Assembly: GCA_949287655.1 (NCBI GenBank)
Contig: CASEHD010000004.1
Span: forward strand, 55-64,054
Origin: an uncultured Christensenella sp.
GTDB taxonomy: Bacteria; Bacillota; Clostridia; Christensenellales; UBA3700
DNA length: 64,000 bases
Direction of reading: 5' to 3'
A model generated the notes under the pieces. It was not told the DNA's origin and searched no databases. It was given only the letters and a program-made list of their open reading frames with translations. Positions within the stretch are counted from its first letter, which is position 1, and every line of letters starts with the position of its first letter. A program made the position numbers and the translations under genes. Positions 1 through 64,000 of this stretch are shown piece after piece.

Positions 1-42
1 ATATGCACCTCCAAAAGTGTCTAACTTTTGGGGTGCACATCA
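1..42 (-). mobile_element. Probable left terminal inverted repeat of an IS3-family (IS150-group) element running out of the window
   Basis: The minus strand from 42 reads TGATGTGCACCCCAAAAGTTAGACACTTTTGGAGGTGCATAT. It has a 5'-TG terminus, the TGCACCCCAAAAGTTAGAC core I recognise from IS150/IS861-like ends, an internal palindrome and a GGAGG RBS pointing off-window. The transposase is not visible. Confidence 0.6.
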
Positions 43-77
43 CTGACGAGCGCGTTTTCGTATGTCGTTTTTTCTTT

Positions 78-2453
78 TTACTTAGCCGCTTTCTTCGCGG
101 TATTGACGTAGCGCATTATCTCGCTTACGCCCGCGTACGTTTCAAAGCCGTCGGTGCCGGTCACGACCAGCGTCGGAGCCTGGCGGACGCCGTAGGTTTC
201 AACGAGTTTCGTGTTTTCTTCCGCAAGCAATTTTACGTAATTCACGCCGTTATCGGTCAAAAACTTTTCCGCTATCCTGCAGTTGGGGCAGGTCTTGGTC
301 GCGAACAGGGTCAGCTGAACGTCGCTTCCCGCGCTGCGGGTCTCCTTGCATTCCTCGACGGGCTTCATGCCTCTCTTGAGGGTGGAGTGCGCGATATCGT
401 AGACCTGTCTGTCCTTGAATTCCTGCGACTTGCCGTCGTTCCAGTTCTGGACGGGGCGGTAGTAGCCGGTGATACGGCTGTAAACTTCGGTCCTGCCGCC
501 GCATATCGGGCAGGTGTACTGCTCGCCGCTCAGATATCCGTGATCCTTGCATATCGAGTATGTCGGGGACAGCGTGTAGTAAGGAAGCTTGTAGTTGTCG
601 GCGATCTTTTTGACGAGAGCCGCCGCAGCCATCCAGTCGGGGAGCTTTTCGCCGAGGAACGCGTGGAACACGGTGCCGGAGGTGTACAGCGTCTGCAACT
701 CGTCCTGAATGTCGAGCGCGTCGAAGATATCAGACGTATAGCCGACGGGCAGGTGAGAGCTGTTGGTGTAGTACGGGGTGCCGTTCTCGTTCGCGGTGAT
801 GATGTCGGGGAACTGCTCCTTGTCGTGCTTAGCGAAACGGTAAGAGGTGGACTCTGCCGGCGTAGCTTCGAGGTTGTACAGGTCGCCGTATTCTTCCTGA
901 TAGTCGGACAGTCTTTCACGCATATGGTTGAGCACCTTCTTCGTGAATTCCTGTGCGGATTCGTAGGTCATATCCTTGCCGATCCAGTTCGCGTTGAGCG
1001 CGGCTTCGTTCATGCCGACGAGACCGATCGTCGAGAAGTGGTTTGCGAACGTGCCCAGGTAACGCTTGGTGTACGGGTACAGACCTTCGTCGAGAAGCTT
1101 GGTGATAACGGTACGCTTTGTCTTGAGCGAGCGCGCAGAGATATCCATAAGTCTGTCGAGACGTCTGAAGAAATCGTCCTCGTCTTTGGACAGGTAAGCG
1201 ATACGCGGCATATTGATGGTGACGACGCCGACAGAACCGGTAGATTCGCCGCTGCCGAAGTAACCGCCGGACTTCTTTCTCAGCTCTCTGAGGTCGAGGC
1301 GCAGTCTGCAGCACATGCTGCGGATGTCGCTGGGCTCCATATCCGAGTTGATGTAGTTGGAGAAATACGGGGTGCCGTACTTAGAGGTCATCTCGAACAG
1401 CAGCCTGTTGTTTTCGGTATCAGACCAGTCGAAATCGCGGGTGATGGAATAGGTCGGGATCGGGTACTGGAAGCCTCTGCCGTTCGCGTCGCCTTCTATC
1501 ATTACCTCGATGAACGCCTTGTTGACCATATCCATTTCCTTCTGGCAGTCCTTATATTTGAAGTCCTGCTCCTTGCCGCCGACGATAGCGGGGAGTTCCG
1601 CAAGGTCCTTGGGGACAACCCAGTCGAGAGTGATGTTGGAGAACGGAGCCTGCGTACCCCAACGCGACGGGGTGTTGACGCCGTAGATGAAAGATTCGAT
1701 GCACTTCTTGACCTGGTCGTAATTCAGATTGTCTTTCTTTACAAAAGGCGCAAGGTATGTGTCGAAAGAGGAGAAAGCCTGCGCGCCCGCCCATTCGTTC
1801 TGCATGATACCCAGGAAGTTGACCATCTGGTTGCAGAGGGTGGCGAGGTGGCTTGCCGGAGCGGAAGTGATCTTGCCGGGGATGCCGCCGAGACCTTCCT
1901 GTATAAGCTGTTTCAGAGACCAGCCCGCGCAGTAGCCGGTAAGCATGCTGAGGTCGTGGATATGGATCTCAGCATTTCTGTGCGCGTTGGCGATCTCGTC
2001 GTCGTATATCTCGCTCAGCCAGTAGTTCGCGGTGATGGCGCCGCTGTTGGAGAGAATAAGACCTCCGACGGAGTATGTCACGGTAGAGTTTTCCTTCACG
2101 CGCCAGTCGGTAGCTTTTACGTAGCTGTCGACGAGAGACTTGTAGTCGAGCATAGTCGACTTCATATTGCGGATCTTCTCTCTCTGACGTCTGTAGAGGA
2201 TGTAGGCTTTCGCAACGTCGGAATAGCCCGCCTGAATGAGCACGGACTCAACGCTGTCCTGTATGTCTTCGACGGCGATCTTACCGTCTTTTATCTTGGG
2301 CTCGAAATCAGCGGTGACTTTGAGCGCAAGCATGTCTATAACGCTGGGGTGATACTGCTTTTCTTTTGCTTCGAAAGCTTTGGTAACGGCTACTGCGATC
2401 TTTTTGATGTCGAATTCTGCGATCGTGCCGTCTCTTTTAATTACCTGATACAT
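78..2453 (-). CDS. nrdD: Anaerobic (class III) ribonucleoside-triphosphate reductase with N-terminal ATP cone and C-terminal glutaredoxin-like domain
   Basis: ATP cone (VIKRDG...AKAYILYR), SMCCRL thiyl loop, EATPAES, CxxH/CxxC zinc site, glycyl-radical motif SRITGYY and a C-terminal CPNC redoxin domain. Start moved to ATG 2453 after AAGGAG. Confidence 0.95.
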   Translation of the reverse strand: MYQVIKRDGTIAEFDIKKIAVAVTKAFEAKEKQYHPSVIDMLALKVTADFEPKIKDGKIAVEDIQDSVESVLIQAGYSDVAKAYILYRRQREKIRNMKSTMLDYKSLVDSYVKATDWRVKENSTVTYSVGGLILSNSGAITANYWLSEIYDDEIANAHRNAEIHIHDLSMLTGYCAGWSLKQLIQEGLGGIPGKITSAPASHLATLCNQMVNFLGIMQNEWAGAQAFSSFDTYLAPFVKKDNLNYDQVKKCIESFIYGVNTPSRWGTQAPFSNITLDWVVPKDLAELPAIVGGKEQDFKYKDCQKEMDMVNKAFIEVMIEGDANGRGFQYPIPTYSITRDFDWSDTENNRLLFEMTSKYGTPYFSNYINSDMEPSDIRSMCCRLRLDLRELRKKSGGYFGSGESTGSVGVVTINMPRIAYLSKDEDDFFRRLDRLMDISARSLKTKRTVITKLLDEGLYPYTKRYLGTFANHFSTIGLVGMNEAALNANWIGKDMTYESAQEFTKKVLNHMRERLSDYQEEYGDLYNLEATPAESTSYRFAKHDKEQFPDIITANENGTPYYTNSSHLPVGYTSDIFDALDIQDELQTLYTSGTVFHAFLGEKLPDWMAAAALVKKIADNYKLPYYTLSPTYSICKDHGYLSGEQYTCPICGGRTEVYSRITGYYRPVQNWNDGKSQEFKDRQVYDIAHSTLKRGMKPVEECKETRSAGSDVQLTLFATKTCPNCRIAEKFLTDNGVNYVKLLAEENTKLVETYGVRQAPTLVVTGTDGFETYAGVSEIMRYVNTAKKAAK

Positions 2454-2497
2454 AGTTTCTCCTTCTTTTTTGGCGGATCTTTCCGCGTGCAAGAATC

Positions 2498-2526
2498 ATT
2501 ATAGCATCGCAATTCGCCCGTGTCAA
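2498..2526 (-). promoter_or_regulatory. Sigma-A promoter of nrdD
   Basis: Minus strand TTGACA-N17-TATAAT with an extended -10 TG. Confidence 0.8.
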
Positions 2527-2569
2527 TATATTGTGGCAACATTTTTTAAAAAAACACAACATATTGTGG
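2521..2569 (-). promoter_or_regulatory. Tandem NrdR boxes
   Basis: Minus-strand CCACAATATGTTGTGT (2554-2569) and CCACAATATATTGACA (2521-2536, overlapping the -35), 33 bp apart. Both match the NrdR consensus acaCwAtATaTwGtgt. Confidence 0.85.
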
Positions 2570-2706
2570 TTTTTGCGGTCGGGAGCCAAAAATGCAAGAT
2601 TTGCGGAAGGGGGCAAAAACGGGGTCAAACGCGCTGATTTTCCGATATAAGGGCGGTTCCGGGCAAAAAAACCGCCGTCGCGGATCGCGAAGGCGGAAGG
2701 GCAGGG

Positions 2707-2722
2707 ACACTATATATTGTGT
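2707..2722. promoter_or_regulatory. Third, distal NrdR box
   Basis: ACACTATATATTGTGT is a full match to the NrdR consensus, just downstream of the nrdG stop. Confidence 0.7.
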
Positions 2723-2732
2723 TTTTCCGCTT

Positions 2733-3419
2733 TCAGTTTTCTCCTCTGATCCTTACCGAAGGCACCAGCGGGCGCATAAGGTCGACGAAGCCGCTCAGCT
2801 TTTCGTCTGAGCAGGGAGACAGATTGCCGAAGCGCACCGCGTCGCTGTCCTTGAAGTTCTGGAGGAAATAGCGTTTCGCGCCCTTTATCCATTCAGCGAG
2901 CTCCAGCATACCTCTGCCGTCGTGCAGTTCGTCGACGACGGTCGTGCGCAATTCATAATCTATATTATCTGAAAGAAGAAAACTTACGCTTTCTCTTATC
3001 TTATCCATATCGACGGGACAGCCCGCGGTCGCCGCATAGCGGGACGGGCAGTTCTTGACGTCCATCGCGACGGTGTCGATAAGCTTTTTCTCCGCAAGCG
3101 ATTCAAGTCTGTCGGGGTAAGAGCCGTTGGTATCCAGCTTTACCGAATAGCCGATATCCTTGATCTCCTTTAAAAGATCTTCCGTATCCGCGTTGACGAG
3201 AGGTTCGCCGCCCGTAATACATACGCCGTCCAGCACTCCTTTGCGCTTTTTGAGAAAGTTTATCAGATAGTCTTTGGATATATCCTCTCCCTTTCCGGTG
3301 ATTATCTCCCAGTTCTGACAGAACGGGCAACAGAAGTTGCAGCCCGCAAGGAATACCGTGCACGCCACCTTTCCGGGGTAGTCGAGAAGAGTCGTTTTCT
3401 GAAGTCCCGCAATAACCAT
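2733..3419 (-). CDS. nrdG: Anaerobic ribonucleotide reductase activating protein (radical SAM)
   Basis: GCNFCCPFCQN CxxxCxxC motif, ITGGEP, KLDTNGS, adjacent to nrdD. Start MVIAGLQK at 3419 after AGGAG. Confidence 0.9.
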   Translation of the reverse strand: MVIAGLQKTTLLDYPGKVACTVFLAGCNFCCPFCQNWEIITGKGEDISKDYLINFLKKRKGVLDGVCITGGEPLVNADTEDLLKEIKDIGYSVKLDTNGSYPDRLESLAEKKLIDTVAMDVKNCPSRYAATAGCPVDMDKIRESVSFLLSDNIDYELRTTVVDELHDGRGMLELAEWIKGAKRYFLQNFKDSDAVRFGNLSPCSDEKLSGFVDLMRPLVPSVRIRGEN

Positions 3420-3620
3420 ATCAGTCTCCTTTGTGCAATCTATTATACACCGTTTTCGCCGGAACGGAAACGTTTTTGAGAATAAAAATTTGCGCGTATA
3501 TAAAATCCGTAATATTGCCGTCGGGATCAGAGAAAAAAGAAGGGGCGCAGAGGCATGTCCGCGCAAAAGAAAAGTCCGCGGGGAAAGATATAGCGGACGA
3601 TAGGAGGCGAAGACAGGCTT

Positions 3621-3650
3621 AAAAAAAGCGGGCGCCGGTCGCGCCCGCTT
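3621..3650 (-). terminator. Intrinsic terminator after the AraC gene
   Basis: AAGCGGGCGC/GCGCCCGCTT stem followed by a T run on the minus strand. Confidence 0.75.
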
Positions 3651-3664
3651 GTGTTAAGGCTTTG

Positions 3665-4432
3665 TCAGTCGCTGTTGTACTTTTCCGTCCTCGGGATCTG
3701 CGTGTATTCTTTCGGGCTTACGCCGGTGACCTTTTTGAATACTCTCGAAAAATACAGCTGATCGCTGAAACCGCACATCTCGGCTATCTCGTATATTTTA
3801 TAGTTGTTTATATTCTTACTCAAAAGAAGCTTCTGCGCGAAACCTATGCGGGTCACGTTCAGGAACTGAAGAGGAGAGATCCCCTTTTCCTTTATGAATT
3901 GCCTGCGGATATAGTCCTTGCTGAGAGGGAAGGTCGCGTATACGTCGTCGAGGGAGAAATTGGGGTCGGAGAAATTCTCTATTATGCTGTTCGCTATCAT
4001 CTCAACGTGCTGAGAGCAGTTGTCGCTGCCGGCAAAACCGGAGATTATGTTGAGTATGAGTTCCGTGAATGAAAGTATGATGTTCGCCTGGTTGGGCACT
4101 TCTGAATTGAAGTAACGGTAGCACAGCGTAAGCACGTTGAAGATATCCTTCTGCGGGTTGTCGCTGAGCAGTATCGCCTTTTTGAAAGAGGGCGTCCAGT
4201 TCGCGACCGTAAGGTATATATTCTTGAATCCCATTTTGGAGTCGTTGGTGTGCAGGGTATGCGGGGGAATGATGACCACCTGGTTCCTGGAATATTCGAT
4301 CGCGTCGCTTCCGTCGAAGAAAGTTATCGTGCCGTCTCCGTTGGTGCAGTATATGATCTCCCAGTAATCGTGCTGGTGCTGAGAGACGTGAAAGGTCTTC
4401 ATATTCTTTCCTATGTAGTTGATAATCGGCAT
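3665..4432 (-). CDS. AraC-family transcriptional regulator with N-terminal cupin domain
   Basis: HQHDYWEIIY cupin motif and a C-terminal double HTH (IYEIAEMCGFSDQLYFSRVFKKVTGVSP). Divergent from the uronate operon. Confidence 0.92.
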   Translation of the reverse strand: MPIINYIGKNMKTFHVSQHQHDYWEIIYCTNGDGTITFFDGSDAIEYSRNQVVIIPPHTLHTNDSKMGFKNIYLTVANWTPSFKKAILLSDNPQKDIFNVLTLCYRYFNSEVPNQANIILSFTELILNIISGFAGSDNCSQHVEMIANSIIENFSDPNFSLDDVYATFPLSKDYIRRQFIKEKGISPLQFLNVTRIGFAQKLLLSKNINNYKIYEIAEMCGFSDQLYFSRVFKKVTGVSPKEYTQIPRTEKYNSD

Positions 4433-4500
4433 AAATCCACCTCCGAGTATTATTTTAACTCATTTAACCTATTTTGTCCATAATTTTTTTACAATTTGCC

Positions 4501-4529
4501 TTGAAAATTTTTTCTTGTTATTTTATAAT
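4501..4529 (+). promoter_or_regulatory. Sigma-A promoter of the uronate/glycoside operon
   Basis: TTGAAA-N17-TATAAT upstream of eda. Confidence 0.7.
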
Positions 4530-4605
4530 ATACATAACGGGCGTATCGCGCCCGTACGAACGACGGTCAGGGCGGACGTTTCCGTCTGCCGTCGGAGGAG
4601 TGACA

Positions 4606-5247
4606 ATGAATAAAAACGAAGTGTTTTCCGGCATCAGGAAAGAAGGCGTAGTCGTCGTCATCAGAGGCGACAGCGTTGAGCAGGCGCTGAAAACGGTCGA
4701 CGCATGCTACAAGGGCGGCATCAGGTTTATAGAGGTAACGTTCACCGTTCCCCACGCGGACGTGATAATATCCACGCTCTGCGACAAATATAAGGGTACC
4801 GACATGGTCGTCGGCGCGGGCACCGTGCTCGACCCGGAGACCGCCAGGGCGGCTATCCTTGCCGGCGCTCAGTTTATATTCAGCCCCAGTTTCAGCGAAG
4901 AGACGATTAAACTCTGCAACCGCTATGCGATCGCGGTCGTCCCCGGCGTGTTCTCGCCGACGGAAGCGGTAAAGGCTCTTGAACTGGGTGCGGATTTCGT
5001 AAAACTTTTCCCGGGCGACGTGGCGACTCCCGCGGGGCTCAAAGCCCTGAAAGGTCCTCTTCCGCAGCTCAACATCATGCCCACGGGAGGCGTGAGCCTC
5101 GCGAACGCGGAGGATTGGTTCAAAGCGGGCGCGGTTGCGGTCGGCGCGGGCTCTTTCGTTACGAAGGGCGCGAAGAAAGGCGACTACGACGAGGTAGAGA
5201 AGACGGCGAGAGAGCTGGTAGAAAAAGTAAGGAATTTAAAGAAATAA
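4606..5247 (+). CDS. eda: KDPG/KHG aldolase
   Basis: IEVTF, GAGTVLD, VKLFPG (Schiff-base Lys), MPTGGVS. ATG 4606 follows GGAGGAG. Confidence 0.92.
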   Translation: MNKNEVFSGIRKEGVVVVIRGDSVEQALKTVDACYKGGIRFIEVTFTVPHADVIISTLCDKYKGTDMVVGAGTVLDPETARAAILAGAQFIFSPSFSEETIKLCNRYAIAVVPGVFSPTEAVKALELGADFVKLFPGDVATPAGLKALKGPLPQLNIMPTGGVSLANAEDWFKAGAVAVGAGSFVTKGAKKGDYDEVEKTARELVEKVRNLKK

Positions 5248-5260
5248 GAGAGGCGTATAT

Positions 5261-6283
5261 ATGAGTATTCTGACTGTCGGAGAGATCATGCTCAGACTTC
5301 AGCCGTTCGGCTATAAAAGGTTCGCGCAGGCGGACGCATATGAGGCGGTTTACGGCGGCGGCGAGGCAAACGTCGCGGTGTCGCTCGCTCAGTTCGGCGA
5401 GGACGTCGCTTTCTTCACTAAGCTTCCCTCCAACGCCATCGCGGACAGGTGCGTGGGAGAGCTGAGAAGATACGGCGTGGATACGAAAAAGATCGTCCGC
5501 GGCGGCGAAAGAATGGGCGTTTATTTTTGCGAAAAGGGATGTTCCCAGCGCCCGAGCAACGTGATTTACGACAGGGCGCACAGCGCGATCAGCGAGATCG
5601 AGCAGGAGGACGTAGACGTCGACAAGTTGCTCGACGGCGTAGAGTGGCTGCACTGGACGGGCATCACCCCCGCGATATCGGATAAGACCGCAAAGGTCCT
5701 TGCGATAATACTCAAGGCGGCGAAACAAAAGAATATCACCGTTTCGTGCGACCTCAATTTCCGCAAAAAGCTCTGGAGCAAGGAAAAGGCGAACAAGGTG
5801 ATGACAGAACTCGTAAAGACGGTCGACGTGCTGATAAGCAACGAAGAGGACTGCAAGGACGTGTTCGGCATAGAAGCTGACGACAGTAACATAAGCGGAG
5901 GAAAGATAAGCAAAGAGGGCTATGCGGCTCTCGGCGCGAAAGTGCTCGCAAAATTCCCCGCGCTTAAAGGCGTCGCGTTCACACTGAGAGAGAGTTACAG
6001 CGCGAGCCGCAACGGCTGGTCGGCAATATATGTCACGAGAGACGGCGTCTATTCGAGCAAGCATTACGATATCGACATCGTCGACAGGGTCGGCGGCGGC
6101 GACAGTTTCGGCGCGGGTCTTATATACGGGCTCAAAAACGGCATGGGCGAACAGGCGGCTCTCGAATTTGCGGTCGCGGCGTCCTGCCTAAAACATACGG
6201 TCGAGGGCGATTTTAACGTCGTTTCGGTCGCAGAGGTAAAGAAACTCGCGGAGGGCGACGGCAGTGGTAGAGTACAGAGATAA
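5261..6283 (+). CDS. kdgK: 2-dehydro-3-deoxygluconokinase (PfkB family)
   Basis: GEIMLRL, GGGEANVA, DLNFR..LW, DRVGGGDSF, plus operon context. Confidence 0.9.
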   Translation: MSILTVGEIMLRLQPFGYKRFAQADAYEAVYGGGEANVAVSLAQFGEDVAFFTKLPSNAIADRCVGELRRYGVDTKKIVRGGERMGVYFCEKGCSQRPSNVIYDRAHSAISEIEQEDVDVDKLLDGVEWLHWTGITPAISDKTAKVLAIILKAAKQKNITVSCDLNFRKKLWSKEKANKVMTELVKTVDVLISNEEDCKDVFGIEADDSNISGGKISKEGYAALGAKVLAKFPALKGVAFTLRESYSASRNGWSAIYVTRDGVYSSKHYDIDIVDRVGGGDSFGAGLIYGLKNGMGEQAALEFAVAASCLKHTVEGDFNVVSVAEVKKLAEGDGSGRVQR

Positions 6284-7631
6284 CGTGATAAAGCTCCTCG
6301 GCAGCAAGCGCGCGGAAGAAATATACGCGGAGGTAAAGGACCTGCCGATAATAGACTATCATTGTCATCTTTCCCCAAGGGAGATATATGAGGACAGACC
6401 GTTTGAGGATATCGGCGAGATATGGCTGGCTGGCGACCACTACAAGTGGAGGCTTATGCGCGGCTACGGCGTGGACGAAAAGTATATCACCGGCAACGCT
6501 TCGTGGAAAGAAAAGTTTGAAAAGTTCGCCGAAGCGGTCGGTTATGCGCTCGGCAACCCGGTCAAGGACTGGGTCGCGGCGGAACTCATGTTTTTCTTCG
6601 GCATAACGACCCCGCTCAATAAAGATACTGCGAAAGAGATAAGAGAAAAGGCGAACGCGGTTATAAAGGAAAAGAAGATATCCCCGCGCAAGCTGATAGA
6701 GGCGGCGAATGTGGAATATATCGCGACCACAGACGATCCGTGCGACAGCCTGGAATGGCACGACCTTATCGCAAAAGAAGGCAAGCTTTCCGCAAAGGTC
6801 GCCCCGACATTCAGAACGGACAATCTGGTATCCGTGGAAAAGGCGGATTATAAGAATTATATCGCAAAGCTCGAAAAAGCGAGCGGAGTAGAAATAAAAG
6901 ACCTCGGCGGTTTCGAAAGCGCGATAAACGAAAGGCTGGATTTCTTCGTCAGCCGCGGTTGCAGATTTTCCGATATCGGCGTGGCGGGCTTCCCCAAAAC
7001 GGTCGCGGAAAGGAAAGACGCGGCAGAGACCTTCAAGAAGATACTTGAAGGAAGCGCGACGGCTTACGAGGAAGACGCTTTTAAGGGATATCTTTACGTA
7101 TATCTTGCCAACGAGTACAAAAAGCGCGGGATAACGATGCAGATGCACCTTGCCGTGACCCGCAACTCCAATAGCGCGATGTTCGAAAAGTGCGGAGCGG
7201 ACAGCGGCTTCGACTGTGTGGGCGACGCGATAGATACGGTCACTCTTACGAGGGTTATCGACGCGATGAATATGAGAGAAGGTCTGCCCGAAACGATAAT
7301 ATATACGCTCAATCCGTCGATGTATTACACGCTTATCACGATGATCGGCGCGTTCAGGGGCGTGCACCTCGGCGTAAGCTGGTGGTTCTGCGACCACAAG
7401 CGCGGTATGAGAGAGACTTTCGACAGGCTTTCTGAATTGGGACACATATGCTCTATGGTCGGAATGCTTACAGACAGCAGAAGCTTTTTGTCCTATACGA
7501 GACACGACTATTACAGACAGTGCCTTTGCGATTTTCTCGCGGACAATTCGTCCGAAAGAGACGGCGACGCGCCGACGGAGGTCGCGAAGAAGCTGTGTTA
7601 TTATAATGCTAAGAAACTGACGGAGGAATAA
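6264..7631 (+). CDS. uxaC: Uronate (glucuronate) isomerase
   Basis: PIIDYHCHL, GDHYKWRLMR, TTDDP, WWFCDH, GMLTDSRSFLSY.RHDYYR. Confidence 0.93.
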   Translation: MVEYRDNVIKLLGSKRAEEIYAEVKDLPIIDYHCHLSPREIYEDRPFEDIGEIWLAGDHYKWRLMRGYGVDEKYITGNASWKEKFEKFAEAVGYALGNPVKDWVAAELMFFFGITTPLNKDTAKEIREKANAVIKEKKISPRKLIEAANVEYIATTDDPCDSLEWHDLIAKEGKLSAKVAPTFRTDNLVSVEKADYKNYIAKLEKASGVEIKDLGGFESAINERLDFFVSRGCRFSDIGVAGFPKTVAERKDAAETFKKILEGSATAYEEDAFKGYLYVYLANEYKKRGITMQMHLAVTRNSNSAMFEKCGADSGFDCVGDAIDTVTLTRVIDAMNMREGLPETIIYTLNPSMYYTLITMIGAFRGVHLGVSWWFCDHKRGMRETFDRLSELGHICSMVGMLTDSRSFLSYTRHDYYRQCLCDFLADNSSERDGDAPTEVAKKLCYYNAKKLTEE

Positions 7632-7633
7632 TT

Positions 7634-8686
7634 ATGGCATTCAGAATGACTTTCAGATGGTACGGCGAGAACGACAAGGTCACCCTCGACGATATCAGAC
7701 AGATACCGTGCGTGCAAGGCGTCGTTTCGGCTGTCTACGACGTTCCTGTCGGGGAGGTATGGCCCGAAGAGAATATCGCCAGGCTCAAGAAACTCGCCAA
7801 CGACAAGGGACTTACCTTCGAGGTCGTCGAAAGCGTACCCGTGCATGAGGATATAAAACTCGGCAACGCGAATGCGGCGAGGTTTATCGAAAATTACAAA
7901 GAGAACGTCAGAAGGCTGGGCAAGGCAGGCGTAAAGTGCATATGCTACAACTTTATGCCCGTGTTCGACTGGCTGAGGAGCAACCTCGCGAAAGAACTTC
8001 CGGACGGCTCCAACGCGCTCGCTTACGATCATAAGACCGTACTTGCGATGAATCCGCTGACCAGCGAACTTTCGCTGCCGGGCTGGGACGCGAGTTATAC
8101 CAGAGAGGGGCTCAAAGAGCTTCTTGAACAGTACAAGGATATCGACGACGAAAAGCTGTGGCAGAATATGACCGTGTTCCTAAAAGAGGTCGTTCCGGTC
8201 GCGGAGGAGAGCGGCGTCAGGATGGCGATCCACCCCGACGATCCGCCGTGGGGAATATTCGGACTGCCCAGAATAATCATCGACGAAAAGAATCTGAAGA
8301 GATTTTTGTCCGTCGTCGACAGCCCGAGCAACGGCATAACGCTTTGCACGGGGTCTCTCGGAGTAAATCCGAAAAACAACCTCGTTTCCATGATAAAGAC
8401 CTGCAAGGGCAGAATGCCTTTCGTGCACCTCAGGAACATAAAGATAACCGGCGACCATTGCTTTGAAGAGAGCGGTCACCTCAGCGAAAAGGGAAGCCTG
8501 GACATGTACGACATCATCAAAGCGCTGTACGACGGAGGATTCGACGGTTACGTACGTCCCGACCACGGCAGAATGATCTGGGGCGAGACGGGCAGAGCGG
8601 GTTACGGTCTGTACGACCGCGCGCTCGGCGCAATGTATCTGCAGGGCATCATCGAAGCGGTCGAAAAGAACGCGGAGAAAAAGTAA
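7634..8686 (+). CDS. uxuA: Mannonate dehydratase
   Basis: MTFRWYG, ESVPVHEDIK, CYNFMPVFDW, HPDDPP, RPDHGRMIW, GYGLYDRALG. Confidence 0.96.
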   Translation: MAFRMTFRWYGENDKVTLDDIRQIPCVQGVVSAVYDVPVGEVWPEENIARLKKLANDKGLTFEVVESVPVHEDIKLGNANAARFIENYKENVRRLGKAGVKCICYNFMPVFDWLRSNLAKELPDGSNALAYDHKTVLAMNPLTSELSLPGWDASYTREGLKELLEQYKDIDDEKLWQNMTVFLKEVVPVAEESGVRMAIHPDDPPWGIFGLPRIIIDEKNLKRFLSVVDSPSNGITLCTGSLGVNPKNNLVSMIKTCKGRMPFVHLRNIKITGDHCFEESGHLSEKGSLDMYDIIKALYDGGFDGYVRPDHGRMIWGETGRAGYGLYDRALGAMYLQGIIEAVEKNAEKK

Positions 8687-8738
8687 TATATCTTACAAAT
8701 ATTAAGAATCAATATAATATAAGGAAGGAGAAAAGATT

Positions 8739-9572
8739 ATGTCGGTCTACAAGGATAAAGTGGTAGTCATCACCGGCGCGGGCGGTATCCTGTGCAGTGA
8801 GATCGCAAAGGAATACGCAAAATACGGCGCTAAGATAGCCGTGCTCGACCTCAACCTCGAAGCGGCTGAAAAGGTCGCTGACGAGATAGTAAAGGGCGGC
8901 GGCGTCGCCAAGGCGTACAAGGTCAACTGCCTCGATAAGGAAAATATGGAAGAGGCGAGAGTCGAGATCAACAAAGATCTCGGCAAATGCGACCTTCTCG
9001 TGAACGGCGCGGGCGGTAACAATCCCAAGGGCACTACGACCAACGACTATTTCGATATGGCGGACGTTGAAAACCCCGACGTAAAGAGCTTCTTCGACCT
9101 CGACGGCAGCGGCGTGGATTTCGTGTTCAAGCTCAACTTCCTCGCGACCTTCCTTACGACCCAGGTCTTTGCGAAAGACATGGTGGAAAGAGGAGGCAAC
9201 ATCATCAACATTTCGTCGATGAACGCGTTCAGACCTCTTACCAGAATACCCGCGTACAGCGGCGCGAAAGCTGCGGTCAGCAATTTCACGCAGTGGCTCG
9301 CGGTGCACTTTGCGAAGGCGGGTATAAGAGTAAACGCGATCGCTCCCGGTTTCTTCGTCACCAATCAGAACAGAGCGCTTCTGTTCAATCCCGACGGCAC
9401 TCCGTCGGCGCGTGCGGAAAAGATACTGCGCGGCACTCCGATGGGCAGATTCGGCGAGGCGAAAGAGCTGATGGGCACGATGCTCTGGCTCGCGGACGAC
9501 GAAAAGGCGGGCTTCGTTACCGGCATAGTCGTTCCGATCGACGGCGGTTTCTCCGCTTATTCGGGAGTCTGA
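8739..9572 (+). CDS. SDR-family D-mannonate oxidoreductase (UxuB-like, Bacillota type)
   Basis: TGAGGILC Rossmann motif, NGAGGNNP, YSGAK catalytic motif, DGGFSAYSGV end; follows uxuA. Confidence 0.85.
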   Translation: MSVYKDKVVVITGAGGILCSEIAKEYAKYGAKIAVLDLNLEAAEKVADEIVKGGGVAKAYKVNCLDKENMEEARVEINKDLGKCDLLVNGAGGNNPKGTTTNDYFDMADVENPDVKSFFDLDGSGVDFVFKLNFLATFLTTQVFAKDMVERGGNIINISSMNAFRPLTRIPAYSGAKAAVSNFTQWLAVHFAKAGIRVNAIAPGFFVTNQNRALLFNPDGTPSARAEKILRGTPMGRFGEAKELMGTMLWLADDEKAGFVTGIVVPIDGGFSAYSGV

Positions 9573-9594
9573 TAAAGGGAGATGTAAAGGGATT

Positions 9595-10869
9595 ATGAGT
9601 ACAGTTGCGGTTTTGGGTCTGGGAAACAGAGGCAAGAATTACGGCGGACATCTGAATAAGCTGGACGGCGTGAAGATTGTCAGCATCTGCGATAAATATC
9701 AGGCTAAGATAGACAAAGTAAAAAATGCGTGGAACGTGCCGGACGACAAGTGTTTTACCGACGAGGACAAGTTCTTCGCGCAGGGTAAGATAGCGGACGT
9801 CATGGTCATCGCAACGCAGGACCGCGACCATTACGGTCACGCGATAAAGGCGCTCAACCTGGGGTATAACCTGCTTCTCGAAAAGCCGGTCAGCCCGGAT
9901 ATCGAAGAGTGCCTCGAAATTGAAAAACTCGCCAGAGAAAAAGGGCTCAAAGTGCTGGTCTGCCACGTGCTCAGATATGCGAATTACTACCGCAGGATAA
10001 AGAGCATAATCGACAGCGGAGTCCTGGGCGACATAAAACTGATAAAACACGACGAACACATCTCCTGGTGGCATTTCTGCCACAGCTACGTCAGGGGAAA
10101 CTGGCGCAGAGAAGAGGAGACGACCCCGATGCTGCTTGCGAAATGCTGCCACGATATGGATCTTCTTTATTGGTTCGCGGGCGCAAAATGCAAGAGCCTT
10201 TCGTCGTACGGCGACCTCAGTTATTTTACGAAGGCGAACGCTCCCAAAGGCGCGACCGCAAGCTGTTTCGACTGCCCGCACAGGGATAAGTGCATTTTCG
10301 AATGTACCTACCAGTACGTCGGCAGAGGACTCAAAGGGCACAAATTCCCGTGGGGAACGTACGCGTTCTGCACGACAGGCAAAAAGGCGGACATACTCAA
10401 CGCGCTCAAAAACGAGGAGAGGGGTAAACTCTGGTCCAGGTGCGTGTTCGGATGCGACAACGACGTCGTCGACTGCCAGACCGTAAATATGGAAATGGAG
10501 AACGGCGTAAAGATCGTTATGACCGCCAACGCGTTCAACGAAAAGGACCACAGGCATACGGAAATAAGGGGCACAAAAGGCGAACTTATCGCGGACGACA
10601 GCGGCAGCGTGATAACCTTAAAGCTGTTCGACCGAAAGCCGAAGAAGATAGTCGTCAACATTATCCCCGTCATCAAAGGGCACTACGGCGGCGACCAGGG
10701 CATAACCAAGTCGACTGCTGACATGCTGGCAGGAAGGCTCGACCCGAAGTGGCAGTACACCTGGATAAAAGACACGATAGAAAGTCACCGCATCGTCACC
10801 GCGGCTGAGCTGTCGAGAAAGAACGGCGGCAGAAAGGTCGATATGACGGAGATTCCCGATATAGAATAA
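9595..10869 (+). CDS. Gfo/Idh/MocA-family NAD(P)-dependent oxidoreductase
   Basis: GLGNRG, LEKP, HVLRY, HSYVRGNW, AKCCHDMD, HYGGD. Confidence 0.9.
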   Translation: MSTVAVLGLGNRGKNYGGHLNKLDGVKIVSICDKYQAKIDKVKNAWNVPDDKCFTDEDKFFAQGKIADVMVIATQDRDHYGHAIKALNLGYNLLLEKPVSPDIEECLEIEKLAREKGLKVLVCHVLRYANYYRRIKSIIDSGVLGDIKLIKHDEHISWWHFCHSYVRGNWRREEETTPMLLAKCCHDMDLLYWFAGAKCKSLSSYGDLSYFTKANAPKGATASCFDCPHRDKCIFECTYQYVGRGLKGHKFPWGTYAFCTTGKKADILNALKNEERGKLWSRCVFGCDNDVVDCQTVNMEMENGVKIVMTANAFNEKDHRHTEIRGTKGELIADDSGSVITLKLFDRKPKKIVVNIIPVIKGHYGGDQGITKSTADMLAGRLDPKWQYTWIKDTIESHRIVTAAELSRKNGGRKVDMTEIPDIE

Positions 10870-10870
10870 A

Positions 10871-11323
10871 ATGAGGACGGTTCTCGAAGGACAATACGTA
10901 CTCACCCGCAAAGATCAGAGCACGCATTACAAAATACCTTTTGTCGTGCCCGAAGACGCGGAAAAGATGTATATCGCTGTCTCATACGGGCCGAAATACA
11001 ACTACGACGAGGAGTACGGCGTTGCGCTCATACGGGAAAACATGATGAAGCAGGCGGGAGAGCCGCTGATGTCGGAAGGCGAGATGAGGGCGAAACTTCC
11101 TCTTGACAACCATCTTTCCTTTTCGCTGGACAGTCCGGACGGTCCGGTCGGTACGGCGCACAGGAGCAGTAACAATCAGAATTTTACGATATGCGCGGAG
11201 AGCGCCGACGGCGGCTTTTATCCGTGCGCGATAAAGAAAGGGAACTGGGTTTTTACCGTCAGCGTGACCTGCATAATCACGGACCAAATTACGGTTTCGC
11301 TGAAAGCAGAGGTCGGAGAATGA
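10871..11323 (+). CDS. Hypothetical beta-rich protein coupled to the downstream PHP hydrolase
   Basis: ORF abuts the upstream gene and overlaps the next by ATGA. Codon usage matches neighbours. No motif recognised. Confidence 0.7.
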   Translation: MRTVLEGQYVLTRKDQSTHYKIPFVVPEDAEKMYIAVSYGPKYNYDEEYGVALIRENMMKQAGEPLMSEGEMRAKLPLDNHLSFSLDSPDGPVGTAHRSSNNQNFTICAESADGGFYPCAIKKGNWVFTVSVTCIITDQITVSLKAEVGE

Positions 11324-12282
11324 GATATTTCAGATGCGAACTGCATACGCATACGACCTTGTCGGACGGCAGAATGACTCCGGAAGAGCTCGTTGACAGA
11401 GCGCTCGAATGCGGATACGACGCGATCGCGCTGACAGATCACAACACGGTCGCAGGCGTGAAAAGAGCGGTCAAGGCGGGCAAAGAACGCGGGCTGACAG
11501 TGATCCCCGGTATAGAATGGACAACGTTCTGGGGTCATTTCACCGTGATCGGCGGCAAGAGCGACGTGTTGTGGCGGGATATAACGCCGGATAACGTAGA
11601 CGGGATGATAAAAAGGGCGCAGAGCACGGGCGATATCGTCGCGATTGCGCACCCTAGGCGAATGGGATATCCTCTTTGCAGCGGCTGTCACTGCGATTAC
11701 GATATCGGAAAGCTGACCGGCGCGGACAATTATGAGGTCTGGTCGCACTATTATCCCAACGAGGGAGTCGCGGCGAGACAGCAGAAAGAGCAATGGTACT
11801 CTCTTCTCGACAAAGGACACAGGATAGCGGCGGTTTACGGGTATGACTGGCACAGCCGCGACGATGTTCCGCCGTCTTACGCGTACACGTACGTGGGTGC
11901 GGAAAGCGCGTCTGAACGGGATATCTTGACCGGGCTGAAAAGAGGAGCGACGTATATCACGGTTGGTGTTGAAGTCGACTGCAAGGCGGTCGTCGGCGGG
12001 AAGGAGTACGCGATAGGAAGCGTTCTTCCGGAAGGCGAAACGCAGATAAAGCTTTCGTTCCGAAAGATAGAGGATTACCGCTCGGATAAGCCGTCTCGCC
12101 TGACAAAGGCGGAAATAAGAACGGAAAAGGGAGTTACCGCATTGCCGGCGGAGTTCGGGAAGCAAACAACGGCGGAAATAAGTTTTTCGCGATATTGTAC
12201 GGTATCGGTATACGGAGATAGAAAACGCGAGGAGCAACTGCTCGCGATAACAAGCGCGTTTTACAGGGGAGGACGAAAATGA
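11320..12282 (+). CDS. PHP-domain metallo-phosphoesterase (CehA/McbA-like)
   Basis: ELHTHTTLSDG, ALTDHN, GIEWTTFWGH, AHP, DWH metal-binding motifs. Confidence 0.85.
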   Translation: MRYFRCELHTHTTLSDGRMTPEELVDRALECGYDAIALTDHNTVAGVKRAVKAGKERGLTVIPGIEWTTFWGHFTVIGGKSDVLWRDITPDNVDGMIKRAQSTGDIVAIAHPRRMGYPLCSGCHCDYDIGKLTGADNYEVWSHYYPNEGVAARQQKEQWYSLLDKGHRIAAVYGYDWHSRDDVPPSYAYTYVGAESASERDILTGLKRGATYITVGVEVDCKAVVGGKEYAIGSVLPEGETQIKLSFRKIEDYRSDKPSRLTKAEIRTEKGVTALPAEFGKQTTAEISFSRYCTVSVYGDRKREEQLLAITSAFYRGGRK

Positions 12283-12935
12283 TCACGGCACACGGCGGCG
12301 CACTCGGAACGGGGCGTAACTCAAAGATCTACTTTGAGAACATAAGCACGTTCAAAGCGGACGCGATCGAAGTCGACGTACACAGAAGGGGAGGATTGTT
12401 ATACCTCAGCCATCTGCCCGCTCCGTTTTCGTACAAGAAGAAGATAACCCTGGCGCAGGCTTTCGCATTCGCGAGAAAGAACAACGTAAAGATCAACTGC
12501 GATCTGAAAGGAAAGGGGCTGGTGCCCGACGTGATAAAGCTCGCGAAAGAGATGGAAGTCACCGACCTTCTGATATTCACCGGTTCGGTAAGGCTCACCG
12601 ACAGCGAGGTCCTGACCGAAGGCGCAGCGTGGGTCAACAGGATAAAGGGACTGCCGTACAAGGCTAAGAACGTCGGGAAGATAAAAAAGGCGCTCGACGA
12701 CACGAAAAATCCGCATTTCGCAGGTCTCAATATAAACAAGAGGTATGCGACGGACGCGTTTCTCGCCGCCTGCAAGACATACGGTGTAAAGCTGTCGATA
12801 TTCACGGTGGACAGCTATAAAGAACTTAAAATGCTGGTTCCGATGAAACCTGCAAACATAACGACGAATTACCCTGTTGTCGCGTCCACGATACTTTTCG
12901 AAACGCGGCAGGCGGAAAAGGAGAGCAAATGTTAA
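12279..12935 (+). CDS. Glycerophosphodiester phosphodiesterase (GDPD)-like protein
   Basis: TAHGG, IEVDV, LSH, NCDLK, FTVD and ITTNYP motifs of the GDPD barrel. The usual AHRG is AHGG here. Confidence 0.75.
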   Translation: MITAHGGALGTGRNSKIYFENISTFKADAIEVDVHRRGGLLYLSHLPAPFSYKKKITLAQAFAFARKNNVKINCDLKGKGLVPDVIKLAKEMEVTDLLIFTGSVRLTDSEVLTEGAAWVNRIKGLPYKAKNVGKIKKALDDTKNPHFAGLNINKRYATDAFLAACKTYGVKLSIFTVDSYKELKMLVPMKPANITTNYPVVASTILFETRQAEKESKC

Positions 12936-14071
12936 GGTTAGCCGTAGTCGGCATAGGCAGAATGGGCGGAAAGCACGCGCGGAATTTCTGCAAAGGTGCC
13001 GTAAAGAACGCTAAACTCGTCGCGGTCTGCGATACCGACTTAAAGGCGCTGGACGCTTTCGGAGCGAAGCATCCGGGCGTCGCGGCATATGCGGATTACG
13101 ATAAAATGCTCGACGAAGCGAGACCCGACGCGGTAGTCGTCGCGACCCCGCATTATTCTCATTCCGCACTTGCGAAAAAAGCGCTTGAAAAGGGGATAAG
13201 CGTGCTGGTGGAAAAGCCGATAACGGTTACCGTAAAGGACGCCGATTCGCTTATCAAAGTCGCGAAGGCGCACCCCGAAGCGATATTCGCGATAATGTTC
13301 AACCAGCGCAGCAACAGCATTTACGCGCGGGCGAAAAAGATAATCGAGAGCGGGAAGCTGGGCGATCTGCAAAGGGCGTCTTTCACCGTGACAGACTGGT
13401 ACAGAACGCAGTACTACTACAATATGGGCGGCTGGCGCGCCAGCTGGTCGGGAGAGGGCGGCGGTACGCTGATAAACCAGTGCGTACATCAGCTGGATAT
13501 CCTGCAATGGCTGATCGGAATGCCCGAAAGGATAATCGCGAGATGCAAGACGGAAGGCAGGAATATAACTACCGAAAACGATGTGACCGCGCTTTTCATG
13601 TATAAGAATTTCGACTGCGTGTTCACCGCTTCGACGCATGAACTGCCGGGCGAAAACAGACTGGTCATCGTCGGCTCGAAGGGTACGATCACGATAACAA
13701 GACACAAAGCGGTGATAAAGTACCTTAAAACGGACGAAAAAGAGGTCAACGCGAGGGCGACGAGAGATTACGGCAACCGCGCCGATAAAAAATACTCGAA
13801 AAAGAGGATGTACTACGGTCTGAAAAACTATATCACGGACGCTCTGTACGGACAGCAATGCAACATATTGCGCGACTTCGCGGCGGCGGTCGAACACAAA
13901 GACCCGTCTTTGCTCAGGGCGCGCGGCGAAGAGGGCGTAAACTCGCTCAACATAATAAACGCGATAAACATGTCCGCGTGGAAGGGTAAAGAGGTCGCCG
14001 TTCCGGTCGATCCCGAAGAGTACGAAACAATGCTTGCCGAAAAGATAGAAGGCGAGAAAAAAATAAAGTAA
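12929..14071 (+). CDS. Gfo/Idh/MocA-family oxidoreductase
   Basis: GIGRMG, ATPHYSH, EKP, FNQR, GWRASWSGEGGGTLINQCVHQLD. Confidence 0.92.
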   Translation: MLRLAVVGIGRMGGKHARNFCKGAVKNAKLVAVCDTDLKALDAFGAKHPGVAAYADYDKMLDEARPDAVVVATPHYSHSALAKKALEKGISVLVEKPITVTVKDADSLIKVAKAHPEAIFAIMFNQRSNSIYARAKKIIESGKLGDLQRASFTVTDWYRTQYYYNMGGWRASWSGEGGGTLINQCVHQLDILQWLIGMPERIIARCKTEGRNITTENDVTALFMYKNFDCVFTASTHELPGENRLVIVGSKGTITITRHKAVIKYLKTDEKEVNARATRDYGNRADKKYSKKRMYYGLKNYITDALYGQQCNILRDFAAAVEHKDPSLLRARGEEGVNSLNIINAINMSAWKGKEVAVPVDPEEYETMLAEKIEGEKKIK

Positions 14072-14096
14072 TGCCGGTGAGGAGGATATAAAAATT

Positions 14097-15044
14097 ATGG
14101 CAAACATTATGATTTCGGGCTTCTACGACGAAGTCAGTTCAAATCTCGACGAACAGATAAAGCTTATCAAAGAGTACGGCGAAAGCTACCTGTGCCCCAG
14201 AGTGGTGGACGGTAAGAATATCGCCAATTATACAGAGCAGGAGTTCAGAAGCACGATAAAGCCGCGTCTGGACAACGCCGGCATCAAATTTTCCTCTATC
14301 GGTTCCCCGATAGGTAAGGTGGGGCTTTACGACGACGAGGCGTACGAAGCGCAGCTCGGGAAGCTCAAAGAACTGGTCAAGATATGCAAGGACATGGACT
14401 GCAAGTACATCAGAATGTTCTCTTTCAGAGTAAAGGCAAGCGGCAATTACGACGAGTATTTCCCTGAGGTCGTAAAGAAGCTGCGCGGCTTCCTCAAAAT
14501 CGTCGAGGGCACAGACGTCATTCTTCTGCACGAAAACGAAAAGAGGATTTACGGCGACACGCCGGAAAGGTGCCTGCAGCTGTACAATGAGATAAACCAC
14601 CCGCAGTTCAAGCTCGCTTTCGACGCGTCCAATTTCATACAGTGCGGCGTAAACGTACCCAAGGCATACGATATGCTCAAGGATTACGTCGTATATTACC
14701 ATATAAAAGACTGCTCGCCGGAGAAGGTGGAAGTTCCCGTCGGTCTCGGGCTCGGCAATTACAAAGAGATGATAAAGGACCTCGTCGTCAACCGCAATTA
14801 CGAAGGTTTCATGACTCTCGAGCCGCACACAGGCAAGTATGCTGACCACAAAAAGCTGTTCTATATTTTCGGCTGGTTCACCTGGATGCTGCCTTACGTC
14901 GGCAAGTGGAACAAGGTGTTCAAGCGCATAAACGCGGCAAAGGGCATATCCCCGCTGCAGACGGTCACCAGAAAAGACATATTCACCTGGCAATATCAGG
15001 GGCTCAAGGAAATAATCGACGAAGTCGAAAAGGAGAATAAATAA
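14097..15044 (+). CDS. Sugar-phosphate isomerase/epimerase-like TIM-barrel protein (xylose isomerase-like/AP endonuclease 2 fold)
   Basis: SGFYDE, GSPIGK, HENEK, FDASNF, HIKD and LEPH metal-ligand motifs. Confidence 0.85.
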   Translation: MANIMISGFYDEVSSNLDEQIKLIKEYGESYLCPRVVDGKNIANYTEQEFRSTIKPRLDNAGIKFSSIGSPIGKVGLYDDEAYEAQLGKLKELVKICKDMDCKYIRMFSFRVKASGNYDEYFPEVVKKLRGFLKIVEGTDVILLHENEKRIYGDTPERCLQLYNEINHPQFKLAFDASNFIQCGVNVPKAYDMLKDYVVYYHIKDCSPEKVEVPVGLGLGNYKEMIKDLVVNRNYEGFMTLEPHTGKYADHKKLFYIFGWFTWMLPYVGKWNKVFKRINAAKGISPLQTVTRKDIFTWQYQGLKEIIDEVEKENK

Positions 15045-16207
15045 TGGACAAAGTCAGATACGGCATAATCGGCATAGGAAAACAGGGCAGCAACTACGCG
15101 AAAAGGCTGTTTAAGGGAATGGACAAGAACGGTCGGCTGGTCGCGGTCTGCGATATCTCCGAAGACCGCAGGAAATGGGCTGAAACGGCTCTTCCCGGCG
15201 TAAAGGTCTTCGGCGATTACAAGGAATTGCTTGAGAGCAAGCTCGTCGACGCGGTCATTATCGACACTCCTCACTATGCGCATCCGACGATAGCCGTCGA
15301 TGCTCTGAAAGCAGGTCTCAACGTGCTTTGCGACAAGCCCGCGGGCGTGTTCACCAAGGCTGTCAGAGAGGCGGCGGAGTTCGGCAAGACAAAGCCGGAA
15401 CTTAAATTCGGTCTGCTGTACAACCAGCGTACGAACAAAGTTTATAAGAAGGCGAAAGAGATAATCGAAAGCGGAAGGCTGGGCAATCTCAAGCGTATCG
15501 TCTGGATAATCACCAACTGGTACCGTCCCCAGGCGTACTACGACCAGGGCGGATGGAGAGGCACCTGGGCGGGCGAAGGAGGCGGCGTTCTCATCAATCA
15601 GGACCCGCATCAGCTCGACCTGTTCACCTGGCTCGCGGGAACACCGATAAAGAAGGTATGGAGCAACGCAAAGACGGTCGGCAGAAAGATCAACGTGGAA
15701 AACGACGTCACCGCGGTCTGCGAATTCGAGAACGGCGCGACAGGCGTATTCATCACGTCGACCCACGACGCGCCCGGCACCAACAGACTTGAGATCACCG
15801 GCGACGGCGGCAAGATAGTCATAGAGGGAAACAACGACGTCAGCATGAAACTGAAATTCACCGAAAACAGCGTGCCCGAACCCGAATTTTCAAAGACGAA
15901 CAAAGTGTTTATGGGCAAGATACCCAACAAGGTGTCAAAGTATAAGCTGGGTCTCGTCGATATAATAAAGGGCATAATCGAGCAGCAGCACATTGTCGTC
16001 ATCCGCAACTTCTCAGAAGTCGTACTGGGGAAGACGGACAAGCTGGTCGCTTCTTACGCGGACGGACTGAACGGTCTGGGCTTCTCCAACGCGATACATC
16101 TTTCCGCGTGGACGGGCAAAGAGATCGTATATCCTTACGACGAGGATCTGTATATCAAAGAACTCGACAAGAGGATAGAAGAAGAAAAGAATTCCGGCGT
16201 TAAGTAA
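15044..16207 (+). CDS. Gfo/Idh/MocA-family oxidoreductase, paralog of 12929-14071
   Basis: GIGKQG, DTPHYAH, DKP, YNQR, GWRGTWAGEGGGVLINQDPHQLD. Confidence 0.92.
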   Translation: MDKVRYGIIGIGKQGSNYAKRLFKGMDKNGRLVAVCDISEDRRKWAETALPGVKVFGDYKELLESKLVDAVIIDTPHYAHPTIAVDALKAGLNVLCDKPAGVFTKAVREAAEFGKTKPELKFGLLYNQRTNKVYKKAKEIIESGRLGNLKRIVWIITNWYRPQAYYDQGGWRGTWAGEGGGVLINQDPHQLDLFTWLAGTPIKKVWSNAKTVGRKINVENDVTAVCEFENGATGVFITSTHDAPGTNRLEITGDGGKIVIEGNNDVSMKLKFTENSVPEPEFSKTNKVFMGKIPNKVSKYKLGLVDIIKGIIEQQHIVVIRNFSEVVLGKTDKLVASYADGLNGLGFSNAIHLSAWTGKEIVYPYDEDLYIKELDKRIEEEKNSGVK

Positions 16208-16228
16208 GCCGAAAGAGAAGGATAAATT

Positions 16229-18163
16229 ATGGAATACAAACTCAAGAGCGGGAAGATAATCACGACCGGTAAAATGCATGAAAGGGCGTTTTACGACGTC
16301 AGCAACAACCGCATTACCGCACAGTTCGACGGCAGAGGAGGGATATCCAAGTATGCCGTGATGAATAAATTTTCCGTGTTCACCAACTATTACTCTCTGT
16401 ATACGGTGGACGGCGTGCCTTTCGACTATATGGAAGACAAGGTCGTCACGATGGAGGGCAAGAGGCAGATAACGAAGATAGAGCACGAAAAGTGCAAGCT
16501 GACGATAACGCAGTTCCTCGACAACGAGAGCAACGCGATATATGTTGAAACCGCGGTCGAAGCGAAATGCGACATGACGTTCGACAACACCGTCAACTTC
16601 GGCATAAATTACGAAAGCTACGTTCAGCAGCTTCTCGCCAACAGGCTGAGTCCCAAGACGATAGCCACCGTGCTCACCGGCTTTATTAAGAGCAAGAAGA
16701 ACGGTCTGACCTTCTTCGGAGAAAGCGCTAAGCTGCACGGCGACGTCCTCGGCGATTTTTATCTGGATTTCGCAATAAGCGAAGGCGCTCGTGCGGGCGA
16801 AGCCGAAAGAGGTTTCCACAACCAGTTCAGCTACGGCGCAAAGCTGCGCGAGGGCGAGTTGAGAAAGTTCAGATACGTCGTCAGCGCGGGCACAAGAAAC
16901 GACTTCACGTTCTGCGACGTTATGCAGGCGCTCAAAAATTTCGACGCGGCGATGAAAGAAGCTCAGCAGTATATAGACGACCTGGGTTGCCCGGCATGCG
17001 TGAAGGGCGACGACTTTATGGAGACTTACTACAAGTCGCTTCTCAACTGCAGCATATCCAATTATAAAGAGCTGGGCAAGTTCAAAGGCTTCCTCGCGGG
17101 CATAGTATATCAGTTTCCGGCGAGAACGTATTACCGCGACGCTTACTGGACCGTGCTTTCCGTGCTGCCGGTAAGACCCAATCTGGTCAGGAACGAGATA
17201 GTCACGCTCGCAAACGGCATAAACAAGAAAGGCGAGTGCCCCAGCGCGGTCAAGTTCAACTTCAAGAATTACTGGGGCAACCACTACGATTCGCCGTCCT
17301 TCTTCGTCGCGATGATATACGATTACGTCGTACACACGGGCGACCTGGGCGTACTCAAAGAGGAATGTACGTGCGGCACGATAATCGAAGCGGCTAAACT
17401 CGTCCTCGACAGGCTGGGAGAGGAGACGGACTCGACCGGGCTTCTGGTCAAGGGCGGGGAATACAACCGCCGCGACTGGTGCGACAACGTGTTCAGAAGC
17501 ACTTACGTCACTTACGACGAGGCGCTTTACGCCCGCGCGCTGTTCGCGATGAGCGAGCTTTCGGACGCCTGCGGTATGGACGGCAACGCTTATTATGCTA
17601 AATACGTCAAGGTAAAGAAGGCGATAAACGACATTTTGTGGGACGAAGAAAAGGGATATTACGTCAACTACAAGAGCAAGGAGTTCACGGAAGACAACCT
17701 GTCCATCGACACCGTGGTCGCGGTGCTGTTCGGCATATCGGACGAGGAGAGGTCGAAGCGCATCCTTAAGAATATGGAAAGAATGCTCGAATCCAAAAAC
17801 AACAAAGAGCAGAGAGCAGGCGACTTCGGCACTCTCAGCGTATATCCGTTCTACAAGAACACGAAGGACATCGTTCAGAAATCCTCGCTGCCTTACTACT
17901 ACCACAACGGCGGAGACTGGCCGTACCTTTCGTGCGTATACGCGTATGCGAAACTCATGTACGGCATGGAGTACAGGTATCCGCTCACGAGATGGTTTGA
18001 ATACAATCTCGACCAGGGCAACTATACTCCCGTAGAGTTTTTCAGTCCGATACATCCGCAGGGCTCGCTGTTGCAGGCGTGGTCGAGCACGGGCGCGTTC
18101 GTACTCTCTTACAGCGACGGCAATTTCTTCCGCAAACAACTCGGCGACAAGCGCGTAAAGTAA
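16229..18163 (+). CDS. (alpha/alpha)6-barrel glycoside hydrolase (amylo-alpha-1,6-glucosidase/MGH1-like clan)
   Basis: YYRDAYW, DWCD, YHNGGDWP, EFF and QAWS motifs typical of inverting six-hairpin glycosidases. The family cannot be resolved by eye. Confidence 0.75.
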   Translation: MEYKLKSGKIITTGKMHERAFYDVSNNRITAQFDGRGGISKYAVMNKFSVFTNYYSLYTVDGVPFDYMEDKVVTMEGKRQITKIEHEKCKLTITQFLDNESNAIYVETAVEAKCDMTFDNTVNFGINYESYVQQLLANRLSPKTIATVLTGFIKSKKNGLTFFGESAKLHGDVLGDFYLDFAISEGARAGEAERGFHNQFSYGAKLREGELRKFRYVVSAGTRNDFTFCDVMQALKNFDAAMKEAQQYIDDLGCPACVKGDDFMETYYKSLLNCSISNYKELGKFKGFLAGIVYQFPARTYYRDAYWTVLSVLPVRPNLVRNEIVTLANGINKKGECPSAVKFNFKNYWGNHYDSPSFFVAMIYDYVVHTGDLGVLKEECTCGTIIEAAKLVLDRLGEETDSTGLLVKGGEYNRRDWCDNVFRSTYVTYDEALYARALFAMSELSDACGMDGNAYYAKYVKVKKAINDILWDEEKGYYVNYKSKEFTEDNLSIDTVVAVLFGISDEERSKRILKNMERMLESKNNKEQRAGDFGTLSVYPFYKNTKDIVQKSSLPYYYHNGGDWPYLSCVYAYAKLMYGMEYRYPLTRWFEYNLDQGNYTPVEFFSPIHPQGSLLQAWSSTGAFVLSYSDGNFFRKQLGDKRVK

Positions 18164-18242
18164 GATAAAGGAAGACAAAAGACAAAAAAACGCCGCAAGG
18201 CGCAATGAATAAACAAAAAAATAAACAATGGGAGGTTATGAG

Positions 18243-19829
18243 GTGGAAGACACGACAAACACCATCGATCAGGCGGGCGCTACCCCCGGTAGTCCTGTCG
18301 AAGAGGAAGTTCTGAGCGCCGAAGATCAAAAGCTCATCAATCAGAAATTCCTTAAGCCCAGAGATTACGTGCTTTTCTCGCTGGCAAGATTCGCAAGCAG
18401 CGCGGTCACGGGTCTCGTACAGGGTTATTTGTTGTTCTATTACACTGCGTGTATGGGAATTTCACCTACGGCGGTAGGTACGATGTTCCTTATCACAAAG
18501 ATTTTCGACGGTCTCAACGACCCCGTTATGGGTATTATCGTTGACAGAACGCGCACCAGATGGGGTAAAATGCGCCCGTATCTGGTTTTCGGCGCCGTAC
18601 CATGGGCGATAGTTACGATATTGTTGTTTTTGCCGATATCCAATTGGAGCAGCGTAGGCAAGATAGTGTGGATGTACATAACGTATATCATGTACGATAT
18701 CACCGGTACCATAGTCGGCGTTCCTCTTGACGGTATGCCGGCGGTCGCTTCTCCGAATATGGACGAACGTTCGAAAATCATTTCTATCAGCCGTATCCTC
18801 GGTTCGATAGGCGAACAGTCCGCGCTGGTGCTTATCTCGATAGGACTTATCCTTACCAACGACGATTACGCCAACACGTATTTCATCGTTGCCATCATCA
18901 TCGGTATTCTCGGACCTCTGTTCATGGTTCTCGGCGGCATAAGAGTAAAGGAAAGATGCGAACCGACAGAAACCACGCCCAGTCTTATTGAAGGTTTTAA
19001 ATATCTGTTCAAGAACAAACCGTTCCTGCTGTTGATATTGTCCAACCTTCTTACGTTCTTCAGAAACCTGGTCAGTGCGGCTATAATGTACGTTGTCGCG
19101 TACATTTACAGCAACGGTTCGCTGCAGATAGCTTTCGCGCTCCCCGGTGCGATAGCCTCCATGATAGGTATGTTGTTCGCGCCCAGACTGAAGAGGATGA
19201 TGGACTCGAAGAAGTTGTTTATCTTCGCTACTGTATGGCATTCGGTGGCGCTTGCGATCATATTCTTCATCTACATAATAGGCGGAACCAACTGGATACT
19301 CATCGCGGCTCTGATGTTCTTTGCGATGCTCCCCGTAGGTGTCCTCAACGTCGTACCCCACCTTATGGCAACGGATACGCTCGACTACTGGGAAGACAAG
19401 TGCGGCGAACGTCTTGAAGGTATTACTTTCTCGCTGATGAGTCTGAGAAGCAAAGTTTCTTCGGGATTCAAGGATTATTTCCTGTCTTGGCTGCTCGCGT
19501 TCTTCCTGTTCTCGCAGCCGCTGTCCTTCCTGTCGGATCACAAGCCCGCACAGACAGAGTTCACAAGGATGGGATTGTTCATGATCTTTACGATAATCCC
19601 TGCGATAACCAACCTCGTTTCTATCGTTCCGATGCTGTTCTACAACCTGTCGGGTAAGAAGATGGCTCAGATCGAAGCGAGACTCGCCCACAAGAGAAAG
19701 CAGGAGTATGAAGCGAAAATGGCGGCAGAAGGCGCAGCTCTTGACGGAGAAGCGGGCGCTGAACGCTATATGAGCGACGTCGCGATCGATGAGATCTCAC
19801 AATCCGAGGCGGAGCAAAAGGAGGAATAA
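18243..19829 (+). CDS. MFS glycoside-pentoside-hexuronide (GPH) symporter
   Basis: FDGLNDPVMGIIVDRTRTRWGKMRPY, DTLDYWE..G.R.EG, about 12 hydrophobic segments. GTG start after GGAGG; ATG 18228 is an alternative. Confidence 0.9.
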   Translation: MEDTTNTIDQAGATPGSPVEEEVLSAEDQKLINQKFLKPRDYVLFSLARFASSAVTGLVQGYLLFYYTACMGISPTAVGTMFLITKIFDGLNDPVMGIIVDRTRTRWGKMRPYLVFGAVPWAIVTILLFLPISNWSSVGKIVWMYITYIMYDITGTIVGVPLDGMPAVASPNMDERSKIISISRILGSIGEQSALVLISIGLILTNDDYANTYFIVAIIIGILGPLFMVLGGIRVKERCEPTETTPSLIEGFKYLFKNKPFLLLILSNLLTFFRNLVSAAIMYVVAYIYSNGSLQIAFALPGAIASMIGMLFAPRLKRMMDSKKLFIFATVWHSVALAIIFFIYIIGGTNWILIAALMFFAMLPVGVLNVVPHLMATDTLDYWEDKCGERLEGITFSLMSLRSKVSSGFKDYFLSWLLAFFLFSQPLSFLSDHKPAQTEFTRMGLFMIFTIIPAITNLVSIVPMLFYNLSGKKMAQIEARLAHKRKQEYEAKMAAEGAALDGEAGAERYMSDVAIDEISQSEAEQKEE

Positions 19830-19833
19830 CGCT

Positions 19834-21069
19834 ATGAAAAAAAGATACATGTCAATATTTGCGATAGCGGTTGTTGCCGTCATTCTTTGCACGGCGTTCA
19901 TGGGCTGTACTCAGAGCGAAGAGGATTATTACAACGATATCGCCGAAGACGTTGCTAAATTCAACGAAAAGTACGACGATATCCTCGCAAATCTCAACAA
20001 AGCGAATTTCTCCGTCACGTTCGGCTTTAACACGCATTACAATGCGGCTCTCACGAGAGGAAGCAGCGACAGTAAAGGCTGGGACAGCTTTGAAAACGCA
20101 TACAATGACTTTTACGATTCTATAGGGAAACAGGATCCCAATATCTTCGACAATATTTTCGGTACAAAAACCGATGCGCAGAAGGCTATTGACGATCTCG
20201 GAGTGCAGACCAACGCATGGATGGATTCGTATACCGAAGTCACTTACATGCAGAACGGCAGCAAGAACTTCTATCTTAAAATAGTTACCTATCCTTCGAT
20301 CTGGGAGAACTACTACGATTCGTTCACAGAAGCTCTCGAAGATCCGTCAGTTCTCAGCGAAGGTCTCAGCGGAGACAGCGATAAGATAATGTGGCAGACC
20401 GTAGACGAGACGATAAAGAACAAGAGCGAATACGTTCTCAAAGTTGAAAACGGCGTCTATAACGGCGTTGAGTATGACGGCATCGAAGAGTTGTCCGCCA
20501 TCGTAGGTATCGTTACCGGTGAAATGCCTGTGGACGACTGCTATACGTTCACCAACGGCAACAAGATTTATACCCACGTTATGCAGGCTCAGTATATCAC
20601 CGCTTACAAGCTGGGAGAACAGGAAGACATATCTTTCGACGAGATCGCGGCTCCCGAATACAGTACCGAAGAGTGGGATGAATTCCTGGCTTCGTTCCCG
20701 GAGACCGTCAAATCATGGAATCTCAAAGCCGAGGAGATTTTCAGAAACAATCTGCTCGGTATGAGTGACGATCTCCGCGTAGACAGATCAGAAAACGTTG
20801 ACGGCAAGTACTGGAGCGGTTTCGGAGAAGATATCGTTTACGACTGGGAAAACGTAGGCGCGTTGAAGATAACACGCTATACTTACAACTACAGCAAGAG
20901 CAAATCCAGGCTCGATCAGATAGACTTCTATACCGAATACGTAAAGCCGTACTATACCGAGAAGAGCGCCGCGGATTCGACTCTTGAGCTGAAAGGCGAC
21001 GTTTATTACAACTCTCACATTGTTGCGGATTTCGATTACTCTGACGGAGCGATAACTTTCCCTCAGTGA
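19834..21069 (+). CDS. Acidic lipoprotein of unknown function
   Basis: Signal peptide with lipobox FMG-C. Starts 4 bp after the MFS stop and is the last gene before the terminator. Confidence 0.8.
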   Translation: MKKRYMSIFAIAVVAVILCTAFMGCTQSEEDYYNDIAEDVAKFNEKYDDILANLNKANFSVTFGFNTHYNAALTRGSSDSKGWDSFENAYNDFYDSIGKQDPNIFDNIFGTKTDAQKAIDDLGVQTNAWMDSYTEVTYMQNGSKNFYLKIVTYPSIWENYYDSFTEALEDPSVLSEGLSGDSDKIMWQTVDETIKNKSEYVLKVENGVYNGVEYDGIEELSAIVGIVTGEMPVDDCYTFTNGNKIYTHVMQAQYITAYKLGEQEDISFDEIAAPEYSTEEWDEFLASFPETVKSWNLKAEEIFRNNLLGMSDDLRVDRSENVDGKYWSGFGEDIVYDWENVGALKITRYTYNYSKSKSRLDQIDFYTEYVKPYYTEKSAADSTLELKGDVYYNSHIVADFDYSDGAITFPQ

Positions 21070-21090
21070 CCCGAAAGACATTTAAAAGAC

Positions 21091-21120
21091 GAAGGAGCGC
21101 GTGCCGCTCCTTCTTTTTTT
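21091..21120 (+). terminator. Intrinsic terminator ending the uronate/glycoside operon
   Basis: GAAGGAGCG-loop-CGCTCCTTC followed by T7. Confidence 0.85.
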
Positions 21121-21210
21121 CGCGTAAGCAAAGGATAACCTATTGATTTTGAGCTCAAATGGTTTATAATTATATTGAAGTTTCTGCATGAACAAACATG
21201 AAGGAGAAAA

Positions 21211-23724
21211 ATGAAAAACGTTATTTTCAATATAGACGGCATGAGCTGCGTAGTGTGCAGCGGCGCTTGCAAAAAGGCGCTGCTTTCTCTCGACGGGGTA
21301 AAACGCGCGGACGTTAATTTTGCCAGCGGCAAAGCGGTCGTCGAATACGACGATAAGAAGCTGACTGAAGACGACCTCGCCGCCGCCGTTTTAAAGGCGG
21401 GATATACGCCGCGTTTCGAGAAGGAAAAAGAGCGGGAAAAAGGCGTAGATAAAGACCTTGCGATCACTCTGATAAGGGTCGCGCTCGCCGCCGCGCTTTT
21501 GCTTTGGTCAATGCTTCCGATGCTGGGCGTTCCTTATCCATCCGCGATATCGCCGGAAGGCAACCCGTTCGTCTACGCGCTCGTGCAGATAATCCTGTGC
21601 GTACCCGTGATGGGTTTGAGTTACAAGATATATCTGAGAGGATACCGCAACCTGTTTAAACTCGACCCCAATATGGACTCTCTCGTCGCGGTAAGCACTA
21701 CGGCGGCGTTCGTTTACAGTGTTTACGGATTCGTTCTGATATGCTGCGGCGACGCGCACGCGGCGCACAATCTGTATTTCGAGTCGGCGGCGGTGATACT
21801 CGCGCTGATATCTCTGGGAAAACACCTCGAAGGGCGCGCGCTCAAAAAGACGGGCAAGGCTATTGAGGAACTGACAAACCTCGCGCCCGACTACGCTTTT
21901 GTTTTAAGGGACGGGGAATTCGTGCGCATTCCGTCGGCAGAGGTCGTCACGGGCGATATCGTGAGGGTCGCGGCGGGCGAAAGCTTCTGCGCGGACGGCG
22001 TGATAATAAAAGGCTCGTCGGCGGTGCAGGAGAGTATGATAACAGGCGAAAGCCTGCCGGTCGACAAGACGGTCGGCGACAGCGTTATCGGAGGTACGAT
22101 AAACGGCAACGGAGCGATTGAATTCAGAGCGACGGGGGTCGGAGCGGACACGATGCTGTCGAAGATAATAACTCTCGTCGAAAACGCGCAGAATTCGCGC
22201 GCGCCGATAGCAAAGCTCGCGGACAAGGTCGCAAAAGTATTCGTGCCCGCGGTAATGGCGATTGCGGTGGTCGCCGCGGTCGCGTGGGCGATAGCGGGGC
22301 AGGACGCCGCTTTCGTGATAAAGATATTCGTATCAGTGCTGACGATAGCCTGTCCGTGCGCGCTGGGTTTAGCCACGCCTACGGCGATAATCACCGGCAG
22401 CGGCAGCGGCGCGAAACTGGGCATACTTTTTAAGAACGCCGAAGCGCTTGAGCGCACGTCCAAGGTAAACGCGGTTGTGTTCGATAAGACGGGAACCATT
22501 ACCGAAGGCGTGCCGAGGGTGGTCAGAGTGTATTCGACGGACGGCGACGAAAACGCGCTTTTAGCGTTGTGCGCTGCCGCCGAAAGCGAAAGCAGCCACC
22601 CGCTCGCCAGGGCGGTGACGGAGCGCGCGAAAGAACTCGGGCTTGAGATAAAGGCGGCGGATAAAGTCGAAAATTTAAGCGGTTACGGTTTGAGCGCTGC
22701 GGTGAGCGAAAGAGCCGTACTTTGCGGAAAAAGCGCCCTTCTTACCCAAAACGGCGTGGATACAAAGCCGATAGAAGGTTATCTGAAAGAGTGTTACGAC
22801 AACGGTCACAGCGTGATCGCTGTCGCGGAAAACGGAGTCGCGAAAGGCTGTATCGCGCTTGCGGACGGCGTAAAGCAGAACGCGGAAGAGGCGGTAAAGG
22901 CGCTGAAAGAGGACGGGATAAAGACGGTCATGCTGACCGGCGACAACGCTAAGGCGGCGGCGTACATTGCGGCGCAGGTCGGGATAGACGAGGTTATAAG
23001 CGAGGTCCTTCCCGAAGGAAAGGCTGACGAGATAAAGAAACTCAAAGAGAGCGGCGCGCGCGTGGCGATGGTCGGCGACGGTATAAACGACGCGCCCGCG
23101 CTTACCGAAGCCGACGTAGGTATCGCGGTCGGCGAGGGCAGCGACGTCGCGATAGAAAGCTCAGACGTCGTACTGGTCGGCGGGGACGTGCGTTCGGTCG
23201 CGGACGCGGTAGAACTCGGAAAGGCGACGCTCAGAAACGTAAAAGAAAACCTGTTCTGGGCGTTCATATACAATATACTCGGCATACCTTTCGCGTGCGG
23301 CGTCGCGTACGCTCTGGGCGGACCTCTTCTCAACCCGATGATAGCGGGGCTCGCGATGAGCTGCTCTTCGGTATGCGTGGTGCTGAATGCGCTCAGACTT
23401 GCGTATTTTAAGCCCAAACGCTTGAAAAAAGCGGAAAAAAATGCGATAATAGACGAAAAAGAAAACAAAAGCGGGACGGTCTGTAAGGCAGGTTGTCCGC
23501 TTGAAAAGGACAGCGTTATGAAAAGCGAGATAAAAGTAAACGGTATGATGTGCGCGCATTGCGAAGCCAGAGTGAATAAGGCGGTCACGGCTCTCGACGG
23601 CGTAAAGAGCTGCGTCGCCAGCGCGGCGGACGGCACGGTAAAAGTCGAATACGACGAAAACAAGGTAAGTCTTCATGAGATAAAGGACGCGATAACCGCG
23701 CAGGATTACGAGGTGCAAGACTGA
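21211..23724 (+). CDS. copA: Copper-translocating P1B-type ATPase with N- and C-terminal HMA domains
   Basis: GMSCVVC, TGES, CPC, DKTGT, HP, GDGINDAP, YN and MxxSS motifs, plus a C-terminal GMMCAHC CopZ-like domain. Confidence 0.9.
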   Translation: MKNVIFNIDGMSCVVCSGACKKALLSLDGVKRADVNFASGKAVVEYDDKKLTEDDLAAAVLKAGYTPRFEKEKEREKGVDKDLAITLIRVALAAALLLWSMLPMLGVPYPSAISPEGNPFVYALVQIILCVPVMGLSYKIYLRGYRNLFKLDPNMDSLVAVSTTAAFVYSVYGFVLICCGDAHAAHNLYFESAAVILALISLGKHLEGRALKKTGKAIEELTNLAPDYAFVLRDGEFVRIPSAEVVTGDIVRVAAGESFCADGVIIKGSSAVQESMITGESLPVDKTVGDSVIGGTINGNGAIEFRATGVGADTMLSKIITLVENAQNSRAPIAKLADKVAKVFVPAVMAIAVVAAVAWAIAGQDAAFVIKIFVSVLTIACPCALGLATPTAIITGSGSGAKLGILFKNAEALERTSKVNAVVFDKTGTITEGVPRVVRVYSTDGDENALLALCAAAESESSHPLARAVTERAKELGLEIKAADKVENLSGYGLSAAVSERAVLCGKSALLTQNGVDTKPIEGYLKECYDNGHSVIAVAENGVAKGCIALADGVKQNAEEAVKALKEDGIKTVMLTGDNAKAAAYIAAQVGIDEVISEVLPEGKADEIKKLKESGARVAMVGDGINDAPALTEADVGIAVGEGSDVAIESSDVVLVGGDVRSVADAVELGKATLRNVKENLFWAFIYNILGIPFACGVAYALGGPLLNPMIAGLAMSCSSVCVVLNALRLAYFKPKRLKKAEKNAIIDEKENKSGTVCKAGCPLEKDSVMKSEIKVNGMMCAHCEARVNKAVTALDGVKSCVASAADGTVKVEYDENKVSLHEIKDAITAQDYEVQD

Positions 23725-24752
23725 TGTTTGAAAAGATAAAGACCATCATCAGTTCGGAAGAGATAAAGACCCTCGTGCCGGTCGGCGCAGAGATCGCTAA
23801 GATAAAGGCGGAGCGAGACAAAGCGGTCATGGATATAATCGCGGGCAGGGATAAGCGTATGCTGATGATCGTCGGTCCGTGTTCCGCGGACAACGAGACG
23901 GCTGTCTGCGATTACGTTTCACGCCTCGCTAAACTTGCGGACGAGATAAGGGACAAGATCTTTATCGTGCCCAGGATATACACCAATAAGCCGCGCACAA
24001 AGGGCGAAGGGTACAAGGGCATAATGCACAACCCCGACCCGCACAGAAAGGAAACGGATATACAGGCGGGCATAATCGCTCTCAGAAAGATGCATTTAAG
24101 GGCTATTTCCGAAAGCGGACTTTCGGCGGCGGACGAGATGTTGTACCCCGAAAACCACGTATATCTCGACGACCTTCTGACATACGTCGCGGTAGGCGCG
24201 CGTTCTTCTGAAAACCAGCAGCACAGACTGGTCGCGAGCGGTGTGGATATTCCGGTCGGAATAAAGAACCCGATGAACGGAAGTATGCCCGTTACCCTTA
24301 ATTCGATATACGCGGCGCAGATCCCGAACGAATTCAAATACCGCACCTGTCAGGTCAGGACGCAGGGCAATCCGTACGCGCACGCGATACTGCGCGGCAG
24401 CGTGGACGTATACGGCAACAATATCCCCAACTACCATTACGAGGATCTGATACGTTTCCATGATATGTACCTTTCGCAGAATCTTCAAAACCCCGCGGTC
24501 ATCGTGGACAGCAACCACAGCAACAGCGGAAAGAATTACCTGGAGCAGATAAGGATAGTCAAAGAGGTCGTCGACAATATAAGGCATTGCGATAAGATAC
24601 GTTCTCTCGTCAAAGGCTTCCTTATCGAAAGCTACATAGAGGACGGCGCTCAGCAGCCGGGCGGCGACGAGTACGGCAAGTCGATAACCGACCCGTGTCT
24701 GGGCTGGGAAAAGACCAGAGACCTTCTTTTAAGAGTGGCGGACAAACTGTAA
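23724..24752 (+). CDS. aroF: 3-deoxy-7-phosphoheptulonate (DAHP) synthase, class I
   Basis: IVGPCSA, RIYTNKPRT, VGARS, GIKNP, DSNHSNS, YGKSITDPCLGW. Confidence 0.88.
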   Translation: MFEKIKTIISSEEIKTLVPVGAEIAKIKAERDKAVMDIIAGRDKRMLMIVGPCSADNETAVCDYVSRLAKLADEIRDKIFIVPRIYTNKPRTKGEGYKGIMHNPDPHRKETDIQAGIIALRKMHLRAISESGLSAADEMLYPENHVYLDDLLTYVAVGARSSENQQHRLVASGVDIPVGIKNPMNGSMPVTLNSIYAAQIPNEFKYRTCQVRTQGNPYAHAILRGSVDVYGNNIPNYHYEDLIRFHDMYLSQNLQNPAVIVDSNHSNSGKNYLEQIRIVKEVVDNIRHCDKIRSLVKGFLIESYIEDGAQQPGGDEYGKSITDPCLGWEKTRDLLLRVADKL

Positions 24753-24908
24753 GAAAAGGATAATAATATAATAATAGATATAATACATATATCAGTATAA
24801 TAAAAACGGCGGATATTCGCCGTTTTTCTTTTTAATCGCCGTTTTCGCGCAAAAACGTTATAGACGAAACGGCGGCGCAAAATTCCCCGCGCGTTTCGCG
24901 TTTCCGCG

Positions 24909-25397
24909 TCAGAGTTCTTTGACTATTTCAGCGACGTAAATGTCGTGATAGTCCTTTTCGGGATACCACTTCCGAATGTTGCTTTTGTCGATAAAGTTTT
25001 CTTCTTTCAGGGTCTGGCGATACATTTTTCTGCACACGAGGGTCATCGTGGTTTCCTTGAACACAGGCGCGCCGTTCTCGACGGTCAGCGTAAGGCCGCT
25101 CTTTGCGATCTTGTCCTCGTCTCTTCCCGAGACCTTGCCCATATAGCCGAGCATTTTCTTGTAAGAATCGTCGAAGAAGGAAAGGGTAAAGTTGTCCGCT
25201 TCGTCAACGAATCGCTTTGTATATCTCTGCGGACGGATGAACACGAAGGCAACCTTCTTTCCCCACAATACGCCCATTCCGCCCCACGAAGCGGTCATAG
25301 CGTTTGTCTTTCCGTTCTTGTCGGTCGCGGCGACCAGCATCCATCTGTCGCCTATGAGCGAAAACACGTTTTCATTTTTTATATCGTTTTTATCCAT
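24909..25397 (-). CDS. Flavin reductase-like (flavoredoxin) protein
   Basis: NAMTASWGG, FIRPQRYT, SGRDEDK and DYH motifs. Confidence 0.85.
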   Translation of the reverse strand: MDKNDIKNENVFSLIGDRWMLVAATDKNGKTNAMTASWGGMGVLWGKKVAFVFIRPQRYTKRFVDEADNFTLSFFDDSYKKMLGYMGKVSGRDEDKIAKSGLTLTVENGAPVFKETTMTLVCRKMYRQTLKEENFIDKSNIRKWYPEKDYHDIYVAEIVKEL

Positions 25398-25697
25398 AAA
25401 TTTTTACCTCCGGACAAAATTATATCGCGCTTTTGTCAAAAAATCAAGCGGGAGGTAAAAGGGAGGCAAAACGCAAAAGACAAAAATGTCGTAGCAAAAA
25501 TCGAAAAAGACTTACTCTTAAAGAGTATACAGGTTAAAAGAGAGAGTATAAAAATGGTTGTCTTTGCGTGATCCGCATTTTGTTTTTTGGTCGCAAAAGT
25601 AAAACAGAACGGATATTGTAATTTGTTCCGCGGTTTGATATACTGAATACGAACAACGCGTGAAAAACGCAAAGAACGCGCCGAGGAGGGCAGGATC

Positions 25698-27377
25698 GTG
25701 AAAAGAAAATTGTTTGTGATTGCGGCACTGGTTGTCGTGCTCGCGGCGGCGCTTTCGGCAATGCCGGCGACTTTTGCGAACTCGGCGCTTATGTATTGGG
25801 AGGGAGTTACTTCCACGGGCGCGTTGGTGATGGATGAGGATTGTCCGCTTGTCGTCAATTCAGAAACGCTCGTTTTCGATATTCCGCATTTTCCGGCAGA
25901 TTACGCTTACTATTCGTCGAGCGACGAAAAATGGGATGATTACGACGCAAAGGTAAGCGCGGCTTATGAATTCGAAAACCCCACAGACTACGAAGTGACC
26001 GCAAGGCTTGCGTTCCCGTTCGGCACGACTTTTGATTATTCCGCCGACGCGCTTTATCTGTCGGACAGATATTTCGTCACGGCGGACGGAGAGCAGGTCG
26101 AGAAAAAGGTCAGATATTCTTTCGTAAACGATATATGGAGCGGCTCTTTCTCCGCACAGGGAGCGGTTTCCGCCCTTAAAGACGAAAGGACTGAAAGCGG
26201 CAGGATAAACGAAAACGCAACGGTGCTCAAAGTCAGATATAAGGCGAGCGGCGCGCCATATCAGCAGTACGAACTGAGATTTAAGATGCCCGACCGCGAC
26301 GACGTGTGTGTGATCGCTCCGCCGTATAACTATTGTAGGATTGATTCCGAAAGGGTGGAGGAATTCGGATTATTCGTCAAAAACGGGTATTGGTACGATT
26401 TTGCAATAGTCTATACGGGAGAAGAACCTGAATTCGTCCTCAGCGCGATAAAAGACGATAAAGAGGTGGATTGCGAGATAACGCGCAACGTTATCGGCAA
26501 GACAACGCTGTCCGGGTATGCCGACGAAAATTATCCGTTCGACGACGAGAGCGAAAGCGCAAAGACGGACTGGTTCAATATCGTAGTCGACTATTTGAGC
26601 GGCAGTCAGGGGTTGGCGACTTCGTTTGACGGAAACGGCTCCGATTTGTTCGTCGAGCGCCACGTTATGTATTGGTACGAATACGATCTCGTCGTACCTG
26701 CGGGAGAAACGGTCGTCAACACGGTGACGGCTCCGCTTCTTCCCGATATAAACAAAATGTATTCGCCAAACATTTATAAATACGAATACCTGCTTTCGCC
26801 CGCTAAAGTCTGGGCGGAGTTCGGAAGGCTGGATATTCAGATAAACACCCCGTATTACGTTCTCGACGCGGAGGAAAAAGGTTTTGTCAAAACTGAAAAA
26901 GGTTATTCAGCGTCGTTCGACGCGCTTCCTGACGGAGAACTGACTTTCGAAGTCTCGGAAAGCGCTGATCCTCGGTATTCAGATCCGTACGACAGGCTCT
27001 TTACGCTTATAATAGTGACAGGCATAGCCGTGCTTCTCGGCGCGATCGAAATAGTGCTGATAATATCCTTTGCCGTCAAGGGTGCAAAAATAAGAAATCT
27101 CTCTGAGACGGATTGCGGAAAGAAAAAGGATAATACCTTGCGCGCGGCGGGTGCGGGCTTTATATCGTGCGTTGCGGCGGGGGCGACTCTTTGTATTCCT
27201 TCGCTGTTGCTGACGTCGGGAATGCAGGGACTTGCTTTGGCGATAACGGCTGCGACCGCGTTCTTCGCGCTTTCCGTAGCTATTACGGTCACAGCGGTTA
27301 AACTGCTTGTCGGGAAAAAGGAGAAAGGAGATACAAATTTACCCGCAGACAGTGACGATATCGACTTGAATGAGTAA
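25698..27377 (+). CDS. Hypothetical exported protein with C-terminal membrane helices
   Basis: Signal peptide (ATFA-N), acidic soluble region and about three C-terminal TM segments. GTG start after GAGGAGG. Confidence 0.75.
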   Translation: MKRKLFVIAALVVVLAAALSAMPATFANSALMYWEGVTSTGALVMDEDCPLVVNSETLVFDIPHFPADYAYYSSSDEKWDDYDAKVSAAYEFENPTDYEVTARLAFPFGTTFDYSADALYLSDRYFVTADGEQVEKKVRYSFVNDIWSGSFSAQGAVSALKDERTESGRINENATVLKVRYKASGAPYQQYELRFKMPDRDDVCVIAPPYNYCRIDSERVEEFGLFVKNGYWYDFAIVYTGEEPEFVLSAIKDDKEVDCEITRNVIGKTTLSGYADENYPFDDESESAKTDWFNIVVDYLSGSQGLATSFDGNGSDLFVERHVMYWYEYDLVVPAGETVVNTVTAPLLPDINKMYSPNIYKYEYLLSPAKVWAEFGRLDIQINTPYYVLDAEEKGFVKTEKGYSASFDALPDGELTFEVSESADPRYSDPYDRLFTLIIVTGIAVLLGAIEIVLIISFAVKGAKIRNLSETDCGKKKDNTLRAAGAGFISCVAAGATLCIPSLLLTSGMQGLALAITAATAFFALSVAITVTAVKLLVGKKEKGDTNLPADSDDIDLNE

Positions 27378-27455
27378 AAAAGGATAGAGCTGCCGCGTTT
27401 TGAAGATAAAATATGAAAACCGTTTTATCCATAAAAAAACCAGTTAGGTAAGCCG

Positions 27456-27481
27456 GCGGAGCGGCGACGCTCCGCTTTTTG
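27456..27481 (+). terminator. Intrinsic terminator
   Basis: GCGGAGCG-GCGA-CGCTCCGC followed by T5. Confidence 0.7.
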
Positions 27482-27735
27482 CTTGAAAACGCGGGTATAA
27501 CGAAAGGTTTGAGAATTTACAGGGTTATGCGTTTCATAGAAAAAGCCGGATTTCGGCAAACGGGCGATTTTTGTTGACGTACTCCCGCAGGCGTGTTATG
27601 TTCAAAAAGTAAACCGTTCTTTTATGCGGGGCGCTTTTTGCGGATCGCAGGTATAAACCTCGGCGAACCGTTAATAAAAGAAACATCACGGAAAAAACGG
27701 CATAAACTGATATGAGGCCGTTTTCGGAGGGAAAC

Positions 27736-28344
27736 ATGAAACTGATAGACGAAAAGACAACTTACATTTCGTCCGGGGCGAAGATCGCCGAAAGCGCGGT
27801 CATCTATCCCAACAACACCATCATGGGAGAGACCGTCATCGGAGAAAACACCGTGATCATGCCCAACTGCGTGATCGACGGCTGCAAGATAGGAAGCAAC
27901 GTGAAGATAATCGCCAGCGTAATGGAAGGGGCGGTCATAGCGGACGGCGCGACGGTCGGACCGTTCGCATATCTCAGAAAGGGCTCTGACGTCGGCAGGG
28001 ATTGCCGCGTAGGCGATTTCGTTGAGATAAAGAACGCTAAGATAGGCGACGGCACAAAGGTCGCGCATCTTACTTACGTCGGCGACTGCGAGCTGGGCGA
28101 AAAGTGCAACATAGGTTGCGGCGTGGTTTTCGTAAATTACGACGGCAAGAAGAAGCATCGCACGACGGTCGGCGACCATTGCTTTATCGGCAGCAACTGC
28201 AACGTGATCGCTCCGGTCGACATAGCGGACGGCAGTTATATCGCGGCGGGCACTACGGTCACCGAGAGTACGCCCGCCGACAGCCTCGTTGTGGGCAGAG
28301 CGCGTCAGGTCGTAAAGGAAGGGCGCGGAAAAGGAAGATTTTAA
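27736..28344 (+). CDS. Glucosamine-1-phosphate N-acetyltransferase: GlmU C-terminal left-handed beta-helix domain only
   Basis: Hexapeptide repeats, VGPFAYLR, GDFVEIKN, HLTYVGD, NYDG..KH.T, IAAGTTVT. No N-terminal uridyltransferase domain. Confidence 0.85.
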   Translation: MKLIDEKTTYISSGAKIAESAVIYPNNTIMGETVIGENTVIMPNCVIDGCKIGSNVKIIASVMEGAVIADGATVGPFAYLRKGSDVGRDCRVGDFVEIKNAKIGDGTKVAHLTYVGDCELGEKCNIGCGVVFVNYDGKKKHRTTVGDHCFIGSNCNVIAPVDIADGSYIAAGTTVTESTPADSLVVGRARQVVKEGRGKGRF

Positions 28345-28354
28345 GGAGTAGCTT

Positions 28355-29656
28355 ATGTATTTCGGAACAGACGGTATAAGAGGGATCGCCAATCTCGACC
28401 TCACGTGCCCGCTCGCGCTCAGCGTGGGCAACGCGCTTGCGAGTTTGAAAAAGAATTGCAGGGTTCTCATTGGCATGGATACTCGCGTGTCGGGAGACAT
28501 GCTTCTGCATGCGGTCGCGACGGGAGTCATGCAGGGAGGCGGCGACGTTCTTGACGTCGGCGTTATGCCGACCGCGGGTATAGCGTATCTTACGCGTTTT
28601 TACAAGGCGGATTACGGCGTGGTGATAAGCGCGTCGCACAATCCCGCCGAATACAACGGCATAAAGATATTCGACGCTGACGGTTACAAGCTGGGCGACA
28701 AACGCGAAAGAGACTTAGAGCTCAGAATGGCGAACCCGCACATAGTCAGGTCGATAGCGACCGGCAAGTATATGTTTATGCACGACGCGTCGGCGGACTA
28801 CGTTAAATTTCTGCTGTCAAACACAGAAGGGCTCAAAGGACTGAGAGTTCTCGTCGACTGTTCCAACGGCGCGGCGGGCAGGGTGGCAAAGACGGCGTTC
28901 GAGCAGGCGGGCGCAAGCGTGGTCGCGATAAACACCTCGGCAGCGGGCATCGACATCAACGAAAACGTCGGCGCGCTGTACGCCTCCAATCTCGCGCCGA
29001 AAGTAAGGGACGGAGGCTTTGACGTCGGATTCGCTTACGACGGAGACGCGGACAGACTTATCGCCGTCGACGAAAAGGGTAACGTAGTGGACGGCGACCA
29101 TCTTTTGTATATCCTTGCGTGCGAAGCTAAAAAGCGCGGGCAGCTTGAAACGGGAAGCGTAGTCGGCACACATCATACCAATATGGGCGTGCAGGAAGCG
29201 CTTGAAAAAAACGGGATAAAACTCGTCAGAGCGGACATCGGCGACAAATACGTGCTTGAGCAGATGCTTAAAGACGGCTCGCCTCTCGGCGCGGAGCAGT
29301 CCGGACACATAATCATGACAAGGCGTTCTACTACCGGCGACGGCATACTCGCCTCGCTCGTGACAGCGCAGATCATAGCGGATTCCGGAAAGACTCTTTC
29401 TCAGCTGGACGAAGCGAAAGGCTACGCGCAGGTCAACATCAACGTGCCGGTAAGCGACAAACTCAGGATAATAAACAGTGAAGCCGTGACAAACGAGGTC
29501 GGCAAGGTCTACGAAAAACTCGCAGGGCAGGGAAGAGTACTTCTGCGCGCTTCGGGCACGGAGCCCAAGATAAGGATAATGGTGGAATGCAGAAGCGAAA
29601 GTAAAGCCAAAACGCTCGCAAAGCGTCTTGAAAGCGTCCTGAAGAGTCTCAGGTAA
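28355..29656 (+). CDS. glmM: Phosphoglucosamine mutase
   Basis: FGTDGIRG, ISASHNP phospho-Ser loop, DGDADR, EQSGH, RASGTEP. Confidence 0.93.
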   Translation: MYFGTDGIRGIANLDLTCPLALSVGNALASLKKNCRVLIGMDTRVSGDMLLHAVATGVMQGGGDVLDVGVMPTAGIAYLTRFYKADYGVVISASHNPAEYNGIKIFDADGYKLGDKRERDLELRMANPHIVRSIATGKYMFMHDASADYVKFLLSNTEGLKGLRVLVDCSNGAAGRVAKTAFEQAGASVVAINTSAAGIDINENVGALYASNLAPKVRDGGFDVGFAYDGDADRLIAVDEKGNVVDGDHLLYILACEAKKRGQLETGSVVGTHHTNMGVQEALEKNGIKLVRADIGDKYVLEQMLKDGSPLGAEQSGHIIMTRRSTTGDGILASLVTAQIIADSGKTLSQLDEAKGYAQVNINVPVSDKLRIINSEAVTNEVGKVYEKLAGQGRVLLRASGTEPKIRIMVECRSESKAKTLAKRLESVLKSLR

Positions 29657-29780
29657 CGGATTTTACTTAAATTTTACATTTAAGTTCTTTTTAAGGATTG
29701 ATAACTGACAAAAAAGATGGTAAACTCTTATTGATATAGGAGTATTATACTCTTAATTGGTATGTGGAGGTTTGGTTATT

Positions 29781-32750
29781 ATGAGAAAGAACAGATTTCT
29801 TCTTCTTATCGCTCTCGTTCTCGTTTTCGCCATGCTCGCAGTTACGATAGTAGGTTGCCAGAAGGAAGAGGGTACGCCCTCTGACGACAACACTGCTCTC
29901 GTTCCCGACGACGGCAACGGCAACGACGGCGGAAACAACAATGCAGGCGCAGGCGGTTGGTCCGACGGCGACGGAAGCTCGACAGCGGGCGGAAGCACCT
30001 ACAATATTTCCGACGCGGACGCTTACATATCCTTTGACGTTATCGCGGACAGCGCAAGCGATATCGCGGTCACCGACAATCTCGGTAAGGCTGTCGCAGT
30101 AACGATCAATGAGAACAACGGCGTTTACACCGTCTGGGCTCCCAACGGCGGTTACGGCAAGGGCAGTATTTATAAGATAACCCTTTCCAACGGCGCGACT
30201 TTCGTAAAATATGAAGGCGTCAGCGCTATCCGTTTCAGCATCGGCAATTCCGCCAACAACATAAAGATCGACGAAGGCTTTATGACGTACAGCGAGAACG
30301 CGGTTGTCGTCTGGGGTACTGAAAAGACCGACGGCTACGGCGTAACCAGCGGCACGATGAACATTCAGACCAACGCGACTTCCGAGATGCCCGCCGGCAC
30401 CATCTATCTCGTCGAGAAGAACGACGGCACCCAGTCCGCTTACAAGGTCACGAAGTCGGTGTCTTCCGGTAACGGTCTGTACTTTGTTGAGTACGTTAAG
30501 CCCGATATCGACGAGGTTTTCGACGAGTTCGAATACAGCGCTACCAGCAAGCTTACCGCTGACAGCGACGTTAATTTCGATTACAAGAACGGCGTTGAAA
30601 CTCTGGACAACAGCGAACTTGCGATGAGCATCTTCTCTATGTTCGGCTCGAAGCCCGAATTCGATATTTCCGTTCCCGAATTCGATAAGAACGGTCACGT
30701 CGTCGTAGACATTACGATCACCATCCCCAATGTAGTGACCGTTGAAGGATATGCTTCCAGCGACCTTGTAATCACTGTTCGCAACGTTATGGACGTAGAA
30801 GCGAGCGCGAATATCGACAAGGCGACCGTATCTGAGGAATTCTCACTGAAAGCTACCGTAAAGAACGACATAACCACGACCGTTACCCTCGGTGCTGACG
30901 GCGGTTATACCGGCGCGGTCAATATTCCCGAACTTATGGATAAGCTCGTTGAGCTCGCAAATAAGGATAAGGACGACGCTACCGCTATCCCGCTCTTCCA
31001 GTGGACGGTTCCCATCGCCAACGGCGTTGCTTCCATTACATACAATGCAGACCTTATGTTCAGGTTCAGCGTAGCGGGCGACATCAACGCTTCCGCTCAC
31101 GCGCAGCTTGACTACGAAGTCGGCGTCATGTACACTAAGGCAGACGGTTTTGACGCGTATGCGAATGAACTCGAGGGCAACGGCTTTGACAGCGTTCAGG
31201 TCGATCTCGGCGGTCAGGCTGAACTCAAAGTCGGTCTCAGACAGGATCTCGGCTTTGACGTTCTCGCGGGCGTTCTCGGCATCGGCATCGAAGCTGAGAT
31301 AGGCAACTACAACAGACTTTACGGTTACGGCGAATCTTCCAACCTCATCGACGAAGCCGAAGATTATTTCGCGGGCGGCGTTTATTTCGAGGGAGGTTTC
31401 TATTACGACGTCAACCTGTCTTACGGTCTCAAGATCGGCAGCCTGCTCAATCTCTCCGATAAGGTCGATATCGTCGACGGCGAGATCAAGGGCTACGAAG
31501 CGGGCAACAGATATCTTGTTCTCGGCGTAGGTGCAGAGGTTCAGAGCTATACGCTCACCGCGCTGAACACCAACGTTCCCGCTATCTACTATAAGAACAT
31601 GTACGACCTCGTTACCAAGACCAGATATACCGAAGTTGCGGCTGCGGAAGAATTTATTTTCGAAAGTGCAAGCAACGATCTTGCTATCGAGAACAACGTA
31701 ATAAAGGTAACCAAGGATATCAACGACACCAAAGTCACCGCGACCCTCGTTGCCAATCCCGACCTTAAGGTCGACGTAGCTTACAAGTTCACGCTTGCGG
31801 CTCCCATTCTCGACAACGACACCATCGTCGTGGACAAGAGCAGCTATACCAATGTGGGCGCTACGCTCGAATTCGGCATCAACTACAACGGTTTCGCTAA
31901 CGACGCAGTCGCGGTTGCAAGCGACGACGTAACGATCAGCGTGATCGACAAGACTGCAAACAGAGCGACCGTATCCGTACCCGTCAAAGAACTTCTCCTT
32001 CTCGACAACGGTATGAACGAGATCGGCATTACCGTAGACGGTAAGAGCGTTACGCTCAACCTTGACGTGACCGGTAAGATCGCTTGGAACCAGTTTGCGA
32101 CCGGCGCGAACAGCTACAGCGTGTTCACCGCGGATCAGATCCTTGACATGGTCAAAGCAAACACCAATTTCGAAGGAAACGTGATCACTCTGACCGACGA
32201 TATCGACATGAAGGGCGCTGAGATCGCACCGATAGCTGCGTTCAACGGCACTCTGCAGGGTAACGGCAAGGCTATCACCAACTACACCGTCAACTCGTTT
32301 GCTGGCGAGAACGCCGGCTTCATCGCGGTCAACAACGGCACGATCGACAACGTAGTATTCGGCGGCAACGTCAACCTGGCTCTCGAAGCTACCACCGGCA
32401 AGGATTACGCGGTAGCGGGTATCGCGGCTGTCAACAACGGCACGATCGCGAACTGCGCCGTAACCGGCAACGTAAACGTTTATTCTTACGGTCTGGCTGC
32501 GTTCGTAGATTTTGACGTAGCAGCTGTAGCGGCTGTCAACAACAGCAACTGCGACCTGACCACCAACGTCGGCGCAAGCGCTCTGACAGAAGTAAAAGTT
32601 ACGATCAAATTCGACCTGCTTAACGTAAATGTCAGAATCGGCGATACGACTTCGACAAGCAACGATATTGCAAGCGTCGTCGAATCCGTCGTATGCGAGA
32701 ACTGCGCGGCGAACGGTCCGTACGCAACCAAGGTAACGATAGCTGAATAA
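29781..32750 (+). CDS. Large beta-rich acidic surface lipoprotein with C-terminal GLUG-like repeats
   Basis: Lipobox IVG-C, Gly/Asp/Asn linker, C-terminal LTDDIDM..PI..FNGTL.GNG and repeated G.IAAVNNGTI.N. Confidence 0.8.
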   Translation: MRKNRFLLLIALVLVFAMLAVTIVGCQKEEGTPSDDNTALVPDDGNGNDGGNNNAGAGGWSDGDGSSTAGGSTYNISDADAYISFDVIADSASDIAVTDNLGKAVAVTINENNGVYTVWAPNGGYGKGSIYKITLSNGATFVKYEGVSAIRFSIGNSANNIKIDEGFMTYSENAVVVWGTEKTDGYGVTSGTMNIQTNATSEMPAGTIYLVEKNDGTQSAYKVTKSVSSGNGLYFVEYVKPDIDEVFDEFEYSATSKLTADSDVNFDYKNGVETLDNSELAMSIFSMFGSKPEFDISVPEFDKNGHVVVDITITIPNVVTVEGYASSDLVITVRNVMDVEASANIDKATVSEEFSLKATVKNDITTTVTLGADGGYTGAVNIPELMDKLVELANKDKDDATAIPLFQWTVPIANGVASITYNADLMFRFSVAGDINASAHAQLDYEVGVMYTKADGFDAYANELEGNGFDSVQVDLGGQAELKVGLRQDLGFDVLAGVLGIGIEAEIGNYNRLYGYGESSNLIDEAEDYFAGGVYFEGGFYYDVNLSYGLKIGSLLNLSDKVDIVDGEIKGYEAGNRYLVLGVGAEVQSYTLTALNTNVPAIYYKNMYDLVTKTRYTEVAAAEEFIFESASNDLAIENNVIKVTKDINDTKVTATLVANPDLKVDVAYKFTLAAPILDNDTIVVDKSSYTNVGATLEFGINYNGFANDAVAVASDDVTISVIDKTANRATVSVPVKELLLLDNGMNEIGITVDGKSVTLNLDVTGKIAWNQFATGANSYSVFTADQILDMVKANTNFEGNVITLTDDIDMKGAEIAPIAAFNGTLQGNGKAITNYTVNSFAGENAGFIAVNNGTIDNVVFGGNVNLALEATTGKDYAVAGIAAVNNGTIANCAVTGNVNVYSYGLAAFVDFDVAAVAAVNNSNCDLTTNVGASALTEVKVTIKFDLLNVNVRIGDTTSTSNDIASVVESVVCENCAANGPYATKVTIAE

Positions 32751-32775
32751 TCGGTAATCAAACCTGATAAAATAA

Positions 32776-32807
32776 GCGGAACAGTCGAAAGGCTGTTCCG
32801 TTTTTTT
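32776..32807 (+). terminator. Intrinsic terminator
   Basis: GCGGAACAGTC-GAAA-GGCTGTTCCGT followed by a T run. Confidence 0.85.
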
Positions 32808-33176
32808 ATCCCTTCCGCACGGCTGGCGTCGATACCCGCGGACCGTGAATAACTGCGAAAGCAGAATAGCGTTATATCCTGTAAAAAGTTTCAGCCCGCA
32901 CGTTTTTGCCGCAATTTGCCGCAGATCGTCTTTGCGGCGTGTTTTAACAGCGCGGTATTTCTTCCGCGCGATCCGTTTGAAGATCGAGCTGTTTTACGGA
33001 ACCGACGAACATATTAAACGCGGTTTTTTTTGACCGACGCGCGGTTTTTTTCCGGGTATAATACTCATAGGTATAGGCAGATAAATTGTTACGCCGGTAA
33101 AGCATTATTTAATTCGTGCAATTGACGGCGAGTAACAAATAATTTATAATAGTATTATACATTTGTAGAGGGATTT

Positions 33177-34343
33177 ATGAGAAAGACTGTTTCTGTTCTT
33201 ATTTGTCTGGCAATAGTCGTATGCTCGGTCGCAGCGTTTACTGCTTGCGATCAGGAAACGAGGGAAATTGATATGTCGCTGCGTCCGGATACTTCGTACG
33301 GCTTGTACTGGTACGGCGACGACGCGACCGACTCCGTGATCTCGCAGGAGAATATGCCGACGAAATATTACGACCCCGAAAAGCCCACCGTGGTCTATTC
33401 TCACGGCTGGAAAACGTCGTCCGAGGAAAAGGAAACGATGACGACTCTCGATAAGACGGTAAGCAAAACAAAGGGCTCTTCCGGCGATATGGATTACGTC
33501 GTCGGGCTTAAAGCTCTCGGCTACAACGTGGCGTTCTGGGACTGGCACGATTATGCGCAGATGCTCGCCTTTCTCCAAAACGAGATATGGGTCGTTAAGG
33601 ACGCAGACGCGCTGTCAGAAAGCGACAGGACCAGGTATGAGAATTACTACGAAGCGCTCGTCGCGCTCGACGGCAGAAGTTTTGCCGGCGAACTGGTCAG
33701 ATCTATGAACGCGGTGATGAAGGACGCTGCGGATAAGGAAGTTGTGTTTATAGGACATTCTTTCGGAGGTCAGATGGTGACCGCTGCGGCTTATACTCTG
33801 TATAAACTTGCGGACGAAGGGCTGCTGTCCAACAATAACATCGTTCCCGACAGGGTGATCCTCGCCGACCCGTATATGACAGGTACCGACGTTTTCGGCA
33901 AAATGGATCTTCTGGACGAGACGATAGAAACGACCCCGACCGCGCTCAAAGCGGCTGAAGCGTATGAATATATGAATTCCAACGGGGCAGTGATAGACCT
34001 TTACGGCGCGATGAGAACGATGACTTACGAGGCTTATGCCGGAATGTTCTCGGCTCCTGAAGAGTTGCGCTCCGTTATCATGAAAAAGATCAAGGCGAAT
34101 ACCGTTTACGTCGTGCAGAAGAATCTGACTGACGCATACGGCTCCGTGGGCGACGTTCACGTCGTGTCGAGGGATTACGTGCTCACTTCGTTCATCGAGG
34201 GTAAAAAGGGCAATATGGACGGCTGCGCGCCCCGCACGTCGATGACGGCGGACGAGATGAGACAGTACGTCGGCAGAGAATTCAACCTTATCGGTAACGG
34301 TTTCGATATCGCGGGAGCGACTATGCAGGAAGTTCTCGAATAA
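33177..34343 (+). CDS. Lipoprotein with alpha/beta-hydrolase fold
   Basis: Lipobox FTA-C, PTVVYSHGW oxyanion region, GHSFGG nucleophile elbow. Confidence 0.75.
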   Translation: MRKTVSVLICLAIVVCSVAAFTACDQETREIDMSLRPDTSYGLYWYGDDATDSVISQENMPTKYYDPEKPTVVYSHGWKTSSEEKETMTTLDKTVSKTKGSSGDMDYVVGLKALGYNVAFWDWHDYAQMLAFLQNEIWVVKDADALSESDRTRYENYYEALVALDGRSFAGELVRSMNAVMKDAADKEVVFIGHSFGGQMVTAAAYTLYKLADEGLLSNNNIVPDRVILADPYMTGTDVFGKMDLLDETIETTPTALKAAEAYEYMNSNGAVIDLYGAMRTMTYEAYAGMFSAPEELRSVIMKKIKANTVYVVQKNLTDAYGSVGDVHVVSRDYVLTSFIEGKKGNMDGCAPRTSMTADEMRQYVGREFNLIGNGFDIAGATMQEVLE

Positions 34344-34362
34344 TATCGTCAGACGCGATACC

Positions 34363-34394
34363 GTCCTCTCCGCATACGCGGGGAGGACTTTTTT
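34363..34394 (+). terminator. Intrinsic terminator
   Basis: GTCCTCTCCGC...GCGGGGAGGAC stem followed by T6. Confidence 0.75.
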
Positions 34395-34700
34395 GCGTTA
34401 AACGCCGCTGTTTTTCAACCGCAAACCGTCGGCAGAGGAAAGATCGTCGACCCCGTTTGCACGGAGTAAAGCGCGTCCGACGCGGCGCCGGGAACATCCG
34501 AAAGACGAAGCGGAAAGACGAGCGTTTAAAGAAGGGCGCAAGTTTTCGGTTTTCGCGCGTTGTACGTATAATAACGCGCGCGCCCGTTCAATTGCTTTCG
34601 TCAAAAAACCGTGCGTATCATTTTGTTTCGCGTCGGCGGGAAATGCGGTCCGCTGAAAGCTTGTTTCTGTTGCACGTAAATTCTTCGGTAAGTTCGTAAA

Positions 34701-34815
34701 AAATGAATAATATTATGAATTATTGTATAAAAATACAAAAATATGAATTAATACGCAATAAGCAATATAATATAAAGAGAAAATTATAAAAAATATGTGA
34801 ATAAATATGTCAAAA
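34701..34815 (+). promoter_or_regulatory. Cluster of ARG boxes (ArgR/AhrC operators)
   Basis: AT-rich region with repeated TGAAT(W4) half-sites and the palindrome TTGTAT-AAAA-ATACAA (34723-34738), directly upstream of argG. Confidence 0.6.
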
Positions 34816-34877
34816 TGCTTGCAATAAAAATCAAATTGTTATAAGATTAATACAACAAACGCACAAGAGGTGTATTT

Positions 34878-36092
34878 ATGGATAAGATCAAAAAAGTCGT
34901 ACTGGCATATTCGGGAGGTCTGGATACCTCCATAATCATTCCGTGGCTCAAAGAGAATTACGACGGCTGCGAGGTCATCGCGGTCGCCGGCAACGTGGGT
35001 CAGGGCGCGGAACTCAAAGGCTTAGAGGAAAAGGCTAAAAAGACGGGCGCGAGCAAGCTGTACATCGCGGACCTTACCGACGAATTCGTTGACGATTACG
35101 TTTTTCCGACTCTGAAGGCGGGTGCGGTATATGAGAACAAGTACCTTCTGGGCACCAGCTTCGCACGCCCGATAATCGCAAAGAGAATAGTAGAGATCGC
35201 CCTCGCGGAAGGCGCGGACGCGATTTGCCACGGCTGCACCGGCAAGGGTAACGACCAGGTGAGATTTGAGCTGACTATAAAGGCTTTCGCTCCCAATATG
35301 AAAATAATCGCTCCGTGGCGCATCTGGGATCTCAAGTCCCGTGACGAAGAGATAGATTACGCCGAAGCGCACAACGTGCCGCTCAATATCAGCAGAGAGA
35401 CCAATTACAGCAAAGATAAGAACATCTGGCACTTGTCTCACGAAGGTCTCGACCTCGAAGATCCGGCAAACGAGCCCGATTACAACAAGATCTTAGAGCT
35501 GGGCGTAAGTCCCGAAAAGGCTCCGGACAAGGCGACATACGTTACGATAAGCTTTGAAAAGGGCGTTCCGGTCGCTATCGACGGCAAGAAGATGAAGGGC
35601 AGCGATATCGTCGCGTATCTGAACAAAGTCGGCGGCGAGAACGGCGTAGGTATTGCGGATATCGTAGAAAACAGACTGGTAGGCATGAAGTCGCGCGGCG
35701 TTTACGAGACCCCCGGCGGCACGATCCTCTACCATGCTCACGAAGTGCTCGAAACGCTGTGTCTCGATAAGGAGACCGCTCATTTCAAGCAGCACGTCGC
35801 GGTCAAGTTCGCGGACCTCGTATACAACGGTCAGTGGTTCACTCCGCTCAGAGAGGCGCTCAGCGCGTTCGTGGACAGCACTCAGCAGACGGTTACCGGC
35901 GACGTGAAACTTAAACTGTACAAGGGCAACATCATCAACGCGGGCGTCACCAGTCCTTATTCTCTGTACGACGAGGATATCGCTACTTTTGCGGAAGACG
36001 ACTGCTACGACCAGAAGGACAGCGCGGGCTTTATCAATCTGTTCGGTCTGCCGATAAAGGTCAACGCACTTATGAAGGCTAAGAAAAAATAA
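34878..36092 (+). CDS. argG: Argininosuccinate synthase
   Basis: [35 protein letters not shown]. Confidence 0.97.
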
Positions 36093-37477
36093 TGGCTAAA
36101 ATGTGGCAAGGACGGTTTTCAAAGGATCTCGACGAGAAGGTAAACGACTTCAACAGCTCGATATCCTTTGACAGCCGGATGTATAAAGAGGACATATCGG
36201 GCAGTATCATTCATTCCGTGATGCTCGGAAAACAGGGCATCATTCCGGAAGAAGACAGTCGTCTGATAGGCAAAGAGCTTTCCGCTATCTATGAAGAAAT
36301 AGAGAGCGGAAAACTTGCGTTTGACCCCGCCGCCGAAGACATACATATGTTTGTCGAATCCGTGCTTACGGAAAGGCTCGGAGAGGTCGGAAAGCGTCTG
36401 CATACCGCGCGTTCGAGAAACGACCAGGTCGCGCTCGATTTAAGGATGTATCTGCGCGGGCAGATAGACGTGGTCGTGGGGCTGATAAAGTCGCTGATAA
36501 AGACCCTTGTCGAAAAGGCGGAAGAGAATCTTGAAACGGTAATGCCGGGATATACGCATCTGCAGAGGGCTCAACCGATAACCTTTGCTCACCATCTGAT
36601 GGCGTACGTCGAGATGTTCAAACGCGATATGGTCAGAATGTTCAACTGTTTTTCGCTTATGAACGAATGTCCGCTGGGGAGCGGCGCGCTGGCTACGACG
36701 ACTTATCCGATAGACAGGGAATTTACCGCAAAGCACCTGGGTTTCGACAATCCGACATATAACAGCTTGGACGGCGTAAGCGACCGCGACTATGCGATAG
36801 AGCTTGCAAACGCGATCGCGATCTGCATGACGCACCTTTCGCGGCTTTCGGAAGAGATAGTACTCTGGAGCAGCTGGGAGTTCAGATTCATAGAGCTCGA
36901 CGACGCGTACGCGACGGGATCCAGCATAATGCCTCAAAAGAAAAACCCCGATATATGCGAGCTTATCCGCGGCAAAACGGGACGCGTACAGGGCAACCTT
37001 ACGACCCTTCTCACGATGATGAAAGGACTGCCGCTTGCGTACAACAAGGATATGCAGGAGGACAAAGAGGCGATATTCGACAGCGTTGACACGGTAAAGC
37101 TGTGTCTTTCGACGATAAAACCGATGCTGGACACGATGACCGTCAACAAGGAAAACATGAAAAAGGCGGGCGAAAAAGGCTTTATAAACGCTACAGACTG
37201 CGCGGACTATCTGGTCAAAAAAGGACTCGCTTTCCGCGACGCTTACAAGATAGTCGGCACGCTGGTCGGAATTTGCGTCGAGAGGGGTACAACGCTTGAC
37301 AAACTGGACATAGCCGAGTATAAAAAGATATGCGACGTTTTCGAGGACGACGTGTATGCGGCGATAGACCTCAACACCTGCGTCAAAGGGCGCAACGTGA
37401 CCGGAGGTCCCGCTCCCGAAGCGGTGAAGAAGCATATAGAACTGATAAAGAATACCGTTCTCAAAGAGGAAAAATAA
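36092..37477 (+). CDS. argH: Argininosuccinate lyase
   Basis: HTARSRNDQV, GYTHLQRAQP, GSSIMPQKKNPD. Confidence 0.97.
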   Translation: MAKMWQGRFSKDLDEKVNDFNSSISFDSRMYKEDISGSIIHSVMLGKQGIIPEEDSRLIGKELSAIYEEIESGKLAFDPAAEDIHMFVESVLTERLGEVGKRLHTARSRNDQVALDLRMYLRGQIDVVVGLIKSLIKTLVEKAEENLETVMPGYTHLQRAQPITFAHHLMAYVEMFKRDMVRMFNCFSLMNECPLGSGALATTTYPIDREFTAKHLGFDNPTYNSLDGVSDRDYAIELANAIAICMTHLSRLSEEIVLWSSWEFRFIELDDAYATGSSIMPQKKNPDICELIRGKTGRVQGNLTTLLTMMKGLPLAYNKDMQEDKEAIFDSVDTVKLCLSTIKPMLDTMTVNKENMKKAGEKGFINATDCADYLVKKGLAFRDAYKIVGTLVGICVERGTTLDKLDIAEYKKICDVFEDDVYAAIDLNTCVKGRNVTGGPAPEAVKKHIELIKNTVLKEEK

Positions 37478-38511
37478 TGATAAAAGTCGGAATAGTAGGC
37501 GCGACGGGTTATGCGGGCGTAGAGCTGGTAAGGCTGCTGCAATCTCACCCGGACGCCGAAATAACGGGAATAAGCTCGGTAAGTTACGAGGGCAGGAGCA
37601 TAAGCGAGGTGTACCCCAATCTTTACGGGATATGCGACGACACGCTCGAAGCGGAAGATAAGCTCATAGGCAAAAGCGACGTGATATTCGCGTCTCTGCC
37701 GCACGGACTAAGTGAAAAACTTGCGAAAAAGTGCGTCGAAAAGGGCGTTAAACTCATCGACCTCGGCGCGGATTTCAGACTGGACAGCGAGGAAGAATAC
37801 ACTAAGTGGTACGGCAAGACTTACGAGGAAAAGGAACTGCATGAAAAGAGTGTTTACGTGATCCCGGAGCTTATGCGCGCTGAATATAAAGGTCAGCCGA
37901 TAATAGGCAACCCGGGCTGCTATCCGACGAGTATCGCCCTCGGTCTCGCGCCGCTTATGAAGAGCGGTCTTGTCAAGGACGACGGCATAGTCATTGACAG
38001 CAAGTCCGGCGTAACGGGCGCGGGCAGAGGTCTTGCGGACAACACGCATTACCCCAATTGCAACGAGGCGTTCTCTCCGTACAAAGTCGCTTCTCACAGG
38101 CATACGCCGGAGATAGAACAGACCCTTTCGAAGCTTGCGGGCAAGAAGGTAAACGTGACTTTCGTTCCCCATCTTCTGCCGGTGAACAGAGGCATAATCT
38201 CTACGATCTACGCGTCTTTGTCCTCGCCGGTGAGCGCGGCGGAACTGCACGCGTTGTATAAACAATTTTACTCGCGCGAAAAATTCGTACGCGTGCTGCC
38301 TCTCGGCAAGGTCTCAAATCTGCGCGACGTCAAATACAGCAATTATTGCGACGTCTCCGTGCACGCGGACGAGCATACGGGAAGAGCCGTTATCGTCTCT
38401 GCGATCGACAACATGGTCAAAGGCGCGGCGGGTCAGGCAATACAGAATATGAACATTATGTTCGGTCTAAAGGAGGATCGCGGTCTGGATCTCGTGCCGC
38501 CCGCGTTTTAA
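37477..38511 (+). CDS. argC: N-acetyl-gamma-glutamyl-phosphate reductase
   Basis: GATGYAG, NPGCYPT, SGVTGAGR, DNMVKGAAGQA. Start overlaps the argH stop (TAATG). Confidence 0.96.
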   Translation: MIKVGIVGATGYAGVELVRLLQSHPDAEITGISSVSYEGRSISEVYPNLYGICDDTLEAEDKLIGKSDVIFASLPHGLSEKLAKKCVEKGVKLIDLGADFRLDSEEEYTKWYGKTYEEKELHEKSVYVIPELMRAEYKGQPIIGNPGCYPTSIALGLAPLMKSGLVKDDGIVIDSKSGVTGAGRGLADNTHYPNCNEAFSPYKVASHRHTPEIEQTLSKLAGKKVNVTFVPHLLPVNRGIISTIYASLSSPVSAAELHALYKQFYSREKFVRVLPLGKVSNLRDVKYSNYCDVSVHADEHTGRAVIVSAIDNMVKGAAGQAIQNMNIMFGLKEDRGLDLVPPAF

Positions 38512-38512
38512 G

Positions 38513-39730
38513 ATGAAGGATATAGTAGGAGGAATTTGCGCGCCCAAAGGCTTCAAGGCGAACGGCGTGCATTGCGGAATAAGAAAGAATAAGGAAAAGC
38601 GCGACTTAGCGCTTATCGTCAGCGACGTTAAGGGCGCGGCGGCGGCTGTCTATACGACCAACAAGGTCAAGGGCGCGCCGATCGCGGTGACCGGAAGCAA
38701 TATCGCGGACGGCTGCGCGCAGGCGGTGATATGCAACAGCGGCAACGCGAACACCTGCAATGCGGACGGCGAACAGAAGGCGCGCGCGATGTGCAGGCTC
38801 GCGGAAAAATTCACGGGAGTCAAGGCTGAGGACGTTATCGTAGCTTCGACGGGCGTAATCGGTCAGATTTTGCCGATAGAGCCGATAGAAAACGGTATGA
38901 CCGCGCTTGTTGACGGACTTTCCGTCGACGGCTCGACGTACGCGGCTGAAGCTATAATGACGACGGATACCGTAATAAAGGAATTCGCCTGCGAGTTCAC
39001 GGTCGGCGGCAAGACCTGCCGCATGGGCGCGATAGCAAAGGGCAGCGGCATGATACACCCCAATATGGCGACGTTGCTTTGCTTCCTTACGACGGACGCG
39101 GCGATTGCCGCCGGCGTTCTGCATACCGCGCTTTACGACGTGATACAGGATACGCTGAATATGGTCAGCATAGACGGCGACACGTCGACAAACGACATGG
39201 TTTCCGTTATCGCCAACGGCAAGGCGGGCAACACGGTGATCGAAAAGGCGGAAGGCAAGGATTACGAAGCGTTCAAGGCGGCTTTGAACCATATTATGGT
39301 CAAGGTCTCCCGCGCTATCGCAAAGGACGGAGAAGGCGCGACCAGGCTTATGGAATGCAAGGTTTCCGGCGCGAAAGACAAGACTACCGCGAAGATAATC
39401 GCAAAGAGCGTCGTTTGCAGCAGCCTTCTTAAAGCGGCAATATTCGCGGCGGACGCGAACTGGGGCAGGATACTCTGCGCGATAGGTTATGCGAACGCGG
39501 AATTCGACATCACGAAGATCGACGTCGATCTCGCTTCGTCAAAGGGCGTTATCGCGGTATGCAGAGGCGGCAACGGCGTAGAATTCAGCGAAGAAGAAGC
39601 CAAGAAAATACTTCTCGAAGACGAAGTACAGATACTCGTAAGATGCAACGACGGGGCTGCAGAGGCGGTCGCGTGGGGTTGCGACCTGACTTACGATTAC
39701 GTAAAGATAAACGCGGATTACAGGACCTGA
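38513..39730 (+). CDS. argJ: Glutamate N-acetyltransferase / ornithine acetyltransferase
   Basis: NSGNANTC, KGSGMIHPNMATL autoproteolysis site, DGEGAT, CDLTYDYVKIN. Confidence 0.96.
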   Translation: MKDIVGGICAPKGFKANGVHCGIRKNKEKRDLALIVSDVKGAAAAVYTTNKVKGAPIAVTGSNIADGCAQAVICNSGNANTCNADGEQKARAMCRLAEKFTGVKAEDVIVASTGVIGQILPIEPIENGMTALVDGLSVDGSTYAAEAIMTTDTVIKEFACEFTVGGKTCRMGAIAKGSGMIHPNMATLLCFLTTDAAIAAGVLHTALYDVIQDTLNMVSIDGDTSTNDMVSVIANGKAGNTVIEKAEGKDYEAFKAALNHIMVKVSRAIAKDGEGATRLMECKVSGAKDKTTAKIIAKSVVCSSLLKAAIFAADANWGRILCAIGYANAEFDITKIDVDLASSKGVIAVCRGGNGVEFSEEEAKKILLEDEVQILVRCNDGAAEAVAWGCDLTYDYVKINADYRT

Positions 39731-39737
39731 GGTGGAT

Positions 39738-40589
39738 ATGGACATTTCGACAAAGGCACAGATATTGAGCGACGCGATGCCGTATATACAGAAATATTAC
39801 GACAAGATAGTCGTCGTCAAATACGGCGGCAACGCGATGCTCAACGAAGAACTCAAAAACGCGGTGATGCGCGATATCGTGATGTTGTCGCTGATCGGCG
39901 TAAAAGTCGTGCTCGTGCACGGCGGCGGACCCGAAATAAGCGATATGCTTAAACGCGTCGGAAAGGAAAGTAAGTTCATCGGCGGTCTGCGTTATACCGA
40001 CGAGGAGACCGCGGAGATCGTCCAGATGGTGCTTGCGGGCAAGATAAACAAAAACTTAGTCGGCATGCTGACCCGCCACGGCGGCAAGGCGCTCGGCTTC
40101 TGCGGCATTGACGGCAACATGTTCGTCTGTAAGAAGGCTAAGGGCGAACAGGACCTCGGGTTTGTCGGCGAGATAACCGAAGTCAATGCTCAGCCCGTTC
40201 TCGACGCGCTCGACAACGGATATATCCCGGTAATAGCCAGCGTGTCTTCGGACGTTGAAGGCAATACATACAACGTCAACGCGGATACGGCGGCGGCGAG
40301 GGTCGCGGCGGCGCTTAAAGCCGAAAACCTGATACTCATGACCGACATCAGAGGGCTTCTGATGGACAAGAACGACGAAAGCACACTGATAAGCGAGGTC
40401 AACGTAAGCGACGTTCCTTCGCTTAAAAAGAAGGGCGTGATCGGCGGCGGAATGATACCCAAAGTCGACTGTTGCGTCGAGGCGGTAAGGCGAGGCGTAA
40501 AGCAGTCGATAATAATCGACGGCAGGATCCCTCACGCGATATTAATCGATATGCTGACCAGCGAAGGCGTCGGCACGTTGTTTAAATAA
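39738..40589 (+). CDS. argB: Acetylglutamate kinase
   Basis: VVKYGGNAM, VHGGGPEI, NVNAD, GGMIPKV. Confidence 0.96.
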   Translation: MDISTKAQILSDAMPYIQKYYDKIVVVKYGGNAMLNEELKNAVMRDIVMLSLIGVKVVLVHGGGPEISDMLKRVGKESKFIGGLRYTDEETAEIVQMVLAGKINKNLVGMLTRHGGKALGFCGIDGNMFVCKKAKGEQDLGFVGEITEVNAQPVLDALDNGYIPVIASVSSDVEGNTYNVNADTAAARVAAALKAENLILMTDIRGLLMDKNDESTLISEVNVSDVPSLKKKGVIGGGMIPKVDCCVEAVRRGVKQSIIIDGRIPHAILIDMLTSEGVGTLFK

Positions 40590-40593
40590 GAAA

Positions 40594-41757
40594 ATGGATA
40601 TTAAACAGACTGACAAGCAATACGTTATGGGCACGTACAACCGCTTCGACCTGCTTATCACGGCGGGCGAGGGCTGTTATTGCTTTGACGAAAAGGGAAA
40701 CAGATATACAGACCTGACCAGCGGCATAGGCGTCAACTGCCTGGGCTATTGCGACAGGGAGTGGGCAGACGCGGTGTCCGAACAGGCGCACACGCTCAGC
40801 CACACTTCCAATCTCTTTTATACAGAACCGTGCGTTAAGCTCGCGAAAACGCTGTGCGACAGGACGGGCGCAAAAAAGGTGTTCTTCGCCAACAGCGGCG
40901 CAGAAGCGAACGAGGGCGCGATAAAGGTCGCGAGGAAATATTCTTACGACAAGTACGGCGGCGGCAGAAATACCGTTATAACGCTGAAAAACTCATTCCA
41001 CGGCAGGACGATAACTACTCTCGCGGCGACCGGACAGGATGTGTTCCACAACTACTTTTTCCCGTTCACCGAAGGCTTCAGATATGTCGAGAGCGGCAAT
41101 ATGGACGCGCTGAAAGAGCAGTTCGACGACAGCGTCTGCGCGGTGATGATAGAGTTTATTCAGGGCGAAGGCGGCGTGATACCGCAGGATACGGAATACG
41201 TAAAGGCGCTCAGAAGCTTCTGCGACGAAAAGGACGTGCTTTTAATTGCGGACGAAGTGCAGACGGGAGTAGGCAGGACGGGCAAGTTCCTCGCCTGTGA
41301 AAATTACGGGATAACGCCCGACGTCACGACTTTCGCGAAAGGTCTGGGCGGCGGTCTGCCGATAGGCGCGGTCGCGGTCTACGGCAAGGCTGAAAACGTT
41401 ATGGGCTTTTCCTCTCACGGCAGCACTTTCGGCGGAAATCCGATAGTATGCGCCGGCGCGCTCAAGGTCTTGGAGAGGATAGACGACGCGTTCCTCGCCG
41501 ACGTGGTCAAGAAAGGCGAGTACGCGCGCAAAAAGCTTGTCGGCGCAAAGGGCGTTGAAAGCGTTACCGGCGCGGGACTTATGATAGGAATCAAGCCGAC
41601 GGACAAAAAGTCCGCGGATGTAGTTAAAAAGGGCATCGAGCGCGGCGTGCTTATGCTGACGGCAAAAGACAAGATAAGGCTTTTGCCCCCGCTCAACATC
41701 ACGGTCAAACAACTCGACGAAGCGCTGGATATACTGCTTGAGATCCTCGCTGAATAA
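40594..41757 (+). CDS. argD: Acetylornithine aminotransferase
   Basis: NSGAEANE, SFHGRT, DEVQTGVGRTG, AKGLGGG (PLP Lys), HGSTFGGNP. Confidence 0.93.
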   Translation: MDIKQTDKQYVMGTYNRFDLLITAGEGCYCFDEKGNRYTDLTSGIGVNCLGYCDREWADAVSEQAHTLSHTSNLFYTEPCVKLAKTLCDRTGAKKVFFANSGAEANEGAIKVARKYSYDKYGGGRNTVITLKNSFHGRTITTLAATGQDVFHNYFFPFTEGFRYVESGNMDALKEQFDDSVCAVMIEFIQGEGGVIPQDTEYVKALRSFCDEKDVLLIADEVQTGVGRTGKFLACENYGITPDVTTFAKGLGGGLPIGAVAVYGKAENVMGFSSHGSTFGGNPIVCAGALKVLERIDDAFLADVVKKGEYARKKLVGAKGVESVTGAGLMIGIKPTDKKSADVVKKGIERGVLMLTAKDKIRLLPPLNITVKQLDEALDILLEILAE

Positions 41758-41766
41758 AGGAGAAAT

Positions 41767-42669
41767 ATGAAACATTTACTCAAAATGCTCGATTTAAGCA
41801 AAGAAGAGATATTTTCCATACTCAACCTTGCCGATCAGCTCAAATTCAATCAGAAACACAATATACCCCACAAGCACCTTGAAGGAAAGACGCTCGGAAT
41901 GATCTTCCAGAAGGCGTCGACCAGAACGAGAGTGTCTTTCGAAACGGGTATGTATCAGCTGGGCGGTCAGGCGCTTTTCCTGTCGTCCAACGACTTGCAG
42001 ATAGGCAGAGGAGAGCCGGTGCAGGATACCGCGCGCGTGCTTTCCAGATACCTCGACGGCATTATGATCAGAACTTTCGCGCAGAAGGAAGTCGAGGATC
42101 TCGCGAAATACGGCTCGATCCCGATAATCAACGGTCTGACGGACTTCGCGCACCCCTGTCAGGTGCTTGCCGATCTTATGACGATAAGAGAATACAAGGG
42201 CGCGTTCGACTCCCTCAGATTCTGCTATATCGGCGACGGCAACAATATGGCGAATTCGCTTGCGGTCGGCTGCCTTAAAATGGGGATGAAAGTCTCCTTA
42301 GGCTGCCCTAAGGACTATGCGCCCGACAAACAGGTGCTCGACTTTGCGAAAGAGTACGGCGATAAATTCGAACTGACCGACGACATCTTTGCGGCGGCTA
42401 AGGACGCGGACGTGATCTATACCGACGTATGGGCTTCCATGGGACAGGAAAAGGAGAGAGAACAGAGAGCAAAGGCGTTCAAAGGCTATTGCGTGGACGA
42501 CAAGCTTATGGCTGTGACCAAGCCGGACGCGATGGTGCTGCACTGCCTGCCCGCGCACAGAGGCGAGGAGATAAGCGAAGAGGTGTTCGAATCTCATCCC
42601 GAGATATTCGACGAAGCGGAAAACAGACTGCACGCTCAAAAAGCGGTGCTCGTCAAGCTGCTGGGTTGA
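41767..42669 (+). CDS. argF: Ornithine carbamoyltransferase
   Basis: STRTR, HPCQ, SMG, HCLP, ENR. Confidence 0.96.
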   Translation: MKHLLKMLDLSKEEIFSILNLADQLKFNQKHNIPHKHLEGKTLGMIFQKASTRTRVSFETGMYQLGGQALFLSSNDLQIGRGEPVQDTARVLSRYLDGIMIRTFAQKEVEDLAKYGSIPIINGLTDFAHPCQVLADLMTIREYKGAFDSLRFCYIGDGNNMANSLAVGCLKMGMKVSLGCPKDYAPDKQVLDFAKEYGDKFELTDDIFAAAKDADVIYTDVWASMGQEKEREQRAKAFKGYCVDDKLMAVTKPDAMVLHCLPAHRGEEISEEVFESHPEIFDEAENRLHAQKAVLVKLLG

Positions 42670-42670
42670 C

Positions 42671-43360
42671 ATGCGCCGTATCTGTGATATAGAAAACAAA
42701 AAATTCGAAGGTTTAAGACTTTGCCGCGCAGAACTCTGCGACTACGGCAAGGTCTTTGCTTTTCTCGATAATTGCAGGAACGCGCTCGAAAAGACAGAGT
42801 ATTTTTATCCTTATACGCAGACCGAGCTAGAAGCGGTGCTGGACAAAGGATATTTTCTTTGCGCGCTGGACGGCGACGAGATAGTAGCGACCTGCGCCGT
42901 GGATACAGACGAAGAATATGCAAAACAGCTCGCCGAAGTGATAAAGAAAGGGTCGGGCGGTAAGGTGGACGTCGGGAAGGCGTACGAGGCGAGCGGACTT
43001 ATGGTAAGAGAAGATCACCGCGGCGCGGGACTAGCTTCCTATATGCTTTCAAGGGCGGTAGAGTACGCAGACGAGCACGAAATAAACCTGTGCGGAGTCG
43101 TTTTTTACACAAATAAAGCGAGTATAGCGACCTTTTTTGGCAGAAAATTCTTACTGAGCGCTATATTTGAGCCTATAAACGGCTATAAATTTGTATATTT
43201 ATTAAAAAAATTTAATTTTTGCTATTCAAAGCCCGAATTATATGGTAAAATAAATATAACGGAAGCGGAAGAGCTGAACACCGCATTACAAAAGGGTTTT
43301 CAGGCGTTCGGGCTTGCCGGCGATTCGTTACTTATGACGGAAATAGGCCGCAAGGCTTAA
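42671..43360 (+). CDS. GNAT-family N-acetyltransferase
   Basis: MVREDHRGAGLA acetyl-CoA motif A and N.AS. Starts 1 bp after argF. Confidence 0.75.
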   Translation: MRRICDIENKKFEGLRLCRAELCDYGKVFAFLDNCRNALEKTEYFYPYTQTELEAVLDKGYFLCALDGDEIVATCAVDTDEEYAKQLAEVIKKGSGGKVDVGKAYEASGLMVREDHRGAGLASYMLSRAVEYADEHEINLCGVVFYTNKASIATFFGRKFLLSAIFEPINGYKFVYLLKKFNFCYSKPELYGKINITEAEELNTALQKGFQAFGLAGDSLLMTEIGRKA

Positions 43361-43404
43361 ATAAAACAAGTGGACTTGATAAATAAGTCCGAGGAGGAAA
43401 TTGT

Positions 43405-43674
43405 ATGAATAAAAGTGAATTGATTGCTGTCGTCGCTGACAAGGCTCAGGTAACCAAAGAAGTTGCCGGCAAGTGCCTCGACGGAGTTATCGCTGCTGTT
43501 GCAGAAGCTCTCGCAAACGGCGAAGAAGTCGCTCTTGCAGGTTTCGGAAAGTTCGAAGTCAAAGAAAGAGCAGAAAGACAGGGCGTCAATCCCGCTACCG
43601 GCGAAAAGATCACGATCGCGGCAAGCAAAGCCGTTTCTTTCAAGGCAGGAAAGAGCCTTAAGGACAGCCTGTAA
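43405..43674 (+). CDS. hup: Histone-like DNA-binding protein HU
   Basis: MNKSELI, GFGKF, G.NP.TGE.I.I, FKAGKSLK. Confidence 0.95.
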   Translation: MNKSELIAVVADKAQVTKEVAGKCLDGVIAAVAEALANGEEVALAGFGKFEVKERAERQGVNPATGEKITIAASKAVSFKAGKSLKDSL

Positions 43675-43695
43675 AATTTACTTAACAAAAAAATC

Positions 43696-43722
43696 GGAGA
43701 GCATTCGCTCTCCTATTTTTTT
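43696..43722 (+). terminator. Intrinsic terminator after hup
   Basis: GGAGAGC-ATTC-GCTCTCC followed by TATTTTTTT. Confidence 0.8.
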
Positions 43723-44149
43723 GCCTTTCGGCAGACAGTCGACGTTTATTGCGGGTCAGAAAGATAAGACATATCCGCCGATCGAGACTGCTTTTTTTAC
43801 CGGAGCAGCGCTGCCGCCCGCGACTTCTTTCGTTTTGTCCCTGAGCGTTGAGTAAAACCGCCGGACGCGTCGTACAGCACGTGAAAAGACTGCGTCGACG
43901 CATTTACGGGCAAGTAACGCGCGCCGAGTGTGAAACGCTGCCCGAGGCGGCGAAACAAGTATAATTATGCGTATAAAAGTATAATTCATAGTTAATACCC
44001 CAATGTATATCTTTTGCTTGCCGCGCGCGTAGATCTAAGGTAAAAAAACGAAAGAGGAAAAAGGGTTTAAAGAACGTTGAAAACGACGCGGCGACGACGC
44101 TTTGCGACACAACGGAAAAGTCGGGTTTTGCGATAAAATATTAACGTAA

Positions 44150-44220
44150 ACACAATATATTGTTTTTACAAAATTTAGCATATACAAAATGTTGCATTTT
44201 GTTTAAAGCTGTGTTACAAT
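44150..44220 (+). promoter_or_regulatory. pflB promoter with tandem NrdR-like boxes
   Basis: TTGCAT(44192)-N17-TACAAT(44215). Boxes ACACAATATATTGTTT (44150-44165) and ATACAAAATGTTGCAT (44182-44197) are 32 bp apart, and the second overlaps the -35. Confidence 0.55.
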
Positions 44221-44240
44221 GTGTTTGCAATATAAAGATA

Positions 44241-44310
44241 GCTGTGCGACTGACGGATTACATAGTTCACTATGGTGGAGCACAGCGGTTTAAGTCGACC
44301 GTCTGGGCAA
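44241..44310 (+). ncRNA. ZMP/ZTP riboswitch (pfl RNA motif)
   Basis: P1 GCTGTG...CACAGC enclosing CGACTGACGGA and GGAG, P2 CATAGT/ACTATG, P3 GTCGACCGTCTGGGCA with a GACGG/CCGTC pseudoknot, directly upstream of pflB. Confidence 0.9.
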
Positions 44311-44368
44311 AAAAACAACAAAAGGTCCCGGCGGTATTTTTATTTTCAAGGGACAAAGGAGTAATGTT

Positions 44369-46594
44369 ATGGTTAACGAATGGCAGGGTTTCAAAAAGGG
44401 CAACTGGTGCAAGACGATAGACGTCAGAGATTTTATCGTCAGAAACTACACCCCGTATACGGGCGACGGCTCCTTCCTCAGCGGTCCGACTCAGAGAACG
44501 TCGGAAGTCAAAGCCAAGGTTGACGACCTGCTGGTCAGGGAAGCGGAAAAAGGAGTGCTCGACGTAGACACCGAAAACGTCGCGTCCATACTTTCGTATG
44601 CGCCCGGATATATCGACAAGGAAAAGGACATTATCGTCGGCTTGCAGACAGACGCGCCGCTCAAGCGCGCTATCAACCCGTTTGCGGGCAAGAGAATGAG
44701 TGAAAAGGCGTGCGACGCTTACGGTTATAAGATGTCAGATCTCATTAAGACGGAATTCAAATACCGCACCACGCACAACGACGGCGTGTTCCGCGTATAC
44801 ACCGACGAGATGAGGGCGGCAAGGCACGTCGGCGTGATCACCGGTCTTCCCGACGCTTACGCGAGAGGCAGGATAATCGGCGACTACCGCAGGATCGCGC
44901 TTTACGGCATGGACTACCTGATGGAGTGCAAGAGGGCGGACAAAAAAGAGCTGGGCAAAAACGATATGAGCGCGGAAAACATCCAGCTCATCGAGGACGT
45001 CCAGAAGCAGCTTGAATTTATGGATCAGCTCAAGGTCATGGCTTCTCAGTACGGCTTCGATATCTCAAAGCCTGCGGCGAACGCGAGAGAAGCGGTGCAA
45101 TGGCTTTATTTCGGCTACCTCGGCGCGGTCAAGGAGCAGAACGGCGCGGCGAACTCTATCGGCAGGATATCCACCTTCCTTGATATCTATATAGAAAGGG
45201 ATATCAAAAGGGGCGTGCTGACAGAAGCGGGCGCGCAGGAGCTCATAGACGATCTCGTACTCAAATTAAGGCTGGTAAGACACCTCAGGACGCCCGAATA
45301 CAACGACCTGTTCGCCGGCGACCCGACCTGGGTCACGATGTCAGAAGGCGGTATCTGTGAGGACGGCAGACCGATGGTCACAAAAAACTGCTTCCGCGTG
45401 CTTCAGACCCTTTACAACCTGGGCAGCAGCGCGGAGCCTAATATAACGATCCTCTGGTCGCAGGAACTTCCCAAGGGGTTTAAGGACTTCTGCGCGAAGG
45501 TCTCGATAGACACAGACTCCATTCAGTACGAAAACGACGACGTTATGCGTCCGGCGTTCGGCGACGACTACGCGATCGCGTGCTGTGTTTCCGCGATGAA
45601 AGAGGGCAAACAGATGCAGTTTTTCGGCGCGAGATGCAACCTTGCGAAAGTCCTGCTGATGGCGCTCAACGGCGGCAAGGACGAGATATACGGCATACAG
45701 GTCGCGCCCGAGGGCAAGATTTTCGACGAGGGCGTACTCGATTACGACAAAGTGCTTAAAGCGTATAAGAAATATATGAAGTGGATGGCGAAGCTTTACG
45801 TCAACACTCTGAACATAATCCACTATATGCACGACAAGTATGCGTATGAAAGGCTTATGATGAGCCTGCACGATACACACGTCGAAAGGCTCATGGCTTT
45901 CGGCATATGCGGTCTCAGCGTGCTTGCGGACAGCCTCAGCGCGATAAAATACGCTAAGGTGAAGGCGATAAAGGACGAGCGCGGACTTATCACGGATTTT
46001 GAGACAGAGGGCGATTTCCCCAAGTACGGCAACGACGACGACAGGGTGGACAAGATTGCTCAGTGGATAGTGGAAAGCTTCTATAAAGAGCTGATAAAGA
46101 CCCCGACTTACAGGGGCGCGAAGCATACGCTTTCGATACTGACGATAACTTCCAACGTCGTTTACGGCAAGAAGACGGGCTCCACGCCCGACGGCAGAAA
46201 GCGCGGCGAGCCGTTCGCTCCGGGCGCAAACCCGATGCACGGCAGAGACTGCGAGGGAGCTCTCGCCAGCCTTAACTCGGTCGCGAAACTCAGTTACGAC
46301 TGCTGCCGCGACGGCATATCCAATACTTTCTCGATAACTCCCGACACTCTGGGCGAGAACGAGAAGGACAGGGTGGATAAACTGGTAACCATGCTCGACG
46401 GCTATTTCGCGCAGGACGCGCATCATCTGAACGTAAACGTGCTGCACAGACAAAAGCTGATCGATGCGATGAACGACCCGACCCTCTATCCCAACCTTAC
46501 GATAAGGGTAAGCGGATACGCGGTCAATTTCAACAAACTGAACAAAAATCAGCAGAAGGAAGTCATCAGCCGCACTTTCCACGAAAAGTTCTGA
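44369..46594 (+). CDS. pflB: Pyruvate formate-lyase (formate C-acetyltransferase)
   Basis: [23 protein letters not shown] catalytic Cys pair, IRVSGYAV glycyl-radical motif. Confidence 0.96.
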
Positions 46595-46609
46595 TGAGAT
46601 AATAGAGAT

Positions 46610-47344
46610 ATGGCGAAAATTCAACCGACGGCGAATATCCATTCTTTCGAAAGCCTCGCGACTCTGGACGGCAAAGGGCTTCGTTACGGGATATTTTTCG
46701 TCGGCTGTCCGTACCGCTGCGTATATTGTCACAACCCCGATACATGGGAAGGAGAAGGGCAGCGCTTCACCGTCGAGGAGCTCGCAAAAAAGGTGATGAG
46801 GTATAAGCCTTATTTCGGCAAGGACGGCGGCGTCACGATAAGCGGCGGAGAGGTACTCCTTCAGAGCGCGTTCGTCGCGGCATTTGAAAGAAGGATGAAA
46901 AAAGAGGGGGTCGGCGTAGTGTTGGACACCTCAGGCGGAGTGCCGCTGACAAGCGACGTAAAGGCGGCGATAGACGGCGCGGAAATGCTTATCCTCGATC
47001 TCAAATTCTGGGATGACGAAGGTTATCGCAAGTACTGCCGCGGCGGGATATCGACGGTTCTGGAAACGCTTGATTATTGCGAGAAAAAACACGTGCCCGT
47101 GTGGATCAGGACGGTAATAGTCCCCGGCATAAACGACAGAGAGGAGTGCATAGACAAGTACGCCGAAGTCGTAAAGGGATATACCTGCGTTGAGCGCTAC
47201 CGGCTTCTCGCGTTCCATACGATGGGCTTTTCAAAATACGAAAGACTGGGGATAGACAATCCGCTTAAGGACACGTCCGCTCTCGACAGAAGCAGACTGG
47301 ACGAATTGCAGAGATATCTGGATTCAAAGGAGATGATCAAATGA
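46610..47344 (+). CDS. pflA: Pyruvate formate-lyase activating enzyme
   Basis: GCPYRCVYCHNPDTW, GGVTISGGE; follows pflB. Confidence 0.93.
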   Translation: MAKIQPTANIHSFESLATLDGKGLRYGIFFVGCPYRCVYCHNPDTWEGEGQRFTVEELAKKVMRYKPYFGKDGGVTISGGEVLLQSAFVAAFERRMKKEGVGVVLDTSGGVPLTSDVKAAIDGAEMLILDLKFWDDEGYRKYCRGGISTVLETLDYCEKKHVPVWIRTVIVPGINDREECIDKYAEVVKGYTCVERYRLLAFHTMGFSKYERLGIDNPLKDTSALDRSRLDELQRYLDSKEMIK

Positions 47345-47823
47345 CGAAAGAAGAAAGAAAGCAACTGGCTTACGAGAATTTCAAAAAGGGATATAATTGC
47401 TGTCAGTCGGTCGTGCTCGCTTTTTCGGACGTGCTTCCGCTCGACGAAGCGACGCTTGAAAAACTGTCGCTCTGTTTCGGCGCGGGCTTCGGCAGGACGA
47501 GAAACTTGTGCGGCGCGGTCAGCGCGTACGGCTTCATCGTCGGGCTTTTGCACGATAAGAAAGAGACGCTCGCAGACGACAAGACGGACGCGTATAAGCA
47601 GATAACGGATCTTGACAACAAATTCAAAGCGCTGAACGGCACGGACAACTGCGGAGAGCTTCTGAAAAACGTAAAGAATCTCACCGCTGGCTATGTTCCT
47701 GAAGTCAGAGACGAGGAATATTACAAGGTGCGTCCCTGTGCAAAATTTGTGGTAGACAGCGCGGGACTTCTGCATGATTACATTGTCGAAACGGGTATAA
47801 CGGACCGGAACGACGCGAATTAA
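47341..47823 (+). CDS. C-GCAxxG-C-C family putative redox protein
   Basis: GYNCCQSV, FGAGFG...CGAVS, NCGEL, PCAKFV. Overlaps the pflA stop (ATGA). Confidence 0.85.
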   Translation: MTKEERKQLAYENFKKGYNCCQSVVLAFSDVLPLDEATLEKLSLCFGAGFGRTRNLCGAVSAYGFIVGLLHDKKETLADDKTDAYKQITDLDNKFKALNGTDNCGELLKNVKNLTAGYVPEVRDEEYYKVRPCAKFVVDSAGLLHDYIVETGITDRNDAN

Positions 47824-48402
47824 GCTTAAAGCGTAAAATTTTCGCAGCCGGCCGGTGTGTCCGGCGGCATTAGTCGGCTGTCGCGGGTTGATACTTGTTG
47901 CGGCTAAAGAAACTTATATCGGTTACGGGGTACATTGATATGCTTCGCATTATGTAACCCTGGACGCGTAAATTAAGCTTAAAACTGCCTGCTGCCGCCG
48001 GCGATGATTTTTTTATTGTGTATGGCGTAAATAAAAAAGATTTAGCTGTTTGAGACAGACATCTGTACGCGACAGAGAACAGCGCTCAGGTCGCATCGGG
48101 CGTCTAAGGGTCTCGCATTATTCCGGTCCGGTATGATAAAATAACTAACCTACGCCTGTTTACGTTTAAGCTCCGCTTTTTTTGCGAAGCTTTTTTATTG
48201 CAAAAGACAAAGTGAGGGGCGCGGGGATAAACGGTATTTAAAGGAGAGTCGCGATCAGAGCGTTTCTGAGCAAAAGCATCCGGGATATTGGGAAGAGGAC
48301 GGAAAGGGCGGGAAAACGCTTATGCGTCGCGCCGCGGCGTTGCGGAGAAGGAACCCGGCAAGCGCGGTTTATAATATCGCGCGCGTTGCACATAATTCCG
48401 TT

Positions 48403-48780
48403 ATGAGATGGGCGCTGAAAAAGATATACAGAATAGCAGGCAACGCATACTGGAAAATATTCGGCGGTTTCGCGCTGTCGCTGATATGGTTTGCGCTGGG
48501 ACTCGCGCTTATTGTTTCCGTCGTCGGTCTTGCGTGGGGGATAAAGTGCATAAAGGTGGGCGTACTGGTTTTTAAACCGTTCGGCAAGCAGACTGTGACA
48601 GTTTTCGACAGACCGGTCGCCGACGCGTTGTGGGCGCTCACGTTCGGTGCGCCGCTGGGTACGGTTGCGGTGATCGGCGCGCTTTCGTCGCTTCTGGTTC
48701 CTGTCGCCGCGCCTCTCAGCGTGCAGTGGCTAAAAGTCGCAAAGGCGTCTCTCTTTCCGTTTTCGACATATCTGAAATAG
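48403..48780 (+). CDS. YccF-domain inner membrane protein
   Basis: Duplicated (G)N..W..FGG / W..TFG...K.A...L.PF(G) pattern; hydrophobic. Confidence 0.75.
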   Translation: MRWALKKIYRIAGNAYWKIFGGFALSLIWFALGLALIVSVVGLAWGIKCIKVGVLVFKPFGKQTVTVFDRPVADALWALTFGAPLGTVAVIGALSSLLVPVAAPLSVQWLKVAKASLFPFSTYLK

Positions 48781-49027
48781 AGAAGGTATATCGGTAAATT
48801 TTCGTACCCGTGTAGGTTATATATCGTTTACCCGTCGTTATGAGGCGCCGTTTTTTTGTTTGTGGAGTAAAGAGAAAAAGAGGTAACGGAACGGGGTAAA
48901 GTCCGCGGCTTTCATTTTATCGACGCGTTCAGCGCGCCGTATCCCGCGCCGTACGGCAGCATCATATTACCGGCGCAGACGCGCTTTTTTCGACGAAAAA
49001 TCGACTGCATTATTTTTTAAGTACCTA

Positions 49028-49056
49028 TTGATATATTTTTATTATAATGCTATAAT
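49028..49056 (+). promoter_or_regulatory. Sigma-A promoter of the GH2 gene
   Basis: TTGATA-N17-TATAAT with extended TG. Confidence 0.65.
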
Positions 49057-49083
49057 ATAAACAAGCGACAGCGAATATTTTAG

Positions 49084-52146
<3,063 letters not shown>

Positions 52147-52243
52147 TGCGGGCGCGGGCGCGTACATAAATAAGTATATATTATGTACGCGCGCGTATCA
52201 TAATAAGATTTTAATAAAATTTATAAATATTTTATTTTTACTA

Positions 52244-52272
52244 TTGAAAAGCAGACGAATATATGCTATAAT
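52244..52272 (+). promoter_or_regulatory. Sigma-A promoter
   Basis: TTGAAA-N17-TATAAT with extended TG. Confidence 0.7.
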
Positions 52273-52313
52273 ACAACTATAATGTTGCGGTGGCAAATGG
52301 AGGAATAAGTTTT

Positions 52314-52541
52314 ATGGCAAAAGAATTCGATTACGAAGTGGTCAAAACCTACGGCAGTCTTTCGGAATCAAGCAAGGGCTGGAAGAAAGAGATCAAATTG
52401 ATCAGCTGGAATCAGAAAGAGCCCAAGTACGACATCAGAGAGTGGTCTCCCGACGGCGAGAAGATGGGCAAGGGCGTTACGCTTTCCAAGGAAGAACTCG
52501 TCAATCTGAAATCCCTTCTCGACGACATTCTCGCAGAGTAA
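52314..52541 (+). CDS. YdbC-family PC4-like ssDNA-binding protein
   Basis: GWKKE..LISWN...KYDIREW...KMGKGVTLS.EE. Confidence 0.9.
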   Translation: MAKEFDYEVVKTYGSLSESSKGWKKEIKLISWNQKEPKYDIREWSPDGEKMGKGVTLSKEELVNLKSLLDDILAE

Positions 52542-52803
52542 CGATTCAGTCCTGAAACATACATACTGACTTTTTATACGGTATATGATTATACGGTAGC
52601 ATTTGCTATCGTATTTTTTTGTCCTTAAAGTCGCACGAAGCGCTTTAACCGCAAGAGCCGCGATGACGGCGAAGGTTAAAAAGAGAACAAAACGGGTAAG
52701 ACAAGACGGTAAAATCCGCGCGCAATATGCGTGCGGGCGCGGCAAGAATACGAGGATTGCGGCACGCTGTTGCGCAAAGGAGTAAATTTTACGTTTTTTA
52801 CTG

Positions 52804-52832
52804 TTGACAAAGAGAGAGTGCGGTAATATAAT
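52804..52832 (+). promoter_or_regulatory. Consensus sigma-A promoter of the antiporter
   Basis: TTGACA-N17-TATAAT. Confidence 0.8.
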
Positions 52833-52872
52833 AAAAAGCTGATTAGGGGAGAAAGGAACGGGAGGTGTGAAT

Positions 52873-54285
52873 ATGGGTTACGTATTCAGTTATAACATTT
52901 TCTTACATCTTGCATTGGTCCTGTTGCTTACGAAGGTTCTGGGCATACTGATGAGAAAGCTCGGTCTGCCGCAGGTCGTGGGCGCTCTTTTGGCAGGTAT
53001 AATCATCGGCGTCAGCGGTATCATAAAGGATACTGCCGAACTTAAACCGTTCTCCGAAATAGGCGTGGTAATGATAATGTTTACCGCCGGTATGGAGACG
53101 AATTTTAAAGAACTCAAGAAAAACGGCGTAGCTTCCGTGCTGATCACCAGCCTGGGAGTTATCATTCCGCTGGCGGTCGGGTTCGGCGTTTCGTGGATAA
53201 TCCCGGGTCTTACGCTTAAAGAGAGATTCTTCTTCGGCGTGATTCTTACCGCGACGTCCGTCGGCATTACGGTCGCCGTACTCAAGGAGATCGGCAAGAT
53301 ACACGGCAAGGTCGGCGCGAGCATTGTCACAGCCGCGGTTCTCGACGATATCATCGGCATCGTTATCCTCGCATTCGCGACGGGCGACGTCGATTCAAGC
53401 ACCTGGGGCTTCAAGCTTGCGGCTCTGTTCGGCGACGCGACTCAGATCGCTTCGGGAGTGCTCGTCCTGATAAACGTCGTGCTGTTCTTCATATTCGCGG
53501 TAGCGTGCGGTCTTGCGATCCACTTTATATTCAAGTTTCTCAGCAAGAAATTCCCGCACACCAGAAGACTGTCCATATTCGGACTCGCGACCGCGTTTTT
53601 ATTCGCGTGGTTTTCAGAAGAGCTTTTCGGCGTAGCGTCGATAACCGGCGCGTTCGTCGCGGGCATGATGATGTCCAATATGAAGCAGACGGAATACGTG
53701 GAGCGTCGTATAGATATGAGCGCGTATATGCTGTTCAGCCCGATATTCTTCGCCAACATCGGCATATGTCTCAACTACAACGCGTTGATAGACAACATCA
53801 GCTGGACGGTCGTGTTGTTCAGTCTTACGTTTGTCGTATGCGGTATGGCTGCTAAGCTGGTCGGATGCGCCACGGGCGGTATGATCTGCAGATATAAACC
53901 TCACGAATGCTTAGAGGTCGGTCTGGGTATGATGGTAAGAGGCGAGGTTTGTCTTATCGTCGCGCAGAAGGGTATCGAAGAGGGCATTATGTCTGAACAG
54001 TATCTGCCCGCTGTAATTCTTCTGGTCATCATGTCGTCGCTGCTTACCCCGATATTCCTCAAACTCACGTTCAAGAAGTTCCCGACCGCGGACGAGAACG
54101 GAAAGTACGAGACTCCGGCGTCGCCTGTCGCAGCCAACATAATAAAAGAAAAGCTTGAAAACAATATGCCTGTATGCGACGAGACGATAAGCACCGAAGC
54201 GAACGACATCGCAATAGAGCAGATGACGGGAGACACATCTCATAAAGAAGATAACAATCCGTCGTCCGACGAAGAGAAAAAATAA
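52873..54285 (+). CDS. CPA2 cation:proton antiporter (NapA-like)
   Basis: LPQVVG, ATSVGIT, AAVLDDI, GMMVRGEV, about 13 TM segments. Confidence 0.9.
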   Translation: MGYVFSYNIFLHLALVLLLTKVLGILMRKLGLPQVVGALLAGIIIGVSGIIKDTAELKPFSEIGVVMIMFTAGMETNFKELKKNGVASVLITSLGVIIPLAVGFGVSWIIPGLTLKERFFFGVILTATSVGITVAVLKEIGKIHGKVGASIVTAAVLDDIIGIVILAFATGDVDSSTWGFKLAALFGDATQIASGVLVLINVVLFFIFAVACGLAIHFIFKFLSKKFPHTRRLSIFGLATAFLFAWFSEELFGVASITGAFVAGMMMSNMKQTEYVERRIDMSAYMLFSPIFFANIGICLNYNALIDNISWTVVLFSLTFVVCGMAAKLVGCATGGMICRYKPHECLEVGLGMMVRGEVCLIVAQKGIEEGIMSEQYLPAVILLVIMSSLLTPIFLKLTFKKFPTADENGKYETPASPVAANIIKEKLENNMPVCDETISTEANDIAIEQMTGDTSHKEDNNPSSDEEKK

Positions 54286-54308
54286 TTACCGAAAGGTTCA
54301 CGATAAGC

Positions 54309-54337
54309 GCGCCGCTTGAAAAAGCGGCGCTTTTTTT
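54309..54337 (+). terminator. Intrinsic terminator
   Basis: GCGCCGCTT-GAAA-AAGCGGCGC followed by T7. Confidence 0.85.
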
Positions 54338-54413
54338 ATGCGGCAGGAAGCGTTAAAAAGAGATAAATATTTAACCTGTTGTCAAAAAAAGACGCGCGTG
54401 TTATAATATAGCT

Positions 54414-56810
54414 ATGAATAAACGCAGCGTAAAGACAATAGCCGTACTTCTAGTACTCATAGCCGCGTTCAGCCTGGCGCTGAGCGCGTGTACGGACGTA
54501 AAACTCGCAAAACCGGCGATCTCTTACGATAACGGCGTCGTTTCGTGGACTTCGATCGGGCTTGCCGACGGCTACGAGTTGAGTTTTTACGAGGACGCGG
54601 ACGGCGAAAGGGGACCGCGCCTCGGCGAGACGCTGACTCTGAAAACGACAAATTACGCGCTTACCGCAGACGGTATTTACTGGGTCGGAGTGAGGGCGGT
54701 TTCAGAAAAATTCGCGGCTTCCGACGAGGTTTTTATCCGTGTCGACAAGAAAAATACTGAAGAAGACGTGACGATACCCGGCGAGGGAGAAGGGTCGGAG
54801 ACGGCAGGCGGCGATGAATCAGGCGACAACGTTCAGCAGGACGTACTGCCTTCGGGTGTGCCTTCTCTCGATCTGCCGATAGGGGCGAAGCAGAAATTCA
54901 ACTATATATCGACCGCGTCTTTCGGCGGGATATCCGTTCCTCTTACAAAGAACACGGGCGAGGTCGCGCGTCTTTTCGTCGCGGAGGGAGAGCTGATAAG
55001 CGACTGGTCTTACGACGCTGAAAACGGGGCGGTAGAGCTTGCGTATTCTCTGTTTGACGACGTGAACACGGGCACGGATACAAAATTCACCGCGGTTACG
55101 AAAAGCGGCGACGCTTTCGAATTTTACGTTACTAAGAGCAGCGCGGCGGATATGCCGGCTGCCGTAGATCTTCCGGGCTACGGCGCATATCTGTACTGCA
55201 AATCGTCTGAATCGGCTTCTTCCGGACTTACCGTCAACTATTCTTTTTCTTCAAGCACTCAGGCTGTCAGCGTCGACGGTTTAAAGCTTGAGAACAGGAC
55301 GACTAATTATTCAACGACATCAGAGGCGGTCACGTTTAAAGCAGCATATCTGAAAAAGCTGGGGTACGGGTTGCACGAGGTTGAGCTTTTTACGACGAAA
55401 GGGGTCGTCGATTTCTATATTTTCGTGTATTCCGCCAGCATAATGTGCTACGACCTTTGTTACGAATTTGACGACACGTATCCTGCAATCACGCTGAATT
55501 GGTCTGTGGATTATCCGATAGACAAGTTTGAGGTCTACGTCAACGGCACGATGTATTCCAGCGTCGACAACCCCGATTTTTTCGACGGAAATTCTTTTAA
55601 ACTCGACGGCATTGTCGGCGCGGACGGCACATTCAGCGCGTACGTAAAGAGTTATATAAACGCGCTCGACACACCTGCGACAAGCGCGACTGCGGTCTAT
55701 GCGGACAATACCGCGGCGATAGCGGATTATCTTGATCCGGAGCAGGGTTTCACCTATCTCAACAAGACTTTCAACAGATATATCGACAGCGAAGAGGAAA
55801 TGGACGTCCTCGCGTACTATATGATACTGTACAACTATCAGCTGGACGAAAAGTCTTTCAATACGTCGAGCTCTACGACTATGGTCATGACGTATATGGA
55901 TATATATCCGGCGCCGTCTCTCGGCGTTGCCGACGCAAGCGATGTGATGGAGCTGTTTGAGGCGTCCTGCGCGAAATACAAGGAATCCATTAAATACAAT
56001 TACGCCGCGGTCGCTCTTTCTGACGGCGCTTACAGGATAGGGCTTTCGATGACTTCGCAGAACGAGGCGCTTTACGACAGCACGACAAACTATACGGAAT
56101 CGTCCTCCAACGAGTTCCATCTCACCAGGTCTATGCGCGCTTCTGACTTTGAGGACTTCGCGATTAACGACAGGGAAGGCGTCGTCGTCGAGACCAGCGA
56201 TCAGCTGTTCTTTGCGATAGAAGCGGGCTTCAAGCCCGTTCCCGTTGAAGGCAGCATTGCGGAAGGACTTTACGAACTGGCGAAAGACGTCTGTCGCAAG
56301 TGGATAGACGACGATATGACTGATTACGAAAAGGTCCACGCGATTTACGACTGGCTGGGTAAAAACGTAGTGTACGACTATAATATCGTAAGCGAGATGG
56401 GCAATATAAAGCCTGAAAGCAGTCTTTACAATAAGTTCTATTCCTACGATTGTTTCTATCTTGAAGGCGTGCTTGAAAACGGCGTGGCTGTCTGCAACGG
56501 CATAGCGAAAACGCTGGTGGTGCTTTGCGGAATAGAGGGGATAACCGCAGTCAAGGTCAACGGCAGCGCAAGCGGAGGCGCACATGCCTGGAACAAGGTG
56601 CTGATAAACGAAAAGTGGTATATCGTCGACAGTACATGGAGCAACCGGAAAACGACTGAAAACGGCAAGAAAGTCGAAAAATTCTCCCATGAATATCTGT
56701 TTATGACTACGGCGGAAGCTTCTTCCGACAGGACGGAGCTGACTGACGATACTCTGAAATATTATTGCGGCGACAGGCAGATATCGTCGGTGTACCGATA
56801 TGTGGGATAA
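54414..56810 (+). CDS. Lipoprotein with Ig-like domains and a C-terminal transglutaminase-like domain
   Basis: Lipobox LSA-C; AVCNGIA / HAWNKV / DSTW Cys-His-Asp triad. Confidence 0.85.
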   Translation: MNKRSVKTIAVLLVLIAAFSLALSACTDVKLAKPAISYDNGVVSWTSIGLADGYELSFYEDADGERGPRLGETLTLKTTNYALTADGIYWVGVRAVSEKFAASDEVFIRVDKKNTEEDVTIPGEGEGSETAGGDESGDNVQQDVLPSGVPSLDLPIGAKQKFNYISTASFGGISVPLTKNTGEVARLFVAEGELISDWSYDAENGAVELAYSLFDDVNTGTDTKFTAVTKSGDAFEFYVTKSSAADMPAAVDLPGYGAYLYCKSSESASSGLTVNYSFSSSTQAVSVDGLKLENRTTNYSTTSEAVTFKAAYLKKLGYGLHEVELFTTKGVVDFYIFVYSASIMCYDLCYEFDDTYPAITLNWSVDYPIDKFEVYVNGTMYSSVDNPDFFDGNSFKLDGIVGADGTFSAYVKSYINALDTPATSATAVYADNTAAIADYLDPEQGFTYLNKTFNRYIDSEEEMDVLAYYMILYNYQLDEKSFNTSSSTTMVMTYMDIYPAPSLGVADASDVMELFEASCAKYKESIKYNYAAVALSDGAYRIGLSMTSQNEALYDSTTNYTESSSNEFHLTRSMRASDFEDFAINDREGVVVETSDQLFFAIEAGFKPVPVEGSIAEGLYELAKDVCRKWIDDDMTDYEKVHAIYDWLGKNVVYDYNIVSEMGNIKPESSLYNKFYSYDCFYLEGVLENGVAVCNGIAKTLVVLCGIEGITAVKVNGSASGGAHAWNKVLINEKWYIVDSTWSNRKTTENGKKVEKFSHEYLFMTTAEASSDRTELTDDTLKYYCGDRQISSVYRYVG

Positions 56811-57483
56811 CGATAAAATAACAGCGCTTTTAAAGGAGCACGAAGACGAGAAGTACAGGGAATTTCACGGCGGACTTACGTTTACGTCGTACGAGCGCGT
56901 CGGGGTCAGGGTGCCCGTGTTGCGCGCGCTTGCGAAAAGCATAATAAAGTCGGGCGAATGGGAAGAATTTGTTTCCGTCCGTCCGATACTATTTTACGAA
57001 CAGGCGATGCTTTGCGGGATAATTTCGGCAAGCGTAAAAGAGCCTTACGAGGACAAGATAAAGCGTTTAAAAGCGTTTTCGGGGCTGATAGACGACTGGG
57101 CGGTATGCGACGTGACCTGCTCCTGCTTAAAGTGTAAGGACGACAGGCTGTTTGACGACGCCTGCGCCTTTGCGGCAAGCCCGGATCTCTGGCTCGCGCG
57201 TATGGGCTTGGTGATAATACTGGGCAATTTTGCGGACAGGGAGCACCTTGACGGAATACGCTCCGCTATCGATTCCGTACGTGCCGAAGGGTATTATATC
57301 GATATGGCGATCGGCTGGCTGATATGTACGGTCGAAAGTCGCGACAAGGGCGCGGGTATAGAGCTTATGCGGACGGCAAACATATCCCGCGAGGTAAAAA
57401 AGACAGCCGCTTCCAAGATGCGCGACAGTTGCCGCGTAAGCGAAGAAAGCAAAAGGAAAGCAAAAGATATCGCAAACGGATAA
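56800..57483 (+). CDS. DNA alkylation repair (AlkD-like) protein
   Basis: GVRVP.LR, IDDWAVCD, W..R, YYIDMAIGW. Confidence 0.85.
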   Translation: MWDNDKITALLKEHEDEKYREFHGGLTFTSYERVGVRVPVLRALAKSIIKSGEWEEFVSVRPILFYEQAMLCGIISASVKEPYEDKIKRLKAFSGLIDDWAVCDVTCSCLKCKDDRLFDDACAFAASPDLWLARMGLVIILGNFADREHLDGIRSAIDSVRAEGYYIDMAIGWLICTVESRDKGAGIELMRTANISREVKKTAASKMRDSCRVSEESKRKAKDIANG

Positions 57484-57510
57484 AATACGTTTAACCTACA
57501 CGGGCGTCAA

Positions 57511-57535
57511 AAAAGACGGGTAAATCCCGTCTTTT
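57511..57535. terminator. Bidirectional terminator between the convergent alkD-like and pdxK genes
   Basis: AAAAGACGGG-TAAAT-CCCGTCTTTT perfect stem with A/T runs on both sides. Confidence 0.75.
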
Positions 57536-57580
57536 CTGAAATGCGTATACGCATCCGCATTTTTTATTTGTAAAACTGTT

Positions 57581-58417
57581 TTACTTTATTCTTGAGATAA
57601 GATAGGGAAGTTCTTTTTCAAACTTCACGCCGTACCAATGGCTGTCGTCGTCCATCGTGCCGGCGATGGTCTTTACGGTGTAGTCCGCAGCGATCGCGGC
57701 GCTGTCGTAGACGCTTTTGCCGTTCATGAACGCGCCGACGAAAGCTGAAGCGTAGACGTCTCCGGTGCCGTGCGACATACGCGGCAGCTTATCGTTGAAA
57801 TAGTATTCGACTTTTTTGCTCGCGCAGTCATAGACGGCTACGCCCAGCTTTTTCGGGTCGAACGACACGCCCGTCAGCACGACTTTTTTGCAGCCGAGCC
57901 CTGCGAGTTTGCTTAGAAGCCCGAGGATATATTTTTCGTCGTATTCCGTTCTGAATTCCATGCCGGTCATAAGGCACGCTTCGGTAATGTTGGGCAGGAT
58001 CACGTCGGCGACAGAGCAAAGCCTTGCCATGTCTTTGGGGAAGTCGTCGGGGAAACCCTTGTAAAGCACGCCGCCGTCCGCCATCGCGGGGTCGACGATT
58101 ATCGCGCCGTCCTTTTCAAGGTGGCGGTCGATTATTTTGAGTATCAGGTCGACCTGTTCGCGGCTGCCGAGGTAACCGGTATAGATCGCTTTAAACGTGA
58201 TGTTTTCCTTGCTCCAATGTTCGGATATGGGTTCGATATCGCAGGTAAGGTCGCGGAAAGTCCAGCCGGGCTTGAACGCGGTATGAGTGCTGAGCACGGC
58301 GGTGGGCAAAACGCAGGTCTCTATCCCGCAGGCTGAGATGACGGGCAGCGCGACCGTCAGAGAGCATTGTCCCACGCACGATATATCTTGTACGGTCAAA
58401 ATCTTTTCTTTGGACAT
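57581..58417 (-). CDS. pdxK: Pyridoxal/pyridoxamine kinase
   Basis: QDISCVGQCSL, LSTHT, TGYLGS, DPAMAD, PNITEA, GTGDVYAS. Confidence 0.85.
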   Translation of the reverse strand: MSKEKILTVQDISCVGQCSLTVALPVISACGIETCVLPTAVLSTHTAFKPGWTFRDLTCDIEPISEHWSKENITFKAIYTGYLGSREQVDLILKIIDRHLEKDGAIIVDPAMADGGVLYKGFPDDFPKDMARLCSVADVILPNITEACLMTGMEFRTEYDEKYILGLLSKLAGLGCKKVVLTGVSFDPKKLGVAVYDCASKKVEYYFNDKLPRMSHGTGDVYASAFVGAFMNGKSVYDSAAIAADYTVKTIAGTMDDDSHWYGVKFEKELPYLISRIK

Positions 58418-58825
58418 AGTCAATACTCCTTTTGCAATATATTGATATTATTATAACGGCGCGGGCGCAAACAGTCAATTAAATAGCGGTTTTTCCGTTT
58501 ATTTATGCGGCGTTTTCAGACTTTTCGGCAATTAAGAGTGTGATATTTTTCAGCGTCATCCCGGTATATTTTTTAAACGTGTCGTTGAAGTGTCTCTGCG
58601 ACGAAAACCCCTGGTATTCGATTGTTTCGGCTTCCGTTTAACGCAGCCGACAAAGACATAGCCGGCGAGATAAAAGTCAATGCAATTATTCCGTCAAAGA
58701 GACCTTCCGTCCGGAGCCTTACTCATAATACATCCTTTATAAGCAGACACGCGCGCTTGGCAAAATTCGTGCGGGTTTGTTTTGTGTGGAGTTGCAATAT
58801 TATATTCGAAATCGCTGATAAATTG

Positions 58826-58854
58826 TTGAAATTCAAGTGCGTATATGCTATAAT
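58826..58854 (+). promoter_or_regulatory. Sigma-A promoter of the defence operon
   Basis: TTGAAA-N17-TATAAT with extended TG, upstream of the HTH gene. Confidence 0.7.
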
Positions 58855-58890
58855 TGTTTTAATCAATATTTTAGACGGAGAGTGACCCAT

Positions 58891-59115
58891 ATGGCGATCA
58901 GCTACAATAAGTTATGGAAATTGCTCATCGACAAGGGAATGACAAAGACGCAAATGCGCCTTCGGGCAGATATTTCCACGACGACGCTTGCCAAACTCGG
59001 AAAAAATGAAACCGTTTCGATGGATGTCCTATTAAAGATCTGCAAATTACTTGACTGCAACGTCGGAGATATTATGGATGTTATCAACGAGGAGACAAGC
59101 AATGGCGACAAGTAA
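58891..59115 (+). CDS. Small Cro/C1-type (XRE, HTH_26-like) transcriptional regulator
   Basis: SYNKLWKLLID..M.K..L...A.IS..TLAKL.KNE.VS..VL.KIC..L.C.VGDIM. Confidence 0.9.
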   Translation: MAISYNKLWKLLIDKGMTKTQMRLRADISTTTLAKLGKNETVSMDVLLKICKLLDCNVGDIMDVINEETSNGDK

Positions 59116-59932
59116 GAAACTTGAAATTATCTACCATAACGGACAGCCCGACGGCATCCGATCGATCAGGCGTCATCTTTCAACTATGACTACCTATGTC
59201 ATACCGCGGCCCCTGCTTGCCGAGGCAAAGAAGATCACAGGCATCAGCCGTCCAGGTATTTACTACCTCATCAACGAAAACGACGAAAATGAGATCGCGC
59301 AGATCTACATAGGGCAAACGCGCAACGGAGTTGTCCGTCTGGACGATCATAATCGTTTCAAAGATTTTTGGAATAAGGCAATCATGTTCCTTGCCGACAG
59401 CAAGACGTTCTCCCTCGATATGATCAGCGGGCTGGAAGAATACGCCATTATCAAAGCGCACGAATCCAACCGCTATAAGGTGGAGAATTCCGTCAAGCCC
59501 AAGTATGAAATCGATGAGTACGATCTCCCTTCCATTGAAGAGGTGTACGAGGAAATACAGTTCATCATGGCGACACAGGGTTATAAGCTGGACAATGCAA
59601 GGGCAAGCCTGAATGAATCGTCTGTTTTCCATACGACGCGCAACAGTATAAAAGCATACGGCGTTTATGGCGGCGATAAGTTTCAGGTGTTGGAAGGTTC
59701 GGAAGTCAATCTTGCGAAACCGGCGAATCTTGAAAAGTATAACAAACAGCGCAAAGAGTTGCTTGAAAAAGGAGATATCATCCGGCAAGCGGATAAGTAT
59801 ATTTTGAAAGTTACGCTTGAATTCAACACACCGAGCGGCGCCGGAGAATTTATCCTCGGCGGCTCGATCAACGGCTGGACGGAATGGAAAGACAAAGAGG
59901 GTAAAACCTTGGACGAGATTTATAGAAAGTAA
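59102..59932 (+). CDS. GIY-YIG nuclease with C-terminal DUF4357 (RAMA-like) domain
   Basis: PGIYYL...IYIGQT, RL..H, KDFW and the catalytic LE; C-terminal F.VL.GS, F.TPS.A..FILGGS.NGW.EWK. Confidence 0.82.
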   Translation: MATSKKLEIIYHNGQPDGIRSIRRHLSTMTTYVIPRPLLAEAKKITGISRPGIYYLINENDENEIAQIYIGQTRNGVVRLDDHNRFKDFWNKAIMFLADSKTFSLDMISGLEEYAIIKAHESNRYKVENSVKPKYEIDEYDLPSIEEVYEEIQFIMATQGYKLDNARASLNESSVFHTTRNSIKAYGVYGGDKFQVLEGSEVNLAKPANLEKYNKQRKELLEKGDIIRQADKYILKVTLEFNTPSGAGEFILGGSINGWTEWKDKEGKTLDEIYRK

Positions 59933-59948
59933 GGGAGACAAAAAATTT

Positions 59949-60905
59949 ATGAAAAAAGCTTTAATAGTTGGAATTGATAATTATTTGAAAGTGTCAGACC
60001 TTAATGGCTGTGTAAATGACGCTCACGATGTTGCAAACGTTTTATCGCGAAACGCAGATGGCTCTTTAAATTTTGATATAAAAATAATGACTTCGACTTC
60101 AGAAAACAATATTGTAACTAAATATGAATTAGAGGAAGCGATTAAGGAACTTTTCTCTGGGGATGATGAAATTGCGCTATTTTATTTTTCCGGACATGGA
60201 TATACCGAAGATAATAATGGATATATCATTCCTTCTGATATTCAATTGCCTGGACGCAATGGAATTAAAATGGATGATATTATGCAATGGTGTAATAAGT
60301 CTAAAGTAAAAAATAAAATACTTATATTTGATTGTTGCCATGCAGGGGCTGTCGGCGATGATAAATATTTTAGCGGAAATTCAATAATCGGTGAAGGGGT
60401 TACAATTTTAAGCGCTTGTACAAAAGGGCAATATGCGCTTGAACACTCACATCATGGTGTATTTACACAGTTGCTGGTAGATGCTTTAAATGGAAGCGGT
60501 GCAAACATTCTGGGCCAAATTACGCCTGGAAGTGTTTATGCGCATATCGATCAATCGCTAGGCGCTTGGTCACAGCGTCCGGTTTTTAAAACAAATGTTG
60601 AGCAATTTGTTTGCTTGCGCCAAACTTACCCCTCTATCAGTAGCTCAGATTTAAGACAGATAACAAATATATTCAAAAACCCATCCGAAGAATTTACCCT
60701 TGATCCATCCTACGAACCAGATTGCGAATATGCACAAGCAGATCACACTCGTATATTTGGCATTCTACAAAATATGGTTCATGTAAATTTAGTTATTCCT
60801 GTAGGAGAAAGGCATATGTACTATGCGGCAATGAATAGCAAATCTTGTAAATTAACGGCCTTGGGCGCACACTATTGGAACTTAGTTAAAAATAATAGAT
60901 TATAA
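59949..60905 (+). CDS. Caspase-like (peptidase C14) protease with an extra C-terminal domain
   Basis: KALIVGID.Y, L.GCVNDA, FYFSGHG (catalytic His), DCCHAG (catalytic Cys), GVFT..L..AL.G, plus a ~90 aa C-terminal extension. Confidence 0.9.
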   Translation: MKKALIVGIDNYLKVSDLNGCVNDAHDVANVLSRNADGSLNFDIKIMTSTSENNIVTKYELEEAIKELFSGDDEIALFYFSGHGYTEDNNGYIIPSDIQLPGRNGIKMDDIMQWCNKSKVKNKILIFDCCHAGAVGDDKYFSGNSIIGEGVTILSACTKGQYALEHSHHGVFTQLLVDALNGSGANILGQITPGSVYAHIDQSLGAWSQRPVFKTNVEQFVCLRQTYPSISSSDLRQITNIFKNPSEEFTLDPSYEPDCEYAQADHTRIFGILQNMVHVNLVIPVGERHMYYAAMNSKSCKLTALGAHYWNLVKNNRL

Positions 60906-60917
60906 GGAGATCTACAA

Positions 60918-61304
60918 ATGAAAAAACGTGCTTTTATTAGCTTTGATTATGATCATGATGAGGAATTAAAACAAGCATTGATAGGGCAATCTAAAAATCC
61001 TGATTCTCCATTTTCCATTAATGATATGTCGATCAAACAAGCAATTGATGGAAACTGGAAATATTATGCGAGACAAAAAATTAAGCAATGTGATGTTGTA
61101 ATTGTAATTTGCGGGAAATATACAAATACAGCTCGTGGAGTAACCGCAGAACTAAGCATTACTCAAGAAGAAAAAATCCCTTACTTTTTGTTATGTGGTC
61201 GTGCGGACGGAAAGGTCGTTAAACCATTAGGGGCATATGCTTCAGATAAGATTTACAAATGGACTTGGGATAATCTTAAAGCTTTGATCAATGGGGCCCG
61301 ATAA
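60918..61304 (+). CDS. Short TIR-domain protein (ThsB/MTH538/DUF1863-like)
   Basis: AFISFDYD.D box, D.S.K, W....R..I..CDVVIVICG..T..A.GV..EL with the putative catalytic Glu, W.W.NL end. Confidence 0.85.
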   Translation: MKKRAFISFDYDHDEELKQALIGQSKNPDSPFSINDMSIKQAIDGNWKYYARQKIKQCDVVIVICGKYTNTARGVTAELSITQEEKIPYFLLCGRADGKVVKPLGAYASDKIYKWTWDNLKALINGAR

Positions 61305-61353
61305 TTTTTATCCATCAACTTCCGATTGTATTATGCGAACATAGGAGAGCACA

Positions 61354-63717
61354 ATGGGCATTATAGATAAAAAGCAAATGACCGAAGAGGACATCAAGTT
61401 GAATTTTATCACGCCGGCAATTTTATCAAAGGGCTGGCAGGATAAAATCACGATGGAAACTCAGCTTAGATTTACAGATGGCAAGGTAAATCTCCGTGGA
61501 AACAAAGTCAGCCGGGAAACGCCTAAAAAAGCGGACTATGTGCTTTATTTTGCAAAAAACAATCCGCTCGCCGTGGTTGAAGCAAAGGACAATAACCACA
61601 GCGTGTCTTTCGGCATGCAGCAGGCAAAGCTCTATGCCAAAATGCTTGACGTCAAGTTTGCATACAGCTCTAACGGCGATGCCTTCCAAGAGTTTGATTT
61701 TATTACGGGAGTTGAGCGCGAAATTGCGTTGGACGAGTTTCCTTCTCCCGAAGAATTGTTTGCCCGCTATCAAAGCGAAATAAACGACGGACAAGGGTTA
61801 TCGGAGAAAGAACTTGCTCTCATCAATCAGCCGTATTATACAAGCCAAAACACTTATCCGCCGAGATATTATCAGCAGGTTGCCGTCAACCGCACAATAG
61901 ACGCCATCGCAAAGGGGCAAAACCGCATTTTGCTTGTCATGGCGACGGGAACGGGGAAGACCTATACCGCTTTCCAAATCGTATATCGCTTGTTGCAGAG
62001 CGGCGCAAAGCAAAAGATACTTTATCTTGCCGACCGCAATAATCTTGTCGATCAGACGATAAGCGGCGATTTTAAGCCGCTTGAAAAAGTCACACACAAA
62101 ATCAATTTTGCAAAAGACGACCGCACCACGATTACTTCCCATCAGGTATATTTCTCCCTCTACCAACAGCTTGTCGGAAACAAGACAACCGAAGAAGAGA
62201 CGGACGAAGAAACGCTTGCGCACTATAAGCAACTGTTTGATAAGGATTTCTTCGATCTGATTATAGTGGACGAATGTCATCGCGGCAGCGCAAAGGAAGA
62301 AAGCCGTTGGCGTAAAGTGCTGGAATACTTCTCCTCTGCAACGCAAATAGGCATGACCGCGACGCCGAAAGAAACCGCTTACATATCCAATATCGATTAT
62401 TTCGGTGAGCCGATTTATAAGTACAGTTTGAAAGAAGGCATCGACGACGGTTTTCTCGCTCCTTTCAAGGTCATACGCATAAGGACGGATATTGATGACG
62501 AATGGCGTCCTCGCAAAGGTCAACGCGACATAAATGGTTATGAAATCGAAGATCGAATCTACAACAACAGCGATTACGATTACAACATCATCATTCAGGA
62601 CCGTATCGACATGGTTGCAACCGAGATCACAAATTATCTCAAAGCGACCGACAGAATGGCAAAGACGATCGTTTTCTGTGCAACGGAAGATGCAGCAGAA
62701 CGGATGCGTGTTGCTCTTACAAAGTTGAACGCCGATATGTGCGCGGAAAATCCGGATTACGTAGTGCGGATCACTGGCAGCGACGATTACGGCAAGAGCA
62801 AGCTTGACTATTTTATATCCGTATCTGCTAAATACCCGGTGATCGCCACTACTTCCAAGCTGCTTTCTACCGGTGCAGACTGCAAAATGGTTAAACTGAT
62901 TGTCATTGATGAAATGATCGGTTCCATGACGGAATTTAAGCAAATCATCGGTCGTGGAACGAGACTGCGTTATGAGGACGGAAAAACACATTTCGTTATC
63001 ATGGATTTCCGCGGCGTGACCAGATTGTTTGCTGATCCCGAGTGGGACGGACCGATCGAACAAGATGACAAATTCCGTCATGTGCAGCCCAAAGAGCCGG
63101 GCGACGATCCGGTCATTCCGCCTGCCCCGCCGGTGGAGCAGAAATATAAATATGTTGTAGACAGCCGCGGCTGCAAAGTGACGGTTTCGCAGCGCATGGT
63201 TTCCGTTTACGATACCGACGGAAAACTCTTGCGGCAGGAAAGCATTATCGATTATACTAAGGCGAATATTTACGGCACATTCTCTTCTTTGGACAATTTT
63301 ATTTTGCAATGGTCTGCCGAAGAAAAGAAAGCCAAGATCCAAGAACTTTTCAATGAACACGGCATTGACTTGGAACAAATCAAAGCCGATGAAGGTATGA
63401 GCGATGTCGATGATTTTGATTTTATCTGTCATATCGCCTTCGACCAGAAGCCTTTGACGCGGAGAGAACGCGCTGAAAACGTTAAAAAACGCAACGTATT
63501 TGCTAAATACGGCGGCGAAGCAAGAGCTGTGCTTGAAGCGTTGTTGGAAAAGTATGCGGACAGCGGCATTTACGAAATCGAAGATATGGATATTCTCAAA
63601 CTCGATCCGTTTGTCAAGTTCGGAAAACCCGCAAAAATCGCTTCGTTATTCGGCGGCAGAGAGGGTTATATCCGAGCGGTAAGAGAACTGGAACAAGAAA
63701 TTTATAAGGCGGCATAA
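61354..63717 (+). CDS. hsdR: Type I restriction endonuclease subunit R (EcoAI/EcoEI-like)
   Basis: ADY...VEAK nuclease motif, QQA..YA, MATGTGKT, DECHRG, TATP, QIIGRGTR, EcoEI-R-type C-terminus. Confidence 0.95.
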   Translation: MGIIDKKQMTEEDIKLNFITPAILSKGWQDKITMETQLRFTDGKVNLRGNKVSRETPKKADYVLYFAKNNPLAVVEAKDNNHSVSFGMQQAKLYAKMLDVKFAYSSNGDAFQEFDFITGVEREIALDEFPSPEELFARYQSEINDGQGLSEKELALINQPYYTSQNTYPPRYYQQVAVNRTIDAIAKGQNRILLVMATGTGKTYTAFQIVYRLLQSGAKQKILYLADRNNLVDQTISGDFKPLEKVTHKINFAKDDRTTITSHQVYFSLYQQLVGNKTTEEETDEETLAHYKQLFDKDFFDLIIVDECHRGSAKEESRWRKVLEYFSSATQIGMTATPKETAYISNIDYFGEPIYKYSLKEGIDDGFLAPFKVIRIRTDIDDEWRPRKGQRDINGYEIEDRIYNNSDYDYNIIIQDRIDMVATEITNYLKATDRMAKTIVFCATEDAAERMRVALTKLNADMCAENPDYVVRITGSDDYGKSKLDYFISVSAKYPVIATTSKLLSTGADCKMVKLIVIDEMIGSMTEFKQIIGRGTRLRYEDGKTHFVIMDFRGVTRLFADPEWDGPIEQDDKFRHVQPKEPGDDPVIPPAPPVEQKYKYVVDSRGCKVTVSQRMVSVYDTDGKLLRQESIIDYTKANIYGTFSSLDNFILQWSAEEKKAKIQELFNEHGIDLEQIKADEGMSDVDDFDFICHIAFDQKPLTRRERAENVKKRNVFAKYGGEARAVLEALLEKYADSGIYEIEDMDILKLDPFVKFGKPAKIASLFGGREGYIRAVRELEQEIYKAA

Positions 63718-63720
63718 CAT

Positions 63721-64000
63721 ATGAGCAACATTTCCGGATTTATTAAACGCTTGCGCGACATAATGCGCAACGATGCAGGTATCAACGGCGACGCACAGCG
63801 CATCGAGCAAATTGCCTGGCTTTTGTTCTTAAAAGTCTACGACACCAAGGAGCAAGACTGGGAATTTGAGGACGACAAGTATCAATCGATTATCCCCGAT
63901 CCCTGCCGCTGGCGCAATTGGGCGCATGAAGAGGGCGGAAAAGGCATGACAAGTGACGCACTTTTGAATTTTGTCAACAATATTCTCTTTCCTGTTTTGA
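63721..64000 (+). CDS. hsdM: Type I restriction-modification methyltransferase subunit M, N-terminal part (cut by the window end)
   Basis: My translation gives MSNISGFIKRLRDIMRNDAGINGDAQRIEQIAWLLFLKVYD..., the typical EcoAI-type HsdM N-terminus. It starts 3 bp after hsdR and is not in the supplied ORF track. Confidence 0.9.
   Translation, partial: MSNISGFIKRLRDIMRNDAGINGDAQRIEQIAWLLFLKVYDTKEQDWEFEDDKYQSIIPDPCRWRNWAHEEGGKGMTSDALLNFVNNILFPVL

Follow-up and report, generated by a model that had tools for sequence, protein, structure and literature searches.

A probable type IV Thoeris gene pair within a type I restriction-modification operon of an uncultured gut member of the Clostridia

Two adjoining genes on the forward strand encode a caspase-like protease (59949–60905) and a short TIR protein (60918–61304) close to the end of the window, i.e., the whole 64 kb stretch of DNA that was analysed, and judged from their sequences they very probably constitute a type IV Thoeris abortive-infection module with a ThsE protease and a ThsB short TIR protein. 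Type IV Thoeris was described as a caspase-like protease homologous to PsCaspase together with a TIR_2/ThsB protein within one gene (Rousset et al., bioRxiv 10.1101/2024.10.24.620036), and the naming as ThsB and ThsE is used by Yirmiya et al. (bioRxiv 10.64898/2025.12.03.692087). The pair is another member of an already described system; type IV Thoeris has been validated and is reported from hundreds of genomes, so that one more example in itself contributes little. More valuable is the context: a type IV Thoeris pair with reversed gene order in uncultured gut Clostridia, which is built into a type I restriction-modification (R-M) operon downstream of genes for an HTH regulator and a probable nuclease, at a position that exchanges defence cargo between nearly identical operons. 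This cargo slot is the more interesting lead than the Thoeris pair.

The caspase-like protease and the short TIR protein

The thsE-like gene encodes a protein of 318 aa from the ATG at 59949; the mechanical list of open reading frames begins at an upstream TTG at 59817. The original prediction had named an intact C14 protease with the motifs SGHG and DCCHAG, and this was confirmed by the match to Pfam Peptidase_C14 (PF00656, E 1.2e-24, 87.7 bits at a cut-off of 21.4) and by the PADLOC 'caspase' model PDLC02987 (E 1e-22). The C14 domain covers approximately residues 1–205 and contains the motifs FSGHGY with His83 and FDCCHAG with Cys129 and Cys130. The catalytic dyad of metacaspases aligns with His83 and Cys130, which are both invariant in 22 of 22 aligned protease homologues, and the counterpart of Cys130 is the Cys in 'FDSCHSG' of yeast metacaspase-1, which is replaced by Ala in the mutant entry 4f6p. 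Asp24 and Asp128 are likewise invariant in this 22-sequence alignment, and we take them to be the positions of the acidic S1-pocket residues in metacaspases. Residues 210–318, approximately, have no Pfam match at E ≤ 0.1 and yet are strongly conserved in the family, with many positions of this C-terminal domain invariant in all 22 sequences. For the C-terminal part of a Vibrio homologue, a search of the Protein Atlas returned unnamed clusters only, with scores of 0.85–0.88 below the lead threshold. The family is large and uniform in length: 7996 of 8000 scored candidates are homologues, and most of the 120 listed have 316–318 aa.

The thsB-like gene starts 12 bases past the stop codon of the caspase gene and is preceded by GGAG. 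Its product of 128 aa matches Pfam ThsB_TIR (PF08937) with E 6.2e-8 and a modest 33.4 bits (cut-off 21.2), which agrees with the predicted stand-alone TIR protein carrying a Glu in the motif GVTAEL. This motif comprises residues 74–79 including Glu78; within the TIR family Ser38 and Glu78 are invariant in 71 of 71 aligned sequences, and Glu78 is present in 92 of 93 sequences. A search of the PDB with the single TIR sequence gave no match at E ≤ 10. The family profile returned TIR enzymes of defence systems as best matches, among them 8fz9 (E 4.1e-10), whose associated paper concerns BcTir, the DUF1863/ThsB protein 6lhy (E 2.1e-6) and the ThsB1 entry 9b7d (E 2.2e-6). In the profile alignments Glu78 lies opposite the Glu of 6lhy ('VRYEI'), of 8fz9 and of 8wcf, and the Glu of 'VRYEI' is presumably the catalytic E85 of BcThsB. 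Weak matches of the 128-aa protein to SLOG/STALD models were obtained in Pfam and in PADLOC (ThsA, E 3.6e-5), and on the basis of sequence alone they leave some room for a role in ligand binding instead of catalysis.

Pairing of the two families and alternatives to the type IV assignment

According to the original description, the validated type IV systems (Pseudomonas sp. [quoted passage not shown] Each part of this definition that is open to testing was found in the window pair, which speaks for the type IV identity proposed in the original prediction: a C14 domain with intact His/Cys dyad, a strongly conserved C-terminal domain that lacks a Pfam match, and a ThsB-family TIR within one gene on the same strand, separated by a 12-nt gap and with a Glu at the predicted catalytic position. 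Homology to the validated PsCaspase and EcCaspase rests on the published description and on a proxy, the pair on the E. coli plasmid NZ_CP024822.1, which may differ from the validated E. coli 328 system and for whose protein accessions a limited literature search gave nothing relevant. On this plasmid a TIR gene (124 aa) precedes a caspase gene (317 aa), and their products are 31% and 49% identical to the window counterparts, respectively. The plasmid caspase aligns with the window protease throughout, including the C-terminal domain, and has its Cys at residue 129, i.e., the same residue number as in PsCaspase C129A.

For the analysis of the pairing, the 80 top-ranked genome loci of the caspase family were used. 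A phmmer search with the window TIR alone detected a TIR relative in 53 of these, and with an iterated TIR profile a same-strand TIR was found within 1.5 kb of the caspase in 72. Counting four mis-binned loci (L040, L066, L075 and L080), a same-strand TIR adjoins the caspase in 76/80, so that the co-occurrence of the two gene families expected earlier is borne out; the iterated profile found no TIR neighbour at three loci (L061, L063 and L072), and L023 lies at a contig edge. The gene order of the window, caspase before TIR, is the reverse of that in 74 of the 76 paired loci. The original prediction had seen a difficulty in the missing sensor domain of the TIR protein, and this concern falls away: the validated systems are likewise described with a short TIR (Rousset et al., bioRxiv 10.1101/2024.10.24.620036), and loci with a single TIR are the majority (52/80 as binned, 56/80 with the four mis-binned loci added), while further genes matching the TIR profile occur in about 20 of the 80.

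Two other architectures were considered and rejected. A type I Thoeris system would have a ThsA gene (SIR2 or TM plus SLOG/STALD), which is absent from 58.4–64 kb, where the sole STALD signal is the weak match inside the 128-aa TIR. A conserved third gene 3' of the caspase was sought in other phyla, and the 38 candidates fell into many unrelated groups; ten of these were scanned and gave two TIRs, one DUF6338 protein and seven without match.

By analogy to the published system, phage infection would cause the 128-aa TIR, with Glu78 in its active site, to convert NAD+ to a cyclic ADP-ribose-type signal, which by homology is most likely N7-cADPR. In the 318-aa protease, which probably acts as a dimer, the conserved C-terminal domain would bind this signal and the His83/Cys130 dyad would be switched on; the activated protease would cut many cellular proteins after arginine, stopping both cell and phage. 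Signal and binding site as well as cleavage specificity and phage protection are thereby carried over to the window pair from the characterised one.

The caspase and TIR genes together have 35.8% GC, with a GC3 of 27.3% in the caspase and 25.6% in the TIR gene, whereas the flanking GIY-YIG gene has 46.9% (GC3 58.5%), hsdR 45.8% (GC3 52.2%) and the window from 1 to 58400 51.5% GC, in line with the higher AT content against the core genes noted before. Among the segments of equal length across the 64 kb, only 2 of 1253 reach so low a GC content, and these two overlap the cassette. In its composition the two-gene cargo is foreign to its surroundings; it brings its own ribosome-binding sites and lies between the GIY-YIG/DUF4357 gene and the leader of hsdR. 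The GC3 of 26–27% against 52–59% in the flanks, together with the absence of the cassette from 14 same-genus genomes searched with a DNA query, agrees with the view that it was recently acquired. The related copy at locus L001 is nonetheless old, because dS is at least 1.3; dN between the cassette genes of both loci is 0.046–0.057, and this divergence indicates that the cassette is under purifying selection. A search for repeats at the cassette boundaries gave only short pairs of 10–21 nt of the kind expected by chance, and therefore the insertion mechanism cannot be read from them. Contigs from chicken-gut metatranscriptomes cover 60199–60446, 60364–60531, 60582–61058 and 61031–61317 with 0–4 differences each, and the third crosses the caspase/TIR junction. 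These contigs are a weak hint of expression: they may stem from carried-over DNA, and a contig spanning two genes is no proof of one transcript. Stretches uncovered in the four RNA libraries, such as 59656–60190, are uninformative either way.

The most serious alternative keeps the architecture and exchanges the messenger. The TIR could produce 3'cADPR, 2'cADPR, canonical cADPR or a conjugate, to which the C-terminal domain of this clade would be tuned, making the pair Thoeris-like and not strictly an N7-cADPR system. TIRs of a single cluster were reported to be used by several Thoeris types, and therefore the sequence of the TIR does not fix its product (Yirmiya et al., bioRxiv 10.64898/2025.12.03.692087). 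The window TIR and the E. coli plasmid TIR share just the 31% identity given above, two very different TIR classes (13–20% and 30–60% identical to the window TIR) accompany the caspase family, and G030 combines a TIR of 71% identity with a caspase of only 49%. Nevertheless, this reading is considered unlikely, as the C-terminal domain of the effector is highly conserved at its many invariant positions and aligns throughout with the plasmid homologue, and as lysates of TIRs from the other new Thoeris types were reported to leave ThsE inactive (Yirmiya et al., bioRxiv 10.64898/2025.12.03.692087).

It is very improbable that the small protein generates no signal at all and acts by direct contact with the protease, either as NAD+-depleting TIR effector or as ligand sensor or regulator of TIR/SLOG fold. 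Its very small size and its weak STALD/SLOG matches would suit such a role, but the invariant Glu coincides in position with the catalytic Glu found in ThsB-type TIRs, the top profile matches are TIR enzymes of defence systems, and in the published system a filtered small-molecule fraction alone activates the protease (Rousset et al., bioRxiv 10.1101/2024.10.24.620036). That the cassette is no more than a passenger, silent or in decay and without current defence role in its host, as its strongly atypical codons and the caspase split into two ORFs in 2 of 16 metagenome copies (L176 and L214) might suggest, is hardly to be expected: the two ORFs are intact and keep every catalytic residue, dN is far below dS against L001, near-identical copies of the cassette occur at loci L144 and L145, and contigs of the RNA libraries cover both genes. 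A functional type IV Thoeris module thus stays the preferred reading of the pair.

The type I restriction-modification operon and its cargo position

The pair is part of an operon on the forward strand in the order HTH gene, GIY-YIG/DUF4357 gene, cargo, hsdR and hsdM. A promoter-like site at 58826–58854 upstream of the HTH gene (TTGAAA, 17-nt spacer, TATAAT, with TG ahead of the −10 element) has 11 of 12 matches and the top plus-strand score in 58400–61500, and it is likely the promoter of the operon; its function is deduced from its position only, because the total of nine promoter-like sites in this region is no higher than the 8.9 ± 2.9 found in shuffles. The first gene (58891–59115) encodes a Cro/C1-type HTH protein of 74 aa (Pfam HTH_26, E 2.5e-19), which is matched in 31 of 80 metagenome loci and has an orthologue with 62% identity at the head of the same operon in G060. 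The GIY-YIG/DUF4357 gene (59102–59932), directly upstream of the variable cargo position, likely starts with the ATG at 59102, overlapping the end of the HTH gene; the protein query began at residue 8 (59123). Its product matches DUF4357 (E 3.2e-18), GIY-YIG with 22.0 bits just below the cut-off of 22.6 (E 2.1e-4) and the PADLOC candidate PDC-S14 (E 1.9e-64), and orthologues were found at 73–97% identity. Downstream of the cassette, a 49-nt leader of hsdR (61305–61353) is partly conserved in alignments with L001 and with G060, where the cargo gene differs, and therefore it is assigned to the operon backbone as the right edge of the cargo slot. hsdR (61354–63717) encodes a type I restriction subunit of 787 aa with ResIII, EcoEI_R_C and HSDR_N domains in Pfam and a PADLOC REase_I match of E 3.2e-281. 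The start of hsdM (63721–64000) reaches the end of the window; the contig ends 143 bases further and stops before hsdS, so that hsdR is complete and hsdM is represented by its start. The hsdM orthologue of L001 carries HsdM_N and N6_Mtase, and the near-identical operon L145 runs on with hsdM, a YhcG/DUF1016 gene and hsdS.

The intergenic gaps in and around the cassette are 16, 12 and 49 nt, and a scan of 58400–61500 placed no terminator-like site in them. This region has five such sites (2.6 ± 1.7 in shuffles), four of them inside ORFs, i.e., a weak pair in the caspase gene (60508–60531 and 60561–60579) and two in the GIY-YIG gene near 59780, and the fifth upstream of the operon at 58485–58499. 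The pair probably shares a transcript with the type I R-M genes, starting at the promoter that precedes the HTH gene. The position between a GIY-YIG gene and hsdR with no terminator and the nesting in a type I R-M operon, both put forward in the original prediction, are thus supported, and L001 and metagenome operons are organised alike, with the caspase and TIR genes also between the GIY gene and hsdR.

Comparison of this junction in related operons, which had been suggested earlier, revealed the caspase and TIR genes, other defence modules or nothing at the same position of near-identical metagenome operons. Where the GIY gene is 75–97% and hsdR at least 80% identical, the cargo is the caspase and TIR pair, a CAP12-type TIR with TPR, a bSEFIR gene, a helicase with DUF2290, a Metallophos-STAND protein or a TIR-NLR. 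The GIY-YIG/DUF4357 gene is followed within 6–114 nt either by the R-M genes directly or by an alternative module and then the R-M genes. Elsewhere, type I Thoeris, PDC-M50, Schlafen-like, HipA-like and PRTase genes are found behind the same GIY gene, and the slot also holds eight singleton cargo genes without annotation. We give an even chance to the reading that the slot is a defence hotspot inside the operon, with the GIY-YIG/DUF4357 gene as anchor and abortive-infection modules as exchangeable cargo, of which the Thoeris pair is one. On this reading, first-line restriction would be expressed jointly with a suicide module that forms the second line and can be exchanged, and the exchange may be driven by the GIY-YIG gene or by the homology that this gene offers.

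Two broader generalisations did not hold. Linkage to type I R-M is not general for the caspase family, as relatives of the window-type hsdR lie near 2/80 loci and the GIY gene near 1/80. Nor is the GIY gene always upstream of a window-type hsdR, as it precedes none of ten more distant hsdR relatives (52–73% identity); five of these loci were annotated, and Fic, AbiEi/AbiEii or KwaB genes lie upstream in three and ordinary genes in two. A limited literature search found no description of the nested arrangement or of the GIY-YIG/DUF4357 slot; published system lists may include the lineage or its operons. If the slot is real and its genes are co-transcribed, it would be a compact natural case of layered immunity, restriction and then suicide, under one promoter, and would also offer a cheap guilt-by-position route to new defence genes in gut Firmicutes.

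Relation to known systems

Like the type IV Thoeris systems from Pseudomonas sp. 1-7 and E. coli 328, the window pair is a two-gene operon in which a short TIR accompanies a protease of about 317 aa; the catalytic Cys lies at about 129–130, the TIR Glu at about 78–80, and defence genes are found in the surroundings. The window pair differs from these systems in the order of caspase before TIR, in its host, a gut member of the Clostridia, and in being embedded between a GIY-YIG/DUF4357 gene and hsdR and not free-standing. With ThsB of type I Thoeris (6lhy, 9b7d) and BcTir of BcTir/Tpr (8fz9) the TIR protein shares the TIR-like PF08937 fold family and the aligned conserved Glu, whereas it is shorter (128 vs 138–195 aa) and its partner is a protease instead of a SIR2-SLOG or TPR protein. 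The protease in turn shares the C14 fold, the His/Cys dyad and the aligned 'GCxNDA' and 'DxCHSG' motifs with yeast Mca1 (4f6o) and MALT1 (3v4o). In contrast to metacaspases and paracaspase, to which the alignment is limited to the N-terminal 150–180 residues or so, it has an unrelated C-terminal domain, and a nucleotide signal would activate it.

Abortive-infection genes inside type I R-M loci are known from prrC in the EcoprrI locus and from the 'rlo' genes in Campylobacter hsd loci. As in these loci and in defence hotspots, a second-line cell-killing module lies within a first-line R-M cluster and the cargo varies between conserved genes; unlike in the prrC and 'rlo' loci, a GIY-YIG/DUF4357 gene ahead of hsdR serves as anchor, and TIR-based modules dominate the cargo.

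The caspase-like protease and the short TIR protein

The caspase-like and short TIR genes of the original prediction were found as intact open reading frames on the forward strand (59949-60905 and 60918-61304) with matches to Peptidase_C14 and ThsB_TIR, respectively. The 318-aa protease matches Peptidase_C14 with an E-value of 1.2e-24 and also the PADLOC model 'caspase'. Residues 1 to ~150-180 align with the solved structures of yeast metacaspase-1 and MALT1, 'GCVNDA' being aligned to 'GCINDA' and 'FDCCHAG' to 'FDSCHSG', and the latter alignment places the catalytic Cys at position 130. For the last ~100 residues no Pfam family was matched; the family alignment shows the His/Cys dyad plus many invariant C-terminal positions. 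Relatives of the protease made up 7996 of 8000 scored candidates, and among the 120 relatives listed, which come from Vibrio, Bacillus, Photobacterium and many metagenomes, most have 316-318 aa and the identity to the window protein is 54-60%.

The 128-aa TIR protein exceeds the gathering score of ThsB_TIR (33.4 versus 21.2 bits). As a single sequence it found no relative in the PDB, and a family profile of 71 sequences matched the bacterial TIR structures 8fz9 (E 4.1e-10; BcTir according to the paper found for that structure), 8wcf, 6lhy, 9b7d and 9uv0, the last three being ThsB structures. Only Ser38 and Glu78 are invariant columns in the family alignment. The profile alignment pairs Glu78 with the Glu of the 6lhy motif 'VRYEI', the catalytic E85 of BcThsB.

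Homologues of the two genes co-occur. With each species represented by one genome, 579 caspase relatives were obtained, and the best 80 loci, which span many bacterial phyla plus one archaeon, were kept. A phmmer search with the window TIR alone gave 60 matching ORFs, distributed over 53 of the 80 loci, and with an iterated profile, the E-values of which are partly circular since it was built from its own hits, a same-strand TIR-like ORF was found within 1.5 kb of the caspase in 72/80; sampled matches were confirmed by Pfam as TIR_2 or ThsB_TIR. Four further loci (L040, L066, L075, L080) were scored as misses because ORF calling had over-extended the caspase start, a strong TIR match ending right at this start; L023 is cut by the contig end, and in L061, L063 and L072 the iterated profile detected no TIR-like ORF beside the caspase. 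The usual gene order is TIR followed by caspase; a TIR solely downstream of the caspase, as in the window, was found only in L001 and L002, the closest relatives of the window locus. About 20 of the 80 loci carry at least two TIR-profile genes. The TIRs of such loci come from at least two very different classes, and some caspase loci have, in addition, a TIR_2 gene downstream or an unannotated gene encoding 160-200 aa. Elsewhere in the same genome, at ~35.4-36.2 kb of contig C6 (L082:1033-1773, reverse strand), lies the gene of a stand-alone ~245-aa protein in which two TIR-like domains were recognised (TIR_2 E 3.4e-23; ThsB_TIR E 5.7e-8). Judged from translations, it is located between rsmG-like and parB-like genes, and none of its neighbours is evidently an effector gene.

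Operon layout and hints of expression

The pair is embedded in a tightly packed same-strand gene run (58.8-64.0 kb, forward strand). An HTH gene (58891-59115), the stop codon of which is overlapped by the likely ATG (59102) of the GIY-YIG/DUF4357 gene ending at 59932, precedes the pair, and hsdR (61354-63717) and the start of hsdM (from 63721) follow it; the gaps from the GIY-YIG gene to hsdM are 16, 12, 49 and 3 nt. No hsdS is seen as the contig stops 143 bases past the window. In two metagenome loci, L144 and L145, the whole window operon recurs in nearly identical form, and L145 continues with hsdM, YhcG/DUF1016 and hsdS. The best promoter-like match (58826-58854, forward strand; TTGAAA-17-TATAAT, extended -10) is located directly ahead of the HTH gene. 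In agreement with the earlier observation that no terminator is visible between the GIY-YIG gene and hsdR, a simple scan found no terminator-like site within the intergenic gaps of the operon. The same scan reported a 6-pair hairpin followed by CGGTTTTTAA inside the caspase ORF (60561-60589, forward strand); shuffled sequences do not have significantly fewer terminator-like sites than the region. Immediately left of the promoter lies, on the reverse strand (58510-58680), a translated tail interrupted by stops ('...GFSSQRHFNDTFKKYTGMTLKNI...'), which resembles the C-terminus of an AraC-type regulator and is possibly what remains of a gene cut short by the arrival of the island.

Contigs from chicken-gut metatranscriptome libraries match the operon at 95-100% and cover parts of the HTH, GIY-YIG, caspase and TIR genes (up to 61317) and of hsdR, one of them spanning the caspase/TIR junction (60582-61058). 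These contigs give a weak hint of operon expression, given that DNA carry-over is possible and that contigs are no proof of single transcripts. The matches locate the organism in samples from bird gut, in line with the gut-type clostridial lineage suggested before, and the closest genome records are labelled Clostridiales or Clostridia MAGs.

The cargo position behind the GIY-YIG/DUF4357 gene

Comparison of related genomes at this junction, as suggested with the original prediction, revealed that the position between the GIY-YIG gene and hsdR is occupied by a caspase, by other cargo or by nothing. In the alignments, the variable segment starts at the GIY-YIG stop codon and ends just ahead of a conserved ~50-nt hsdR leader. 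Among genomes of the same order, G060 carries an 832-aa TIR-NLR (PADLOC E 2.6e-77) in an operon with identities to the window of 62% (HTH), 77% (GIY-YIG) and 82% (hsdR), G192 carries a CAP12/Pycsar-type TIR (PDC-S35) with a TPR protein, and G200 a caspase that is 96% identical over the 56 residues up to the contig end; G300 and G268 have an empty slot, the GIY-YIG gene being followed directly by an hsdR of another family.

Metagenomes were scanned with the GIY-YIG protein as query, which gave 526 relatives; the 80 best loci among them, with mechanically called ORFs, were classified. Since the loci were not dereplicated, the counts are not independent events. Seven are too short to classify, 18 have hsdR or hsdM directly after the GIY-YIG gene and 55 carry cargo. 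The cargo is a caspase in 16 loci (TIR visible in 14, two cut by contig ends), Schlafen/AlbA_2 in five, CAP12-type TIR with TPR, PDC-M50A with TIR, HipA-like or HAD-like PDC-S34 in four each, bSEFIR or helicase with DUF2290 in three each, PRTase-led in two, multi-TIR or Metallophos-STAND in one each, and an unannotated singleton in eight. All 10 cargo representatives tested match PADLOC models at E <= 1e-5, and a TIR or SEFIR gene is present in 29/55 cargo loci. SIR2-STALD ThsA of type I Thoeris also occurs in the multi-TIR locus and in one PRTase-led locus; in L204 (11796-13229) and L163 it lies with several TIR genes behind the GIY-YIG/DUF4357 gene, so that type I Thoeris shares the position of the type IV pair. 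Five cargo types occur among 15 operons with an hsdR at least 80% identical to that of the window, five different cargos occur among loci with a GIY-YIG protein 96-97% identical, and two other hsdR families are also preceded by a caspase-TIR pair. In L176 (154+205 aa) and L214 (105+258 aa) the caspase is split into two successive ORFs, which could be due to a frameshift or an assembly error, so that some copies may be decaying.

The GIY-YIG gene is not always linked to restriction-modification, since no such gene was detected in some loci, for example in the PDC-S34 group, which adjoins pcrA-ligA. Machnicka et al. described DUF4357 as an extra domain of GIY-YIG proteins and of GmrSD type IV restriction enzymes, and a census of McrBC systems names it as one of the common fusion partners of McrB homologues. 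By analogy with these contexts, the window protein (59102-59932) may be a modification-dependent nuclease, in which case the operon would be three-layered.

Composition, relatives and relation to type IV Thoeris

The cassette was described as more AT-rich than the core genes, and with 35.8% GC it indeed has the lowest GC content of any stretch of this length in the window; its GC3 is 26-27%, that of the adjoining genes 52-59%. A DNA query did not match it in any of 14 genomes of the same genus (completeness 78-96%). The Clostridiales MAG locus L001 has the same arrangement (GIY-YIG, caspase, TIR, hsdR, hsdM), with identities of 90-91% for the cassette proteins and 80-81% for the flanking proteins, and cassette GC3 is equal in both hosts (26-28%) though the flanks differ. 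The low dN (0.046-0.057) with dS of at least 1.3 indicates that both cassette genes are under purifying selection, and this dS shows that the copies are not recent duplicates. In G030, a genome of the same family, a related system has the canonical gene order (locus L097 on contig C2, 3775-5532: TIR 127 aa, TIR 128 aa, caspase 327 aa). Its 128-aa TIR shares 71% identity with the window TIR, its caspase only 49% with the window caspase; judged by these identities, TIR and protease modules appear to be reshuffled between systems.

A literature text search found no description of the reversed gene order, the operon embedding or the GIY-YIG slot, on which the supplements of the Thoeris papers may bear; these features deserve follow-up, the swappable defence slot most of all.

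As proxy for validated systems, a pair on the clinical E. coli plasmid NZ_CP024822.1 was used (98152-99489; TIR 124 aa, then caspase 317 aa with the Cys at residue 129), the full-length proteins of which are 31% (TIR) and 49% (caspase) identical to those of the window. When 5426 complete E. coli genomes were searched with a distant DNA query taken from Leclercia, this pair was the only match. On the plasmid the pair directly follows a RelE/ParE toxin-antitoxin pair and adjoins Tn3/IS26 remnants and mph(A)-region genes.

In the Pseudomonas system, PsCaspase C129A and a PsTIR Glu mutant each abolish defence, the TIR produces N7-cADPR and the activated protease is promiscuous and arginine-specific; detection relied on a PsCaspase-derived HMM and TIR_2 or ThsB within one gene (Rousset et al., 10.1101/2024.10.24.620036). 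The PsTIR mutant is given there as E79Q in the results and figure legend and as E89Q in the western-blot methods, which makes a comparison of residue numbers uncertain. The effector was named ThsE (Yirmiya et al., 10.64898/2025.12.03.692087), and phage T6 escapes via mutation of a capsid vertex protein while phage T4 encodes a signal sponge (Chen et al.). The window pair agrees with published type IV Thoeris at every sequence-level criterion that could be tested, as had been predicted. By sequence and gene architecture it is thus a type IV Thoeris system, an already known system without novelty as such, and by analogy its mechanism would be that of the published one.
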